Positions 1 through 61,374 of a DNA stretch of 61,374 bases are shown piece by piece (position 1 is the stretch's first letter; each line of letters begins with the position of its first letter). The notes beneath the pieces are model-generated. The model was given only the letters and a program-made list of their open reading frames with translations. It searched no databases and had not been told where the DNA came from. The stretch is from a virus. Location of the stretch: IMG/VR virus record IMGVR_UViG_3300029996_000082; one strand, written 5' to 3'. A program made the translations under genes and the position numbers.

Positions 1-99
1 GAGATATGACTAATCCAGCCGACACTTTTGTTAATAGAGTTATATCAGCTTTTAATAGAATACCTATTGCGTTTAAAAATATTTTAAACACAGTTATTA
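1..99. repeat. terminal direct repeat, copy 1 (identical to 61276..61374)
   Basis: exact 99-nt identity read directly from both ends. Confidence 0.95.
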
Positions 100-506
100 G
101 TGATTTTGAAACATTTTTTAATTACACAATTCGAGGCATTAACAACCTTATTGATAATCTAAATTTAACTAATAAAAATATAGGACAATCTACTAATAAG
201 CCCTATACAACTTATGGTAAATTTAGTTCAATGACTTTACCTCGTTTGGCAACAGGAGCAGTAATACCGCCAAATAAAGAATTTATGGCTGTATTAGGTG
301 ACCAAAAACAGGGTACAAATATTGAAACACCTGAAAAATTACTCCGTCAAATCGTAAGAGAAGAATTAGGAAATACTCAGAATGCCGTACCTAATAAATA
401 CGAAATACCTTTACAAGTAGGTAGGAGAACTCTTGCAACACTTGTAATTGATGAAGCTAAACTAATGTTAGCACAAACAGGAAAAAATCCTTTTGAACTG
501 GCATAA
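1..506 (+). CDS. tape measure protein, C-terminal end (continues 57258..61374 across the circular junction)
   Basis: ORF is open at the window start and in the same frame as the open ORF at the window end through the 99-bp overlap; stop TAA at 504-506. Confidence 0.85.
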   Translation, partial: DMTNPADTFVNRVISAFNRIPIAFKNILNTVISDFETFFNYTIRGINNLIDNLNLTNKNIGQSTNKPYTTYGKFSSMTLPRLATGAVIPPNKEFMAVLGDQKQGTNIETPEKLLRQIVREELGNTQNAVPNKYEIPLQVGRRTLATLVIDEAKLMLAQTGKNPFELA

Positions 507-522
507 ATTTAAGGAGGTTATT

Positions 523-903
523 ATGTCACAGCAGAGATTAAAGTTTAATAATTACACTCCGCCAAATGTAGATGCTGACGGCTATCAATTGTCTTTCGCA
601 ACTACTTCCACCTCAAATTCAGGGCGAACAATGCGAGGAAATATGGTTAATGTGCCTCTATTCACAGTAGAGGCATATAACCTTAAATGGACTAATATTA
701 AAGCTACTGATGTATCTAAAATTTTAGGTCAAGTTATGGGCAAAGCAGGATTTGATTTTTACCATTATAATATTTATAAAAATAAATGGGAAACAACTAA
801 ATTCTCTGTAGCAAATATAAACAGTCCTATTATAAATTTAATTGAGGGTATTGAAAAAGTAAGTCAGTTAAGTTTTCAGGTTACGGGGGCAAATCCAGTA
901 TGA
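523..903 (+). CDS. small tail component in the distal-tail-protein (Dit) position
   Basis: AAGGAGG SD 5 nt before ATG 523; sits directly after the tape measure gene; no motif recognised. Confidence 0.45.
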   Translation: MSQQRLKFNNYTPPNVDADGYQLSFATTSTSNSGRTMRGNMVNVPLFTVEAYNLKWTNIKATDVSKILGQVMGKAGFDFYHYNIYKNKWETTKFSVANINSPIINLIEGIEKVSQLSFQVTGANPV

Positions 904-3059
904 AAAATGTGTCAAATGCTTTTAAAGAAGTTATTAAAAATGGAGGTCCATTCTATGCTTATGCTAAGTTTAAATTAGTTGACGGCACAGAATTAGAAAT
1001 GACTTCACGAAAAGATTTTTATATTTCAGGTAATTCATACACACAAGGAGGTCAAGGACAATTCCCTCTTGGTGAGGCTGTATCTAAGACTATTGATATC
1101 GGCATTGATAACCTTGATGAACGATACTCTTCTTATGATTTTAACGGTTGTCAAATTGTATTATACACCGAAGCTGATTTAGCTGACGGTACTATCGAAA
1201 GGCTACAAGAGGGTATTTTCACTGTAATTGATTCTGTTACCCCTGGAGATATTATTGAACTCACAGCACAAGATAATATGTATAAAGCAGATATAAAGTT
1301 TAAATCTACAATTTCATACCCTACAAGTGCATTATTGCTTTTACAGGAAATTTGTACTGTTTGCGGATTATCTTTAGCCTCTACATCAGATTTATCTCAT
1401 ATTTCTTTTCAAATAAATTCCGCCCCTGATAATGTTACTGCAAGACAGGTGTTAGGCTATATTGCACAAATTATGGGAGGCAATGCTTTAATCTTGCCTA
1501 ACGGTCAACTAAAAATTCAGCGTTACAAAAAAGAAGATATTGCTAAAATGTCAATTCTTTCAGGCGGTAACTTAGCTGATAATATCTCAGATTATATTTC
1601 AGGCGGTAAGTTTGGAGAAACTGTTGAAGATGTCATTAGTGGCGAAGAGTTAAACGAATCACTACAATTCCATATTTTAAATACTTATATCAATGAACCT
1701 ACAATTGCAACTGATGATATTATTATTACAGGCTTAACTACAGAAGTTGCAGTTAAAGGCAGTTCTTCTGAAAAACAGACTATAACATATGGCACAGAAG
1801 GTTATATGCTTAATATCAACAATCCTTTAATTAAAGGCAGAGAAGAAGCTGGGTTAAAAGTTATTGGTAATGTTGTTATTGGCATAAGTACAAGACCGTT
1901 TTCAGGAGATTTTTCACCTAATCCTACAATTGAGTATATGGATAGTGTATATATTGTTGATAGAAAAGATAATATTTATCAGTCAATTGTATCTTCACAT
2001 ACATTTACTTATTTAGGAAATAGTTCTGTATCAAATAATACGCCGTCAAATGAAAAGAAAAATGCTACATATCAAAGTAATGCCTCTAATATTTATCGTA
2101 AAGCACAAGAAGATATTGAACAAAATAAAACAGAATGGGAAAAAACTGCTGAAATCTTGAATAATGAATTACAAAATGCAAGCGGACTTTTTCAGACAAC
2201 ACAGACAAATCCTGACGGTTCTACTATATATTATCTGCACGATAAAAAAACGCTTGAAGAATCACAAGTAGTAATTAAAGTTACATCGCAGGCAATAGGC
2301 ATATCTACAGACGGAGGCAACACTTATCCTACAGGAATTACGGTTGACGGAGATGCTATTGTATCAATTTTACAATCAGTCGGAATTAACGCAGACTGGA
2401 TAAATACAGGTACTCTAAAGGTAGGCGGAAAAGATAATGGCAACGGTTTAATACAGGTGTATGATAAAAATGGTGAATTATTAGGTAAAATAAATAACGA
2501 AGGCTTAACAATTAAATCAGGAGGAGTTGTTAAATCAGAAGCAACAGCTTATAAATATGTACAATTACAGGGTTCTAATATTTATTTTCGTGATTTAAAT
2601 AAAAATAAAGAGGTTATGTCAGTTATTGAAGGAGATACTACATCTTTAGATTTTTATGTGCCGAGTAGCTTTCATTTATTCAAAGGGGAATATAAAAGTC
2701 CAAATGCTGTACAAGTAATGAATTATGACGGTACTTCAAACACTACTAAAGTAACAAATTTAAGTGGAGCTATTAAAACGGCGAATGTAACAGATTCTTT
2801 TGTTTTAAGTAACAAAAGTACATTTAAATGTGAATCAGGCAGTACATTTACAGTAGATAATGGTGTTACAGTAGAAATTTATAGTCCTATAAATATGGAA
2901 GAATATACTATATCTAATTTAAAATTACAAAATTTAAAGGGAATAAACGGTACTAAAACTGTATCAGGAACACTTAGAGTAGTTACTTCTATAAATTCAG
3001 ACGGCACTTATAATTGGCGAGAATTACAGGTAAAGGATGGTTTAATTGTTGCTCTTTAA
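900..3059 (+). CDS. tail-associated / baseplate hub-fibre protein (Tal position), 719 aa
   Basis: ATGA stop-start overlap with the upstream gene; large protein after TMP and the Dit-like gene, as in siphoviruses. Confidence 0.6.
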   Translation: MKNVSNAFKEVIKNGGPFYAYAKFKLVDGTELEMTSRKDFYISGNSYTQGGQGQFPLGEAVSKTIDIGIDNLDERYSSYDFNGCQIVLYTEADLADGTIERLQEGIFTVIDSVTPGDIIELTAQDNMYKADIKFKSTISYPTSALLLLQEICTVCGLSLASTSDLSHISFQINSAPDNVTARQVLGYIAQIMGGNALILPNGQLKIQRYKKEDIAKMSILSGGNLADNISDYISGGKFGETVEDVISGEELNESLQFHILNTYINEPTIATDDIIITGLTTEVAVKGSSSEKQTITYGTEGYMLNINNPLIKGREEAGLKVIGNVVIGISTRPFSGDFSPNPTIEYMDSVYIVDRKDNIYQSIVSSHTFTYLGNSSVSNNTPSNEKKNATYQSNASNIYRKAQEDIEQNKTEWEKTAEILNNELQNASGLFQTTQTNPDGSTIYYLHDKKTLEESQVVIKVTSQAIGISTDGGNTYPTGITVDGDAIVSILQSVGINADWINTGTLKVGGKDNGNGLIQVYDKNGELLGKINNEGLTIKSGGVVKSEATAYKYVQLQGSNIYFRDLNKNKEVMSVIEGDTTSLDFYVPSSFHLFKGEYKSPNAVQVMNYDGTSNTTKVTNLSGAIKTANVTDSFVLSNKSTFKCESGSTFTVDNGVTVEIYSPINMEEYTISNLKLQNLKGINGTKTVSGTLRVVTSINSDGTYNWRELQVKDGLIVAL

Positions 3060-3276
3060 TAAACCTACTAAATACGATAAACTTTATAATTTTACAGAGC
3101 CTGAATTGAGGTATTTAAGAAGAGAATGCAATTTTACTCCCGAAGAATTAAAATATTTTAATTTAAAAGCTAAAAGTTATTCAAATACAGCCGTAGCTAT
3201 GGAAATGTATATCTCAGAATCTAAAGTATCTGTTTTAGCTCGTAAAGTAAAACACAAAATTTTAAAAGTTATATAA
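3046..3276 (+). CDS. small sigma-70 region-4 / LuxR-like HTH protein (possible regulator)
   Basis: TTG start after AAAGGA; NTAVAMEMYISESKVSVLARKVKHKI resembles a region 4.2 HTH. Confidence 0.4.
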   Translation: MLLFNKPTKYDKLYNFTEPELRYLRRECNFTPEELKYFNLKAKSYSNTAVAMEMYISESKVSVLARKVKHKILKVI

Positions 3277-3302
3277 ATTACAATTTTTATACAGTTTTTA
3301 TA

Positions 3303-3337
3303 CAGGAAATCAACAAGTTGGTTTCCTGTTTTTGTTT
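3303..3337 (+). terminator. intrinsic terminator
   Basis: CAGGAAA/TTTCCTG stem followed by a T-tract. Confidence 0.8.
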
Positions 3338-3496
3338 TATAATATAAGTACAAAATAAATCAATTGATTTACTCAATATTGAGAGGAGAGTGATTACCGA
3401 TGATAGACATTAGCCGAGGCTTGACGAAGATGATACAAGATAAGCGGTGTTCATCTGTAGTCGCTCTCCGTTTACTTTACAAAGGAGGTTTAGAAG

Positions 3497-3970
3497 ATGA
3501 ACGGATTTCAGCAATTCCAAAATCCAATAACAACAAATCCATATCTGCCGACAAATCAGTTACAAAACCGTTATTCTAATCCTTATATGCCTACAACAAC
3601 CTCACAAGCAACAAATAACGGTATTACTTGGGTTCAAGGCATAGAGGGAGCTAAAGCATATCAGCTCACACCTAACAGCATTGCAATGCTAATGGATAGT
3701 GAATCTGACGGTAGATTCTATATTAAAGTATCTGATAATGTAGGTATGTGTACTTTAAGGATTTTTGATTATACAGAAGTTACTAATAATATATCAAATA
3801 ATACAAATAATAACAATAATTTGGATTTATCAAATTATGTTACTAAAGATGAATTAAACGATATTATTTCTAAAATAAAAGATAATGGAGGTAAAAATAA
3901 TGGCAAACAGTCTATTTCAGGAAATGCAGTCAATGCAAAATCAGGCAATAAACCCCTTATCACAGAGTAA
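3497..3970 (+). CDS. hypothetical protein with N/Q/P-rich N-terminus and poly-Asn tract
   Basis: AAAGGAGG SD before ATG 3497; 157-aa ORF. Confidence 0.55.
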   Translation: MNGFQQFQNPITTNPYLPTNQLQNRYSNPYMPTTTSQATNNGITWVQGIEGAKAYQLTPNSIAMLMDSESDGRFYIKVSDNVGMCTLRIFDYTEVTNNISNNTNNNNNLDLSNYVTKDELNDIISKIKDNGGKNNGKQSISGNAVNAKSGNKPLITE

Positions 3971-4178
3971 TATGGGAAATATTAAACAGATGATAAATTT
4001 GATTAAAGGTAAAAATAATCCTAATCAGATGTTACAGATGTTAGCACAGCAGAATCCTCAGGTGTCACAGATTATGAATATGCTTAACGGCTCGCATATG
4101 AGCCCTAAACAGCTATTTATGCAGACAGCACAGCAGAGAGGTATTGACCCTAACACAATTATCAATCAGCTTAAATAA
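3900..4178 (+). CDS. hypothetical Q/M/N-rich protein
   Basis: GGAGGT SD before ATG 3900; overlaps the upstream gene by 71 nt in another frame. Confidence 0.5.
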   Translation: MANSLFQEMQSMQNQAINPLSQSNMGNIKQMINLIKGKNNPNQMLQMLAQQNPQVSQIMNMLNGSHMSPKQLFMQTAQQRGIDPNTIINQLK

Positions 4179-4193
4179 ATATTATTAAATCAT

Positions 4194-4221
4194 TTGCGTA
4201 CGGAATGGTTTTTAATATAAA
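4194..4221 (+). promoter_or_regulatory. possible sigma-A promoter
   Basis: TTGCGT-16-TATAAA upstream of 4253. Confidence 0.35.
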
Positions 4222-4252
4222 ATATAAATAATTTATAAAGGAGATTAAAATT

Positions 4253-4912
4253 ATGGAAACTGGCTTAACAGCAAGTGATGTTGCTCTTCTTAACGGTAAG
4301 AACAACGATAATGACTGGACTGACGGCGGCTTTATGTGGATTTTCGCACTCCTTATCCTCTTTTGGGGTGGTAACGGAATGTGGGGAAATCGTAATGTAA
4401 CAAACGGCGAACCTGTAACAGAAGCAGGTCTGTGTAATGCAATGAATTTCAATAATCTTGAAAATGCTGTTGGCAGACTATCTGACCAGAATCAGCAGCA
4501 GACACAGCTTCTTGGCAACGGTATATGTAACCTCGGCTACGAAATGCAGGGCAATATTTCACAGCTTGGCAAAGAAGTGGCACTCGGTCAGTCGGGTATC
4601 AATCAGAACATTATGTCAGAGGGTAACACAATTCAGCGACAGATTGCAGAATGTTGTTGCGACAACAGACTTGCAACTGCTAACCTCTCTGCACAGATGG
4701 ACAGACAGACTTGTGATATTACCTCAGCTATTCACGCAGAGGGCGAGGCAACAAGAGCATTGATGCAGACAAATGAAATTCAAGCTCTTCGTGACAAGGT
4801 ATCAAGCCTTGAAATGGATAGCAGAATGTATGGTGTTGTGCGTTATCCTAACGGTTTTGTTTATAATGCAGGCAATTCACCATTCTGCGGCTGTAACAGT
4901 TGCGGTGTCTAA
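4253..4912 (+). CDS. membrane protein with one TM helix and a Cys-rich C-terminus
   Basis: AAGGAG SD; WIFALLILFWGG hydrophobic helix; ECCCDN and FCGCNSCGV cysteine clusters; visibly higher G+C than flanks. Confidence 0.55.
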   Translation: METGLTASDVALLNGKNNDNDWTDGGFMWIFALLILFWGGNGMWGNRNVTNGEPVTEAGLCNAMNFNNLENAVGRLSDQNQQQTQLLGNGICNLGYEMQGNISQLGKEVALGQSGINQNIMSEGNTIQRQIAECCCDNRLATANLSAQMDRQTCDITSAIHAEGEATRALMQTNEIQALRDKVSSLEMDSRMYGVVRYPNGFVYNAGNSPFCGCNSCGV

Positions 4913-4946
4913 CTAAAAAATTATAGAGCATTGTAGTATGCCAAAT

Positions 4947-4983
4947 AGCGGAAGTGTTATGCGGCACTTCCGCTTTATTTTTA
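4947..4983 (+). terminator. intrinsic terminator
   Basis: AGCGGAAGTG/CACTTCCGCT 10-bp stem followed by a T-tract. Confidence 0.85.
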
Positions 4984-5010
4984 TTATTAAATAATGGAGG
5001 TCAAATTAAA

Positions 5011-5424
5011 ATGACAGAAGGATATTCAAAGAATGTAACAGTTTTAACATCAACAGCTATTCCGATTAACAACATTACTATGCAGAAAGGTTGTACTTCT
5101 TCACAGTCGGGTGCTTCTGCAATTAAACTGAGCAAATGCGGTGTATATATGGTATCTGTAGATGCAAGTGTAGTAGCTACAACAGCAGGCACAATTTCTT
5201 TTCAGTTACAGAGGGACGGAGTATTAGTTCCACAGGCTGTAGCCTCTGAAACAGCCGCAGATACAACAGGTGTACACTCAATGAGTTTTTCAACTCTTGT
5301 ACAGGTAAATGAAAACGATATTAAATGTAATTGCTGTACATCTCCTACAATCATTGATGTAGTAAATGTAGGTGTAGGTGCTACATTTACACAGTTTAAT
5401 ATTACTGTAACTAAAATTTGCTAA
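5011..5424 (+). CDS. C1q/TNF-like jelly-roll protein (BclA C-terminal-domain-like), Cys-rich; tentative
   Basis: GGAGGT SD before ATG 5011; GVYMVSVDASVVATTAGTISFQLQRDGVLVP resembles exosporium BclA C-terminal domains. Confidence 0.35.
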   Translation: MTEGYSKNVTVLTSTAIPINNITMQKGCTSSQSGASAIKLSKCGVYMVSVDASVVATTAGTISFQLQRDGVLVPQAVASETAADTTGVHSMSFSTLVQVNENDIKCNCCTSPTIIDVVNVGVGATFTQFNITVTKIC

Positions 5425-5658
5425 ATGAATAATAATGAACAACTGTCATTACTTGATATTCTAAATATATTAAGTTTTATTATAGGTATTTTAAACTATA
5501 ATGAAAACTTAACACGGGGCGATAAACAAGAACTAATGCAGGAAATTGACAACAAGATTTCATTAGTTTTAGATAAAGTGCAGAAACATTTAGAGATTCA
5601 GGATAAGCAGTTAAATATCATTATTAAACGATTGGAGGAGCTTGAAATTGACCGTTGA
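5425..5658 (+). CDS. small protein with hydrophobic N-terminus and coiled coil
   Basis: TAAATG junction with the upstream gene; ILNILSFIIGIL segment followed by heptad-like sequence. Confidence 0.5.
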   Translation: MNNNEQLSLLDILNILSFIIGILNYNENLTRGDKQELMQEIDNKISLVLDKVQKHLEIQDKQLNIIIKRLEELEIDR

Positions 5659-6217
5659 GGAAATCTATTCCAAAATCTTACAGCATATGATTAAAGGCTT
5701 AATGTTCCACGAACAAATGGCAAATTATTATGATTTTTTAGGACTTAAAGGCTACAAAAGGTGTCACGAATATCACTATTTGGAAGAAAATTGTGCTATG
5801 CGTACACTAAATAGATACTTTATCAATCATCATAATAAATTGATTCCAAAGTTAGATGTTTCCGACCCTGAAATTATCCCTAGCAGTTGGTATAAATACT
5901 CTCGTCAGGATGTGGATAACGGCACTAAGAAGAATGCCGTTAAAAATGGACTCACTCTTTGGAGAGAATGGGAAACAGAAACTAAAGAATTATACGAAAA
6001 AATGTATAAAGAATTGATTGATATTGACGAAGTAGCTTCCGCTATGAAAATCAAAGAGCTTATTTGTGATGTTAATTGTGAACTGAAAAAGGTTGAAAGA
6101 TACCAACTCAATAAAAAAGCTACAGACTATGATTTGGTAGATATTATTGAGGAACAGCACAAAAAACACGAAAAATATCGTCATAAAATGAAGAAAATAG
6201 GAATAAAGATATGTTAG
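5648..6217 (+). CDS. ferritin-like helical-bundle protein (tentative)
   Basis: GGAGGAG SD at 5634-5640 favours TTG 5648 over the track start 5642; HEQMANYY...GYKRCHEYHYLEE pattern. Confidence 0.35.
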   Translation: MTVEEIYSKILQHMIKGLMFHEQMANYYDFLGLKGYKRCHEYHYLEENCAMRTLNRYFINHHNKLIPKLDVSDPEIIPSSWYKYSRQDVDNGTKKNAVKNGLTLWREWETETKELYEKMYKELIDIDEVASAMKIKELICDVNCELKKVERYQLNKKATDYDLVDIIEEQHKKHEKYRHKMKKIGIKIC

Positions 6218-6582
6218 ATTTAACAGAAATTGAGAACACTATTGAGGAACTTGAAAATGCTCCTACTACTTTTGCAAATTGCCAAAAATTGGCAAGTTTA
6301 TATATCGTATTAAACTATATCAACACACAAGAACAAGAAAAGCAAAATGAAGATACTGTTATACAAGAGTATTCGGATATTTTACCTGCTTATACAGAGT
6401 TTTGTAAAATCAAAAAACAGTATCAATTAAATCAAGTATCTATTGAGGCTGTAACTACAGGTATTAAAGATGTCTGTAAAGAGATATACGAGTTTTTGCA
6501 AACGCTGTATAATAATTCAGATATTGCAGAAGAAAGGCACATATTAGTTCAATCAATCAAAGATTTTCTGAATAATATCTAA
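6211..6582 (+). CDS. hypothetical protein
   Basis: 123-aa ORF overlapping the upstream stop; followed by an intrinsic terminator. Confidence 0.55.
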   Translation: MLDLTEIENTIEELENAPTTFANCQKLASLYIVLNYINTQEQEKQNEDTVIQEYSDILPAYTEFCKIKKQYQLNQVSIEAVTTGIKDVCKEIYEFLQTLYNNSDIAEERHILVQSIKDFLNNI

Positions 6583-6587
6583 CTGTA

Positions 6588-6629
6588 AATGCGAAGTGTT
6601 TAAGCGACATTTCGCATTTATTTTTTTTT
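6588..6629 (+). terminator. intrinsic terminator
   Basis: AAATGCGAA/TTCGCATTT stem followed by T9. Confidence 0.85.
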
Positions 6630-6639
6630 AATTTAACAC

Positions 6640-6668
6640 TTGACAATTCAATAAATATGTTATATAAT
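6640..6668 (+). promoter_or_regulatory. consensus sigma-A promoter (start of the replication operon)
   Basis: TTGACA-17 nt-TATAAT, directly after a terminator. Confidence 0.8.
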
Positions 6669-6691
6669 ATTTACAAGAAAGGGGGTAAAGT

Positions 6692-8368
6692 ATGATTTCC
6701 GTAAGAGTAGCAGAGAGTGATAAAATAAATAACGATTACTCAATCTATGTATCTTTTCCATTCGACAATACAATTGTAAATACAATCAGGAAAATGTCAA
6801 ATAGATATTGGCACACGGATAATAAAGAATGGGAATTACCTTTATTTAAATTAAAGACTTTATTATCTGAATTAAACGGATATGAATTTAATATAACAGG
6901 TAAATATGTAACTTTAGAGAAACCTGAGGCAAAAATACCTGATAATTTTAAATTTAAAACTAATCCATTTAAACATCAAATTGAGGGTTTTAATTATGGC
7001 TTACAGTATGACCGTTGGTTACTTGGGGACGAGCAAGGACTCGGAAAGACTAAACAGGTAATTGATATTGCAGTTGCAAAAAAATTGCAGAAAGGCTATA
7101 AACATTGTTTAATTATCTGTGGTGTTAATGGCTTAAAATGGAATTGGCAGAATGAAATTAAGATTCATTCAAATGAAAAAGGGTGGATTTTAGGTCAGCG
7201 TACTAAAAACGGCAAAACTAAAATCGGAAGTATTAATGAGCGACTATACGATTTACAGCATTTAAATGAACTGTCAGCGTATTTTTTGGTCACTAATATA
7301 GAATCATTAAGAAGTCCTAAAATCGTAGCAGAGCTAAAATCTCTGTGCGACAGAGGGGAAATAAATATGATTGCCGTAGACGAGATACACAAAGCTAAAA
7401 ATTCAGCTTCTCAGCAAGGTAAAGGATTATTAAAATTACAACCTGAGTGCCGCATAGCTATGACAGGTACACCTTTGATGAATAATCCCATTGATTTATT
7501 TATCATTTTAAAGTGGCTTGGATATGAAAAACACGCTCTCTATTCATTTAAACAACACTACTGTGTTTTTGGAGGATTTGGCGGTCACGATATTATTGGC
7601 TATAAAAATCTATCTGATTTACAGGAACAAGTAAATCATATAATGTTACGCAGACTTAAATCAGATGTACTTGACTTGCCTGAAAAGTTGTACATTGATG
7701 AATATGTAGAAATGACATGTAAACAAGAACAGGTATATAAAGAGGTTGCAACAAACATACGAATGAATATTGATAAAATCAAATGTGCATCAAATCCACT
7801 TGCTGAGTTAATTCGTTTAAGGCAAGCGACAGGATATACAGGTATCTTATCAAGCACAATCAAAGAAAGTGCCAAAATGGATAGATTGGGCGAGCTTGTA
7901 GATGAAAATATTGAAAATAATAAAAAAGTTATTATTTTTAGTAATTGGACTCAAATGACTACACCTATTTATGATATGTTACACAAAAAATATAACGGTA
8001 TAATTATCACAGGCGAAACTAAAGACTCTGATAGACAACATAATGTAGATTTATTTCAAAATAATAATAACTATAAATTTGCTATCGGCACTATCGGTGC
8101 AATGGGTACAGGATTAACTTTGACCTCTGCAAGCACAGTAATTTTTATTGACGAGCCGTGGACTATGGCGGCTAAACAGCAAGCTATTGACCGAGCCCAC
8201 AGAATTGGCACAAAAGAAAATGTCACAGTTTATACATTAATGGCAAAAAACACAATTGACGAAAGAATACATCAATTGGTAGAAAAGAAAGGTGCAATGT
8301 CAGATGCACTTATTGACGGTAAGGTAACAACTCATTCAAGTGAATTGTTAGACTTTTTGTTAAGTTAG
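6692..8368 (+). CDS. SNF2-family helicase
   Basis: DEQGLGKT (motif I), VDEIHKAKN (DExH), MTGTPLMNN, QAIDRAHRIGTKENV (motif VI). Confidence 0.9.
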   Translation: MISVRVAESDKINNDYSIYVSFPFDNTIVNTIRKMSNRYWHTDNKEWELPLFKLKTLLSELNGYEFNITGKYVTLEKPEAKIPDNFKFKTNPFKHQIEGFNYGLQYDRWLLGDEQGLGKTKQVIDIAVAKKLQKGYKHCLIICGVNGLKWNWQNEIKIHSNEKGWILGQRTKNGKTKIGSINERLYDLQHLNELSAYFLVTNIESLRSPKIVAELKSLCDRGEINMIAVDEIHKAKNSASQQGKGLLKLQPECRIAMTGTPLMNNPIDLFIILKWLGYEKHALYSFKQHYCVFGGFGGHDIIGYKNLSDLQEQVNHIMLRRLKSDVLDLPEKLYIDEYVEMTCKQEQVYKEVATNIRMNIDKIKCASNPLAELIRLRQATGYTGILSSTIKESAKMDRLGELVDENIENNKKVIIFSNWTQMTTPIYDMLHKKYNGIIITGETKDSDRQHNVDLFQNNNNYKFAIGTIGAMGTGLTLTSASTVIFIDEPWTMAAKQQAIDRAHRIGTKENVTVYTLMAKNTIDERIHQLVEKKGAMSDALIDGKVTTHSSELLDFLLS

Positions 8369-8381
8369 GAAGGAAGATTAA

Positions 8382-8678
8382 ATGAAAGAAAAAATGTTAA
8401 AAGTTGAAGAAGTAGCTGTACTTGTAGGAGTATCAGCTAAAACAATTAATGTTTGGTATGCTTGGGCAAAAAAGCATCCTGATGAAGAAATGGCTAAACT
8501 ACTGCCTGTGTACACACAGACTACAGCAAGAGGCACAAGATTGTGGAGTTATTCAGATATTTGGAAATTAGCTCAATTTAAAAATCAAGTACCGAAAGGC
8601 TGTAAAGGTATTTTTGGAGATGTAACACAGCAGTATTATAGAAAACACTCAACAACATACAATAAGGAGGATAATTAA
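8382..8678 (+). CDS. MerR/excisionase-like HTH DNA-binding protein
   Basis: LKVEEVAVLVGVSAKTINVW helix-turn-helix pattern. Confidence 0.45.
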   Translation: MKEKMLKVEEVAVLVGVSAKTINVWYAWAKKHPDEEMAKLLPVYTQTTARGTRLWSYSDIWKLAQFKNQVPKGCKGIFGDVTQQYYRKHSTTYNKEDN

Positions 8679-8679
8679 A

Positions 8680-9054
8680 ATGAGTGAATTAACAACCTTA
8701 ATACCCGAATACGCAGAGGCAAAAAAATTGGAAAATGATTCCAAAAAAACCACAACTAAGTTAGGTAATGACATTAAAGCTGAGTTTGCAAATCAGAATC
8801 TTGATAGTTTTTCAGCAGGCGGTTATACTGTTACAATGTCAATATCTACAAGAGATGAAATGCTTGAAGATAAAATGATTGATTTTGTTAAATCTACAGG
8901 CATTGAAGGCATTGTTAAAACTAAAGAATATATTGATACTGATGAACTTGAAAAAGCTCTGTATAATGAAATATTCACAGAGGAACAGCTTTTTGAACTC
9001 AGTAAATGTATCAATAAAAAAGAAATTAAAACATTAAGAGTTAAGAAAGGATAA
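8680..9054 (+). CDS. hypothetical protein
   Basis: AGGAGGA SD; 124-aa ORF. Confidence 0.55.
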   Translation: MSELTTLIPEYAEAKKLENDSKKTTTKLGNDIKAEFANQNLDSFSAGGYTVTMSISTRDEMLEDKMIDFVKSTGIEGIVKTKEYIDTDELEKALYNEIFTEEQLFELSKCINKKEIKTLRVKKG

Positions 9055-9057
9055 ATA

Positions 9058-9273
9058 ATGCAGATATTTTTTGATATTATAAATATATTATTTTTGTGTA
9101 TTATAATTGCAATATTAGCAATCGCTCTATTATCAGTAGTATTTATTGTATTATGTCTAATAGTTGTTATAATAAAAGTTATTATATGCGATTATATTAT
9201 ACCGAGTATTAAAAATTATAAATTAAAACGCAGAATTAAAAAACAGACTAAAAATATTAAGGAGGTAAAATAA
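9058..9273 (+). CDS. small membrane protein
   Basis: long hydrophobic stretch followed by a basic tail. Confidence 0.45.
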   Translation: MQIFFDIINILFLCIIIAILAIALLSVVFIVLCLIVVIIKVIICDYIIPSIKNYKLKRRIKKQTKNIKEVK

Positions 9274-9482
9274 TGAGTGATGTAGAGGTAAAAACTATTA
9301 AAGCTACGAGCCGAGCAAGCGTAAAGGTAGGCGAACAGTATTATACTGTTGAATACTCGGAAGAAAGAATTATAAATAATCCCGATGTTGACCTTACCGT
9401 TGAAAGAGATGTATTATGGGATGTTGTAAATGCCGAGTGCGATAAACAGGTTGAAGAAATTTTAAAAACTTTTAAAAAATAG
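9273..9482 (+). CDS. hypothetical protein
   Basis: AAGGAGG SD; TAATG junction with the upstream gene. Confidence 0.55.
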   Translation: MSDVEVKTIKATSRASVKVGEQYYTVEYSEERIINNPDVDLTVERDVLWDVVNAECDKQVEEILKTFKK

Positions 9483-9511
9483 TTGACTTTTTCGCTAATA
9501 TGTGTTACAAT
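9483..9511 (+). promoter_or_regulatory. sigma-A promoter
   Basis: TTGACT-17-TACAAT with TGT upstream of the -10. Confidence 0.7.
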
Positions 9512-9612
9512 ATAAATACAGTTAAGAGAATAGCAATACTCAAATAAAACTGTAGCAAGGCAGTATGTGTGAGATACTTCCACCTTATCAAAACTAAATA
9601 CTGCCAGTAGAC

Positions 9613-9666
9613 AAACTGAAACGATTTGATAGCTCACACCTATTAAGTTGTTTCAGTTTTTTATTT
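9613..9666 (+). terminator. terminator-like hairpin in the leader (possible attenuator)
   Basis: AAACTGAAAC/GTTTCAGTTT 10-bp stem, 27-nt loop, T-tract; lies between promoter 9483 and the start codon at 9684. Confidence 0.5.
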
Positions 9667-9683
9667 ATAAAGGAGATTATATT

Positions 9684-10538
9684 ATGAGCATTTTAAAATT
9701 AATAGCAAGCGAAAACTATATTACAGTAAATAAGACTTTAATTAAAGAATTAGGGTTAGAGGAAGCTGTATTATTTGGAGCATTGTGTAGTGAATATGAA
9801 TTATGGAAATCACAGCATAAATTAAAAGATAATAAATTTTATTGCACCGTTGAGAGAATTGAAGAAATAACTACTTTATCTGTATATAAACAGAGAAATG
9901 CAATAGCTAATTTAAAAGAAAAAGGTTTGTTGTCAACAACAAAAGAGGGAATCCCTGCAAAAAGATACTTTAAAATTCACGAACAAGCAGTAAATAATTT
10001 GTTTACTTCAAGTGATGTAAAAATTACACCACAGTTAGATACAAAAATTACACCACAAGCAGATGTAAAATTCGCTACAAGTAATAATATAACAAGTAAA
10101 AATAATAATAGTAATAAATATTTTAATAATAATAAATTATTATTAAAAGAACACAGTTCTGAAAATTTTGAATTAAAATCTTCTTCTACTCAAAAATCTA
10201 AACAAAGTAGATATAGTAAGATTATTAGCTTAATCAATGATTTTACAGATAATACAGAATTAAGAGGTGTATTAGTTAAATATTTTAATTTGCTAATTGA
10301 GATGAAAGTTAATCTCTATACAAATCAATTTAAAGGGTTACTTAATAAACTGAAATCTTTAGCTAATGATGAATCTACAATGCAGAAGATTGTAGAAAAT
10401 TCCATAGAGCATGGGTGGAAAAGTTTTTATGCACTAAATAATGGGTATAGTCAAAATAATAACGGATTTGTTGATAATATGAAACCTGTGCAATTTAAAC
10501 ACGATAAACCTATGGACTTATCAGATGAAACTTTTTAA
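9684..10538 (+). CDS. replication initiator / replisome organiser (DnaD-like)
   Basis: AAAGGAG SD before ATG 9684 (track start 9648 lies in the leader); winged-helix-like N-terminus, DnaD-like C-terminus; sits upstream of the loader and DnaB. Confidence 0.55.
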   Translation: MSILKLIASENYITVNKTLIKELGLEEAVLFGALCSEYELWKSQHKLKDNKFYCTVERIEEITTLSVYKQRNAIANLKEKGLLSTTKEGIPAKRYFKIHEQAVNNLFTSSDVKITPQLDTKITPQADVKFATSNNITSKNNNSNKYFNNNKLLLKEHSSENFELKSSSTQKSKQSRYSKIISLINDFTDNTELRGVLVKYFNLLIEMKVNLYTNQFKGLLNKLKSLANDESTMQKIVENSIEHGWKSFYALNNGYSQNNNGFVDNMKPVQFKHDKPMDLSDETF

Positions 10539-10557
10539 ATTTTAAGGAGAATTTATT

Positions 10558-10782
10558 ATGATTTGGAATTATATAATTTACATCATACTCACATCATTCA
10601 TTGTAGTTATGTCATATTATTTTATGGTGGATTTTAAAAATAGTATGCCGAGTAAGTATCAGCAGAGTTGGAACGGCATTAAAAGTCATTTTAAATATAT
10701 TTGCAGTCACGAAGATTTATTTAGAATGTACCGTGCCTATATTAACACTCTACCAAAGAGCTGTGTTAAGCCTAAATTTTAA
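10558..10782 (+). CDS. small membrane protein
   Basis: AAGGAG SD; N-terminal TM helix. Confidence 0.45.
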   Translation: MIWNYIIYIILTSFIVVMSYYFMVDFKNSMPSKYQQSWNGIKSHFKYICSHEDLFRMYRAYINTLPKSCVKPKF

Positions 10783-10795
10783 AGAGGTGGAAATT

Positions 10796-11464
10796 ATGGA
10801 TTGTTGGTACAAAGATGTGTGTACTGAAAAATGTACAGATGCTTGTATCCGATATAAGGAAATGTTAATGTTGTTAGAGCAGAGTAATATTCCTGAGGTT
10901 AAATGGAAACCTGTTTTATTGAAGCCTGAAAGTGTTGATTATGATAGCTTTTGTGATTTAGCTGATTATAAGGATAACATTAAAAGTCATATTGAGAGCG
11001 GTCATAACTTAGCTATACTTTCAGAAAACACGGGAAATGGCAAGACAACTTGGGCTATTAAATTGATGTTGCGTTATTTTAACGAGATTTGGGCAGGAAA
11101 CGGTTTTCGTTGTAGGGGTATATTTATTAATGTTCCAACTTTTCTTGCGACAGTGAAGCTCCAAATTGAAAAGAAGAGCATATCTGTATCTACTATGTTG
11201 GATAACCTGTCAAAAGTTGATTTAGTAATATGGGATGATATTGCAAGTACAAAATTAACAGCTTATGAGCATAGTCAATTACTTAATTACATTGACCAAA
11301 GGATTTTAACTGAAAAATCTAATATTTTTACAGGCAATATAGTATCTGAAAGTGCATTACAAAACGCTTTGGGTGCAAGATTAGCAAGCAGGGTGTTATC
11401 CTCTCAAATAATTGAATTGAAAGGCAGGGATAGAAGATATGGTACAGTTGCAAATAATCTCTAA
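10796..11464 (+). CDS. DnaC/IstB-like helicase-loader ATPase
   Basis: AGAGGTGG SD before ATG 10796; Walker A TGNGKTT; Walker B DLVIWDD. Confidence 0.75.
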   Translation: MDCWYKDVCTEKCTDACIRYKEMLMLLEQSNIPEVKWKPVLLKPESVDYDSFCDLADYKDNIKSHIESGHNLAILSENTGNGKTTWAIKLMLRYFNEIWAGNGFRCRGIFINVPTFLATVKLQIEKKSISVSTMLDNLSKVDLVIWDDIASTKLTAYEHSQLLNYIDQRILTEKSNIFTGNIVSESALQNALGARLASRVLSSQIIELKGRDRRYGTVANNL

Positions 11465-12734
11465 AGTTCTTTTGTCAGGTAATAATTCGATTATTGAAGA
11501 TAATTTATTAACAGTTGATTATTTTGTTAGCTATAAAGATGAATTTGAATTTATACAAAATCATATTAAGGAATATGGTAATGTACCCGATAAGGCTACA
11601 TTTTTAGCTCAGTTTCCCGAATTTGAAATTGTAGATGTTACAGAAAGTGACAGATACTTAATTAATACAATTAGGGAAGAATACCTGTATTATCAGTCTG
11701 TGCCTGTCGTACAACAGATAGCTGAATTGCTTAAAACTGATGCTAATGCCGCCGCAGAATATATGATTTCGCAAATGGAAAAATTACAACCTAATTACTC
11801 TTTAAACGGTGTAAATATTATATCTGATGCACAAGATAGATTTAAGCAGTTTCAAGAGCGAAAAGAACATCAAGAAGATTGGTTTTTTACTTGTGGTTTT
11901 CCTGAGCTTGACGAAATTATACACGGCATACAAAGGGAAGAAGAATTATTCGTTATTTTCGCACGAACTAATCAAGGTAAATCGTGGATAATGGAAAAGA
12001 TGTGTACTCATATATGGCAGTTAGGTTTTAATGTAGGATATATTTCTCCTGAAATGTCAGCTAATAGTATCGGCTATAGATTTGATACACTATATAAAAA
12101 TTTTTCAAACAAAGGTTTGATGTGGGGCAATAGTGAAGTTGATGAAGATAACTATAAAGATTATGTAACTGATTTGACTTCAAAACAAAATAAGTTTATT
12201 GTTGCTACTCCTTTGGATTTCGATAAGAAAATTACAGTATCAAAATTAAAACAGTTTATCAAACAGCATAAACTTGATTTAATAGCTATTGACGGCATTA
12301 CATATATGACAGATGAACGATATAAACGAGGAGATAATAAAACAACCTCTTTAACAAATATCAGCGAGGATTTAATGTCTTTGTCAATGGAGTTAAAAGT
12401 GCCTGTATTAGTTGTTGTACAAGCGAATAGGTCAGGTGTACAAGAGGGAGAAGATTCGGGTACTCCTGAGCTTGAAAGTATTAGAGATAGTGACGGTATC
12501 GCTCATAATGCAAGTAAAGTCATATCTATAAGACAGACAAAGGCAGGACTTGAAATCGGCATTAAAAAGCAGAGATTTGGGGCAGTAGGCGGTAAATTAT
12601 TATATGATTGGAGTATTGATTTAGGTGATTTTACATTTATTCCGTCATTTGATGATGCCGAGCCTAAAGAGGTTACAGAGCGTAAAGTTGAAAGAGTGCG
12701 TAATCGCTATAAAGATAAAAAGGATGTGTTCTAA
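11439..12734 (+). CDS. dnaB: DnaB-type replicative helicase
   Basis: ARTNQGKS Walker A, LIAIDGITYM Walker B, RecA-like C-terminal domain, 431 aa. Confidence 0.85.
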   Translation: MVQLQIISKVLLSGNNSIIEDNLLTVDYFVSYKDEFEFIQNHIKEYGNVPDKATFLAQFPEFEIVDVTESDRYLINTIREEYLYYQSVPVVQQIAELLKTDANAAAEYMISQMEKLQPNYSLNGVNIISDAQDRFKQFQERKEHQEDWFFTCGFPELDEIIHGIQREEELFVIFARTNQGKSWIMEKMCTHIWQLGFNVGYISPEMSANSIGYRFDTLYKNFSNKGLMWGNSEVDEDNYKDYVTDLTSKQNKFIVATPLDFDKKITVSKLKQFIKQHKLDLIAIDGITYMTDERYKRGDNKTTSLTNISEDLMSLSMELKVPVLVVVQANRSGVQEGEDSGTPELESIRDSDGIAHNASKVISIRQTKAGLEIGIKKQRFGAVGGKLLYDWSIDLGDFTFIPSFDDAEPKEVTERKVERVRNRYKDKKDVF

Positions 12735-12736
12735 TA

Positions 12737-13690
12737 ATGGTAATAAATGGTATTCCCTTTACAGTAGAACTGTATGAGATATTACAAGAATTGCAAATGC
12801 AGTTACATTTAAGCGGTATAAACTTACTGGGTAAAATAAAAGATACAGATGACAATATTATGATATCCTGTCCTTACCACAAGAATGGTCAAGAAAGAAA
12901 GCCGTCAGCAGGTATTAGGAAATCTGACGGTCAGTTTCATTGTTTTACTTGCGGTGAAGTGCATACTTTACCAGAAATGATTTCATTTTGCTTTGGTCAT
13001 CCTGATGATATGGTGGGTGCAAAAGGTTGGCAGTGGCTTACACGAAATTTTTTAACAGTAGAGTTAGAAGAAAGAAAACCTATTAAATTAGATTTTGACA
13101 GGCACAAATCTATATTAGCTCCGCTAAATTATGTGTCGGAAGAAGAATTGGAATCTTATAGATATTATCATCCATATATGTTTAAACGAAAAATGACAGA
13201 AAAAATTATAGATATATTTGATATTGGCTATGATAAGAAATCAAAATGTATAACTTTTCCTGTCCGAGATATTGAGGGCAACACTTTATTTATAGCCCGT
13301 AGGTCGGTAAAATATAAATACTTTAATTATCTTAAGAGCGTTGAAAAGCCTTTGTATGGCTTGTATGAGTTGTATCAGCTTGAACAATTTCCAACTGAGG
13401 TAATTGTATGTGAAAGTATGATTGATGCTATTACCTGTTGGGTTTATGGTAAATATGCAGTCGCACTAAATGGATTAGGTAATAATTTACAGTTCAATCA
13501 ATTAAATAAATTACCTTGCCGTAAATTGGTATTAGCTACAGATAATGATAATGCAGGACTGAGAGCAAGAAAACGCATAAAATACTATGTAAAAAACAAG
13601 ATAATTACAGAATATGTATTTCCTAATAACAGAAAAGATATAAATGATTTGTCACAAGAAGAATTTAAAAATTTAATTGAAAAATTTTAA
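12737..13690 (+). CDS. dnaG: DNA primase (CHC2 zinc finger plus Toprim)
   Basis: CPYHKNG...FHCFTCGEVH zinc finger; VCESMIDAI and ATDNDNAG Toprim motifs. Confidence 0.85.
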   Translation: MVINGIPFTVELYEILQELQMQLHLSGINLLGKIKDTDDNIMISCPYHKNGQERKPSAGIRKSDGQFHCFTCGEVHTLPEMISFCFGHPDDMVGAKGWQWLTRNFLTVELEERKPIKLDFDRHKSILAPLNYVSEEELESYRYYHPYMFKRKMTEKIIDIFDIGYDKKSKCITFPVRDIEGNTLFIARRSVKYKYFNYLKSVEKPLYGLYELYQLEQFPTEVIVCESMIDAITCWVYGKYAVALNGLGNNLQFNQLNKLPCRKLVLATDNDNAGLRARKRIKYYVKNKIITEYVFPNNRKDINDLSQEEFKNLIEKF

Positions 13691-13698
13691 AAAAAGTG

Positions 13699-13726
13699 TT
13701 GACAATCTTAGATAATGTGTTATAAT
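13699..13726 (+). promoter_or_regulatory. sigma-A promoter
   Basis: AAAAAGTGTTGACA-16-TATAAT with TGT extended -10. Confidence 0.75.
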
Positions 13727-13807
13727 ATATTTGTAATCAAAAAGAGGTTACAAAATACATAAAAAGAAAAGACAAAAAAAGAAAGAAATGAAAAGGAGAA
13801 AAAAATT

Positions 13808-14392
13808 ATGAAAACACTTGAAATCACTTGGAAAGGCACTACACCACTCATTATGCACTCTTGCCAGTGCGTAAATCCACTTCACCCTATCTCACTTGCA
13901 CTTAAACCGTTGACAAGCAAGCGTAATAAGACTGATGAAGATTATAAAGCTATCTCAGACCTTGAATGGGAAGGCGGTCTTTATTGGGATAACAGTAAGG
14001 AAATGGGTCTTGTAATTCCTGCTGAAAATATTGAAGCTACTATTAAAAATGGTGCTAAACTTCGTAAACAGGGTAAAAATATTGAGAGATATTTTAATGT
14101 AGTTGATATGCAGGCTACACTTGATATTGGTGAGAAGTACACTAAAGACAGTCTGAGAGAGGATATGAGATTCCGTGATGTCAGACCTATGAATGTAATG
14201 CGTGCAAAGGTTCTTAGAACAAGACCAAGATTTAATATGTGGAAACTCACATTTACCGCAATGTATGATGAATCACAGCTTGATTTGCCTACAATTTCAC
14301 AGGCAATTGAAAGTGCAGGAGCTTATGTAGGACTTTGTGATAGCAGACCTAAATATGGTAAATTTACAGCAATTATTAAGGAGCTTGATTAA
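13808..14392 (+). CDS. hypothetical protein (conserved-looking, function unknown)
   Basis: AAAGGAGA SD; 194-aa ORF behind a consensus promoter; its stop lies in the loop of an 8-bp hairpin. Confidence 0.55.
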   Translation: MKTLEITWKGTTPLIMHSCQCVNPLHPISLALKPLTSKRNKTDEDYKAISDLEWEGGLYWDNSKEMGLVIPAENIEATIKNGAKLRKQGKNIERYFNVVDMQATLDIGEKYTKDSLREDMRFRDVRPMNVMRAKVLRTRPRFNMWKLTFTAMYDESQLDLPTISQAIESAGAYVGLCDSRPKYGKFTAIIKELD

Positions 14393-14415
14393 TTTCAAGC
14401 TCCATAGCTGATATA

Positions 14416-14750
14416 GGCATTATGAGTTTGGTTATGTTTGGTTGGGTTAAGTTTTGTTCAGTTAGGTTAGGCATTATGTGTTGCGTTCAGTTGAGTTTAG
14501 GTAAGTTGCGATGAGTTGTGTTGAGTTAAGCATTATGAGTTCTGTTAGGTTGGGTTATGTTTTGTTGGGTTTTGCTTCGTTAGGTTAGGCATTATAAGTT
14601 TTGTTATGTCGAGTTGAGTTAAGTTAAGTTAGGGTATGCATTATGAGTTAGGTTGTGTCGGGATTTGTTCCGTTTGGTTGGGTTTTGTTAGGCATTATAA
14701 GTTAAGTTAGGCTAGGTTGTGTTGGGATTGGTTGAGTTAATTAGATTTAT
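14416..14750 (+). repeat. six-unit G+T-rich tandem array (candidate replication-origin iterons)
   Basis: core GCATTAT(G/A)(A/T)GTT occurs within the 13-nt matches starting at 14416, 14470, 14529, 14588, 14637 and 14691 (spacing 49-59 nt), separated by GTT/GGTT/GAGTT-rich filler nearly devoid of C. Confidence 0.85.
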
Positions 14751-14752
14751 AT

Positions 14753-14772
14753 ATCAAGTAAAAAAACTTGAT
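14753..14772. repeat. AT-rich inverted repeat next to the array
   Basis: ATCAAGT-aaaaaa-ACTTGAT within an A/T-rich stretch. Confidence 0.6.
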
Positions 14773-14817
14773 TTAATAAATAAAAAAAATATTTTTAAGA
14801 AAGGTGGAAACACACAA

Positions 14818-15297
14818 ATGGCAGTTGAGATGGCAAAAAAAGTATGGGAAGTAGAAGATTTGGTGGATTTTATGAGTACATATGAATATGGTACAGTATT
14901 TGAACATAATACTATATCAAATATGCTTGATGTACCTAAGAACTCTACAAAATACAGAACTTCTACAACTAAATTGAAAAAACTTATGCTTGAAAAAGGT
15001 AAAATGCTTGAAAGTTTAAGAGGAATAGGTTATAAAATAGTAAACCCTTCCGATTATGCGGGAAAAGCAATCAATCAGTATAAGTTAGGTTTTAACCGAT
15101 TGACTAAAGGTGAAAAGATTCTAAATTATACTCCTGTCAATGACCTATCTGAGGAAGATAGAAAAGTTTATAATGCGGTAACTGATAGAGCAGTTAGACT
15201 TAATGCTTCATTGGCAGGCGGTATTGTAGAATTGAATAGACTTAATAAGTCAAAATCCCATCCATTTTTGGGTGCGGTAAATAATAATAAATTTTAA
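14818..15297 (+). CDS. hypothetical protein, candidate DNA-binding protein next to the repeat array
   Basis: AAAGGTGG SD before ATG 14818; the track start 14719 lies inside the non-coding repeat/AT-rich region. Confidence 0.5.
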   Translation: MAVEMAKKVWEVEDLVDFMSTYEYGTVFEHNTISNMLDVPKNSTKYRTSTTKLKKLMLEKGKMLESLRGIGYKIVNPSDYAGKAINQYKLGFNRLTKGEKILNYTPVNDLSEEDRKVYNAVTDRAVRLNASLAGGIVELNRLNKSKSHPFLGAVNNNKF

Positions 15298-15323
15298 ATA
15301 CAGAAAAGGAGAAAACAAAAACA

Positions 15324-16037
15324 ATGGCAAGATTTAAAGTAACAGATTCAGACAAGTATGGAAACAACTCAGCTAATTATTTTTCACTTAAAAACGATAA
15401 AGATGTAGCAAGAGTAAGATTTATGTATCGTAAGGTTGAAGATGTAGAAGGTGTAGCTGTACATAAGGTTAATATTGACGGCAGAGATAGATATGTCAAT
15501 TGTCTGCGTTCATATGATGAACCTCTTAGCAAGTGTCCTCTCTGTGAAAGCGGTAGTTTTCAGCTTGCACGCTTCTTTATTCCTATGTATGATACGGACG
15601 AGAAAACTGTAAAGATTTGGGAACGCACAAAAAAGTTTGGTGCAAGGGTTTCAAGTCTTTGTGCGAGATACCCCGATTTGGTATCTCATATCTTTGAAGT
15701 TGAAAGAAACGGCAAAGCTGGGGATAAAAATACCCAGTATGAAATCTATGAAGTAAGTCAGGATGATACTAAACTTGAAGATTTGCCTGAAATCCCGAAT
15801 GTTATAGGTACAATGGTAATTGATGCCTCGGCAGATGATATGAATTATTATCTTGACACAGGAGAATTTCCTCCTATGGGCGGTTCGTCTTCTGATGATG
15901 AAGTATCAACTCCTCCGAGGTCAAGAGCATATGACAATGAGCCTCGTAATTCAAGAGGTAGAGAAGAACGCAGAGATACAAGAGAAAGTGAACCTGAGCG
16001 TAGAACACCTTCCCGTGGCAGAAGGGATAGATTTTAA
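15324..16037 (+). CDS. gp32-like zinc-containing single-stranded DNA-binding protein
   Basis: H-x12-C-x10-C-x2-C (HKVNIDGRDRYVNCLRSYDEPLSKCPLC), close to the T4 gp32 zinc site; disordered charged C-terminal tail. Confidence 0.7.
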   Translation: MARFKVTDSDKYGNNSANYFSLKNDKDVARVRFMYRKVEDVEGVAVHKVNIDGRDRYVNCLRSYDEPLSKCPLCESGSFQLARFFIPMYDTDEKTVKIWERTKKFGARVSSLCARYPDLVSHIFEVERNGKAGDKNTQYEIYEVSQDDTKLEDLPEIPNVIGTMVIDASADDMNYYLDTGEFPPMGGSSSDDEVSTPPRSRAYDNEPRNSRGREERRDTRESEPERRTPSRGRRDRF

Positions 16038-17584
16038 TGGGCTTATTTGATATACCAAAAAGACCCGATAAATCAAATGACCTACAAGTTGCTAAAAAAT
16101 CTAACCGTAAAGCTAATAAATCAAGCTCTACGGTTAGAGTGGGCAACAGCACATTACAAGTTATCTCAAATATCAAGGCAATGGTTGAAAAGAACTTAGG
16201 TTATCTTAGAGATAAATATATAGTTATATCTGATATAGATACTTTACATAATTATATATCTGCTTGTATAGATAACAATGTAATAAGTATAGATACTGAA
16301 ACTACAGGACTTGACCCTATGTTAGATAAAATTGTAGGTATTTGTATTTACACACCTAATCAAAAGCCTGCATATGTACCTGTAAATCATATTTCTTATG
16401 TGACAGGCGCAAGATGTTCAAATCAGTTGACAGAAAAAGAATGTAAAGCTGAATTTGATAGAATTGCAGAAACTAAGATTGATGTTATTATGTTTAATGC
16501 CAAATTTGATATTCGGGTTATGCGTAATCAGATAGGTGTTTATATGACTTGTACTTGGGATTGTTTGTTAGCGGCAAGACTTTTAAATGAAAATGAACCT
16601 ACTAACCGACTTAAAGAATTACATAAAAAATATGTAATGGACGGTAAAGGTGATGCGTTTTCATTTGATGCTTTATTCAAAGGTATTACTTTTGATAAAG
16701 TGCCTATTGATGTAGGGTATTTGTATGCCGCTCACGATGCCGAAATCACATACGAATTATATGATTTTCAAAAGCCGTATTTAACTGCTGATAATGAAAT
16801 TTGTATAAATTCAAGCTTACAGGATGTTGCTTGGGTATTTAAGAATATTGAAATGCCTTGCATTGAATCTTGTTGTGATATGGAAGATAACGGTATTGAA
16901 TTTGATTTTGAAGTTCAGAAGAAATTATCTGAAAAATATAATAAGCTACTAACAGAAAAGCAAGCACTTTGTTATACTTTACTTGAAAATTATCAAGATG
17001 ATATTGATAAATATATAGTTAAACATCCTAATTGTAAATTATCGAATCCTATCAATTTATCAAGTCCTGTTCAGTTAGCTGTATTGATATATGATGTTAT
17101 GCATATTGAGCCTGTTGATAAGAAATCTCCAAGAGGTACAGGAGAAGATATTCTAAAAAAGATAGGTACAAAGTTTTGTTTAGCTCTTGTAGAGTATAAA
17201 AAAGTTAGTAAATTAGTATCTGCATTTGTTGATAGTCTTAGTGATTATGTTAATCCTAATGACGGAAGAATACATTGTAATCTAAATCAGTATGGAGCTG
17301 ACACAGGTAGAATGTCTTGCAGTAATCCTAATTTACAGCAGATACCGTCACATACAAAAGATATTAGGCATATGTTTAAGGCTACTGATGATGAGTGCAT
17401 AGTATATACAGATACAGATATGTTTATTGTTGATAAATGGCAGGAAGTATATACGAATAAAGGTTGGATATATGCGTATAAATTACAATGTGATGATGTG
17501 TTACTGGGCGAAAATAATTTAAGTAGTATTGTTACTAAAATTGTGATTAACGGGCAAAAAGTAAAAATTTATATAAGGAGTTAA
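16037..17584 (+). CDS. polA: DNA polymerase I (family A), N-terminal fragment: 3'-5' exonuclease plus pre-motif-A part, with a 62-aa non-homologous tail
   Basis: ISIDTETTGLDP, MFNAKFDIRVM, YAAHDAEITYELY exonuclease motifs; NPNLQQIPSHTKDIRHMF; TAATG junction with the SSB gene. Confidence 0.9.
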   Translation: MGLFDIPKRPDKSNDLQVAKKSNRKANKSSSTVRVGNSTLQVISNIKAMVEKNLGYLRDKYIVISDIDTLHNYISACIDNNVISIDTETTGLDPMLDKIVGICIYTPNQKPAYVPVNHISYVTGARCSNQLTEKECKAEFDRIAETKIDVIMFNAKFDIRVMRNQIGVYMTCTWDCLLAARLLNENEPTNRLKELHKKYVMDGKGDAFSFDALFKGITFDKVPIDVGYLYAAHDAEITYELYDFQKPYLTADNEICINSSLQDVAWVFKNIEMPCIESCCDMEDNGIEFDFEVQKKLSEKYNKLLTEKQALCYTLLENYQDDIDKYIVKHPNCKLSNPINLSSPVQLAVLIYDVMHIEPVDKKSPRGTGEDILKKIGTKFCLALVEYKKVSKLVSAFVDSLSDYVNPNDGRIHCNLNQYGADTGRMSCSNPNLQQIPSHTKDIRHMFKATDDECIVYTDTDMFIVDKWQEVYTNKGWIYAYKLQCDDVLLGENNLSSIVTKIVINGQKVKIYIRS

Positions 17585-17586
17585 TT

Positions 17587-18963
17587 TTGAATTACGAAGA
17601 TTTTTTAAAATCCAAGCAGTACACATATAACAGTACAGGATTTGAAGTGTCTGAGAATGAATTAAATTCTAATATGTTTGACTTTCAAAAAGCAATTGTC
17701 AAATGGGCTTTAAAAAAAGGTAAAAGTGCATTATTCCTTGATACGGGATTAGGTAAGACTATTTGTCAATTGGAATTTGCTAATCAAGTATGCAAGCATA
17801 CTAACGGAAATGCTTTAATTTTAGCTCCATTAGCAGTAAGTAAACAAACATATCAAGAGGGACTCAAATTTGGCATAAATGTAAATATTTGCCGTTCTCA
17901 GGCTGATGTTACATCAGGTATTAACATTACTAATTATGAGATGTTAAATCATTTTAATTCTAAAGATTTTAATTGTATTATTCTTGATGAAAGTAGTATT
18001 TTAAAATCTTTTCAAGGCAAATTTTGTCAGCAAATAATTGATTTGTTTAGATTTACCGAGTATAAATTAGCTTGTACTGCAACACCTTCACCTAACGATT
18101 ATCAGGAATTAGGTACACATTCTGAGTTTTTAGGTGTAATGACAAGGACAGAGATGTTAGCAACATTTTTTATAAATGATGCTAAAGAAAATCATTGGCG
18201 TATGAAAAAACACGCTGAATCCAAATTTTGGGAATGGTTAGCCACTTGGGCTATGGTAGTTAAAAATCCAAAGGATATAGGATTTAATCATAGTGGTTAT
18301 GATTTACCTAAATTAAATATCAATCATATTATTGTAGATAGTCCCGTACAGAAAGGCTCTTTATTGCCTAAGGTAGCTGAAACTTTATCTGACAGAAGAT
18401 TGGCACGAAAATCAAGTATTAACAATAAATTATCTAAAGTTTCTGAAATTCTGAGTATGGTTGATAATTGTCTAATTTGGGTTGATTATAATGATGAAAG
18501 TGATTTAATATCCAAAAAATTTAATATTGTTGAAGTAAAAGGTTCAGATACAAATGAGCATAAAGAAAATGCAATGTTGGATTTTGCTAATGGCGATATT
18601 AAATATTTAGTGAGTAAGCCCTCAATTTGCGGTTTTGGAATGAATTTTCAAAAATGTTGTAATATGATATTTTTTGGATTATCAGATAGTTATGAGAAAT
18701 TTTATCAAGCAATACGCAGATGTTATCGTTTCGGACAGACTAAAGAGGTAAATGTGTATGTTATCATTAGTCGCAGTGAATTAAGTGTTTTAAATAACAT
18801 TAAACGAAAGCAGGAAAATCATCTGCGTATGCAAAGTAATATGATTGATAAAACTTCTGAAATTCTCAAAAATGAGATATGTTCAACAATGCGTATTACA
18901 GAAGATTATATTGCTTTGGAAAATGTTAAAATTCCTGATTGGTTAATTACAGAGAGGTGTTAA
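17587..18963 (+). CDS. SF2 (SNF2/ResIII-like) helicase-domain protein
   Basis: TTG start 2 nt after the polA-N stop; DTGLGKT, ILDESS, CTATPSPND, QAIRRCYRFGQ motifs. Confidence 0.85.
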   Translation: MNYEDFLKSKQYTYNSTGFEVSENELNSNMFDFQKAIVKWALKKGKSALFLDTGLGKTICQLEFANQVCKHTNGNALILAPLAVSKQTYQEGLKFGINVNICRSQADVTSGINITNYEMLNHFNSKDFNCIILDESSILKSFQGKFCQQIIDLFRFTEYKLACTATPSPNDYQELGTHSEFLGVMTRTEMLATFFINDAKENHWRMKKHAESKFWEWLATWAMVVKNPKDIGFNHSGYDLPKLNINHIIVDSPVQKGSLLPKVAETLSDRRLARKSSINNKLSKVSEILSMVDNCLIWVDYNDESDLISKKFNIVEVKGSDTNEHKENAMLDFANGDIKYLVSKPSICGFGMNFQKCCNMIFFGLSDSYEKFYQAIRRCYRFGQTKEVNVYVIISRSELSVLNNIKRKQENHLRMQSNMIDKTSEILKNEICSTMRITEDYIALENVKIPDWLITERC

Positions 18964-18965
18964 TT

Positions 18966-19847
18966 TTGGATATTAAATGTAAAAATCAATATGAGGGTAA
19001 TGGATTTGTTATTTACAATGGTGATAGTTGCGAGATTATGAAATCCATTCCTGATAGCAGTATTCATTATTCTATTTTTAGTCCCCCTTTCGCACAGTTG
19101 TATGTATATAGTAATAGTGTGAGAGATTTAGGTAATTGCAGGAATACAACAGAATTTTATACACAATTTAGTTATATTATTAAAGAATTGTATAGAATTT
19201 TAATTCCAGGAAGATTAGTGTCATTTCACTGTATGGATTTACCTACTCAAAAATCAAGAGATGGATTTATTGGACTGAGTGATTTTCCTGGAGAGTTAAT
19301 TAAAATGTTTCAGGAGGCAGGATTTATATATCATTCAAGAGTTACAATATGGAAAGACCCTGTTGTGGCAATGCAGAGAACAAAAGCTCTTGGATTATTG
19401 CATAAGCAGATTAAAAAAGATAGTTCGATGTGCCGTCAGGGTATAGCTGATTATGTAATAACAATGAGAAAACCAGGAGAAAATCCTGAAAAAATTTCTC
19501 ATACAAATGAAACTTTCCCTGTTAGTAAATGGCAGAATTATGCAAGTCCTGTTTGGATGGACATAAATCAATCTAATACGCTACAAAAAGACAGTGCAAG
19601 GGACGATAAAGATGAAAAGCATATTTGCCCATTGCAATTAGATGTAATCGAAAGGTGTGTTGAATTATGGACAAATCCAAATGACATTGTATTTACTCCA
19701 TTTATGGGAATAGGCAGTGAATGCTATCAGTCTTTGAAAATGGGCAGAAGGGCTGTTGGTATAGAGCTAAAAGATAGTTATTTTACACAGGCTGTTAATA
19801 ATTGCATTATTGCAAGTAAGTTTACAGATAAAAAATCTCTGTTTTAA
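18966..19847 (+). CDS. DNA N4/N6 methyltransferase (beta class)
   Basis: TTG 18966 after GAGAGGTG SD (track start 18939 overlaps the helicase); motif IV SPPF precedes motif I FTPFMGIGSE. Confidence 0.9.
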   Translation: MDIKCKNQYEGNGFVIYNGDSCEIMKSIPDSSIHYSIFSPPFAQLYVYSNSVRDLGNCRNTTEFYTQFSYIIKELYRILIPGRLVSFHCMDLPTQKSRDGFIGLSDFPGELIKMFQEAGFIYHSRVTIWKDPVVAMQRTKALGLLHKQIKKDSSMCRQGIADYVITMRKPGENPEKISHTNETFPVSKWQNYASPVWMDINQSNTLQKDSARDDKDEKHICPLQLDVIERCVELWTNPNDIVFTPFMGIGSECYQSLKMGRRAVGIELKDSYFTQAVNNCIIASKFTDKKSLF

Positions 19848-19903
19848 TTAACTTTAGGAGGTGAATTAAAATAAAAAAGTCAATTAGAGTAAAATCTAAT
19901 TAT

Positions 19904-20845
19904 GTGTTAATGTCAAGTGACTTCTCACAGCAGGAGCCTAAGACATTGGCGGCTATGTGTGCAAAAGCAGGAGATAGTCAGCTTTTAGATACATTTTTAG
20001 CAGGCAAGGATTTATATTCCGAGATTGCAAGTAAATCTTTTAATGTTCCTTATGAGGACTGTAGAGAGTTCAGACCTGACGGCACAGTAAATCCTGAGGG
20101 TAAAGAACGCAGAACACAAGCTAAAAGTATTTTACTTGGTATTCTTTACGGTAGAGGAGAAAAGTCAATTGCAGACCAGTTAAAAGTATCTGAGAAAAAA
20201 GCACACGAAATTAAAAGTAGTGTATTTAAAGCATTTCCTGCAATTTCAAAGTTTGAACAGGACAGTAAAGATATGGCTTATGAATTAGGCTATGTAACTA
20301 CTGTATGCGGCAGAAAAAGAAGATTGCCCGATTACAGTTTACCTGAATATGAGTTTAATTATATTAACGGAGTTGCTCCTGATGATGATTTATTAGATTT
20401 TGATGATGAAGAAGAACTAATTACAGAAGTACCCGAAAATATACAAGATTCATATTTAAGACAGCTAAATAGAGCATATTCTTATAAAGCTAAACAAACT
20501 ATTATTGATAAAGCAAAGGAAAATGGAATTACAATAACTTGTAATTCTTTAAAAATCGCAGATGCTGAAAGGCAATGTGTTAATGCTCGTATTCAGGGTG
20601 GGGCGGCTGACCTCACAAAGTTAGCTTTGATTGATTTAACTCATAATGAAGAGTTAAAATCTTTAGGCTTTAGACTTTTAATCCCTGTACACGATGAGGT
20701 TATTGCTGAATGTCCCGAAGAAAATGCTAAAGTATGTGCTGAATTGTTAGCTAAAACAATGTCAGGGGCGGCTGAAAAGATATTAAAAATGCCAATTAAA
20801 TGTGATGTTGAAGTTACAAAGTGTTGGTATGAAAGTTTTAATTAA
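19904..20845 (+). CDS. polA: DNA polymerase I (family A), C-terminal fragment (motifs A, B, C)
   Basis: SSDFSQQEPK (motif A), RRTQAKSILLGILYG (motif B), LIPVHDEV (motif C); frame is open upstream to 19865 and a strong SD lies at 19856-19863. Confidence 0.9.
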   Translation: MLMSSDFSQQEPKTLAAMCAKAGDSQLLDTFLAGKDLYSEIASKSFNVPYEDCREFRPDGTVNPEGKERRTQAKSILLGILYGRGEKSIADQLKVSEKKAHEIKSSVFKAFPAISKFEQDSKDMAYELGYVTTVCGRKRRLPDYSLPEYEFNYINGVAPDDDLLDFDDEEELITEVPENIQDSYLRQLNRAYSYKAKQTIIDKAKENGITITCNSLKIADAERQCVNARIQGGAADLTKLALIDLTHNEELKSLGFRLLIPVHDEVIAECPEENAKVCAELLAKTMSGAAEKILKMPIKCDVEVTKCWYESFN

Positions 20846-20867
20846 ATTAGAATCGAGGTGTAAAATA

Positions 20868-22028
20868 TTGTCTGAGTTACAAGAAGAAACTTATAGTAGC
20901 CCTATAAATTTGACACAGCAGTTTAAGTTTTGTGGTAATGCTTTTAGGGTGGATTTATACAAAGGGTGTGATTTTGGCTGTAAATATTGTTTTGCCAACA
21001 GTAATACATCTAAAGGTCATAATACAGGATTTGGTTTAGCACAGTTTTCGCAGATTGAACGCTATTTTAAACGAGCATTTGATGATAATGAATTAAATAC
21101 TAAATCTTTAACTGTAGAATTGTTACAGCATAGAGTACCTTTGCATTGTGGGGGTATGTCTGACCCTTTTCAAAAAAAAGAATTTGAATATGGTTACACT
21201 AAAAAACTTATTGAATTATCTAATAAATATAATTATCCTATAATGTTTAGCACAAAGACAGCACATTTACCAAAAGAATATTTAGATATACTTAATCCTA
21301 ATATTCACGCTTTCCAAAGTAGCATTATGGGATGGACACCTGATTTTATTAGAAAATATGAAGGGAATACTCCAACTGCTCAAGACCGTTTAAATTTTGT
21401 TTCATTATTGCGTGAAAGGGGATTTTGGTGTAGCATTAGGATACAGCCTGTTGTGAATTTATCAGAAGCACTATTGTTAGTAGATAATGCTAAATCAATT
21501 CCGAGTTATTATACTGTAGAACATTTAAAAATTCCGAGAGATAATATAAAAGTGCAAAAGTTATTTAAGAGTGAATACGCTAATTTTAAATGGGTATATA
21601 GTAAAAATAATTTTCGTAATATTGAAATTGTAACTTATATTAAAAGAAACAATATAGATGTAATTAAATCTCATGCAAATGCTTTTGGTATAAAAGTTGG
21701 AGTAGGGGATAATGATTTACATTTTCTTTCGCAGTCTAATTGTTGTTGTGGTATTGATACTATCGGTGATAGTTTTAATAATTATTTGAAATATAACTCG
21801 ACTTATTTTTCAACAGCTCAAAATATTGATATAGATAATTTATGGTTTCCAAAATGTAATTGCCGTAACATTTTTTACAGTTCGTCTCTTGCAAATAAAG
21901 ATAAGTATGTAAACTTTAATGAAGAAGTTCACACTTATATGAATAAATACCCTGAATTATTACCTACAAATAAGTATGATGAGATTTCAAGGATTACAGG
22001 TATTAAATTTAAAAAGAAATTATTTTAA
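20868..22028 (+). CDS. radical SAM protein, SplB / DNA-repair-photolyase-like
   Basis: TTG 20868 after GAGGTG SD; CDFGCKYC (Cx3Cx2C) in a DLYKGC...YCFAN context. Confidence 0.75.
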   Translation: MSELQEETYSSPINLTQQFKFCGNAFRVDLYKGCDFGCKYCFANSNTSKGHNTGFGLAQFSQIERYFKRAFDDNELNTKSLTVELLQHRVPLHCGGMSDPFQKKEFEYGYTKKLIELSNKYNYPIMFSTKTAHLPKEYLDILNPNIHAFQSSIMGWTPDFIRKYEGNTPTAQDRLNFVSLLRERGFWCSIRIQPVVNLSEALLLVDNAKSIPSYYTVEHLKIPRDNIKVQKLFKSEYANFKWVYSKNNFRNIEIVTYIKRNNIDVIKSHANAFGIKVGVGDNDLHFLSQSNCCCGIDTIGDSFNNYLKYNSTYFSTAQNIDIDNLWFPKCNCRNIFYSSSLANKDKYVNFNEEVHTYMNKYPELLPTNKYDEISRITGIKFKKKLF

Positions 22029-22042
22029 GGAGGATATTAAAA

Positions 22043-23140
22043 ATGTCAAAATTAGTAATTAAAACAGATAAGCTCAAAGAAATGGTATCAAGAGCGGTAA
22101 AAGGAGCCTCAAATAATAAACTTTTACCCATTACAGAGTTAATGTGTATTGAAGTTAAGGATAATAAGCTCACTCTGCTTACAACAGATTATACAAATTA
22201 TTTGTACATTACAGAAAAAGTTGAAAATGAAGATTTTTATGTAGTTACAAGAGTTGACCAGTTTTCAAAACTTATCGGCAAAATGACAAGCGAAAATGTA
22301 ACACTTGAAATTGTAGATGATAAGCTCTGCATTACAGGTAATGGTAAATACTCAATTGAGTTGCCTATTGATGTTGACGGCGAAATGGTAAAATACCCTA
22401 ATCCTATGTCAGAGATTGTACTTGATGATAATGAAAGTAAAATTCTCAATTTAAGTACAGCGAAATTGATTTTGACTGTAAATAAAGCGGCTTTGGCTAC
22501 TTCAATGGAAGTTCCCTGCTATACAGGCTATTATACAGCAGATAAAGTAGTTACCACTGATACTTATAAAATTTGTTCTACAAATATTAATGTACTTGAT
22601 ACAGCTACTCTTATCTCTCCTGAGATGATGAATCTTATGGATACAATGACTTCTGAAAAAATTGAAGTTTATCGTAAAGATAATAACCTTATTTGTGTTT
22701 CACCTGATTGTTGTATTTTCGGTGCTGTACTTGAGGGTATTGAAGATTTTGCAATCGAGGCTATTACTTCGCTTGTTGAGCAGGAGTTTAATAGTATGTG
22801 TAAAATTCCGAAAAGTGCAATTTTAGGTGTACTTGAAAGAATCAATCTTTTTGTTGGTACATATGATAATAGCGAAATTTATATGACTTTCACTACTGAC
22901 GGACTTATGTGTTCAAGTAAAAGTTCAAGCGGTACAGAGGTAATTCCTTATGCTGATAGTAAAGATTTCACATATTTTACTTGTGCTATTGATATCAATA
23001 TGCTTATTTCGCAGATTAAAGCTAATGCAAGTGATATGATTGAGCTGTGGTATGGTGCAGATAATGCGATTAAAATTACAGACGGTAATGTTACACAGAT
23101 TATTGCTCTTGCAGAAGATGACAGAGTTAATGCTGAATAA
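22043..23140 (+). CDS. dnaN: DNA polymerase III beta sliding clamp
   Basis: 365 aa; DnaN-like N-terminus (KLKEMVSRAVKGASNNKLLPITELMCIEVKDNKLTLLTTD); clamp-loader genes are present elsewhere. Confidence 0.7.
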   Translation: MSKLVIKTDKLKEMVSRAVKGASNNKLLPITELMCIEVKDNKLTLLTTDYTNYLYITEKVENEDFYVVTRVDQFSKLIGKMTSENVTLEIVDDKLCITGNGKYSIELPIDVDGEMVKYPNPMSEIVLDDNESKILNLSTAKLILTVNKAALATSMEVPCYTGYYTADKVVTTDTYKICSTNINVLDTATLISPEMMNLMDTMTSEKIEVYRKDNNLICVSPDCCIFGAVLEGIEDFAIEAITSLVEQEFNSMCKIPKSAILGVLERINLFVGTYDNSEIYMTFTTDGLMCSSKSSSGTEVIPYADSKDFTYFTCAIDINMLISQIKANASDMIELWYGADNAIKITDGNVTQIIALAEDDRVNAE

Positions 23141-23150
23141 GTAATATAAA

Positions 23151-23183
23151 AAATCCGCTCAACTAATCTTGGGCGGATTTTTG
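23151..23183 (+). terminator. intrinsic terminator
   Basis: AATCCGC/GCGGATT stem followed by T5, after dnaN. Confidence 0.75.
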
Positions 23184-23202
23184 ATAAACTTTGAAAAAAG
23201 TC

Positions 23203-23231
23203 TTGACAAGTTGTATTAAATATGTTATATT
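23203..23231 (+). promoter_or_regulatory. sigma-A promoter
   Basis: AAAAAGTCTTGACA-17-TATATT. Confidence 0.7.
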
Positions 23232-23270
23232 ATATTTACACTAAACAAGTTAATCAAGGAGGAAAAGCAA

Positions 23271-23468
23271 ATGATTAAAATTATTTTTAGAAAAGGCAGA
23301 CCCGAAGTCAGGTTTAGTAGAGGTAGTTCTGTAAGTACACAGGATATTGTGAATGCAATTGCTCTGTTGAGTAATTATGTGCCAAATGATACTAAAGTTA
23401 CGGTATATAATTCAAGAATTGATATTCCGCTTGATATGGAGGATACAAATGGCAAGAAAAAGTCTTAA
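23271..23468 (+). CDS. hypothetical protein
   Basis: AAGGAGG SD behind a consensus promoter. Confidence 0.5.
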   Translation: MIKIIFRKGRPEVRFSRGSSVSTQDIVNAIALLSNYVPNDTKVTVYNSRIDIPLDMEDTNGKKKS

Positions 23469-24240
23469 AAATGTATGTAGGCTTATAGAATGTGCTAATC
23501 AAAATCAGCCTATTGAAAAGTTATTTGTAAACGATTTAAAGCGTTCTATTGAATTAACTGCTGATAATAATAGTTATAAGCCCTCTCAAACATATAAGCC
23601 GTCAGGACTGCATTGTATTAGGAATATGTATTATCAGATTACAGGAAAAGAACCTGATACATCAAGTTCAAGTGCCTGTCTTGTGGGTATTTGTGAATCA
23701 GGTACAGACAGACACGAGAGAGTTCAAAATGCAGTCGCTCAGATGAAAGACAATGGAATTGACTGCGAGTATGTGGATGTTGCTGAATATGTAAAATCAA
23801 GAAATCTTGATTATTTAGAGGTAAAATCTAAAAGAGGCAATGAAACACACTTATATTATAAAGATTTGAATATGAGTTTTCTTTGTGACGGCATTATTCG
23901 TTATAAGGGTAAATACTATATTCTTGAAATTAAAACTGAAAGCATTTATAAGTGGCAGTCAAGACAGAATGTAAATCCTGACCATATTTTACAGGGTACA
24001 GCTTATTCAACAGCGTTAAAAATTGATAATGTATTGTTTTTATATATTAACAGGGATAATTGTGATATGAAAGCATATATGTTAGATGTTTCTGATGAAA
24101 TGAAGAATAATCTGATTGCTCGCATTAACGAATGTGACAGCTACGCTTCAAGATTTATTTGTCCTCCTAAACCTGATGATGTAAGTAAAAAGGCTTGTGA
24201 ATATTGCAATTATAGAAAATCTTGTAGAGAGGATAATTAG
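23449..24240 (+). CDS. Cas4/RecB-like PD-(D/E)XK exonuclease with Fe-S cysteine cluster
   Basis: GGAGGA SD before ATG 23449; DGI...YILEIKT, QGTAY, C-terminal CEYCNYRKSC plus an N-terminal Cys. Confidence 0.7.
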   Translation: MARKSLKNVCRLIECANQNQPIEKLFVNDLKRSIELTADNNSYKPSQTYKPSGLHCIRNMYYQITGKEPDTSSSSACLVGICESGTDRHERVQNAVAQMKDNGIDCEYVDVAEYVKSRNLDYLEVKSKRGNETHLYYKDLNMSFLCDGIIRYKGKYYILEIKTESIYKWQSRQNVNPDHILQGTAYSTALKIDNVLFLYINRDNCDMKAYMLDVSDEMKNNLIARINECDSYASRFICPPKPDDVSKKACEYCNYRKSCREDN

Positions 24241-24242
24241 AT

Positions 24243-24425
24243 ATGGATAATCCGTGTTATGGTTGTAAGGATAGGCATTTAAGATGCCATAATGATTGCA
24301 GTAAATTTTCTGACTGGAAACAGAGCTGTGAGATAGTTAAAAAGAATAGATGTGAATATTATGCAATGCACGATTATGAAATAGAGAGGTCAAAAAGAAT
24401 TAAAATGAGAAGGAGTAGGAAGTGA
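24243..24425 (+). CDS. small Cys/His-rich (zinc-binding) protein
   Basis: CYGCKDRHLRCHNDC pattern. Confidence 0.45.
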   Translation: MDNPCYGCKDRHLRCHNDCSKFSDWKQSCEIVKKNRCEYYAMHDYEIERSKRIKMRRSRK

Positions 24426-24429
24426 TACA

Positions 24430-24909
24430 ATGGGTATAAATCGTGGAAAACAATTTGAACAGCAGATTAGAAGCAGTTTTGAAAATTGTAAATATTCAGA
24501 TATTATTTCAATTGACCGATTGCCTGACCCTATGGGTGGATATAAAGGTATTGGTAATATTTGTGATTTTATGGTTTTTGATACTCCACATTTATATTAT
24601 CTTGAATGTAAGTGTTGTTATGGTAAAAGTTTTCCTATATCATATATTACAAAAAATCAATGGGAAGGGTTGCTTGAAAAATCCAAAATACCGTCTGTAA
24701 TTGCGGGTTACATTATTTGGCTTATAGATTATGATTTTACTTTTTTTGTTTATGCAAGTAATTTATCTGCCTATATTGAAAGAACAGGCAGAAAAAGTAT
24801 AAGTGCTGACGATGCCATTAGCGGTAAATTGATTCGGTATCCTATTAATGGCAAAAAACGAAAAGTTTTATTTGATTATGATATGGCTGAGTTTTTAGAT
24901 ATTTTTTAA
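24430..24909 (+). CDS. recU: RecU-like Holliday junction resolvase
   Basis: GNICDFMVF...YYLECK PD-(D/E)XK core in RecU-like spacing. Confidence 0.6.
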   Translation: MGINRGKQFEQQIRSSFENCKYSDIISIDRLPDPMGGYKGIGNICDFMVFDTPHLYYLECKCCYGKSFPISYITKNQWEGLLEKSKIPSVIAGYIIWLIDYDFTFFVYASNLSAYIERTGRKSISADDAISGKLIRYPINGKKRKVLFDYDMAEFLDIF

Positions 24910-24941
24910 TTTACAGCGGTTGGATTGGAGGAATACTACTA

Positions 24942-25463
24942 ATGATATTTAAGATTACAAAAAAAGAAGAGCTTGATAAAGCTCAGGATAAAGTAGATAC
25001 TAATAGTAAATTAGTAGCTGAAATTGTAGAAAGTATCATTAAACCTTATTGTAAAGACCTTGATAATTATGTAGAGTTTATCAGAGAGTGCTTAAAAGAC
25101 GGTGAGCATCCTGTAACAGATTCTGAGCTTGATGATTTTTGTCTTAATTTGGCAACATACATTTATTTTGCAGGCGGTATGTGCGAATATATCGGCATTA
25201 AAGACGATATAAGTAAAGCTCTTTATAAGGAGCAATTTAACTTAGCAAGGTCGCAAGAAAAGGGTACAATTGCTGATAAAGATAGTGCCGCTGAATTGTT
25301 AGCCCAAAAAGAGCAGATTGTTAATATTTGCTATAATAGAGCATTTAAACTGTTGAAATCTAAAGTTGAAAATGCACAAGAATTATTAGCTTCGTGTAAA
25401 AAGGTAGTTTCACGAAGAATGCAGGAATATGCTTTAACTAATTTAGGTGGTGCTGAACAATGA
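24942..25463 (+). CDS. hypothetical helical protein
   Basis: GGAGGA SD; 173-aa ORF. Confidence 0.55.
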   Translation: MIFKITKKEELDKAQDKVDTNSKLVAEIVESIIKPYCKDLDNYVEFIRECLKDGEHPVTDSELDDFCLNLATYIYFAGGMCEYIGIKDDISKALYKEQFNLARSQEKGTIADKDSAAELLAQKEQIVNICYNRAFKLLKSKVENAQELLASCKKVVSRRMQEYALTNLGGAEQ

Positions 25464-25654
25464 CTTGTCCTGAGCATAAGGTTAAACTAAAGGTAATGGA
25501 TAGTTGCGGTAAAAATAAATTTACATACAGACGATTAAAATGTCCTATATGTAAAAAATTATTTTACTCTAAAGAAGAATTTGTTTCTGATGATATCGGA
25601 AAACAATCTTTAAATATTCTAAAAAATTTACAAAGGAGAAATGTAAAATGTTAA
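25460..25654 (+). CDS. zinc-ribbon protein
   Basis: CPEH...CPIC pairs; ATGA overlap with the upstream gene. Confidence 0.5.
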   Translation: MTCPEHKVKLKVMDSCGKNKFTYRRLKCPICKKLFYSKEEFVSDDIGKQSLNILKNLQRRNVKC

Positions 25655-26214
25655 AAAGTGTAAGTACAGACGGAAATTTTAAAGTGGGAGATTTGATTAG
25701 AATTACTGAATACTCTGTAAATCCTACAGTATGTAATCATATAGGTCAGATTATTGATATTGAAATAAGTAGTAGTCCGTTTATGGTAAGATATACTGTA
25801 GATTTTAGTTTATCTCGTAAAATAAATGAAATTGAGGGATTGTACAGTACAGATAAAAGAATTACTCCTACTTGTATTTATATCAATCCTAATGCAAATG
25901 CAATTTTAAAAATTGATAAAATTGATAAAATAAACGGAATTATAGCTTCAAGTGTAGAAACTGACTATTTTAAATCCTCAGTTGCACAGGTTAATAATGA
26001 TTACTTTAAGGAAAGAGTAAGGTCATTGAGGTTATCGGCAGAAAAACTTGAAAATAAACAGGCGATTATTATTGAACAGAGGGATAACGGAGAAATTGAG
26101 GCTTTGAAATTCAATGGAAAAGGACTTGTAGCTGTAGCAACCGCTAAATGTAGTCCTAAAGATGATTTTAATTTTATGTTAGGTGCAAATATTGCACTTA
26201 ATAGACTTGTATAA
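25648..26214 (+). CDS. hypothetical protein
   Basis: 188-aa ORF; C-terminal ATAKCSPKDDFNFMLGANIALNRL motif of unknown function. Confidence 0.55.
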   Translation: MLKSVSTDGNFKVGDLIRITEYSVNPTVCNHIGQIIDIEISSSPFMVRYTVDFSLSRKINEIEGLYSTDKRITPTCIYINPNANAILKIDKIDKINGIIASSVETDYFKSSVAQVNNDYFKERVRSLRLSAEKLENKQAIIIEQRDNGEIEALKFNGKGLVAVATAKCSPKDDFNFMLGANIALNRLV

Positions 26215-26231
26215 AAGGAGATTAAGGTAAA

Positions 26232-26483
26232 ATGCAGGAAATGGTAAATCACCCTAAACATTACAATAAAGAGGGTAGAAAAGAATGTATTGTGGAAATG
26301 GAGGAAAAATATGGTACAGAAGCAGTAATTCATTTCTGTATGCTGTCCGCATATAAATACGAATACCGAGCAGGACTTAAAAACGCAGATACCGTAGATG
26401 AAGATTTAAAAAAAGCTGTATGGTATAGAAATTATGCTACGCAGTTAATGAAAAAGGAAATGGAGATGTGTAAAAATGATTGA
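26232..26483 (+). CDS. DUF3310-like protein
   Basis: HPKHY signature near the N-terminus. Confidence 0.65.
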   Translation: MQEMVNHPKHYNKEGRKECIVEMEEKYGTEAVIHFCMLSAYKYEYRAGLKNADTVDEDLKKAVWYRNYATQLMKKEMEMCKND

Positions 26484-27147
26484 AATTACAAATATTATAG
26501 CTCCTTCGCCCGAACAAATTAAGGCAACTATTATGGGTATGAGAAATCCTAAAAATAGTTGGGATAGGTCAGATACCGTTGTGAGTGATGACGGTCAAAA
26601 CATTGTAATAGGTAAAAATGATGCAAAGTTAATGGATACACTTGTTGCAGGAGGTCCAGTACACGCAAAATTCAGAAGAATGTTAAATGTAATTATGGAT
26701 ATAAATGCACCTCTATATTTTTGGAAAGAGCTAGATACTTACAAAATAGGTACAGTCAGAAATTCTTGTTCCACAATGCATAAGATTCACGCAAAAGAAT
26801 TTAAAATGGAGGATTTCAGTTGTGAGCATTTGATGAGGGAGGAGTCACTTGCATTTCCTCTCGGCGGAGGATGGAGAGGTCTTGATGCTATTGAAGTTCT
26901 CGAATGCACTATCGAAGCGCTGAATAATGCTAGAACGAGGTATCTCAAAACTAAAGATAAAAAATATTGGTGGCAGATGATTCAGCTTTTGCCGAGTAGT
27001 TATAATCAAAAATCAACTGTAAGTATTACATATGAGGCTTTAGCTAATATGTATAAATGGAGAAATAATCATAAGTTAGATGAATGGAGAGTATTCTGTG
27101 AAAAGCTCAAAGAATTACCTCTCAGCAGTTTAATAACAAGGAGTTAG
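26476..27147 (+). CDS. ThyX-like (flavin-dependent thymidylate synthase-like) protein; tentative
   Basis: APLYFWKELDTYKIGTVRNSCSTMH resembles divergent phage ThyX-like proteins; the canonical RHRxxSxxxxSxR motif is not seen. Confidence 0.4.
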   Translation: MIEITNIIAPSPEQIKATIMGMRNPKNSWDRSDTVVSDDGQNIVIGKNDAKLMDTLVAGGPVHAKFRRMLNVIMDINAPLYFWKELDTYKIGTVRNSCSTMHKIHAKEFKMEDFSCEHLMREESLAFPLGGGWRGLDAIEVLECTIEALNNARTRYLKTKDKKYWWQMIQLLPSSYNQKSTVSITYEALANMYKWRNNHKLDEWRVFCEKLKELPLSSLITRS

Positions 27148-27152
27148 TATTT

Positions 27153-27347
27153 ATGACACAGTTAATTTATGTTATTTTGTATTTAATTACACTTGTTTTA
27201 TTAGCATTTGAGTTTATTTTCAGTAGAATGAAACCTACTAAAAGATTTGCTACTAATACAGTGCATTTTTGGAAATGTTTTAGTTTAATAATTATTGCAG
27301 TTTATATTTGGGCAATATTTTTTTGTAGGTCATTTGGAGGTGTCTAA
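27153..27347 (+). CDS. small two-TM membrane protein
   Basis: two hydrophobic helices. Confidence 0.5.
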   Translation: MTQLIYVILYLITLVLLAFEFIFSRMKPTKRFATNTVHFWKCFSLIIIAVYIWAIFFCRSFGGV

Positions 27348-27940
27348 TGTTAAATTCAGAAATTTTTTCAAAAGAGCTAAATTATATCAATAATGAAATA
27401 TTTAGAAAGATAATTGCTACATTCTTGGACACAGTTCCTGATTATTTCCAGGATGTGCCTGCGAGTAGTTCGGGAAAATATCATCCCTTTTATGCTTTAG
27501 GTCGAGGAGGATTAGTTCGTCATACAAAAGCGGCAGTTAAGATTGCAGAAGATTTATTGTCTTTGGATTATAATAAGAATATATTTCCTCAGTTTTATCA
27601 GGATATTATAATTTCTTCACTTATTATCCACGATTGCTATAAACAGGGTACAGATAATAGTGGAAGTGGGCATACCGAAGTATTACACCCTGAAATTTGT
27701 GCCAACAAATTTTGGGAGTATGTTAATAGGTATATAGTTGATTTATCCATTTCAAGTGTACATCGAACTGAATTAAATAAATTTAAAAATGAAGTAATTG
27801 CCTGTGTAAAATCTCATATGGGGCAATGGAATGCGGACGGTAAATTACTTACTCCTAATGATTACATAACTTATTTCGTACATATGTGCGATTATTTGGC
27901 AAGTCGAAAATATTTAATTGTAGATGTGGAGGCTGAATAA
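27347..27940 (+). CDS. HD-domain phosphohydrolase
   Basis: GKYHP...VRHTKA...IIHDCYK (H...HD) motifs. Confidence 0.75.
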   Translation: MLNSEIFSKELNYINNEIFRKIIATFLDTVPDYFQDVPASSSGKYHPFYALGRGGLVRHTKAAVKIAEDLLSLDYNKNIFPQFYQDIIISSLIIHDCYKQGTDNSGSGHTEVLHPEICANKFWEYVNRYIVDLSISSVHRTELNKFKNEVIACVKSHMGQWNADGKLLTPNDYITYFVHMCDYLASRKYLIVDVEAE

Positions 27941-28963
27941 ATGTCTTTGTCTGATATCATTAAGGAAATGAACAAGAGGGCGAAAGAAGATGTTGTGCAG
28001 ATAGGTATTACAGACTATAAGTATAAAAGAATACCATTCTCCAGCCCTCGTATGAATTACTGTACATTCGGTGGTTTGCCTGTAGGTAAGATTACTGAGT
28101 TTTATGGAGAGCCTCACGGGGGTAAAACAACAACTGCTTTTGATATTATAGCTAATTATCAAAAGTCAGAAGATGAACGCAAAGTCTTATTTATAGATTG
28201 TGAAAATGCCTTAGATGTAGAATGGGCGAATAAAATAGGTGTTGATACTGATGATATGGTAGTTTTTAAGCCTACTAATCAGTCGGCTGAATCTATCTTG
28301 CAGTTTATCCTGGATAGCATTGAAACAGGCGAGGTTGGCTTGTGGGTACTTGACAGCATAGGTGCTTTAGTGTCGGAGCAGGAGCTTGAAAAAACTGTAG
28401 AGGAAAAAACATATGCAGGAATTGCAAAATCTTTAACTGTTTTTGCCCGAAAAGCTGAAATGCTAATGCAGAAATATAATTGTACAGGCATAGGCATAAA
28501 TCAAGTAAGAGAAAATATCAACAGTCCTTATGGTGGTATTACAACTCCAGGAGGAAAAGCGTGGAAACATTTCTGTTGCTGTAGATTTGAGTTTAGACAG
28601 GGTAGTTATCTTGATGACAAAGGTAATGCTATTTCTCGTAGCTGTGAAAATCCGTCAGGTAACATAGTTATGATGTCTATGATTAAAAATAAATCTTGTC
28701 CCCCTACACGCAGAACAGGCTCTTATACCCTTAATTATTATTATGGTATTGACTGGCTTAAAGATTTAATTGATGTCTGCATTAAATATGATATTATTAA
28801 TAAGCGTGGAGCTTGGTTTGATATTATAGATACTGAAACAGGAGAAGTGTTAAAAGGTAATATCCACGGTCAAGCAGAGGTTGTACAGTTCTTAGGGGAA
28901 GAAGAAAATAAAGAAATACTCGAACGAATCAAGGAATTAGTGAGCAAAGCAATGTCAGAATAA
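27941..28963 (+). CDS. recA: RecA-family recombinase
   Basis: GEPHGGKTT Walker A; LWVLDSIGAL Walker B; 340 aa. Confidence 0.85.
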   Translation: MSLSDIIKEMNKRAKEDVVQIGITDYKYKRIPFSSPRMNYCTFGGLPVGKITEFYGEPHGGKTTTAFDIIANYQKSEDERKVLFIDCENALDVEWANKIGVDTDDMVVFKPTNQSAESILQFILDSIETGEVGLWVLDSIGALVSEQELEKTVEEKTYAGIAKSLTVFARKAEMLMQKYNCTGIGINQVRENINSPYGGITTPGGKAWKHFCCCRFEFRQGSYLDDKGNAISRSCENPSGNIVMMSMIKNKSCPPTRRTGSYTLNYYYGIDWLKDLIDVCIKYDIINKRGAWFDIIDTETGEVLKGNIHGQAEVVQFLGEEENKEILERIKELVSKAMSE

Positions 28964-28967
28964 ATAG

Positions 28968-29007
28968 TTTGAGGTGCAGAAGATTTTTTGTGCCTCAAAT
29001 TTTTTTA
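28968..29007 (+). terminator. intrinsic terminator
   Basis: TTTGAGGTGCA/TGTGCCTCAAA stem (two G-U pairs) followed by a T-tract, after recA. Confidence 0.8.
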
Positions 29008-29027
29008 TTTTAATTTTTAAAAAAGTG

Positions 29028-29055
29028 TTGACAATTTAAAATAATGTGTTATAAT
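29028..29055 (+). promoter_or_regulatory. sigma-A promoter
   Basis: AAAAAGTGTTGACA-16-TATAAT. Confidence 0.75.
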
Positions 29056-29091
29056 ATATTTACAATAAGATTTGAGGAGGTAAGTATTTAA

Positions 29092-29379
29092 GTGCTTTGT
29101 AAGTTTATGGAAAATTTTAATGTTAAGATTACTTTGGATAGCGGTGAAAATAAAGAATTGTTTTATCAGTTTATACCTATATCACATAGTATTTTAGGTG
29201 AGGATAGTTACGAGGTTAATATATATGATTTTAAGGTTTTTATGCCTGAATTGATTGATAGGTATGATGTAACAATTAAGGGTTCACTTGAACGCTATGT
29301 TAAGAATGATATTAAATTCAAGTATAATTTAAAAAGAGGTAAAAGAATACGCATAGATAGGTGGAGTTTGAGTTGTTAA
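29092..29379 (+). CDS. hypothetical protein
   Basis: GAGGAGG SD then GTG 29092 (alternative start ATG 29107); first gene behind a consensus promoter. Confidence 0.5.
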   Translation: MLCKFMENFNVKITLDSGENKELFYQFIPISHSILGEDSYEVNIYDFKVFMPELIDRYDVTIKGSLERYVKNDIKFKYNLKRGKRIRIDRWSLSC

Positions 29380-29786
29380 GTCTTTTAAAATCTTGGCAAG
29401 GAACATTTGTTATAGATAATAACTCATATGATAGTCTAAATAAGCTAAATTTAGCTGATATAGTACGGAATGGCGAAATTAATATAAAGTTATTACCTAA
29501 AGAAAAAGTCGCTGATAACGCAAATGCGGTTAAATTAGAGCCTACTTCTAATTTTGCAATAGTAACAGTTAAAAAATATATGACGAAGAAATCAACTCCG
29601 TCATTTGAGTTTATGAAGAAGTGGAATAATGATATTCCAATGCCTTCAATAAGAATGAGAGGTGAAAAGTTACAAGAAACAAGAGGAATGATTAAAATGA
29701 AATTAGAAGATGAGGAGGGTAATAAATGGACTGGTTGGATAATTAAATCAGCTATTATAGAATACGAAGAATGGAAATTAATTTAA
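29361..29786 (+). CDS. hypothetical protein
   Basis: AGGTGGAG SD; the true start may be TTG 29373. Confidence 0.5.
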   Translation: MEFELLSLLKSWQGTFVIDNNSYDSLNKLNLADIVRNGEINIKLLPKEKVADNANAVKLEPTSNFAIVTVKKYMTKKSTPSFEFMKKWNNDIPMPSIRMRGEKLQETRGMIKMKLEDEEGNKWTGWIIKSAIIEYEEWKLI

Positions 29787-29799
29787 AAGGAGATTTATA

Positions 29800-30045
29800 A
29801 TGAGTAATTTTAAAGTTACTGATAAGTATGTTGAAAATATGTTGGAAAAATCTACACTTAAATTTTGTAATATGTCAGGGTTGTTAAATGTAGATTGTAC
29901 TTTGCCTAACGGCTATGTGATTTCTGTAGTTTCTAAAGAAAGAACACAAGAAAAGCGAGAAGAGGGCTGTATGAAATTGATTAGAAAACTTATAAAAGAA
30001 TTAGAATCTTATGTTTGGTATTGTGAGATAAAGAAGCAAGAATGA
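29800..30045 (+). CDS. hypothetical protein
   Basis: AAGGAG SD. Confidence 0.55.
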   Translation: MSNFKVTDKYVENMLEKSTLKFCNMSGLLNVDCTLPNGYVISVVSKERTQEKREEGCMKLIRKLIKELESYVWYCEIKKQE

Positions 30046-30086
30046 ACTCAACGGAAAAGTTGTTAATTTAAAAGGAGACGAAGAAA

Positions 30087-30467
30087 ATGTCAAATAAAAA
30101 TTCTTTAGGTTGCTTAACAGCAATCGTAACAGCAATCTTATTAGTTGTTATCGCAGTTATCGCTGTTCCTGTGATGAATTTCACCAATGACCACAAATAC
30201 ACAGTAACAATCACTGATAAAGAGCGTGTGACAACACAGTTTGCCAAAGATAACATCGACAGCAAATATCTTATTTACGGTGAAGATGAAAACGGCAAGA
30301 CTTATGTTTTCGAGGATACAGATACATTATTCAGAGGGAAATTCAATTCGTCTGATGTTTACGGTGCTTTAAAGGAAGGTGAAACCTACGAATTAACGGT
30401 TATCGGCTTTCGTATCCATATCTTAAATTGGTATGAGAATATTATTGATTTTAAGGCGGTGAAATAA
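30087..30467 (+). CDS. membrane-anchored protein (DUF1523-like; tentative)
   Basis: AAGGAGA SD; N-terminal TM helix; first gene of the higher-GC island. Confidence 0.5.
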   Translation: MSNKNSLGCLTAIVTAILLVVIAVIAVPVMNFTNDHKYTVTITDKERVTTQFAKDNIDSKYLIYGEDENGKTYVFEDTDTLFRGKFNSSDVYGALKEGETYELTVIGFRIHILNWYENIIDFKAVK

Positions 30468-30611
30468 ATGTATCACGGAATCAAATACAAGGGCTTACGC
30501 TATAAGTTCTTTACCATCCGTTGGAAACGAAAAAATCGCAATTGGAAAGATTGTGCGAAAAAACGCAAGGCAATGAAAAAGGATTGGGAAAGGAAGATTA
30601 ATAATGATTGA
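30468..30611 (+). CDS. 47-aa highly basic protein (below the ORF-track cutoff)
   Basis: TAAATG junction; AAGGCGGTG SD 7 nt upstream; overlaps the next gene start. Confidence 0.4.
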   Translation: MYHGIKYKGLRYKFFTIRWKRKNRNWKDCAKKRKAMKKDWERKINND

Positions 30612-30984
30612 TTGTAATATCACTAAGAACTATTTTAGTGAAAAAGCGAGAATGTCGAAAACAACGAAATCAGGAACATGCAAAGTGGTATGTGAAAAAT
30701 GCCCTTTAAGTAGCGATAATAACGGTGTAGGAGAATGTTGCACAGATTTTGAAATGCTTTATCCCGAAAAAGCCATTGCAATCGTGCAAAAATGGAGTGA
30801 TGAACATCCGCAAAAGACATTTGTTACGGAGTTCTTGAAGAATTATCCCTGTGCAGTAGTCAATGGTGATGGAATCCCTAATTCAGTTTGTCCGTATGAC
30901 TTAGGGCTGATGGATAAGCATGATTGTAGAAAAACCTGCATTGAATGTTGGAATCAGCCTGTTGAGGACGGTGAAGAGCGATGA
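30604..30984 (+). CDS. Cys-rich protein
   Basis: multiple CxxC-like pairs (CKVVCEKCP, CRKTCIECW). Confidence 0.55.
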   Translation: MIDCNITKNYFSEKARMSKTTKSGTCKVVCEKCPLSSDNNGVGECCTDFEMLYPEKAIAIVQKWSDEHPQKTFVTEFLKNYPCAVVNGDGIPNSVCPYDLGLMDKHDCRKTCIECWNQPVEDGEER

Positions 30985-31193
30985 GAGTCTATCAGTGTGA
31001 TTGTTGTAACAAAGTTATCTCAAATCCGTACGCAGTTAAAATGAAGGAATTTTATGTAGGGATGATGGATACTGATTGCAGTAGTGGCATTGTGATTCCT
31101 GTTGAAAGCAAGAGAAGAATTAAAATACATCTATGTGATGAATGCTACAAAGGCTTGCATGTTATCGCTGAAAAAAAGGAGCGTGAAAAGTAA
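30981..31193 (+). CDS. zinc-ribbon protein
   Basis: CDCC...CDEC; ATGA overlap with the upstream gene. Confidence 0.55.
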   Translation: MRVYQCDCCNKVISNPYAVKMKEFYVGMMDTDCSSGIVIPVESKRRIKIHLCDECYKGLHVIAEKKEREK

Positions 31194-31483
31194 TGGAAAT
31201 TATGCACAACGAAAAAACAGGAAAATTTGAACTTGCTAAAAAGCCGTATAAGACCGTTGAAATCAGATACGAAACCGAAGAAGATTACAACAATTTTGAA
31301 AAAATACTTGAGTTAAGTAAGTCGAGAAAGCCTATTAAATCTGATAGACAGGTTATCCGTTATGTGACTACATACAAATGTCCTAACTGCGGAGGGCAAT
31401 TCACAGGCAAAGGCTTATTGAATTACTGCTATCATTGTGGGCAGAGGTTTGACTGGTCAGATGAAATGGAGTGTGAAAAATAA
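31193..31483 (+). CDS. zinc-ribbon protein
   Basis: CPNCGG...CYHCG; TAATG junction. Confidence 0.55.
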   Translation: MEIMHNEKTGKFELAKKPYKTVEIRYETEEDYNNFEKILELSKSRKPIKSDRQVIRYVTTYKCPNCGGQFTGKGLLNYCYHCGQRFDWSDEMECEK

Positions 31484-31674
31484 TGGCATTCCCTGAAAAG
31501 CTAAAAGCGTTAAGACTTGAAAATGGCTTAACGCAAGATGAATTGGGCGAAAAGCTCTATTTGAGCAGGTCAAGCATCTCAAATTATGAAATTGGAAAAA
31601 ACGAGCCTACTATCGAAACCATAATAGCTGTGTCAGATTTATTCAATGTCACAGCAGACGAACTGTTGAAATGA
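31483..31674 (+). CDS. XRE-family HTH transcriptional regulator (63 aa)
   Basis: LKALRLENGLTQDELGEKLYLSRSSISNYEIGKNEP is a canonical Cro/C1-type HTH. Confidence 0.85.
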   Translation: MAFPEKLKALRLENGLTQDELGEKLYLSRSSISNYEIGKNEPTIETIIAVSDLFNVTADELLK

Positions 31675-31708
31675 TGTGAAAAGAAAATGGATAATAAATT
31701 AAAAATTC

Positions 31709-31966
31709 GTGAAGTGTGGCGAATATGCGTTAGATATACTATTCGAGGATATGAGCTTTAATACGATATATTTTAACTCCCGAAAAAATGCCGAAGCAGT
31801 CAAACGCATTATCTCAGATGATGCTAATCATACGATGTGTGTAACAAGAGATGCCAACAGTACAAAGGTGATTTGCCTTGACAGCCTGTGTCCGCATTGT
31901 AAAGAAGCTGTATTATCAATATACAATTACTGCCCTTATTGCGGTGCAAAAATGGATAAGGAGTGA
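31709..31966 (+). CDS. zinc-ribbon protein
   Basis: GTG start; CPHC...CPYCG. Confidence 0.45.
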   Translation: MKCGEYALDILFEDMSFNTIYFNSRKNAEAVKRIISDDANHTMCVTRDANSTKVICLDSLCPHCKEAVLSIYNYCPYCGAKMDKE

Positions 31967-31972
31967 TATTTA

Positions 31973-32155
31973 ATGAAATATTATTATAAACTAATTAACA
32001 ATGAAACAAATGAAATAGAGTGTTATATAGCAAGTCCTGTGTATATAATTCCTGAAAACCTTTGTGATGTACTTGGATTTAGCACATATCACGCTGTAAA
32101 CTGTACAAAACAAGAATATGATGAAGAGGAGTATGATGAAAATGATATTAAATGA
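31973..32155 (+). CDS. hypothetical acidic protein
   Basis: 60-aa ORF after AAGGAG. Confidence 0.5.
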   Translation: MKYYYKLINNETNEIECYIASPVYIIPENLCDVLGFSTYHAVNCTKQEYDEEEYDENDIK

Positions 32156-32411
32156 TTTTTGTAAAAAACTTGCAACAGGTGGTGCAAGAGTTAGAAGTGC
32201 TTATAACGGCAAAATATTAGCTTTTAATTTTAACCCAACTAAACACTCGGAAACATTAGGTAAACGAGAAGTAGTTGACATTACAGCTGAAATGATACTT
32301 GATAAAAAAGGTGGGCAAGAAATTGTTTATCCTGTAGTATGTTGTTGGGTTAATGGTAGAAAAGAGTATTTAAAGGAATATTTAAAGAAACACGGAGATA
32401 TGAAAAAATAA
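32136..32411 (+). CDS. hypothetical protein
   Basis: GAGGAG SD favours ATG 32136 or 32142 over the track start 32118. Confidence 0.5.
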   Translation: MKMILNDFCKKLATGGARVRSAYNGKILAFNFNPTKHSETLGKREVVDITAEMILDKKGGQEIVYPVVCCWVNGRKEYLKEYLKKHGDMKK

Positions 32412-32596
32412 TGAGTAAATCAGAAAAGCCGAATGAATACAGAAAAAAGCATCCTCGTTGTGCTACTTGTAAATATTTTGTTCCTGCATGGACAAATGCT
32501 TATAGAGGTATTTGTGATGTTAAAGAGCAATTAACGAAAAGAACTAAAGGCAGATTTTGTAAAATATATGAGTTTATCAGTTTTAAGGAGGATTAA
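32411..32596 (+). CDS. small Cys-containing protein
   Basis: TAATG junction; CATCKYF...C pattern. Confidence 0.5.
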   Translation: MSKSEKPNEYRKKHPRCATCKYFVPAWTNAYRGICDVKEQLTKRTKGRFCKIYEFISFKED

Positions 32597-32599
32597 ATA

Positions 32600-32872
32600 A
32601 TGGTTTTATATAATACACAACTTGATAATACAAATAAAAAATATAAGATACAGTTTGAAACAGATGATTATGATGCTTTTAAGTGGGTAGAAAAAATCTG
32701 TAGAGATGCTGTAGATAAAAGTATTGTTATTTCGTTAAAGGCTTTTCCTACAGATAAACTTGTACAGGAGTTGGCAAGTAGAGAAGGTGTTGAAACAAAC
32801 ATTATTGAACCTTACGAAGAATCAGTGTTTAAATATGAGGGTCCTGCGGTTTTATTGTGCGTTACAGATTGA
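32600..32872 (+). CDS. hypothetical protein
   Basis: AAGGAGGA SD. Confidence 0.55.
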   Translation: MVLYNTQLDNTNKKYKIQFETDDYDAFKWVEKICRDAVDKSIVISLKAFPTDKLVQELASREGVETNIIEPYEESVFKYEGPAVLLCVTD

Positions 32873-32881
32873 GGTAATATA

Positions 32882-33238
32882 ATGAGTAAAAGAAAATCTA
32901 TATCAAAATATACAAGGCTTAAAGTATATCAAAAATATAATGGTCATTGTGCTTATTGTGGTTGTCAACTTGCATTAAAGGATATGCAGGTTGACCATAT
33001 ACAGAGCGTGTATTGGTACAACGGTGCGAATGACATTGAAAATTATAATCCTGCTTGTCGAATGTGCAATTTCTACAAATCAACAAAGCCTATTGAAGAT
33101 TTTAGAGAGCAGTTAGGAAAATTAACATCAAGACTTGAAAAGACTTTTATCTATCGTTTGGCTAAGAAATATGGTTTAATTCAGGAAGTTGAAAAGCCTA
33201 TAAAATTTTATTTTGAAAAGGAGAATGAAATTAAATGA
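32882..33238 (+). CDS. HNH endonuclease
   Basis: CAYCGC...VDHIQSV...N...CRMCN (HNH with two CxxC pairs). Confidence 0.85.
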   Translation: MSKRKSISKYTRLKVYQKYNGHCAYCGCQLALKDMQVDHIQSVYWYNGANDIENYNPACRMCNFYKSTKPIEDFREQLGKLTSRLEKTFIYRLAKKYGLIQEVEKPIKFYFEKENEIK

Positions 33239-33657
33239 AATCAGTAATGAAAATTATGCTTGATGAAGGTGCAAAAATGCCTAAAAAGGCACACGCAACA
33301 GATGTTGGATATGATATCTTTTCGCCGATTGATGTAGTTGTACCTGCTCACAGAAGTGTATTTATTGACAGCGGAGTACATATTCAGATTCCGCTTGATA
33401 TTGCAGGGATACTGATATCAAAGAGCGGATTAAATGTTAAACACGGTATTACCTCAACAGGATTGATTGACCCTGATTATACAGGCTCTATAGGTGTTAA
33501 GCTGTATAATAATAGTGGTACAGATTATAAGATTGCAAAAGGAGATAAAATTAGTCAGATAATGTTCATTCCGTATGTAACAGCTTATTTCAAATTAGAA
33601 GATAGTCTGAATGAAACAGAGAGAGGCAACGGTGGCTTTGGCTCAACAGGAAAGTAG
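33235..33657 (+). CDS. dut: dUTP pyrophosphatase
   Basis: GYDIFS, GLIDPDYTG, RGNGGFGSTG dUTPase motifs. Confidence 0.9.
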   Translation: MKSVMKIMLDEGAKMPKKAHATDVGYDIFSPIDVVVPAHRSVFIDSGVHIQIPLDIAGILISKSGLNVKHGITSTGLIDPDYTGSIGVKLYNNSGTDYKIAKGDKISQIMFIPYVTAYFKLEDSLNETERGNGGFGSTGK

Positions 33658-33667
33658 GTAGATAATA

Positions 33668-34156
33668 ATGTATAAATGCAGTAAATGTAAAAAAGTTTTT
33701 GATTATTTTGAAATTGAAAATGGAGTATGTCCTCATTGTGGCGAAACTGATATTTATGAAATCGGTACTTGTGATGACTGCGGAAAAACAGAAGCACTTG
33801 AAGATTTTGATTATGGTAGACTTTTTAATGGTATGTGTGTTGATTGTTTTAAGAAAAGTATCACTAACAGTGAAATCGGTGATTTTATAAAGTGGTATTA
33901 TAAAACAAGTTCATTTATTATACGTGGCGAAGTTGTAGCTAATGCTTTTGATTTAGATGATTTGGAAATGACTAAACCTGAGCATAGATTATTGGTTAAA
34001 ATTCTATTTGATTATTTAGTAGATACGATATTATCATCTGAACATATTCCACTCATAGACGATTTACGAGTAATTAAAAATATTCGTATGTGGGCTTTTG
34101 ATGATATGGATTTCTTTTACGATGAATGGTATGTCAAGAGAGAGAGAAAACAATGA
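33668..34156 (+). CDS. protein with N-terminal double zinc ribbon
   Basis: CSKC...CPHCG...CDDCG...CVDC. Confidence 0.55.
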   Translation: MYKCSKCKKVFDYFEIENGVCPHCGETDIYEIGTCDDCGKTEALEDFDYGRLFNGMCVDCFKKSITNSEIGDFIKWYYKTSSFIIRGEVVANAFDLDDLEMTKPEHRLLVKILFDYLVDTILSSEHIPLIDDLRVIKNIRMWAFDDMDFFYDEWYVKRERKQ

Positions 34157-34530
34157 AATTGTATGAAATATATCAAGGTGAAAAATTAAAAATAGCTGAA
34201 TTGATTTTGCAAAGGCGATTACAAATGTTAGTGCATTCTTATATTTATTATGAATTAAATGATAATATAATATCAGATAGTACATGGAGTAAATGGGCAG
34301 TAGAATTAGCTGATTTACAGAATAAATATCCTGAGATAGCTAAAACAGTTGAATGGTCAGAAGCATTTAAAAACTGGGACGGCAGTACAGGAGCATTTCT
34401 GCCTTTGCAGAATGAATGGGTAATAACTAAAGCATATCAATTAACAGGTAGAGTGTTGCCCGATGTTTTAAAATCTGAAACCCCTAAAGTCAATAAGAAA
34501 TCAAAAAATAAATCTAAGAAATTGTTTTAG
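34153..34530 (+). CDS. helical protein resembling NAD-ligase domain Ia (tentative)
   Basis: ATGA overlap fixes the start at 34153; HSYIYYELNDNIISDSTWSKWAVELADLQNKYPE resembles the LigA N-terminus. Confidence 0.4.
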   Translation: MKLYEIYQGEKLKIAELILQRRLQMLVHSYIYYELNDNIISDSTWSKWAVELADLQNKYPEIAKTVEWSEAFKNWDGSTGAFLPLQNEWVITKAYQLTGRVLPDVLKSETPKVNKKSKNKSKKLF

Positions 34531-34535
34531 AGTTA

Positions 34536-34564
34536 TTGACTTTTTAATAAATGTGTTGTATTAT
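34536..34564 (+). promoter_or_regulatory. sigma-A promoter
   Basis: TTGACT-17-TATTAT. Confidence 0.6.
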
Positions 34565-34693
34565 ATTATTAAAGAAAAGATGTTCCTGGCTGACAAAAAG
34601 AATAAAGCACCGTATATTGAAAAATGGGGTGATTGGGAACATATAGTCCAAAATAAAGCAGGGAATATGGATTTTATTTAAGGAGGATTAATA

Positions 34694-34960
34694 ATGGCAA
34701 AATTTGCGATAATTTATGAAAACGAAACAATCAAATATGAGCTTACTTTTAAAGACAAAGTGTATGACTTTACAATGTATAAGTATGAAGATGATTGTGG
34801 TATACACGGTATGCACTCTGATAAACAATTATTTAGTTATCAGTTGGAAAACGACGGTGTTGACACTTCTATGTTAGATTGGGATATAGATAATGTAGTT
34901 TTTACAAACGATGAAGTAGAAATCCTTGATACACTTAAAATGTTAGAAACAATTGAGTAG
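34694..34960 (+). CDS. hypothetical protein
   Basis: AAGGAGGA SD. Confidence 0.55.
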   Translation: MAKFAIIYENETIKYELTFKDKVYDFTMYKYEDDCGIHGMHSDKQLFSYQLENDGVDTSMLDWDIDNVVFTNDEVEILDTLKMLETIE

Positions 34961-34969
34961 GAGGTAAAA

Positions 34970-35296
34970 ATGAAACCCACAAGGTACTATAGTAATAAAC
35001 AAGAGAAAAAGGTAGCTAAAACATTAAAAGGTAAACAGACTTCTAACAGCGGTGCTACTAAGTTCAGCAAGGGGGATGTAGTTTTACAGGATTGGTTGCT
35101 TGAATGTAAAACTAAAACTAATCTCAGTAATTCTTTTACAATTAAAAGGGATTGGTTCGATAAAAATAAAGAAGAAGCATTTGCAATGCACAAAGAACAT
35201 AATGCTCTTGTTATTGATTTTGGTGACGGAGAACAGCATTACATTATTGATGAACCCCTTTTCAAAGTGTTAGTAAAAGCGTTAAATGAGGTATAA
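34970..35296 (+). CDS. PD-(D/E)XK nuclease-fold protein (resolvase-like)
   Basis: GDVV...LLECKTK catalytic-core-like pattern. Confidence 0.5.
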   Translation: MKPTRYYSNKQEKKVAKTLKGKQTSNSGATKFSKGDVVLQDWLLECKTKTNLSNSFTIKRDWFDKNKEEAFAMHKEHNALVIDFGDGEQHYIIDEPLFKVLVKALNEV

Positions 35297-35300
35297 ATAT

Positions 35301-35474
35301 ATGAAAAGTGGTATGTGTCCGTATTGTGCAAATAGTAAATATCAATATGAATGTATAAATTGTCATAAAGGTAATAAATTTATAGCTTCCCCTACTAAAA
35401 TTGTACGATTACAAGGCTCTATAGAGAATCTTGTAAATGAAAACGCTGAGAACAGAAAGGATAAATCTAAATGA
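35301..35474 (+). CDS. small zinc-ribbon protein
   Basis: TGAGGT SD favours ATG 35301; CPYC...CINC. Confidence 0.45.
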   Translation: MKSGMCPYCANSKYQYECINCHKGNKFIASPTKIVRLQGSIENLVNENAENRKDKSK

Positions 35475-36481
35475 AAGCATTAGCATTAACTTATAGACCT
35501 ATAACATTTGATGATGTTGTAGAACAGGGCTCTACAATTACAATACTTAAAAATCAGATTGAAACAAATACATTTAAACACGCTTATTTGTTTGCAGGCT
35601 CAGCAGGATGTGGTAAAACTACCTGTGCAAGAATTTTTGCAAATGAAATTAACAATCATCAGGGTAATCCAATTGAAATGGATGCCGCTTCAAACAATAG
35701 TGTTGAAGATGTCAGAAATATTATTCAGCAAGCAAAATCAAAAAGTCTTGATAGTGAATATAAGGTATTTATTGTTGATGAGTGCCATTCTATTTCTTCT
35801 ACAGGTTGGCAGGCAATGTTGAAACTTATTGAAGAACCGCCTGCAAAATCTATTTTTATTTTCTGCACAACAGACCCTCAGAAAATACCTAAAACAATTT
35901 TGAGCAGAGTACAGAGGTATGATTTTACAAAAATTTCATATGCAAGTATTGTAGATAGATTGGAATATATTTGTAAAAGTGAGAGCATTGACTATGAAAT
36001 TGAAGCACTTGAATATATTGCTAAATTAGCAGATGGCGGTATGCGTGATTCTATTACAATGCTGGATAAATGTGTATCATATGCTGAGTTTGTATCTGTT
36101 GATAATGTTGTTAAAGCTCTTGGTGTAGCTGATTATGAAACAATGTTTGCAGTATGTGATTCTTTTGTTTATGCTGATACAGAAAAACTTATTAATCGTA
36201 TTGAAAAAGTTTATAATTCAGGTGCAGACTTAAAGCAGTTTGTAAAACAGTTATTGTCTTTTTGTTTAGATATTTCTAAATATAAATTTACAAAAAGTTT
36301 TGAATTTATCAATCTTCCTGAAACAGAGGAAAATAAATCTATTCTATCTGAATTTACAGACTATGATTTTGAGGGGTACAGTAAAATGCTCAAAATCTTA
36401 GTTAAACTTAATGCAGATATTAAATGGGAAACAAATCCTAAAACACTTGTTGAAGCAGTTTTATTGTCAGAGGTAGAATAA
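35471..36481 (+). CDS. dnaX: clamp loader, DNA polymerase III gamma/tau-like subunit
   Basis: GSAGCGKTT Walker A, VDECH, SRVQRY (SRC-like) motifs. Confidence 0.85.
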   Translation: MKALALTYRPITFDDVVEQGSTITILKNQIETNTFKHAYLFAGSAGCGKTTCARIFANEINNHQGNPIEMDAASNNSVEDVRNIIQQAKSKSLDSEYKVFIVDECHSISSTGWQAMLKLIEEPPAKSIFIFCTTDPQKIPKTILSRVQRYDFTKISYASIVDRLEYICKSESIDYEIEALEYIAKLADGGMRDSITMLDKCVSYAEFVSVDNVVKALGVADYETMFAVCDSFVYADTEKLINRIEKVYNSGADLKQFVKQLLSFCLDISKYKFTKSFEFINLPETEENKSILSEFTDYDFEGYSKMLKILVKLNADIKWETNPKTLVEAVLLSEVE

Positions 36482-36482
36482 T

Positions 36483-37283
36483 ATGATTGGTCAGAAAAAT
36501 TTGATTGATATTATGTCAAAACAGATTGAAGCTAATACATTTCCACGCTTTTCTATTATTGTAGGAGAGCGTGGAAGTGGTAAAAATATACTTGCAAGGT
36601 TGATAGCTCATAAAATATCTAAAGCGGTTATTGAAACTGATATTAAAGTAGGTAGTATTAGAGATATTATTACTGAGGCTTATAAAATTTCTAATATTGT
36701 TGTATATATAATTCCTGATGCTGATAATATGTCGGTAAATGCTAAAAATGCATTGCTTAAAGTGACAGAAGAACCGCCTAATAACGCTTATTTTATTATG
36801 ACACTTAACGATGTTGTAAATACTTTACCTACAATTACAAGCAGAGGAACAGTATATAGATTACAGACTTATACATATGAAGAATTATCAGAATATGCAA
36901 ATCAGATAGATTCTACTATTTCTAATGTTGATAAGGATTTTATTTTGCGTACTTGTAATAATCCGTATGATATTAAACTTTTATTGAAATACGGTGTAGC
37001 GGATTTTAAGGACTATGTAAATACTGTAATTGATAATGTTGCAGAAGTGAGTTTAGCTAATGCCTTTAAGATTGCAGATAAAATTGATTTAAAAGAAAAT
37101 GATGAAACTAAATATAATCTAAATATATTTTGGAAAGCCTTTATGCAGATGTGTTTAGAGTTAAAGAAATATAAATGGGTTATGATTACAAATAAATATA
37201 TTTCATCATTGAGAATTTCAGGTATAAATAAATCTGCATTATTTGATATGTGGATAATAGATTTAACAGCGGAGGTAAACTAA
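36483..37283 (+). CDS. holB: clamp loader, delta-prime-like subunit
   Basis: GERGSGKN P-loop-like; IIPDADNM; LLKVTEEPP; TSRGTVY. Confidence 0.7.
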   Translation: MIGQKNLIDIMSKQIEANTFPRFSIIVGERGSGKNILARLIAHKISKAVIETDIKVGSIRDIITEAYKISNIVVYIIPDADNMSVNAKNALLKVTEEPPNNAYFIMTLNDVVNTLPTITSRGTVYRLQTYTYEELSEYANQIDSTISNVDKDFILRTCNNPYDIKLLLKYGVADFKDYVNTVIDNVAEVSLANAFKIADKIDLKENDETKYNLNIFWKAFMQMCLELKKYKWVMITNKYISSLRISGINKSALFDMWIIDLTAEVN

Positions 37284-38219
37284 ATGACAGTAAGTGAGTT
37301 AAAGTCTGCTATAAAATCTAAGAAAATTAAAAACTTTTACATATTCACAGGCGATGAAGTAGGAGTTATGGATATTTATATAAATAAATTAGCCAGTATT
37401 AAAAATTTAACTGTAAATAGGGGTGAAAGTTTAAGTACAGTATATAAATTTTTTAATCAAAAGTCCTTTGTTGCTAAATATTTTTGTTATGTATTTAGAG
37501 ATGAAGAAGATATAATTAAAAATGAAAGTTTGTGGGATAAATTAGCTGTACAAAATGTTCAAGGTAATAATATTATTATATTGATTTTAACTAATGTAGA
37601 TAAAAGGTCAAAGTTTTATAAGCATTTTAAATCAGATATTATTGAATTTGAGCCTTTAAAAGAAAGTATGCTGATTAAATATATTCAGCGTGAAATTGGA
37701 CTAAGTGAAAGTTACTGTAAAAAGTTAATAAGTATCTGCGAAAGCGATTACAGCAGAATATTATTAGAGATTGATAAACTTAATAATTTTTATGCTACAG
37801 GCGTAGTTAATCCTGATACTTGTTTACTTACATTATTACAGGACGGCACAATTTATATTCCGCCTAAAGACGCTATATTTGATTTTGTTGATGCGGTATT
37901 AAAACATAAAGTAAAATTAGCTTATTCTCTATTAGCTGAATCCTATGCTATAGGCGAAAATACATTTGCTTTATTATCCGTATTATATAATAATGCTAAA
38001 GCAGTTTTACAGGTACAGACTTGTGAAAGTTCTGATATTTCAAAATCTACAGGCTTAACAGGTTGGCAGATTAAATGTGCTAAAGATAAAACAGGATATT
38101 ATACAGATAAGCAGTTAATTCATATTTTGCGTACTGTACAGAAAGTAGAAAGCGGTATTAAAAGCGGTCAGATAGATGAACCTATCGCCGTTGAATATGT
38201 ATTAGCACAAATTTTTTAA
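37284..38219 (+). CDS. holA: clamp loader, delta-like subunit
   Basis: HolA-like N-terminus (NFYIFTGDE); position after the gamma and delta-prime genes. Confidence 0.55.
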   Translation: MTVSELKSAIKSKKIKNFYIFTGDEVGVMDIYINKLASIKNLTVNRGESLSTVYKFFNQKSFVAKYFCYVFRDEEDIIKNESLWDKLAVQNVQGNNIIILILTNVDKRSKFYKHFKSDIIEFEPLKESMLIKYIQREIGLSESYCKKLISICESDYSRILLEIDKLNNFYATGVVNPDTCLLTLLQDGTIYIPPKDAIFDFVDAVLKHKVKLAYSLLAESYAIGENTFALLSVLYNNAKAVLQVQTCESSDISKSTGLTGWQIKCAKDKTGYYTDKQLIHILRTVQKVESGIKSGQIDEPIAVEYVLAQIF

Positions 38220-38228
38220 AAATAGTAG

Positions 38229-38257
38229 TTGTAATTTTATTAAAATTATAGTATAAT
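38229..38257 (+). promoter_or_regulatory. sigma-A promoter
   Basis: TTGTAA-17-TATAAT upstream of the DUF6011-like gene. Confidence 0.55.
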
Positions 38258-38277
38258 AAAGTAGGTGAAAGAGTGTT

Positions 38278-38454
38278 ATGGATAAGGAGTATGATTTTTG
38301 TCTGAGATGTGGTAGAAAGTTGAAAAATGCAGAAAACCGCAAAAGAGGATATGGTGTTGTGTGTTTTAAGAAAGCACATACTAAAATAATTAACCCTTTA
38401 TTCAATACCGAAAGGAGTAACAATGGAGAAAGAAAACACAAGTCTTGCGACTGA
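38278..38454 (+). CDS. 58-aa DUF6011-like zinc-ribbon protein (below the ORF-track cutoff)
   Basis: AGGTGA SD; CLRCGRKL...RKRGYGVVC matches the CxxCGRxL...GxGxxC pattern; own promoter. Confidence 0.55.
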   Translation: MDKEYDFCLRCGRKLKNAENRKRGYGVVCFKKAHTKIINPLFNTERSNNGERKHKSCD

Positions 38455-38671
38455 GTTAATCAGAGAACTAAAGTCAACAAGTAAACGGTGGTTTATTGCT
38501 TTTATCGTTGTGTTATCTTTGTGGTTCGCTACAATAGGTGGATTTATAATTTATTTATCCTTACCCGTTGAAGAAACTGTTACGGAAACCGTAACACAAG
38601 ATGCTGATGATAACGGTAACAATAATTATGTTGGAGGTGATAATAATGTCAGCTCGTCAGACGGTAACTAA
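38423..38671 (+). CDS. small membrane protein with acidic tail
   Basis: AAGGAG SD; one TM helix (WFIAFIVVLSLWFATIGGFIIYL). Confidence 0.5.
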   Translation: MEKENTSLATELIRELKSTSKRWFIAFIVVLSLWFATIGGFIIYLSLPVEETVTETVTQDADDNGNNNYVGGDNNVSSSDGN

Positions 38672-38735
38672 AACTAAAACAATATCCCGAAGAGGTAAAA
38701 GAAAAAAGCCTGCAAGAAAAGGTAAACGAAAGTAG
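38646..38735 (+). CDS. 29-aa Lys/Arg-rich peptide (below the ORF-track cutoff)
   Basis: GGAGGTG SD at 38633-38639, 6 nt before the ATG. Confidence 0.35.
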   Translation: MSARQTVTKTKTISRRGKRKKPARKGKRK

Positions 38736-38744
38736 TGATTTTCT

Positions 38745-39095
38745 ATGTCAAAAACAAACGGTACTATTGCCACAATCAAAAAATTGCAGAAAGCAATTAA
38801 CAGTAAAGGTCAAAAAGTATTATTTTGTTCTTCACAATTTTATTCAGATGACCAAGACAGAGTAATTCAGAAATATCATATTAAACAGCAAGTATGGGAT
38901 ATAGAAAAGCAGAAAAATAAATCTGTTGAATTATTCTCATCTTGCAGTCAAATACAAATATGTTTATTTATGAGAGATATGTGGTACACACTAATAGGAA
39001 ATCCGTTACCGCAGGATAATGAAAAATGGAATGGTATAAGAGCTACAATACCTTATTTTTCAGAGGAAGATATAGAAGATGAAGAGCAGGGATAA
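38745..39095 (+). CDS. hypothetical protein
   Basis: 116-aa ORF. Confidence 0.55.
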   Translation: MSKTNGTIATIKKLQKAINSKGQKVLFCSSQFYSDDQDRVIQKYHIKQQVWDIEKQKNKSVELFSSCSQIQICLFMRDMWYTLIGNPLPQDNEKWNGIRATIPYFSEEDIEDEEQG

Positions 39096-39753
39096 TTATT
39101 ATTTTAAACAGGCTACAAGGACAAGAGAACAAAATATTCTGAATTTATCTTATGGTCAGTTTGAAAGTGATAATGATATGGGCATACCTATAATTAAGAA
39201 TCAAGATATTAGTATTTCTGAAATTGATAATAGTAAATTGATAGGGTTCAACTTTGCAAAGACGGCAAAAGAAACTAAAACTAAAGGATTACACTTTTTC
39301 TTACACGATTATCAATTTGAAAGAGTATGGAATTTTCCTACAAGATATTTAAAGATTTTAAAAAATTATAAGTATGCTCTATCCCCTGATTTTTCACCTT
39401 ATGCAGATACACCAAAAGCTATACAAATATTTAATTTATATAGAAATCGTTGGTGTGGGAGGTATTGGCAGGAAAATGGAATTAAAGTAATTCCAACAAT
39501 AACAATAGGAAATCAAGCTGATGTAGATTTATTTTTAACAGGAGTAGAGAAAGGTTGCCCGATAGCTATTTCCACAATGGGAGAGGGCAGGTGGGCAAAT
39601 TATAGACTTTTATATAGTCAATATGAAAAAATTGTGCAGACTTTAAATCCGCTTTATATAGTAATGTATGGAAAAGACTTATCTACACAATTAAATTTAA
39701 TATCTGATTGTAAAATAATCTACAAACCGTATAGTAGCACAGCAGGAGAATAA
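39079..39753 (+). CDS. DUF4417-like protein
   Basis: HFFLHDYQFERVW...SPDFS...NLYRNRW...IKVIPT pattern. Confidence 0.55.
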   Translation: MKSRDNYYFKQATRTREQNILNLSYGQFESDNDMGIPIIKNQDISISEIDNSKLIGFNFAKTAKETKTKGLHFFLHDYQFERVWNFPTRYLKILKNYKYALSPDFSPYADTPKAIQIFNLYRNRWCGRYWQENGIKVIPTITIGNQADVDLFLTGVEKGCPIAISTMGEGRWANYRLLYSQYEKIVQTLNPLYIVMYGKDLSTQLNLISDCKIIYKPYSSTAGE

Positions 39754-39759
39754 TGAAAT

Positions 39760-40026
39760 ATGGCAGTAAAAGTAAATCGGGGCGGTAAATACACTAAAAC
39801 TACTAAAAGAGCTACATCACAGGAAAATAAAAAGAAGTCAAAACCTGATGAAACTATTGATTTAACAATGTCATCTGTTGTGCAAAATAATAAGATATAT
39901 TATGTCTTAAAATATGCAGATACAGGGCAGATTGTAAAATCAGCTCCAAAGTGGCGAAATAGTGAATCCCCTCGAAAATGGGCAAGAAAACATAATTTTA
40001 ATTTAATTACAAGTAGTGACAAATAG
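39760..40026 (+). CDS. basic hypothetical protein
   Basis: 88-aa ORF followed by a terminator. Confidence 0.5.
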   Translation: MAVKVNRGGKYTKTTKRATSQENKKKSKPDETIDLTMSSVVQNNKIYYVLKYADTGQIVKSAPKWRNSESPRKWARKHNFNLITSSDK

Positions 40027-40030
40027 ATAT

Positions 40031-40070
40031 AAAGTGAGTAGAAATTATTTTTTTTTGCTCACTTTTATTT
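40031..40070 (+). terminator. intrinsic terminator
   Basis: AAAGTGAG/CTCACTTT stem followed by a T-tract. Confidence 0.6.
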
Positions 40071-40209
40071 ATTATATAATAGAAAAGTTTAAACATCTAC
40101 ACATTTAAATATAGATTATATAATAAATTTTCAAGGTGTTGACTGAGGTGTGTGCAGGGTAAAGGTGTAAAAAGTTACAAAAAAAATAATTAAAAAAATT
40201 AAAAAAGTG

Positions 40210-40238
40210 TTGACAAAATAACACTAATATGTTATACT
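40210..40238 (+). promoter_or_regulatory. sigma-A promoter (early family, copy 1)
   Basis: TTGACA-17-TATACT; lies within a 51-nt segment identical to 42317..42367. Confidence 0.75.
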
Positions 40239-40291
40239 ATAATCAACAAAAGAGATAAACAAATCTCAGAAAAAATAAAGGCGGAATCAAT

Positions 40292-40786
40292 ATGAAAACA
40301 ACTACAAAATGGTTTAGCAATCCAAAAACACTTGAAGAGCTTAAAAAAGAATACAAAAAACTTGCAATGGTTCATCATCCCGATTGCGGAGGAACAACGG
40401 AAGAAATGCAAGAAATTAATGCAGAATATGACGAACTCTTCGCAGTTCTCAAAAATGCAAAATCAACCGCAGACGGCAAAGTGTATGAAACATCTGAAAA
40501 GGTGAAAGAAACTCCAGAAGAATTTAAAAAAATTATTAATGAACTTATTAAATTGCAAGGGATTGAAATTGAAATCTGCGGGGATTGGATATGGGTAACG
40601 GGCAATACATACAATTGCCGTGAACAGTTGAAAGCCCTTAAATTCAGATTCTCAAAGAAGAAAACAGCGTGGTATTATCACGGAGCCGATTACAAGAAAA
40701 AGAGCAAAAAAACATATAGTCTTGATGAAATCCGTGAACTTTTCGGGAGTGATAGAATTACGGAAAAGCAATCACTCTTGGCATAA
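40292..40786 (+). CDS. J-domain (DnaJ-like) protein
   Basis: LKKEYKKLAMVHHPDCGG with HPD tripeptide. Confidence 0.8.
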   Translation: MKTTTKWFSNPKTLEELKKEYKKLAMVHHPDCGGTTEEMQEINAEYDELFAVLKNAKSTADGKVYETSEKVKETPEEFKKIINELIKLQGIEIEICGDWIWVTGNTYNCREQLKALKFRFSKKKTAWYYHGADYKKKSKKTYSLDEIRELFGSDRITEKQSLLA

Positions 40787-40787
40787 C

Positions 40788-40814
40788 ATCTGAAAAAAAT
40801 TTCAGATTTTTTTT
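40788..40814 (+). terminator. intrinsic terminator
   Basis: ATCTGAAA/TTTCAGAT stem followed by T8. Confidence 0.75.
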
Positions 40815-40823
40815 CAAAAAGTA

Positions 40824-40852
40824 TTGACAAAACACTTTGAATATGTTATACT
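40824..40852 (+). promoter_or_regulatory. sigma-A promoter (early family, copy 2)
   Basis: TTGACA-17-TATACT. Confidence 0.75.
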
Positions 40853-40910
40853 ATAATCAAAGAAAAGAGATAAAACAAATCTCAAAAATTTTAAAAAGGT
40901 GGAATTTAAA

Positions 40911-41210
40911 ATGAAAATGTATGCAATTTTCCCGAATCCAAAAAGCGGAGTAACTGAAGAGCAGTTAATCGAAACTGAAAATTACACGCAAGATGAATTA
41001 AACAAAATAGCATTGTATGATATTCTGTTTAATAATTGGGAAACAGCATCCGATACTACATTAGATGAATATAAAATTAAAATAAGCGGATATGTCAACG
41101 ATTATGCAAGAAATAAATTCACAAATTTTATACCTGCAAAGGATTTAGATGAAATAGTGAGTGTCATAAAGCCATCGCTTATAGAATATCATATGCTTTT
41201 TCATTCATAA
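40911..41210 (+). CDS. hypothetical early protein
   Basis: AAAGGTGG SD makes ATG 40911 the start; the track GTG 40899 lies inside the SD. Confidence 0.55.
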   Translation: MKMYAIFPNPKSGVTEEQLIETENYTQDELNKIALYDILFNNWETASDTTLDEYKIKISGYVNDYARNKFTNFIPAKDLDEIVSVIKPSLIEYHMLFHS

Positions 41211-41229
41211 GATTTTCATATATCGCAGA

Positions 41230-41274
41230 GTGACCGGCCTTCGGGTCGGGTAATGCGGACGGTCAGACGGTCAC
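41230..41274 (+). other. GC-rich structured element (UUCG-tetraloop hairpin inside a 7-bp outer stem)
   Basis: CCGGCC-TTCG-GGTCGG hairpin at 41234..41249; GTGACCG (41230) pairs with CGGTCAC (41268); tandem GACGGTCA x2 at 41258..41273. Confidence 0.5.
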
Positions 41275-41315
41275 AATCCCCGATAGACGCACAATTTTAA
41301 AAGGTGGAATTTAAA

Positions 41316-41843
41316 ATGAAAAAAATGTATATTGTAGAAATTGAAAAAGCTATTGAAATCAGAACAAACGGCGGATATCTTTCACCGAGTGAAATCGAAG
41401 AACAAATCGCATTGCAGAAATATGGTGAATTTTTTGAAGAAATTGCAAGAGTTGAAACACTTGAAGAGGCAAGGGAAATCTTCGATGCGAACAAGGAAAA
41501 ATGCACATCAAAACAGCGTGGCAGAAAAATTGAAACGGATGAATTAAGAATCAGAGAAATCAACTTTGATGATGAAGGTGCAGAACTTGAACCAGACGGA
41601 ATGGAAACAATTGATAGCTATGTCGCAATGCTTGACGGCTATGTTTTAAGCGAAAGCGGAAAAGCGGTTGATTTTGAACTTGCCGAAACTTATATGGATG
41701 ACGAAATCAGAGAAGAACTGGATGCACAACCTGCACTATGCGAAGAGCAAGAATTTTTCACTGAATATGAAAAAAAGCATTATGAAAAGTTTGGTGAATC
41801 TTTCGCAAAAGTTAATGGACTTGAATGTAGAAAGGGGCTATAA
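41316..41843 (+). CDS. strongly acidic early protein
   Basis: same AAAGGTGGAATTTAAAATG initiation region as 40911; many D/E residues. Confidence 0.55.
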   Translation: MKKMYIVEIEKAIEIRTNGGYLSPSEIEEQIALQKYGEFFEEIARVETLEEAREIFDANKEKCTSKQRGRKIETDELRIREINFDDEGAELEPDGMETIDSYVAMLDGYVLSESGKAVDFELAETYMDDEIREELDAQPALCEEQEFFTEYEKKHYEKFGESFAKVNGLECRKGL

Positions 41844-41845
41844 TT

Positions 41846-42061
41846 GTGGATTATGAAACACTTAAAATCCTACAAGATGAACAAGCTCGACTAAAACAAG
41901 AAAGTCTACAGGCTTTAAAGGCACACCAAAAATACCCCCGAAAATTAAAGCCGAGAATCAAGTATGAAGAGTTGACCGCTCAGCTAATGGAGGTTTGGCG
42001 TATAGCCCTATTACACGGAGTCAATTTAGACACAGGAGAGCGTATTATCAAAAATAATTAA
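41846..42061 (+). CDS. hypothetical protein
   Basis: GTG start after AAGGGG. Confidence 0.45.
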   Translation: MDYETLKILQDEQARLKQESLQALKAHQKYPRKLKPRIKYEELTAQLMEVWRIALLHGVNLDTGERIIKNN

Positions 42062-42199
42062 AAGAAATTATTACTTTATAAATTATAATAATATAGGTAT
42101 ATAGGATAATATAAATATATTAGTTTTAAAACATACACACCACACATTACCATCTCCCTTCATAAATAGCAGGAGCAAGCAAGAGCAGGAGGAATCAGA

Positions 42200-42319
42200 A
42201 TGAATCGCCGCAGAAATAAGAAAATGAGCAATATTCAGTTGGCAACACTGATTTTAAAAGTTATTATTATATTTTATAATGTACTTTTTGCCTTTTGTAA
42301 ATTTGTTTTGATTTTCTAA
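42200..42319 (+). CDS. 39-aa peptide with basic N-terminus and hydrophobic TM segment (below the ORF-track cutoff)
   Basis: AGGAGG SD 7 nt upstream; MNRRRNKKMSNIQLATLILKVIIIFYNVLFAFCKFVLIF. Confidence 0.4.
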   Translation: MNRRRNKKMSNIQLATLILKVIIIFYNVLFAFCKFVLIF

Positions 42320-42335
42320 AAAAATTAAAAAAGTG

Positions 42336-42364
42336 TTGACAAAATAACACTAATATGTTATACT
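42336..42364 (+). promoter_or_regulatory. sigma-A promoter (early family, copy 3)
   Basis: TTGACA-17-TATACT; lies within a 51-nt segment identical to 40191..40241. Confidence 0.75.
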
Positions 42365-42421
42365 ATATTTGTAATCAAAAAGAGATTACAAAATCAAAAT
42401 TTTAAAAAGGTGGAATGATTT

Positions 42422-42802
42422 ATGAAAAAGATTTACAATTACTTTGCAGAAATTAAAAAAGCGTGTGAAATCCGCATATCCGAAGAGTACACAGACGATG
42501 CCGTTATAGCATTAATTAAAAAAGGCACATTTACAAATGTAATGCAAGATAAGATACTTCAAGAATGTTCTTACGGAGCTTCCTACCATTGCTCAACAGA
42601 TGTAGAGGCAGAAAGTAACTTGATAGGTAACTGGCCTATAGCCGATGAAATTTTTGAATTTTTCCCTTTAACTGAATATTTCATCAGCGGAAACAGAATA
42701 AATTTCAGAAAATTAGATACTGCTATCAGAATAAATTTATTACCGAAAGTATTAGATGAGATTAAAAACACCTATATCCGAACATATGATATTGAATGCT
42801 AA
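42422..42802 (+). CDS. hypothetical early protein (N-terminus paralogous to 41316)
   Basis: MKKIYNYFAEIKKACEIRISEEY versus MKKMYIVEIEKAIEIRTNGGY; same promoter family. Confidence 0.55.
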   Translation: MKKIYNYFAEIKKACEIRISEEYTDDAVIALIKKGTFTNVMQDKILQECSYGASYHCSTDVEAESNLIGNWPIADEIFEFFPLTEYFISGNRINFRKLDTAIRINLLPKVLDEIKNTYIRTYDIEC

Positions 42803-42850
42803 ATAACAAACTGCTGAGCTAACGGCTTAACGAGCAGAGGAGAAATTAAA

Positions 42851-43066
42851 ATGATTTGGGAAATTGCTAAAGATTATTTAAAAGAATATTATAACAATGA
42901 TATAGCGGAAGCTATCAAGCAAAGGGATGGGATGTTTTGGACTGATGAAAGAATAAAGGGAGCTTTTAGGCGAGGCAATGGTACGGATGCTGACCTTAAA
43001 AGGGAGATATATTGGAACAGCAAAAATTTTCTATTTCTTGATTTAGGAGAAGATTTTAAATTATAA
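42851..43066 (+). CDS. hypothetical protein
   Basis: GAGGAG SD. Confidence 0.5.
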   Translation: MIWEIAKDYLKEYYNNDIAEAIKQRDGMFWTDERIKGAFRRGNGTDADLKREIYWNSKNFLFLDLGEDFKL

Positions 43067-43115
43067 TATTTAATATTAGAGATTATGTCAATAATAAATT
43101 TGAGGTGATATAATT

Positions 43116-43343
43116 ATGTTAAAAGGATTTGAATTTGATTTATTATATAAAGAAATAAAAGCCAGCGTAAAAATGAAATGCGGAAATGTCCGATACTTTA
43201 ATAAAGATACATTTAAACAGTTTTTAGAATGCAAAAAATTAAAGAATTATACCTCTATGCAAAATACCGACCTATATAATAAGAATAGTGTATGTTATTG
43301 TATATTATTAGAAACTATATCTGATTATAATATACCTGTATAA
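43116..43343 (+). CDS. hypothetical protein
   Basis: GAGGTG SD; followed by a strong terminator. Confidence 0.5.
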   Translation: MLKGFEFDLLYKEIKASVKMKCGNVRYFNKDTFKQFLECKKLKNYTSMQNTDLYNKNSVCYCILLETISDYNIPV

Positions 43344-43359
43344 ATAAGCCCACCTTTTA

Positions 43360-43397
43360 CACCTACTGCAATTTATTTTGTAGTAGGTGTTTTTTTT
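43360..43397 (+). terminator. intrinsic terminator (end of the early region)
   Basis: CACCTACT/AGTAGGTG stem followed by T8. Confidence 0.85.
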
Positions 43398-43411
43398 ATG
43401 TGCAAAAACAC

Positions 43412-43440
43412 TTGTATTATTTTAAAACATATAGTATAAT
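43412..43440 (+). promoter_or_regulatory. sigma-A-like promoter upstream of terS
   Basis: TTGTAT-17-TATAAT, directly after a terminator. Confidence 0.6.
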
Positions 43441-43486
43441 ATAAATATACAAAATGTATAATTTTAATTGAAAGGAGATTATACGA

Positions 43487-43996
43487 ATGATTAAAGGCTC
43501 AAAGCGTGATAGCTATAAAAAGCGAAAAGGAGTGACTACATATACAGGTCATCCACTCACATTGAGAGAAGAAAAATTCATAACTTTATATCTTGAAGGT
43601 GAACCGCTTGTAAGTGCGGTTGAAAAGGCGGGCTATAAGAATAAAGCTCCAAAAACCTATGCAAACGAACTCTTAAATAAACCATATATAGACGAAGAAA
43701 TAAACTACAGGATAAATCTAATGAGAGAAAAAACAATAGCAAATGCAACAGAAATATTATCTTATTTTTCAGAAGTTATGCGAGGCAATGTAAAAGACCA
43801 GTTTCAGCTTGATGCACCTCTTGCAGAGCGTACAAGGGCGGCTCAGGAACTTGCGAAAAGGATTATTGACCCTGAAATCAAAACAAAACAGGCAAAACAG
43901 ATATTTGCAGATAATTCTTTAAATGTAAATATTGTATGGGATGAAAATGATAAAAATGATAATACAGGCGAGGATAATGTAAATGCTGACACTTAA
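43487..43996 (+). CDS. terS: terminase small subunit (Terminase_2-like)
   Basis: LTLREEKFITLYLEG...AVEKAGYKNKAPKTYANELLNKPYI pattern. Confidence 0.8.
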   Translation: MIKGSKRDSYKKRKGVTTYTGHPLTLREEKFITLYLEGEPLVSAVEKAGYKNKAPKTYANELLNKPYIDEEINYRINLMREKTIANATEILSYFSEVMRGNVKDQFQLDAPLAERTRAAQELAKRIIDPEIKTKQAKQIFADNSLNVNIVWDENDKNDNTGEDNVNADT

Positions 43997-44444
43997 ATTT
44001 AATTTAAGACATCAAAACATAACACTTGTAAATAAAGCTGAGATTATTGCAAGCGACAGCAAAAACTACTTGCAGGCTCATTTTAACTTATTATCGGCTG
44101 ATTGGAATAATACTATAACTGCTATATTTAAAGCTGATAACATAGGTACATATACTGTGTTATTAGATTCTGATAATAATTGTTTAGTGCCGTGGGAATT
44201 GCTGAAACCTAATGCAGTAATTAAAGTATCAGCATTTTGTGATAATTTACATACAGCCGTTACTGCAAGTTTTAAAGTTGCAGAATCAGGATATACTGAA
44301 GGACAGACACCCTCAGACCCGACACCAACTGTATATGAGCAGATTATAGACGAGTTACAAAAAATAAAATCATATACAGCCGCTACAATTATAAGCGGCG
44401 GTCAATTTAGCGATGGATTAGGAGATGACGAAAATGGCAATTGA
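43983..44444 (+). CDS. hypothetical structural-like protein
   Basis: 153-aa ORF overlapping the terS stop. Confidence 0.45.
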   Translation: MLTLKFNLRHQNITLVNKAEIIASDSKNYLQAHFNLLSADWNNTITAIFKADNIGTYTVLLDSDNNCLVPWELLKPNAVIKVSAFCDNLHTAVTASFKVAESGYTEGQTPSDPTPTVYEQIIDELQKIKSYTAATIISGGQFSDGLGDDENGN

Positions 44445-45294
44445 TAAGAAGCGTATGCAACAAAGGTACGGAACTTTTGAGCAATATACAGCAGATAAAA
44501 ATAATTTATTACCAAATGAATTTGCGAGTGTTATAAGTGGCGATACAAGCAGTACAGACGGCACAGCGTTATATTTTAAATCAGGCACTAAAGACCCTAT
44601 GAAGGTTATTACTGCTAATGATAATACTTTTATTACTATAGCTGATAAAGAGGATAATATAAATAAAGCAATTACAAAATCAACTAATGATGATATAAAT
44701 ACATTAAAATATCCATCATTAAAGTATTTATATAGTTATTTTTATGATTATAACGAAATAGATGACTTATTAAAAAATAAAGCTGATACTACAGATATAA
44801 CTACTATTAACGGTAATATATCTCAATTATCTACCGATATTACAAATATTAATATAAATCTTGAAAATAATTATTATACAAATGATACAATTAACGGCAT
44901 TAGGAATAGTCTATTGTCAGCTATTAGTTTGAAATACGATTCGTCAAATATCGAACTTGGTACAGCTACTCTTACTCCATACTCTACTCTGATTGATAAA
45001 ATAAAATCTGCAACTTGCCTTTATGAAAAAATTGGCGATATCGTTATTGTAAATGTCACCGTCATTATGAACGAAACATCTTTAGGCGGAACATCTTCAA
45101 TATCTTTGCTCAATATGCCTTTCTCAAACAAATCGGATGTGATTGCATATGATATCGGAGTAAGCAAAAACGGCGGAATGTTCAGAGGAAGTGTAAGTAA
45201 ATCAGCTTGGTTGCAGTTTACTCCGCTCAATAAACAGGCTTATAATTTCGTCGCTGATGAGCAGGTAAACTTTTCTTTGATTTACAAAATATAA
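44434..45294 (+). CDS. tail fibre / receptor-binding protein (HylP/Mtd N-terminal-like)
   Basis: GGAG SD favours ATG 44434; KRMQQRYGTFEQY...LLPNEFA...GDT N-terminal pattern, central coiled coil. Confidence 0.5.
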   Translation: MAIDKKRMQQRYGTFEQYTADKNNLLPNEFASVISGDTSSTDGTALYFKSGTKDPMKVITANDNTFITIADKEDNINKAITKSTNDDINTLKYPSLKYLYSYFYDYNEIDDLLKNKADTTDITTINGNISQLSTDITNININLENNYYTNDTINGIRNSLLSAISLKYDSSNIELGTATLTPYSTLIDKIKSATCLYEKIGDIVIVNVTVIMNETSLGGTSSISLLNMPFSNKSDVIAYDIGVSKNGGMFRGSVSKSAWLQFTPLNKQAYNFVADEQVNFSLIYKI

Positions 45295-45314
45295 AAATAA
45301 CGGAGGTAAAAATT

Positions 45315-45557
45315 ATGGAACTTAAAGAAAAAATCACACTCGATATGCTCACAAAGGACAGCGTGTCGGTACTCAGACAGCAGTTTTTGACCTTTAACGG
45401 TGAAGAAATGCAGGTGGGCGGAAACATCCGCAACGCATACATGAACAGCAAATCAGGCAGAGAACAACTTAAAACGGTTCTCTCTGATGAATACTATAAC
45501 GCTGTTATGGCTGTATGGGGTGATAATCCAACCGTTGAAGAACCTATTATAGAATGA
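45315..45557 (+). CDS. hypothetical protein
   Basis: GGAGGT SD. Confidence 0.5.
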   Translation: MELKEKITLDMLTKDSVSVLRQQFLTFNGEEMQVGGNIRNAYMNSKSGREQLKTVLSDEYYNAVMAVWGDNPTVEEPIIE

Positions 45558-45574
45558 AAAGAGGTGAATAAATT

Positions 45575-45787
45575 ATGAAAATCAACGATAAATTATATAC
45601 AGTATTGAAATGGGTAACAATGATTGCACTTCCTGCAATCGGCACACTTTATTTCACATTATCAGGCATTTGGGGATTTCCGTATGCTGAACAGGTAATT
45701 GGTACTATTACAGCTATCAGTACATTTTTAGGTGTACTTCTCGGAATCTCAACAAGTCAGTATAATAAAAGCAAGAAAGGCAAGTGA
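45575..45787 (+). CDS. holin (Dp-1-like family)
   Basis: [19 protein letters not shown]...GVLLGIS: two TM helices, basic C-terminus, upstream of the endolysin. Confidence 0.65.
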
Positions 45788-45794
45788 TTTTATT

Positions 45795-45983
45795 ATGGCA
45801 AAATACCGTAAAAGACCTGTTATTATTGAGGCATATCAGACTGACAAAGAACTGATTATTCCGACACTTGAAGGTGATATGCACGCAAGTGTTGGAGATT
45901 ACATTATTACAGGTTTAAGAGGGGAACAATATCCTTGTAAACCCGATATTTTTAGTAAAACTTACGAGAAAGTAGAGGAATAG
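45795..45983 (+). CDS. small PGDYG-like phage protein (tentative)
   Basis: first ATG after the holin stop, in frame with track ORF 45732; [10 protein letters not shown]...VGDYIITG. Confidence 0.45.
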
Positions 45984-45988
45984 TTATT

Positions 45989-46261
45989 ATGACCTTATCT
46001 GAAACAATTAACGGTATGGTGAGTGAGGACTACAAAGAAAGATTTATAGCTGAATATCAGCAGTTATCAATCCGCCATGACGGCTTAAAGAAAATGCTTG
46101 ATAACTGGGACAAAGGGAATCTGAATTTTATTCCGACTTGCCCACGCAGTACATATGACTTGCAAATTAAAGCAATGAGCGATTACAGAGCCGTACTTGA
46201 AGCAAGGGCAGTTATGGAAAATATCGACTTGAAAAAATTATACGCAGAAAGCGAGGAATAA
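45989..46261 (+). CDS. hypothetical protein
   Basis: 90-aa ORF. Confidence 0.5.
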   Translation: MTLSETINGMVSEDYKERFIAEYQQLSIRHDGLKKMLDNWDKGNLNFIPTCPRSTYDLQIKAMSDYRAVLEARAVMENIDLKKLYAESEE

Positions 46262-46263
46262 CA

Positions 46264-47148
46264 ATGAAAGTTACTGCTATTGATGTTAGTTACTGTCAAA
46301 CAGGAGTTGACTATAACAAAGTCAAAAACAGCGGTATTGATGCCGTGATTATCCGTGCAGGATTTGGTAAAGAAACCTATCAGAAAGACTCTGAATTTGA
46401 AACGCATTACAGAAACGCTAAGAAAGCAGGTCTTGCAGTCGGTGTATATTGGTACTCTTACGCATACTCTGTTGCAGAGGCAAAGCAGGAGGCTAAGGTA
46501 TGCCTTGCGTGCATTAAGGATAAAACACTTGAATTGCCTGTATATTATGACCTCGAGGAGAGCGGTCAGACAAGGCTCGGTATGTCGGCTCTGACAAACA
46601 TTGCAATTGCTTTTTGTGATGCTATCAAATCAGGGGGTTACCGTGCGGGTGTATATGCTAATCTTAACTGGCTCAACAATTACATTGATTATGAGAAGCT
46701 CAGAAACAAGTACAGTATTTGGCTCGCACAATGGTCATCTAATCCGTCAAAGTCTTGCGATATATGGCAGAATGCCGATAACGGCAGAATCAACGGTATC
46801 AATGGTAATGTTGATACCGATGTCATCATCAACAAGAATATTATTAAATCAAAATCAGAGGTGAAGGAAGAAATGATTAAGTACGGCTCAAGCAATACAG
46901 CTACTCTTGCGTTTAAGAAATTGCTGATTACACTCTACAACATGAAAATCATCAAAACTAAGGTCGATAACTCGAACGGTTTCGGCGACGGCACTCTGAA
47001 AGCTGTCAAAGAGGCACAGAGAGCAGGTAATATTACAGCTAATGGTATCGTTAATGAAGCGACAGTCAATGTGATTTATCATCTTATTAATAATTGCAAC
47101 TGGGCTAAAGACAAAAAAATCGCCAATGCTAAAAAGGCACTTGGATGA
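46264..47148 (+). CDS. endolysin: GH25 muramidase plus C-terminal peptidoglycan-binding domain
   Basis: IDVSYCQ, VIIRAGFG, VGVYWYSYA, YYDLEE GH25 motifs; PG_binding_1-like GFGDGTLKAVKEAQ. Confidence 0.9.
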   Translation: MKVTAIDVSYCQTGVDYNKVKNSGIDAVIIRAGFGKETYQKDSEFETHYRNAKKAGLAVGVYWYSYAYSVAEAKQEAKVCLACIKDKTLELPVYYDLEESGQTRLGMSALTNIAIAFCDAIKSGGYRAGVYANLNWLNNYIDYEKLRNKYSIWLAQWSSNPSKSCDIWQNADNGRINGINGNVDTDVIINKNIIKSKSEVKEEMIKYGSSNTATLAFKKLLITLYNMKIIKTKVDNSNGFGDGTLKAVKEAQRAGNITANGIVNEATVNVIYHLINNCNWAKDKKIANAKKALG

Positions 47149-47211
47149 TACACCAAAAATAACAGTATTATATTTATAGATAGTAAATATCTTAAATACT
47201 GATATTTTATA

Positions 47212-47241
47212 TTGCCCGATTGTTAAAATGCAGTCGGGCAA
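47212..47241 (+). other. 8-bp GC-rich hairpin just upstream of the terL SD
   Basis: TTGCCCGA-14 nt-TCGGGCAA with no T-tract after it. Confidence 0.5.
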
Positions 47242-47262
47242 TCCTAAAAGGAGGATAAATGC

Positions 47263-48570
47263 TTGAACTTGAACATAAATGTAGCTGATATAGCTATATC
47301 AAGGTTTAAATCTGTATATAAGGATATATTTCAACATAAGCATACGCACTATACATTCGCAGGCGGACGAGGTAGCACAAAATCATCTTTTGTAGGTCTT
47401 ATGATTATATTGCTAATTATAAACTTCAATAACGCACACGCAGTAGTATTCAGACAAGTAGGTAATACAATTCAAAAATCTACAAGGTCACAGATTGAAT
47501 GGGCTATATATACATTAAATTTACAGGATTATTTTATAATACCGAAGTCATACTCAAATCCTATTATATTTAAACCTACAGGACAACAGATTATTTTTAT
47601 GGGTATGGATGACCCTAACAAGGTTAAATCTATTAAATTGCCATTTGGATATATAGCTATTACTTGGTGGGAGGAACTTGACCAGTACGCAGGAGAGGCA
47701 ACACTCAGAAAGGTTTTACAGTCCACAATGCGTGGCGGTAATATGTTTTGGGATTTTCGTACATTCAATCCTCCTATCAGCCGTAATAACTGGGCAAATG
47801 AGTATGCAGACCGTGCAGAAACAGACGGCAGAGTAAAACGAAATACATTAGTTGTTAGAAATACATATCTTGATGTTCCTGTTGAATGGCTTGGAGAACA
47901 GTTTATTGAAGAGGCAGAGGAATTAAAATCTATTAACGAAACCGCTTATAATCACGAATATTTAGGTATCGCTACAGGCACAGGCGGAGATGTATTTAAG
48001 AACGCTTCTGATTTAGATATGTATAAACTTATAGAAATACATACAGGTGATAGAGTAATCACAAAACCCTTATATGAAACCTTTGACCATATCTATTGTG
48101 GAATTGACTGGGGTTTTGCCCGTGACCCATTTAGATTTGTAAAATGTCATTTCGATAGAAAACATTTAGATTTATATATATTTAAAGAATATAATACAGT
48201 AAAAACAAGAAATAAAGAAGTATTTGATATACTTTATGAAGATAAAAAACTAATTGATAAACAACAGTTAGTTACGGCAGATAGTGCGGAAGAAAAATCA
48301 GTTGCAGACTTTAGAGCCTATGGGGCTTTTATTCGAGGAGCTGAAAAAGGTCCTGATAGTGTCAGATATGGCATTAAATGGCTACAAGGTTTAAATCATA
48401 TCTATATTGACCGCAGACAATGCCCGTATACTTATGATGAGTTTATCAATTATGAATATGAACAGGATAAAGACGGTAATTTTATTTCAGCATATCCTGA
48501 TGAAGATAACCATTCTATAGATGCGGTTAGATATGCTATGGAAAAATACTATAAAAGGAGAGGTAAATAA
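47263..48570 (+). CDS. terL: terminase large subunit
   Basis: TTG start 8 nt after GGAGGA; Walker A GGRGSTKS; Walker B ITWWEELD; nuclease half. Confidence 0.9.
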   Translation: MNLNINVADIAISRFKSVYKDIFQHKHTHYTFAGGRGSTKSSFVGLMIILLIINFNNAHAVVFRQVGNTIQKSTRSQIEWAIYTLNLQDYFIIPKSYSNPIIFKPTGQQIIFMGMDDPNKVKSIKLPFGYIAITWWEELDQYAGEATLRKVLQSTMRGGNMFWDFRTFNPPISRNNWANEYADRAETDGRVKRNTLVVRNTYLDVPVEWLGEQFIEEAEELKSINETAYNHEYLGIATGTGGDVFKNASDLDMYKLIEIHTGDRVITKPLYETFDHIYCGIDWGFARDPFRFVKCHFDRKHLDLYIFKEYNTVKTRNKEVFDILYEDKKLIDKQQLVTADSAEEKSVADFRAYGAFIRGAEKGPDSVRYGIKWLQGLNHIYIDRRQCPYTYDEFINYEYEQDKDGNFISAYPDEDNHSIDAVRYAMEKYYKRRGK

Positions 48571-50222
48571 TGTTCTCTTCAATTTGGAGCAAATTAAAGG
48601 AGTTGTTAAGAAAAATGATAGGTGTTAATACTATCCAAAAAACACTACATATTGAACCTATAATTTCAAGTAAAATGGCAAACGCTATTGAATTGTGGTC
48701 ACTTATGTATGAAGATAATTCACCGTGGCTACAAGAGCCTACTTTTGCCGACCCTGTAAAAGTAACATCTTTAGGACTTCCTGCATTTATTGCAAGTGAA
48801 AAAGCAAGAATGGCGACAATTGAAATGAAATCTGAAATCACAACACCAACAGAATCAGTGACGGAGGCAAATCCTAATTATGAACCGCCTACCGTTGACG
48901 AGGATGGTAATTTACAGATTTCAAATGAGCCTGAACTTATCACAAAAGAAGTTATATTAGGCGATACGGCAAGAGCTGAATATCTAAATACTCAGTACAC
49001 TAAAGTTAAAAATAAAATTAGAAATCAACTTGAATATGGTATTGCTAAAGGCGGCTTAGTTATTAAACCTTATATTGTTATTTCTGATATTGCTACTGAT
49101 GAAGAAAATAATAATACTGAAAATAATATCCGAAAGGATGTTGATATCGAATTTGATTATATACACGCTGATAACTTTTTCCCTATTGCTTTTGACGGTA
49201 GCGGTAAAATTACAGAGGCGGCATTTGTACAGGTAAAAACGGATAAAAGCACAGTATATACAAGATTGGAATACCATAAATTACAGAATAATATGGTAAC
49301 TGTAACTAATCTCGCATTTAAGAAAGAAAACCGTACACAGCCATCTACAACAGATTTTGATTCTGATTTAGGTGAACAGATTAACCTTACAGAAGTACCT
49401 GAATGGGCAGATTTACAGCCTGTAACACAGATTGGAAATGTTGACCGACTGTTATTTGCCTATTTTAAAATGCCCGAAGCAAATACAATTGAAGCACACA
49501 GTCCTTTAGGTGTTAGTGGCTACAGCAGAGCTGTAAAACTTATAAAAGAGGCTGATTTACAGTATTCGAGAATGTTGTGGGAATTTCAGGGCGGTGAATT
49601 GGCTATTGATATTGATAGAGATGCCCTTAATACAGTTGAAGATGAAGAAAAAAATACATATGAAATACCTAATATGTTACAGGCAAGACTTATGCGTAGA
49701 GTCGATTTAGGTAATTCAGAAACATATCAAGTATTTAATCCTACATATAGAGATGCTTCACTTATCAATGGATTAAATAATATTCTTATGCGAATTGAAG
49801 ATGTATGTGCATTATCACGAGGTACATTATCAGATGTAGCCGCAGAAGCGAGAACAGCAACAGAACTAAAAATCCTTAAACAGCGTAGTTATTCAGCTAA
49901 TGCCGAAATCCAAAAAGCGTTAGAGGATGCTTTAAAAGACCTTGTATATGTAATGGATATTTATTGTACTCTGTATGAAGTTACTGCTCCTGGCGAATAT
50001 GATATTTCATTTGAATGGGATGATAGTATTCTTGTTGATGTTGAAACTGAGTTAGGTAAAAGAATTACACTTATGCAGAACGGACTTGCAAGTAAACTTG
50101 AAACCCGTATGTGGTATTTTGGTGAAACTGAAAGGCAGGCAAGAGAAGCTCTTAATAATGTATCACAGGAAAATAAACAGGCAATGGAAGAAAATCTATC
50201 TAACATCATAGGTGATAAATAA
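48570..50222 (+). CDS. portal protein (SPP1 gp6-like)
   Basis: TAATG junction with terL; 550 aa; position. Confidence 0.85.
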   Translation: MFSSIWSKLKELLRKMIGVNTIQKTLHIEPIISSKMANAIELWSLMYEDNSPWLQEPTFADPVKVTSLGLPAFIASEKARMATIEMKSEITTPTESVTEANPNYEPPTVDEDGNLQISNEPELITKEVILGDTARAEYLNTQYTKVKNKIRNQLEYGIAKGGLVIKPYIVISDIATDEENNNTENNIRKDVDIEFDYIHADNFFPIAFDGSGKITEAAFVQVKTDKSTVYTRLEYHKLQNNMVTVTNLAFKKENRTQPSTTDFDSDLGEQINLTEVPEWADLQPVTQIGNVDRLLFAYFKMPEANTIEAHSPLGVSGYSRAVKLIKEADLQYSRMLWEFQGGELAIDIDRDALNTVEDEEKNTYEIPNMLQARLMRRVDLGNSETYQVFNPTYRDASLINGLNNILMRIEDVCALSRGTLSDVAAEARTATELKILKQRSYSANAEIQKALEDALKDLVYVMDIYCTLYEVTAPGEYDISFEWDDSILVDVETELGKRITLMQNGLASKLETRMWYFGETERQAREALNNVSQENKQAMEENLSNIIGDK

Positions 50223-51388
50223 TGTTATCTGAAAATGCTATTGATAAGTTAATTATGAAAGTAATAAATAGTCAAAGAGATATAAATTTATATATTCTCG
50301 CTATTTTATTAGCTTGTATTGATGATATTAAACACGGCAAAAAAATAACACCTGAAAAACAATCACAAGATTTAAAAATAATTGATGATTATATAGCAGG
50401 CTCAGCTATTATACAGATTGCTTTAATTAATAATCTGTATAATATTATTGCTGATGATATTTATTCATATAGTAAAAGTTTATACGAATTAAAAAAGGTA
50501 AAATATAAAAAGTTTAAAGCTAATAAAGCTATATCTAAAATACCTAAACAATATTTAAAAGATACTGTAAAAATCATTGATAAATTTATAAAGTCCCCTA
50601 AATTTATTATAGATGATAAACTGCTATCTTTCATAGAAACCTATAACTATATACTTAATAAATCGTATGATGCGTATAATACACCTTTAGATTTTGATAC
50701 TGTTATACAGCCCACAATAAATAATTTAGTTAATAGCGGAATTAACATTGTAACAAATAAGACAATACAAAAAGTTGATAATGTTTTACAGAATGATATT
50801 ACAGAGAGTATAAAAAATATATCACAAGATATACAGTCAGAAGCAGGAAAACAATTTGGAGCAGACGGTGTAGAAATTACTGTACACGCTTGCCCTGCAC
50901 CTGACCACGCTCCCGTACAAGGTCATCAGTTCACAAATAAAGAATTTAATAAATTACAGAACGGTCAAGATTTTGAAGATGTAAACGGTATTAAGTTTAA
51001 AGGCTTTGAAAGAGCTATCGGTACTTGGAATTGTAGACATTTTACATTCTCAATTGTTGTAGGCTCTACACCTCCTACATTAACTGATAAACAGTTACAA
51101 GATATTTTAAATGATAACGAAAAAGGCTATACTTTACCTAACGGAAAACATTTGACTATGTACGAATGCACACAAATGCAAAGATACTACGAAAGACAAA
51201 TCCGTAAAAATAAAATAGGGCAAGTATCTGCGAGAAAGGCTGATAATAAGCCTTTGGCACAAAAATATCAAGCTAAAGTAAATCACTATACAGATGAATA
51301 TATATCCTTTAGTAATGCTTGTGGGTTAGATTTAATGAAACACCGTACTGCTATATCAGGGTATCGAAAAATAAAGGTAGATATATAA
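50222..51388 (+). CDS. head morphogenesis protein (SPP1 gp7 / Mu F-like)
   Basis: TAATG junction with the portal gene; HACPAPDHAPVQGHQF...WNCRHF C-terminal domain. Confidence 0.8.
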   Translation: MLSENAIDKLIMKVINSQRDINLYILAILLACIDDIKHGKKITPEKQSQDLKIIDDYIAGSAIIQIALINNLYNIIADDIYSYSKSLYELKKVKYKKFKANKAISKIPKQYLKDTVKIIDKFIKSPKFIIDDKLLSFIETYNYILNKSYDAYNTPLDFDTVIQPTINNLVNSGINIVTNKTIQKVDNVLQNDITESIKNISQDIQSEAGKQFGADGVEITVHACPAPDHAPVQGHQFTNKEFNKLQNGQDFEDVNGIKFKGFERAIGTWNCRHFTFSIVVGSTPPTLTDKQLQDILNDNEKGYTLPNGKHLTMYECTQMQRYYERQIRKNKIGQVSARKADNKPLAQKYQAKVNHYTDEYISFSNACGLDLMKHRTAISGYRKIKVDI

Positions 51389-51389
51389 T

Positions 51390-51429
51390 CTTTTTATACA
51401 AATAGTATTGACTTTTTATACAAATAGTA
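51390..51429 (+). repeat. 18-nt tandem direct repeat bracketing the -35 box
   Basis: CTTTTTATACAAATAGTA at 51390..51407 and at 51412..51429. Confidence 0.9.
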
Positions 51430-51436
51430 ATATAAT
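51408..51436 (+). promoter_or_regulatory. sigma-A promoter embedded in an 18-nt tandem repeat
   Basis: TTGACT-17-TATAAT. Confidence 0.7.
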
Positions 51437-51519
51437 AATTATAGAGAGAAACTTTTTATTTTGAACACCTCTCTTGTTGGATTTCAGGGTATAAGCATAA
51501 ACCCCATCCTCCTTAATAA

Positions 51520-51551
51520 ACTGCCTGTATAGCAGTAGTTATACAGGCAGT
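51520..51551 (+). other. perfect 12-bp hairpin in the 51443..51584 leader
   Basis: ACTGCCTGTATA-gcagtagt-TATACAGGCAGT. Confidence 0.7.
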
Positions 51552-51584
51552 AGCTTATCACAATATAGAAAGGTATATTTAAAT

Positions 51585-51830
51585 ATGGAGGGAATTATTT
51601 CATCCTTAGTTGTAGGAGGATTGGCATTAATCGGAGTTATTATTACAAATCTTGCAAGTAATAACAAGATACAATCCGATATGAAAACATCTCAAAAAGT
51701 TACAGAAGCACATATAGAAGAACTAACAAGAGAAGTTCGTAAACATAACAACTTTGCAGAACGAGTGCCTGTAATTGAAGAACAAATCAAAGAAATCAAC
51801 CATAGATTACACGATTTGGAAGATAAATGA
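51585..51830 (+). CDS. small TM plus coiled-coil protein (XhlA-like; tentative)
   Basis: N-terminal TM helix then a heptad region; own promoter and long structured leader. Confidence 0.45.
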   Translation: MEGIISSLVVGGLALIGVIITNLASNNKIQSDMKTSQKVTEAHIEELTREVRKHNNFAERVPVIEEQIKEINHRLHDLEDK

Positions 51831-51966
51831 AATTAAAATTGTTTTATACAATTTTAAAATATAAAGCCGAGCATAAAGGCATATAAACAAATGCACATTC
51901 CAACGCAGATAGTGACTGCGGATTTAAAAATTAAACTGATTTAAGAATGTAAAGGAGTTATAGTCA

Positions 51967-52617
51967 ATGGAATTTTTAAAATCACTTTTTGAAAAAGCCG
52001 AAAACGGCACAATGAATTTTGAACAGTTACAGTCAGCTTGTAAAGAAGCAAATATTAAACTTGCAAATCTTGCAAATGGCGAATATGTAGCTAAACAGAA
52101 ATATGATGATGATATTTCATCCAAAGCAGACACGATTAAAACACTCGAAGGCACAATCAAGAGTAGAGATAGTGATATTAAAACTATCAAAAAAGAGCTT
52201 GAAGAAGCAGGCGATAACAAAGAAAAGCTCGCTACTTTGTCAACAAATCTATCAGACTTGCAGACAAAGTATAAAGACGATATTGCCGCTTATAAGAGTA
52301 AACTTGAAAAGCAGTCTTATGAGTATGCTGTAAAGGATTTTGCAAATTCAAAGAAGTTCACAAGTAAAGCCGCAAAAAGAGATTTTGTAAATTCAATGAT
52401 GGCAAAAGAACTCAAAATGGATAATGATACAATCTTAGGGGCAGAAGATTTTGTAAATGCGTATTCGGCAGAAAATGCAGATGCATTTGTAGTAGAAAAT
52501 CCTACACCTAAGCCCAGTCCACAGTTTGTAGATTCTACTCCTGGAAATACGCCACCTGACTCGAACACAAACGGATTTAAGTTTAATTTTACAGGAGTAA
52601 GACCTCACAAAGATTAA
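51967..52617 (+). CDS. scaffolding protein
   Basis: AAGGAG SD; helical K/E/D-rich 216-aa protein directly upstream of the capsid gene. Confidence 0.65.
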   Translation: MEFLKSLFEKAENGTMNFEQLQSACKEANIKLANLANGEYVAKQKYDDDISSKADTIKTLEGTIKSRDSDIKTIKKELEEAGDNKEKLATLSTNLSDLQTKYKDDIAAYKSKLEKQSYEYAVKDFANSKKFTSKAAKRDFVNSMMAKELKMDNDTILGAEDFVNAYSAENADAFVVENPTPKPSPQFVDSTPGNTPPDSNTNGFKFNFTGVRPHKD

Positions 52618-52640
52618 AAAAATTAAAAGGAGATTAGAAA

Positions 52641-53561
52641 ATGGCACAGGCAATTAACTACGCTAAAGACTATAGCAGAGCATTGGCACAGGCTTTCCCA
52701 TATACGCTTAACTTTGGTGCTCTCTATAACACATCCAACAATAATGTTTATCGTTGGGTAAATGCGAAAACAATTGAAATTCCGAGCATTTCGACAACAG
52801 GTCGAGTAGCTTCTGACCGTGACACAATTGCTACAGCTCAGAGAAACTATGATAATGCTTGGGAAACAAAGGTACTCACAAATCAGAGAAAGTGGAGTAC
52901 ACTTGTACATCCAATGGATATTGACCAGACTAATATGGTAGCATCCATTGCAAACATCACAAGAGTATTCAATGAGGAGCAGAAGTTCCCCGAAATGGAT
53001 GCTTATTGTGTATCAAAGATTTATACAGATTGGCTCACAACTACTGACCCTGAAACATCTGCTGTAAGAGCCGCAAGTAAAACTGTTCTTACAACAGAAA
53101 ATGTACTTGCTGAGTTTGATGCTCTTATGCTCAAAATGGATAACGAAAGAGTTCCTGCTAATGGCAGAATCCTTTATGTTACCAATGAAGTAAAGTCGAT
53201 GCTTAAGAACGCACAGAAGATTGAGCGTACTCTTAATGTACAGGATGCTAACTCAATGATTAACAGAACAGTCAATAGACTTGATGAAGTTGAAGTTATC
53301 GGTGTTCCTGCTACACTTATGAAAACTAAGTATAACTTTACTACAGGCTATAAAGCCGCCGCAGATGCAGACCAGATTAATATGTTCCTTGTTCACCCGA
53401 TTGCTGTAATTACTCCAGTTTCTTACACATTCAGTAAACTTGATGAACCGTCAGCAGGCTCGGAAGGTAAGTATATTTACTTCGAGGAATCTTTTGAGGA
53501 TGTATTCATTCTTAATAAGAAGAGCGGTGCTATTCAGTATAATATTACTGCTCACGCTTAA
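52641..53561 (+). CDS. major capsid protein
   Basis: AAGGAGA SD; 306 aa; follows the scaffold gene. Confidence 0.8.
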   Translation: MAQAINYAKDYSRALAQAFPYTLNFGALYNTSNNNVYRWVNAKTIEIPSISTTGRVASDRDTIATAQRNYDNAWETKVLTNQRKWSTLVHPMDIDQTNMVASIANITRVFNEEQKFPEMDAYCVSKIYTDWLTTTDPETSAVRAASKTVLTTENVLAEFDALMLKMDNERVPANGRILYVTNEVKSMLKNAQKIERTLNVQDANSMINRTVNRLDEVEVIGVPATLMKTKYNFTTGYKAAADADQINMFLVHPIAVITPVSYTFSKLDEPSAGSEGKYIYFEESFEDVFILNKKSGAIQYNITAHA

Positions 53562-53579
53562 TGAAATGAGGTTTTGGAA

Positions 53580-53837
53580 ATGGTAACTGTAGAAAGAGGA
53601 AATGTAGTTCTCACTATCAAAGAGTCTGAAATTGATAGATATATTGACCTCGGTTACAATCTTGTTGATGAACACGGCGAAGTTATAAGAGAAGCTGTAC
53701 CTACTGATTTAGGTGCATTGCGTAAGGCTTTTATTGAACACACAAAAACAATTAAAGCACTTGAACAGGAGATTGCAACTCTTAAAACTAAATCAAAATC
53801 AACACGAAAAACACAGACTTCAAAGGAAGAAAACTAA
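53580..53837 (+). CDS. hypothetical head-associated protein
   Basis: TGAGGT SD favours ATG 53580 over the track TTG 53574. Confidence 0.45.
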   Translation: MVTVERGNVVLTIKESEIDRYIDLGYNLVDEHGEVIREAVPTDLGALRKAFIEHTKTIKALEQEIATLKTKSKSTRKTQTSKEEN

Positions 53838-53861
53838 TAAAAATGAAAGGCGGTGCATTTA

Positions 53862-54275
53862 ATGTATTTAACTTATGATGATTATATTAATATGGGAGGT
53901 ACTTTAGATGAAACCGCCTTTAATGATTTTGAAATTGAAGCAGAGGTATTAGTTGATTGGTATACATTCAATAGATTACACAAAGAAGCGGTTCTTCCTG
54001 TAAAAGTTAAACAATGTATCTATAAACTGATATCTATTGCTCAACTTCAAAGTCAATCATTTTCATTAGGTCAAAACATTGACGGCTCTGTAACATCTGC
54101 AATTGCTTCACAGTCAAATGACGGTGTATCTATTTCTTACAATGTCTTGAATGCATCAGAAGCATTTGAACGCTGTAAAACAGAATCAGTTAATACAATT
54201 CAACGATACCTTAATGGAGTTAAAGATAGTTTAGGTCATAAACTTTTATATAGAGGTGTATATCCTAATGAATAG
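53862..54275 (+). CDS. head-tail connector protein (gp6-like)
   Basis: ATG 53862 about 9 nt after AAAGGCGG; MYLTYDDYINMGG N-terminus typical of this family; position. Confidence 0.5.
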   Translation: MYLTYDDYINMGGTLDETAFNDFEIEAEVLVDWYTFNRLHKEAVLPVKVKQCIYKLISIAQLQSQSFSLGQNIDGSVTSAIASQSNDGVSISYNVLNASEAFERCKTESVNTIQRYLNGVKDSLGHKLLYRGVYPNE

Positions 54276-54714
54276 TTATCCTATTTGGTGGGATACTGAT
54301 TTAACTATATATAATAAGTTTACAGACCCACAGACACAGCTTATTAAATGGTATCGTACTGTATTAACTAATTGTTTTTGGAAATATGTAGGAGATAAAG
54401 TATCCGTAGGGAATACGGTACTTGAAACAAATGATATTATTTGTAGAATACCTCAAAATGATAAATTCAAGGAAAAATACGAATGGCTTAATACTCCAAA
54501 TGATTTAATGACGAATTATTTCACTTTGAGTAATGGCGATATTATTGTTAAAGGTAATGTTGCAGATGAAATTGATGAATATAAATCAGGCAAGCGTTCA
54601 ACTGATTTAATCGCTAAGTACAAAGAACTTCAAGGCTGTATGGAAATACAGCAGACTGCGTTAAATATAGGTGTTGGAAGATGTAATCCACACTATTATG
54701 TAAAAGGTGAATAA
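54268..54714 (+). CDS. head-tail adaptor / head closure protein (by position)
   Basis: ATG 54268 after AGAGGTG; gene order. Confidence 0.4.
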   Translation: MNSYPIWWDTDLTIYNKFTDPQTQLIKWYRTVLTNCFWKYVGDKVSVGNTVLETNDIICRIPQNDKFKEKYEWLNTPNDLMTNYFTLSNGDIIVKGNVADEIDEYKSGKRSTDLIAKYKELQGCMEIQQTALNIGVGRCNPHYYVKGE

Positions 54715-54715
54715 A

Positions 54716-55117
54716 ATGTCAGTATTTAAATTTGATGTTGACCTTGATAATAAAGGAATACAGACTAAAATTGAAAATTTAATTACTGATGAAGTTATGA
54801 TAGAAATTCATAGTCTATTCGCTAAGATTATAGACCCGTGGGTTCCATATTTGGAGGGTCCTCTTTCAAAAAGTGTAACTGCTCAAATTTATGCTGATTA
54901 TATCAGATATGGCGGTGTTGACCAAATATCCGAATTAAGACCTGAGGGTATTGATTATGCTTTTAAACAATATAGTTTTGAGTTTAATCATACTACAACT
55001 TATCACCCGTGGGCAACTGACCATTGGGATAAAAAAGCTATGGAAACGCAACTCGAAAAATTTGAACTTGGCGTAAAAGAAATTTTAGCAAGGAGGGCTA
55101 AAGAATTATATGGTTGA
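54716..55117 (+). CDS. tail-head joining (neck) protein (by position)
   Basis: ATG 54716 6 nt after AAAGGTGA; gene order. Confidence 0.4.
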   Translation: MSVFKFDVDLDNKGIQTKIENLITDEVMIEIHSLFAKIIDPWVPYLEGPLSKSVTAQIYADYIRYGGVDQISELRPEGIDYAFKQYSFEFNHTTTYHPWATDHWDKKAMETQLEKFELGVKEILARRAKELYG

Positions 55118-55589
55118 CAAAAATCAAGCAGTAATAGATTTTCTTATCAACTGCCCACAAATCAAAAATAATCCATTATTCTTTAATGCTACCGAAGCTA
55201 AAGACAATAATAAACAGATATTAACACTCGGAAATGATAAATCATTAAATGTTAAATATATTGACGGTAGTGTATTACGCAGATTTACATTTACACTTAT
55301 TGATTATCGTTCTGTGGCATATCAGGCAATTGTTAAACTGCCTGAATACAAGAATGAGAATGTAGAAGAAGTATTAGATATTCAAGGAATTATTGATTGG
55401 ATTACAGAGCAAAATGATGCTCAGAATTACCCTGATTTTGGAGATAAATGTAGTATCGAAGAAATGAGAGTATTAACTGATAATCCTAATCTTGACGGTA
55501 TTGATACCTCTACTAAACCATCATTAGCACGATATAGTATGTCAATTAGAATTGACTATTTAGATAAATCAAATAAAATTTGGAATTAA
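55110..55589 (+). CDS. tail completion / tail terminator protein (by position)
   Basis: gene order directly upstream of the major tail protein gene. Confidence 0.4.
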   Translation: MVDKNQAVIDFLINCPQIKNNPLFFNATEAKDNNKQILTLGNDKSLNVKYIDGSVLRRFTFTLIDYRSVAYQAIVKLPEYKNENVEEVLDIQGIIDWITEQNDAQNYPDFGDKCSIEEMRVLTDNPNLDGIDTSTKPSLARYSMSIRIDYLDKSNKIWN

Positions 55590-55609
55590 AATGAAAGGAA
55601 AATAATACT

Positions 55610-56134
55610 ATGGCTATTTCACAGTTTAATCTTAAAAACGGTCAGAGAGCAGAAAGAAAACTTCTCATTACCGTAGCTGAATGGACTCAGACAGGTAGTG
55701 AATCCCCTGTAAGAGAAATTCTCGGCACAAGAACAGAGGACAGTTCAATTGAGTATAATGCCGATATCTCGACAACAACTGATATTCTCGGCAACAACTA
55801 TACTGACCTTAATAAAACACAGCCTCAGCAGGATTTCGACCCGTACCTTATTCTTGGTGGCTCTAAACTCGGAGCATTCTTGAATGATATCAGAAGAAGA
55901 AATGCACTTAGTGAACTTAGTGATTTTACAATTTATGTAATCACTGCATTTTCAGGCACAGGCAGTAAATATGATGCTGAAAAGCATACAGGCTGTACAA
56001 TCACTTATAACTCAATCGGTGGTGATACGAATGTAAACTTCCCGATTTCCGTATATTTCAGCAATAAAATTACACTCGGTACGGTTGATAAACTCGCAGA
56101 TGATTTTACATTTACCGAAGATGTAACGGTTTAA
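55610..56134 (+). CDS. major tail protein
   Basis: 174-aa ORF preceding the two chaperone-position genes and the TMP gene. Confidence 0.6.
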   Translation: MAISQFNLKNGQRAERKLLITVAEWTQTGSESPVREILGTRTEDSSIEYNADISTTTDILGNNYTDLNKTQPQQDFDPYLILGGSKLGAFLNDIRRRNALSELSDFTIYVITAFSGTGSKYDAEKHTGCTITYNSIGGDTNVNFPISVYFSNKITLGTVDKLADDFTFTEDVTV

Positions 56135-56160
56135 TCAATTAAATTAAGGAGGATATTATA

Positions 56161-56637
56161 ATGGCAACAACAAAGAAAAAGGATAATCTTATTGACATTA
56201 ACATCGGAGGTATCGAAAAGAAAAGATTCCGTATCAACGGTGATGACAATAAAATTCTTGAACTTAACACATCTGACCTTAACATTGCTTCAAGATTTTC
56301 AGAAGCATACCCCGCACTTATTGAGTGTGAAAAACAGGTAACGGAATTGCAGGAATCTGCAAATGAAGATACTGATGAACTCGGCTCAATCTCTATGTTT
56401 AGCGAGAAACTCAAAGGCATTGACACAAAAATGAAAGAACTTATGGACTTTATTTTTGACAGCAATGTCAGCGAAATTTGTGCAGGCAATGGCTCTATGT
56501 ATGACCCTTTGGACGGTTATATGCGATATGAGGTTATTATTGATAGATTGTCAGACCTTTATACTGATAACCTCGGCAAAGAGATGAAAAAGGTTCAGAG
56601 TAGAATGAAGACGCATACAGCTAAATATACAAAATAA
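56161..56637 (+). CDS. tail assembly chaperone (by position)
   Basis: AAGGAGGA SD; acidic 158-aa protein between the major tail and TMP genes. Confidence 0.5.
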   Translation: MATTKKKDNLIDINIGGIEKKRFRINGDDNKILELNTSDLNIASRFSEAYPALIECEKQVTELQESANEDTDELGSISMFSEKLKGIDTKMKELMDFIFDSNVSEICAGNGSMYDPLDGYMRYEVIIDRLSDLYTDNLGKEMKKVQSRMKTHTAKYTK

Positions 56638-56652
56638 AAATAAGGTGATAAA

Positions 56653-57237
56653 ATGTACACTCTGCCAAACAGTATTATTATAGATGATACTGAATACGCA
56701 ATCCGAAATAACGGAGATTATCGTACTATTTTAGATTGTTTTAGTGCTTTAGAGGACATTGAATTACCACAGCAATATCGTATATATTCAGCGTTGATTA
56801 TCTTTTATGACGGCATTAATTCTGTTGATGATGTTGAAAATAAATTAGGTGAAAATGTTGAAGAAGCTGTAAATAAAATGTTTGATTTTTTCAACTGCGG
56901 TCAAGAAAATGTTGGGATGCAGGTCAATTATAAACTAATTGATTGGGAGCAGGATTCTCAAATTATTAGTGCCGCTATTAACAATGTGGCTCGGAGAGAA
57001 ATTCGCTCCGAGCCTTATTTACATTGGTGGACTTTTATGGGCTACTATTGTTCGATAGGTGAAAGCATATTGTCTACAGTAGTGAACATCAGAGATAAAA
57101 TTGTTAAGGGTAAAAAATTAGAAAAGCACGAAAAAGAATTTAAAAGAAATAATCCTCAATACTTTAATTGGAGAGCTGAGGATATACAAAAACAAGAAGA
57201 TGATAAATTAGCATTTTCTATGTGGAATACAGAATAA
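56653..57237 (+). CDS. Gp15-family tail assembly protein
   Basis: IIIDDTEYAIRNNGDYRTILDC resembles Phage_Gp15; lies directly upstream of the TMP gene. Confidence 0.55.
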   Translation: MYTLPNSIIIDDTEYAIRNNGDYRTILDCFSALEDIELPQQYRIYSALIIFYDGINSVDDVENKLGENVEEAVNKMFDFFNCGQENVGMQVNYKLIDWEQDSQIISAAINNVARREIRSEPYLHWWTFMGYYCSIGESILSTVVNIRDKIVKGKKLEKHEKEFKRNNPQYFNWRAEDIQKQEDDKLAFSMWNTE

Positions 57238-57257
57238 TTTAAACAGGGGGTGGCTAT

Positions 57258-60200
57258 ATGCAGTCCGTTGACGGTGATGTAAGACTTTCCGTTAGTTTTG
57301 ATATGAAGTCCGTACAAACAAATCTTGTACAGCTTAAAAAGGCTATAAAAGATACACTTGGCGGATTTGATAGTGTGGATTCAAAAGTAACTCCACAGGT
57401 AGCTGATTTGGAAAAAGAACTTGCTAATGCTACGGATAAAATTAACGAATTAACAAAAGAAGTCGAAGTTTTATCTAAAACTAAATTAGATAAAACTTTT
57501 GACGGAGCAGATAAACAAGTAGAAAAAGCTACAAATGAAGCTAAAGAACTTAAAGCACATACAGAGGGAATTGCAGATAGTGCCAAAGATGTAAATGCAG
57601 AGTATGATGAAACTGCAAAAGAAATGGAGCGTATTGCTGAATTAGCAAAAAAAGCAGTATCCCAAAAAAATGAGGGTGCTAAATTTGGCACAGAATATAT
57701 CGGAGACCGTCCTGAATATCAATCATATAAAACAACTACCGTTCCTGTTAAATCTAAGGCACAGCCGACAGATACTACTGAAAAATCGAATGTACCGATA
57801 CCTGATACAAAAGAAGTTGAAAAAACTGCAACAGCAGTAAAAGAAGTAGCTACAAATATAGATTATGCCTCACAGGAAATGAATAAGTTTAATAGTGAAA
57901 TTCCTGACGGCACATCTAAATTACAAGAATTACATACAGCAGTTAAAAAAGCGGAAGATACTGTATTTGAGTTATCTCAAAAATTAAATGAAGTAGGAAA
58001 TGCTAAAGTACCTACTGCTGAATATACAGCTATTTCACAGCAGATTGCTACTGCTGAAAAAGAACTTGATAAACTTTACAATCGACAGGCAGAATTAAAG
58101 CAGTTAGGTAAAGATAACGGTTCTACTTGGGAAACATTGAATACAAAAATTCAAAATGTTGAAAGAGTTTTAGGCGATGCCAAAGGCGAAATGTCTGCTC
58201 TCGTACAGCAAGGTAAAGCATTTACTGAGGGCAGTAAAACACCTAAATATGCAGAATTAGTAAAACAATTAAAAACTGCTCAAAGTCAGCTCTTAAAATC
58301 TAAGTCAAGAGTAGAAGAATTTACTAAATCTGAAAGCGAAAGTGCAAAAACAGGCTCTAATATAGGTAAATCATTATCTAAGGGACTTAAAACAGGTGAA
58401 AAAAGTTTAATTAAATTAGGAAGTAAAGTAAAATCTGTATTCTCTGCTATTGCAAGTAGAACAAAGAGTATGTCTAAGACGGCTTCTGGTGCATTTTCTA
58501 ACATCAATGGCGGAGTTAAAAAAGGAATTAAATCTTTATTAAAATACGGACTATCTATTAAATCTTTATATATACTTGTAAGGAAATTAAAGGGATATAT
58601 ACAAGAAGGCTTAACTAATTTAGCAGGATATTCAGATTCTGTAAATAATGATATTTCTAAAATATTATCAGCTCTTGAAAAACTTAAAAACGCATTAGGT
58701 ACTTTGGTACAGCCTATCATTAGAGCAGTACAGCCTGCTGTAACATCTTTATTAAATCAGTTTACAGCAGTTACAACTAAAGTAGCAGAGTTTTTCGCCG
58801 CACTTACAGGACAGAATTATGTGTATAAAGCGGCTGATACTCAAAAGAAATTTGTAGAAAGTCTTGATGATACCACAGATTCCGCAGATAAAGCTAAAAA
58901 ATCATTAGATAAATACTTATCCCCACTTGATGACTTAAATAAATTTCAAGATGATAAAAGTACCACTACTACATCTACAAAATCTAAAACAAATACTACA
59001 GACCCGTCAAAAATGTTTACAACTGAGCCTGTAAGTGATAAATTTAAGAAATTAGCTAATGATTTAAAGAAAATGTTTAAATCAGCCGATTGGACTGATT
59101 TAGGTAAATATCTTGGAAATGCTTTAAATAAAGCATTAAAGAAAATAGACTGGAATACTATCCAAAAAACTATAAAAGCTATAGCAACTAAATTAGTTAC
59201 TCTGTTAAATGGTTTTATATCTCAGGTTGACTGGACTTTAGTTGGTAAAACTATTGGTAACTCTATTCAGAGTGCTATACAGTTTGCATATACTTTTATT
59301 ACTAACTTTGACTGGGTAGCTTTTGGGGAAGCTATTGCAAATGCTATTAACGGAGCTATAAGTGCTATAAATCCTGCAATGTTAGCACAAGGTCTGTCTA
59401 AGTTAGTTATTGGTATATTTAATACTATAACATCTTTACTTGATACAATTAATTGGGATGCTTTTGGAAAGTCTATTGTTAAATTTATTAGTAATATTAA
59501 ATGGGGTAATCTTAGTATAGCAGTAGTTAATCTTATTCAATCTTTTTCAAAAGCACTTAGAGCTACTGATTTTAAATCTATCGGCACCGCATTTAAAAAA
59601 GGCATAGATTCTATTAACTGGAAAAGTATGTGGAATAGTATAACTAATGTAGTTACAGATTTAGTTAAAAGTATTGCAGATTTATTTGGACTTAAAGGCA
59701 TTAACACCTCTAAATTAAATAAAGCATTGAAAAATTTAGCTGACCCTGTATCTAATTTATTAGATGCTTTTGGAGATATTGCTAAAACATTACTTCCTAA
59801 AATTGTAAACGATTTAGTGCCTTCATTAGTAAATTTACTCGGAGAGGTGCTTAAAGGTGTAGAGCCTATTGTGAAAGCGGCTTCTCCTATTTTGGATACG
59901 GTTATTGATGTAATTAGTCAAATTGTAGATTCATTATCTCCTATAATGCCTGTTATTGGAGGTATAATCAGCGGAATAGTTGATACACTTGTTCCAGTAT
60001 TAGAGCCGTTGATTCAACTGGTAGGAAATATTGTACAATTTTTAGCTCCTGCGGTAGAATTTATCGGTCAAGTAATCAATACCATTTTAGCACCTATTAC
60101 TACAATAGGTGAAATAGTAGGTGGTATAATGAGTGCTCTTGTAGGAGATGGCACACCTACCATTAGTGCTAAAATGCAAGAAGAGATTAGTAATTTGGCT

Positions 60201-61374
60201 ACTATTAGTAGTGATATGGAAACCGTATCAGATAATGTAGATAATACAATTAGTACAGTAGATACTAATTTACAGGAAACACAAGATTCCGTACAGTATG
60301 TAGATACTTTGCAAGATAGAATGGATGAACTGCTGAGTAAATCCACATTAACTCCAGAAGAAATGCAAGAGCTTAATACAATTGCAGATTTAATAGCCGA
60401 GCGTTTTCCTGAATTTAAAAGTACTTGGGAAAATTATACAACCGAAGATTCCCAGGGTAAAACAGTATTAACGGGAAATCAGCAGGAAATTAGAAAAGAG
60501 TTAGATTCTACAATTGACAAGTTAAAAGAACAATACCGTACAGAAGCACTAAAAGAACAATATACGGCTCTATATAAAGAGCAGGTAGAGGCTTCTACAG
60601 AATACAATCAAGCTGTAACTAAAGTAAAAGATGCTCAAGATAAAGCTACAGAGGCATCCAATAAACAGATAGCGGCTTGGGAAAAAATGGAAGAAATCGG
60701 CTACGGTAATGACGGATATAAAGAAGCTGAAAAAGTTTATAATAATGCTACTGCAGAACTTGACGCATATGCAGACGAACTTGGCACAGCACAAGAGGGT
60801 ATGCTTAAAGCATCAGGTAAAGTAGAGCAATTGAATACCAAAATGAACGGCTTGGAAGGTGCAATGAAAGTTGTAAGCGGTGAATTTGATAAGAATAAAG
60901 ACAGCTTACAAGACCTCAGAGATGCCTATGATATGGGATTCATTAGTGTTGACGAAATTAAAAAACAGTATGGAATAGATGCTAAGGAATTGTTTAATGC
61001 TACATATAGCGTAGCTGATATGTCAGTTAAAGGCTATAATTTAGGTATCAATAAAGGCGTTAAGGATGCTAATGAAGCAGGTATCAAAATCGGTCAGGAA
61101 TCCATTAAAGGTGCTCGTACAGCGTTAAATGAACATAGCCCGTCAAAAGAATTTACAGAAATCGGTGAATATTCTGTAAAAGGCTACACTAAAGCTATTG
61201 ATAATGATAAAACAGGCGAAATCAGTATTACTAAGTGGGCAAAAAGAATTATAAAAGCTGCTACAGATACATTCAGAGATATGACTAATCCAGCCGACAC
61301 TTTTGTTAATAGAGTTATATCAGCTTTTAATAGAATACCTATTGCGTTTAAAAATATTTTAAACACAGTTATTA
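57258..61374 (+). CDS. tape measure protein (open at the window end; continues at 1..506; about 1507 aa in total)
   Basis: AGGGGGTGG SD before ATG 57258; I read this frame to the window end without a stop; absent from the ORF track because it has no stop in the window; coiled-coil N-terminus, periodic DW/NW/KW repeats, hydrophobic Gly/Ile/Val-rich core. Confidence 0.9.
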   Translation, partial: MQSVDGDVRLSVSFDMKSVQTNLVQLKKAIKDTLGGFDSVDSKVTPQVADLEKELANATDKINELTKEVEVLSKTKLDKTFDGADKQVEKATNEAKELKAHTEGIADSAKDVNAEYDETAKEMERIAELAKKAVSQKNEGAKFGTEYIGDRPEYQSYKTTTVPVKSKAQPTDTTEKSNVPIPDTKEVEKTATAVKEVATNIDYASQEMNKFNSEIPDGTSKLQELHTAVKKAEDTVFELSQKLNEVGNAKVPTAEYTAISQQIATAEKELDKLYNRQAELKQLGKDNGSTWETLNTKIQNVERVLGDAKGEMSALVQQGKAFTEGSKTPKYAELVKQLKTAQSQLLKSKSRVEEFTKSESESAKTGSNIGKSLSKGLKTGEKSLIKLGSKVKSVFSAIASRTKSMSKTASGAFSNINGGVKKGIKSLLKYGLSIKSLYILVRKLKGYIQEGLTNLAGYSDSVNNDISKILSALEKLKNALGTLVQPIIRAVQPAVTSLLNQFTAVTTKVAEFFAALTGQNYVYKAADTQKKFVESLDDTTDSADKAKKSLDKYLSPLDDLNKFQDDKSTTTTSTKSKTNTTDPSKMFTTEPVSDKFKKLANDLKKMFKSADWTDLGKYLGNALNKALKKIDWNTIQKTIKAIATKLVTLLNGFISQVDWTLVGKTIGNSIQSAIQFAYTFITNFDWVAFGEAIANAINGAISAINPAMLAQGLSKLVIGIFNTITSLLDTINWDAFGKSIVKFISNIKWGNLSIAVVNLIQSFSKALRATDFKSIGTAFKKGIDSINWKSMWNSITNVVTDLVKSIADLFGLKGINTSKLNKALKNLADPVSNLLDAFGDIAKTLLPKIVNDLVPSLVNLLGEVLKGVEPIVKAASPILDTVIDVISQIVDSLSPIMPVIGGIISGIVDTLVPVLEPLIQLVGNIVQFLAPAVEFIGQVINTILAPITTIGEIVGGIMSALVGDGTPTISAKMQEEISNLATISSDMETVSDNVDNTISTVDTNLQETQDSVQYVDTLQDRMDELLSKSTLTPEEMQELNTIADLIAERFPEFKSTWENYTTEDSQGKTVLTGNQQEIRKELDSTIDKLKEQYRTEALKEQYTALYKEQVEASTEYNQAVTKVKDAQDKATEASNKQIAAWEKMEEIGYGNDGYKEAEKVYNNATAELDAYADELGTAQEGMLKASGKVEQLNTKMNGLEGAMKVVSGEFDKNKDSLQDLRDAYDMGFISVDEIKKQYGIDAKELFNATYSVADMSVKGYNLGINKGVKDANEAGIKIGQESIKGARTALNEHSPSKEFTEIGEYSVKGYTKAIDNDKTGEISITKWAKRIIKAATDTFRDMTNPADTFVNRVISAFNRIPIAFKNILNTVI
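61276..61374. repeat. terminal direct repeat, copy 2 (identical to 1..99)
   Basis: exact 99-nt identity; lies inside the tape measure ORF. Confidence 0.95.

Follow-up and report, generated by a model that had tools for sequence, protein, structure and literature searches.

A phage family A DNA polymerase gene in two pieces, probably separated by a homing-endonuclease-type cassette

The window analysed here, i.e., the whole 61,374-nucleotide stretch of IMG/VR virus record IMGVR_UViG_3300029996_000082, belongs to a gut phage and encodes its family A DNA polymerase (polA) in two ORFs, 16037..17584 and about 19871..20845. The polymerase halves are separated by a 2514-nt block (17387..19900) that is absent from a 95.6%-identical sister phage. 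With a probability of about 0.7, we consider this polA a 'gene in pieces' that stems from a homing-endonuclease-type cassette and whose halves are translated separately and assembled non-covalently, without splicing. The individual features are listed in Table 1.

The family A assignment is based on Pfam profiles as well as on alignment with the unsplit Dp-1, FA88 and P0002 polymerases. The upstream ORF (515 aa, TAA stop at 17582-17584) matches DNA_pol_A_exo1 and positions 27-158 of the DNA_pol_A profile, with the match ending at aa 459, and ORF 19904..20845 matches the latter profile from position 154 to its end (154-381). Exonuclease motifs I-III and polymerase motifs A, B and C are all found and are collinear once both ORFs are joined. 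These Pfam results bear out the preliminary description, made from the sequence alone, which had placed polA in two ORFs with a helicase and a methyltransferase gene in between; all peptides quoted there are found in the sequence, as is the TAA stop.

Table 1. Features of the split polA locus (window coordinates).
Feature	Coordinates	Strand	Evidence
PolA N-fragment proper (3'-5' exonuclease domain and polymerase domain to ..DIRHMFKAT, aa 1-450)	16037..17386	+	Pfam 27-158/381; 95.6% nt identity to L004; dN/dS about 0.06
Tail part 1, DDECIVYTDTD, linker resembling a degenerate copy of the motif A strand	17387..17419	+	AF2, tblastn, MAFFT
Tail part 2, HINT-derived beta domain MFIVDKWQEV..KVKIYIRS (54 aa, by similarity) and TAA stop	17420..17584	+	AF2, Foldseek, profile search, hhalign, dN/dS
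Cargo gene 1, SNF2/DEAD-type helicase, 458 aa	17587..18963	+	Pfam Helicase_C, SNF2-rel_dom, DEAD, ResIII; PHROG 62/16 'DNA helicase'
Cargo gene 2, N4/N6 DNA methyltransferase, 302 aa from TTG 18939	18939..19847	+	Pfam N6_N4_Mtase E 1.7e-18; PHROG 67 and methylase part of PHROG 16
Shine-Dalgarno AGGAGGTGA serving the C-fragment	19856..19864	+	read from sequence; homologous to SD before ATG-initiated leaders of L005, L009
Leader (M/I)KKSIRVKSN, net charge +4	19871..19900	+	alignment with MKKSIRVRKN (L009), MKRSIRTRKS (L005/L006)
PolA C-fragment (motif A YVLMSSDFSQQEPK, motif B, motif C, to stop)	19901..20845	+	Pfam DNA_pol_A 154-381; L004 homology from 19900; dN/dS 0.017

Based on blastn, the window shares 95.6% nucleotide identity with the sister phage (L004) up to 17385 and again from 19900, i.e., the two differ by a clean indel, which locates the insertion point by alignment with an uninterrupted polA as had been proposed. 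L004 carries 6 nt (GG) where the block sits in the window; its unsplit 766-aa PolA (P0002), which is 96% identical, reads KATGG|YVLMSSDF at the junction. Thus, no polymerase sequence is missing in the window, and the earlier claim that the joined halves restore the normal spacing stands. An assembly chimera, named beforehand as a possible refutation, is ruled out because several samples yielded the exact N-fragment, on a total of at least 22 contigs that share one layout. Neither a promoter nor a terminator signal above chance was found in 15.2-23.3 kb, which was counted for one operon. Locus L008, 98% identical, adds a further instance of the split layout; as a separate observation, its motif B is interrupted by an intron-like element.

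The tail at the end of the N-fragment comprises 65 aa (residues 451-515). In the AF2 model, the first 11 of these (DDECIVYTDTD) are not part of the folded domain's strands. The tblastn alignments to Dp-1 and FA88 PolA continue through this segment to aa 486, and in a MAFFT alignment, VLMSSD of P0049 and P0085 falls opposite KLVSTD / IVYTD of the tails. The segment looks like a degenerate and presumably homologous copy of the motif A strand (cf. YVLMSSD) and not like intein block A; the C-I-x-x-x-T that had been read as a block A pattern falls here, outside the HINT-like domain. Modelled alone, the tail shows six strands at a pLDDT of 93.9. Its top Foldseek matches are inteins and BIL domains (probability 0.97-0.99, but TM about 0.5), and a tail profile matches bona fide HINT proteins with E-values of 3e-8 to 4e-6 in a search of 1.84e9 proteins. 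Using hhalign, the last 50 residues align to HINT (96.7%, E 3.7e-10) in columns 63-112 of 136 only. Judged by profile search, profile-profile comparison and fold search, the tail is of HINT ancestry. The match is a fragment, namely the central mini-intein part from block B to the start of block F, such that columns 1-62 (block A with Cys1) and 113-136 (rest of block F, block G) are absent. Concerning the HINT-like tail of the preliminary description, the relationship holds, but the segment is central and not N-terminal.

About 49-50 N-fragments of 506-529 aa, at about 55% identity, have a homologous tail, and every C-terminal match of the tail profile is a PolA N-fragment. Across these lineages, the tail keeps its length and fold as well as the invariant residues W, E, W and GD. 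The tail is under purifying selection (dN/dS 0.10-0.5) and is kept even after endonuclease loss (L026, window). Net charges range from -2 to -12 for the tails and from +2 to +5 for the leaders; the window's tail (-3) is less acidic than those of its relatives.

Next to the tail, the helicase gene starts with TTG 2 nt past the N-fragment stop, preceded by AAGGAG, and homologues of it outside polA occur in 526 phage records. For the methyltransferase, gene callers place the start on sister contigs 9 codons later (293 aa). Among 17 loci, the cargo slot between the conserved tail and leader ranges from 47 nt to 2.3 kb: 12 hold a GIY-YIG homing endonuclease of one family, 1 another ORF and 1 a radical-SAM-like ORF, 1 is empty (47 nt), and 2 (window, L008) hold helicase and methylase. 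This supports the earlier suggestion that the cargo sits in an endonuclease slot. A tblastn search of the window with five GIY-YIG proteins found no such endonuclease. The window is thus a derivative and not an active element, and its cassette origin rests on the homology of tail and leader to those of the relatives.

On the downstream side, the in-frame leader IKIKKSIRVKSN spans 19865 to 19900 and is preceded by TGA at 19862-19864. The Shine-Dalgarno site is perfectly kept, with a spacing of 9 nt to an ATA at 19871 that occupies the position of the relatives' leader ATG. This ATA was found in 6/6 sister contigs checked, i.e., it is fixed in the lineage, and there is no canonical start codon behind the C-fragment's Shine-Dalgarno site in the window. 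Among canonical in-frame starts, the window and L008 have only one in common, an ATG within motif A from which the product would begin with MSSDF. Model bacteria initiate inefficiently at AUA. We infer AUA 19871, with the strong Shine-Dalgarno site ahead of it, as the probable start of the C-fragment.

In 35 related loci, the leader ORF ends with ..YVLMSSDYS-stop-(0-2 nt)-Ser-QQEPK. This Ser-stop-N0-2-Ser pattern looks like a programmed 6-8-nt stop-hop. The window's motif A is uninterrupted (GAC TTC TCA CAG) and carries no such signature of take-off codon, stop and landing codon. According to a 2016 review, no natural occurrences of stop-hopping are known (PMC5009743).

Taken together, the cassette would target the coding sequence just upstream of motif A. 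It would provide the upstream fragment with an in-frame C-terminal extension (a decayed motif A strand plus the 54-aa HINT-derived beta domain), contribute the cargo slot between tail and leader, and supply the downstream fragment with a Shine-Dalgarno site and a short basic N-terminal extension. In most relatives, the GIY-YIG endonuclease occupies this slot, and the leader ORF would be linked to the remaining polymerase by the apparent 6-8-nt ribosomal hop. The window lineage would have lost endonuclease and hop, taken up the helicase-methyltransferase pair and changed the leader ATG to ATA. Both halves would be translated separately from one operon, the C-fragment probably from AUA 19871, and would pair up, without covalent linkage or protein splicing, as an active family A polymerase, possibly helped in assembly or folding by the acidic tail and the basic leader. 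More tentatively, and with somewhat more doubt than confidence, we regard the window's insertion as a domesticated member of an undescribed GIY-YIG cassette family that targets motif A of family A phage polymerases. Tail and leader might then form a non-splicing, split-intein-like association module, and in active members a programmed stop-hop of 6-8 nt (UCU-stop-N0-2-UCA) might restore motif A.

The preliminary description had favoured the layout of a split or degenerate intein, or of a former intein. In the split-intein reading, the tail (N-intein) and the leader (C-intein) would trans-splice the halves into one polymerase chain. N-intein / free-standing endonuclease / C-intein layouts are indeed known as 'fractured genes' (PMC2677866), the tail is apparently HINT-derived, and tail and leader are oppositely charged as in natural split inteins. 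Nevertheless, we reject this reading as next to impossible, given that block A with Cys1 and the remaining blocks F/G are missing and the TxxH of block B is replaced by D-R-W-C/D/S in relatives and by D-K-W-Q here. The Cys exactly at the break, taken for an intein residue, occurs in the window lineage only and is replaced by K, E, I or F in relatives. No C-intein is found either: the leader is a basic peptide of 9-12 aa (KKSIRVKSN in the window) without His-Asn, and the Asn directly before Tyr, proposed as a C-intein end, is S, N, Q or K in relatives. Together with Tyr at +1, which had already raised doubts about trans-splicing, splicing is excluded on sequence grounds. The fallback given at that time, i.e., an unspliced two-subunit PolA assembled non-covalently, is the best reading of the evidence and the most likely one. 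Within it, tail and leader could be neutral leftovers of the cassette, with the polymerase fold alone joining the halves. This is consistent with split T4-like gp43 and other endonuclease-split enzymes, which function as separate chains (PMC2677866). It also fits the AF2 model of the fused N+C chain, in which the palm contains the true motif A strand but tail and leader are modelled with low confidence (pLDDT 27-63), so that the interface between the tails that had been envisaged is not predicted. However, we consider neutrality unlikely, since the tail keeps its length, fold and invariant residues at about 55% identity with dN/dS of 0.1-0.5 and persists where the endonuclease was lost, and since analogous tails are required for the activity of Aeh1 NrdA.

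Two further explanations were weighed. On the one hand, the split polA could be a decaying pseudogene, with the C-fragment silenced by the ATG-to-ATA change and another polymerase replicating the genome. The lineage-wide ATA, the lack of a canonical start behind the Shine-Dalgarno site and a cassette without endonuclease and bypass would fit. Still, this is improbable: dN/dS is 0.017 for the C-fragment versus the unsplit sister (38 synonymous, 3 non-synonymous changes) and 0.06 for the N-fragment, neither half shows a frameshift or stop on at least 22 contigs, the Shine-Dalgarno site is perfectly kept, and no other polymerase gene was found by Pfam among the window's ORFs of about 6.7-23.1 kb. 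On the other hand, the 2.5-kb block could be a group I or II intron with ORFs that is removed from the mRNA. Phage polymerase genes often hold group I introns with GIY-YIG ORFs, and the interruption of L008 motif B in the same PolA family looks intron-like. We give this hardly any chance, as no group I/II catalytic RNA structure was found by Rfam at E<=1 in 17200..20100 or in L005-L007, the 5' end of the block is a selected protein domain in frame with the upstream exon, and between conserved tail and leader the cargo differs in length among loci (47 nt to 2.3 kb).

If the gene-in-pieces reading is correct, an essential replication enzyme survives a cut inside its active-site region because the invading cassette carries its own repair kit, which extends both fragments and, in relatives, apparently adds a recoding site. 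This kit would be made from an intein piece unable to splice, and would thus link inteins with mobA/mobE-type CTE/NTE tails, two known ways of tolerating homing endonucleases in genes. Work on translational bypassing has long been limited by a lack of natural diversity. Among the related loci, a very short apparent Ser-to-Ser hop over UAG, UGA or UAA is found in dozens of natural versions, a set that can be tested directly. If true, homing-endonuclease-linked bypass would have a second natural lineage besides that of T4 gene 60, and stop-hopping a natural case, of which none was known to the 2016 review (PMC5009743). The slot also appears open to capture by unrelated cargo, here a helicase and a methylase, which would bring anti-restriction genes into the polymerase operon. 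For annotation, both ORFs should be called one split polA and not truncated genes.

The T4 mobA element is reportedly described by Bonocora et al. in 2011 as splitting topoisomerase gene 39/60. Contrary to the preliminary description, which recognised no described architecture, the locus parallels T4 mobA and mobE-split nrdA cassettes (bioRxiv 10.1101/2022.08.31.505936) and resembles 'fractured genes' (PMC2677866), while no report of such a cassette in a family A polymerase was found in the literature. In fractured genes (Dassa et al. 2009, PMC2677866), split intein halves flank a free-standing endonuclease of GIY-YIG or Vsr-like type. Likewise, a replication gene is divided here into two ORFs with opposite charges at their ends, with HINT-related sequence closing the upstream one and, in relatives, an endonuclease gene between them. 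In contrast, theirs are complete, splicing inteins, whereas the tail matches HINT columns 63-112 only, with neither catalytic residues nor a C-intein, and PolA is not among the host genes of Dassa et al. Endonucleases have put other phage genes in pieces, too: mobE interrupts nrdA of Aeromonas phage Aeh1, and a GIY-YIG gene interrupts the one for T4-like gp43 (PolB) (PMC2677866; 10.1101/2022.08.31.505936). The products assemble non-covalently, and the CTE and NTE of Aeh1 NrdA are required for activity (bioRxiv 10.1101/2022.08.31.505936), but enzymes and insertion sites differ, the tails are not HINT-derived, and no recoding is involved. The window's cargo matches the helicase and methylase parts of phage helicase-methyltransferase genes (PHROG 16 type), which elsewhere sit among other early genes (e.g., Dulem virus 39) and here inside the polymerase gene.

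The closest parallels concern T4 mobA, which in gene 39/60 consists of a CTE, an HNH endonuclease and an NTE with HomR and a 50-nt bypass (bioRxiv 10.1101/2022.08.31.505936). The host gene here is a family A DNA polymerase, the relatives' endonuclease is of GIY-YIG type, the CTE is apparently HINT-derived, the NTE has only about 10 aa, the relatives' putative coding gap is 3-5 nt and not 50 nt, and the window's slot holds helicase and methyltransferase. In both, a catalytic motif of a replication enzyme is cleanly interrupted (here relative to L004), the upstream fragment has an in-frame, selectively conserved C-terminal extension, and the N-terminal extension is composed of a unique part and a host-sequence copy. 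The free-standing homing endonuclease in a different frame and the stop directly after a take-off codon with matching landing codon are shared by the window's relatives. Finally, T4 mobA clades without endonuclease and bypass retain the split and both tails (bioRxiv 10.1101/2022.08.31.505936), as does the window.

The polA gene is split as the preliminary description had it. A 515-aa ORF (16037..17584) covers the exonuclease domain and DNA_pol_A profile positions 27-158, ending at residue 459, while a 313-aa ORF (19904..20845) covers DNA_pol_A positions 154 to the end, with both cargo genes in between (ORF listing and Pfam). A protein search identified an uninterrupted 766-aa PolA (P0002) that is 96% identical to the N-fragment and shows the junction KATGG/YVLMSSDF. 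In its contig (L004), 95.6% DNA identity to the window extends to 17385 and resumes at 19900, and 6 nt take the place of window 17387..19900 (2514 nt). This fixes the insertion point, which the preliminary description had proposed to define with uninterrupted relatives. Since it is a single indel, the C-terminal extension of the N-fragment ("tail"), both cargo genes, the Shine-Dalgarno sequence and the short basic N-terminal extension of the C-fragment ("leader") constitute one block. The layout is not an artefact: the exact 515-aa protein recurs with identical gene order on 22 or more contigs drawn from ENA, JGI and Logan samples, and a 98%-identical sister (L008) also carries the block, which answers the earlier worry about a chimeric assembly. 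Among 50,697 phage records, megablast found no match to the region.

Features of the interrupted polA region, in window coordinates
Feature	Coordinates	Length	Location	Source
N-fragment stop codon, TAA	17582-17584			
SNF2/DEAD-type helicase	17587..18963	458 aa	between polA halves	ORF listing, Pfam
N6_N4 methyltransferase	18939..19847	302 aa	between polA halves	ORF listing, Pfam
Perfect Shine-Dalgarno, AGGAGGTGA	19856-19864		ahead of C-fragment	

The tail is a conserved family under selection. Of the 120 best homologues, about 49 are N-fragments (506-529 aa, ~55% identity), and each of them ends in a homologous ~60-aa tail (consensus ..F.VDRW.EV.T..GW.yA..l.vGD.l......V..I......kv.I.f). A profile built from 20 tails matched 217 proteins among 1.84 billion representatives, and its C-terminal matches are all PolA N-fragments. 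Seemingly stand-alone matches of 65-80 aa were rejected as independent genes; their gene calls begin at the Met of DIRKMF. For window vs. L008, where 6 synonymous changes stand against 3 non-synonymous ones, the tail has a dN/dS of 0.10; other pairs give 0.12-0.5. The corresponding values of the N core and C-fragment are 0.06 and 0.017.

Judged by sequence and predicted fold, this tail derives from a HINT domain and is incapable of splicing. Modelled alone (pLDDT 93.9), it forms a six-stranded domain from residues 12-64, with residues 1-11 (DDECIVYTDTD) outside. The best Foldseek matches in the PDB are the MchDnaB-1, gp41-1, class 3 DnaB and Prp8 inteins and a BIL2 domain (probability 0.97-0.99, TM ~0.5); a PDB sequence profile search is topped by a BIL domain and DnaB and RecA inteins, with weak E-values. 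All ten examined non-PolA matches of the tail profile are bona fide HINT/intein proteins (E 3e-8 to 4e-6), and when seven of these HINT domains are compared with the tail alignment in hhalign, the result is 96.7% (E 3.7e-10). Pfam applied to single tails gives one sub-threshold PT-HINT match only (E 0.0012, 1/20 members), so the evidence for homology comes from profile search and hhalign. The HINT relationship suspected in the preliminary description is thus recovered.

The readings proposed there included a split intein on the one hand, and a degenerate intein and a two-subunit polymerase on the other. The latter two, taken together, are upheld, but the former is rejected given how little of the HINT domain is left: tail residues 13-62 correspond to HINT columns 63-112 of 136, beginning with the strand that leads into block B and ending at the 'VY' with which block F opens. 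According to hhalign, neither columns 1-62 (block A, Cys1) nor columns 113-136 (rest of block F, block G, His-Asn) have a counterpart in the tail, and the TxxH position of block B reads D-K-W-Q in the window. Where the window has a Cys at the break, formerly taken for an intein residue, relatives show K, E, I or F. The first ten tail residues can instead be aligned to the strand of motif A. A tblastn alignment with the Dp-1 and FA88 PolA extends to residue 486, and MAFFT pairs KLVSTD with VLMSSD of P0049 and P0085, two related proteins in which the break falls after a complete motif A. Three other N-fragments found by the tail profile (P0139, P0231, P0172) hold, besides the C-terminal HINT-derived tail, a complete intein (Intein_splicing, with or without LAGLIDADG) further upstream, at about DNA_pol_A profile position 116-123.

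The frame of the C-fragment is open back to TGA 19862-19864 and reads IKIKKSIRVKSN-YVLMSSDF, with no ATG, GTG or TTG before 19904. Leaders of relatives start with ATG behind the same Shine-Dalgarno (MKKSIRVRKN, MKRSIRTRKS, MKKLLTRKN), and their ORF runs into YVLMSSD(Y/F)S and then a stop codon. At the position of this ATG, 9 nt after AGGAGG, the window has ATA (19871-19873), a state from which none of the six sister contigs departs; L008 and L173-L176 have ATA at this position. In L008, GTA replaces the GTG at window 19904, such that the only canonical alternative start is an ATG inside motif A, at window 19910. The C-fragment probably starts at AUA 19871. No alleles combining a leader with an uninterrupted motif A were found elsewhere in IMG/VR.

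We also surveyed the slot, i.e., the cargo space between tail and leader, in 17 loci having both a tail and a downstream motif A. Most (12) carry a GIY-YIG endonuclease of one family (members 46-80% identical), while the window and L008, representing one lineage, hold the helicase and methyltransferase. Single loci hold a different 279-aa ORF without Pfam match (L006), a radical-SAM-like ORF of 329 aa (L025), or nothing, with 47 nt from tail stop to motif A (L026). In L026 (419-467, reverse strand coordinates), the slot is empty, yet tail, leader and stop-hop signature (see below) are retained. Two small ORFs of the L005 slot have no Pfam match. No GIY-YIG homologue exists across the whole window. 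Its cargo genes match the two halves of PHROG 16, with homologues in 526 phage records in ordinary gene contexts.

The most novel element is a putative stop-hop, located in the relatives rather than the window. Scanning IMG/VR and the metagenome collection for the pattern yielded 35 distinct loci (L005-L007, L009, L011, L014-L017, L019-L053; e.g., L005:9045-9080, L016, L007:3511-3545). All 35 show Ser-stop-N(0-2)-Ser-CAG-CAA-GA within polA motif A, in full leader-YVLMSSD(Y/F)-Ser-stop(TAG/TGA/TAA)-0 to 2 nt-Ser-CAGCAAGA. The stop is TAG in 27, TGA in 7 and TAA in 1 locus, but never TGG (0/35), though permitted by the pattern. Spacers measure 0 nt (7 loci), 1 nt (25) or 2 nt (3). TCT encodes the first Ser in 33/35 loci vs. 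9/103 uninterrupted genes, with the remaining synonymous sites of the mini-ORF freely variable.

This signature looks like a programmed 6-8-nt translational hop tied to the GIY-YIG cassette. Peptidyl-tRNA-Ser would detach from UCU at the stop and re-pair with UCA or UCU 3-5 nt downstream, and a single Ser-to-Ser hop would restore ..SSDYSQQEPK.. exactly, whatever the spacer class. Frameshifting is rejected, since spacers of 0, 1 and 2 nt require three separate shifts while one hop suits all; TAG reassignment is rejected because TGA and TAA occur at the same stop. According to a 2016 review, no natural stop-hop is known (PMC5009743). Neither the stop nor the spacer is present in the window or its sisters.

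With regard to the window's polymerase, N-fragment, helicase, methylase and C-fragment are closely packed on one strand, and no promoter or terminator signal exceeds chance, which makes a single transcript probable. It can be argued from the strong purifying selection acting on each half that together they make a functional enzyme. Tails carry charges of -2 to -12 (window -3) and leaders of +2 to +5, which would fit an electrostatic contact. In an AF2 model of the fused N- and C-fragments, the polymerase is confident, while tail and leader have low pLDDT and neither is placed confidently, so the model speaks neither for nor against an interface; that the tails may help assembly is thus suggested by their conservation and the NrdA precedent (see below). 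A group I/II intron was rejected, with no Rfam match in the window, L005-L007, or L008 including its second interruption.

This second interruption (L008:10090-11200) cuts the C-fragment inside motif B (..AKSILLG / ILYGRG..) by a GIY-YIG+NUMOD3 ORF. It resembles a group I intron, though without Rfam match; the upstream piece continues into ..NLITQGCVA, and comparable odd endings occur in P0080, P0098, P0109 and P0114. In another relative, L137 (~800-2400, reverse strand), a GIY-YIG ORF is inserted near ..NQYGA/TGR.. of polA, with an apparent frameshift immediately before YILMSSDF, which points to a further independent interruption site.

Directly after polA, a second module swap is seen (window 20802-22028 vs. 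L004:10307-13982 and L008). L004 encodes a 299-aa ORF, QueC, DUF6884, PTPS/QueD, radical SAM/QueE and GTP cyclohydrolase I (7-deazaguanine pathway), the window one unrelated 408-aa radical SAM protein, and L008 nothing; that is, the deazaguanine genes are absent where the methylase cassette is present (window, L008 vs. L004). A relation of the window's radical SAM protein to that of the L025 slot was rejected (no homology past the Cys motif). An origin of the iteron type is possible for the intergenic window region 14393-14718. Short tandem repeats occur in it (GTTGGGTTA-type 15-mers at 14426-14468 and 14549-14587), GC skew and AT skew make a sharp excursion, and the homologous L004 region matches it in more than one register.

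The literature searched contains no account of this arrangement in PolA. Still, the reading as a degenerate intein relic plus two-subunit polymerase is upheld and falls into a known class of homing-endonuclease cassettes. The T4 mobA element comprises a ~44-aa C-terminal extension on gene 39, and for gene 60 an N-terminal extension (a unique part plus the host-homologous HomR) and a 50-nt bypass; some clades have mobA swapped for GIY-YIG or Vsr genes, others lost endonuclease and bypass but kept the split and both tails, whose presumed role is to restore function, an effect demonstrated in NrdA split by mobE (bioRxiv 10.1101/2022.08.31.505936). Fractured genes (PMC2677866) likewise hold an endonuclease between two halves, but theirs are working split inteins, and PolA is absent from their hosts. 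Part for part and in order, the PolA cassette agrees with T4 mobA, and the window, a decayed, cargo-bearing derivative, corresponds to the 'endonuclease and bypass lost' state.
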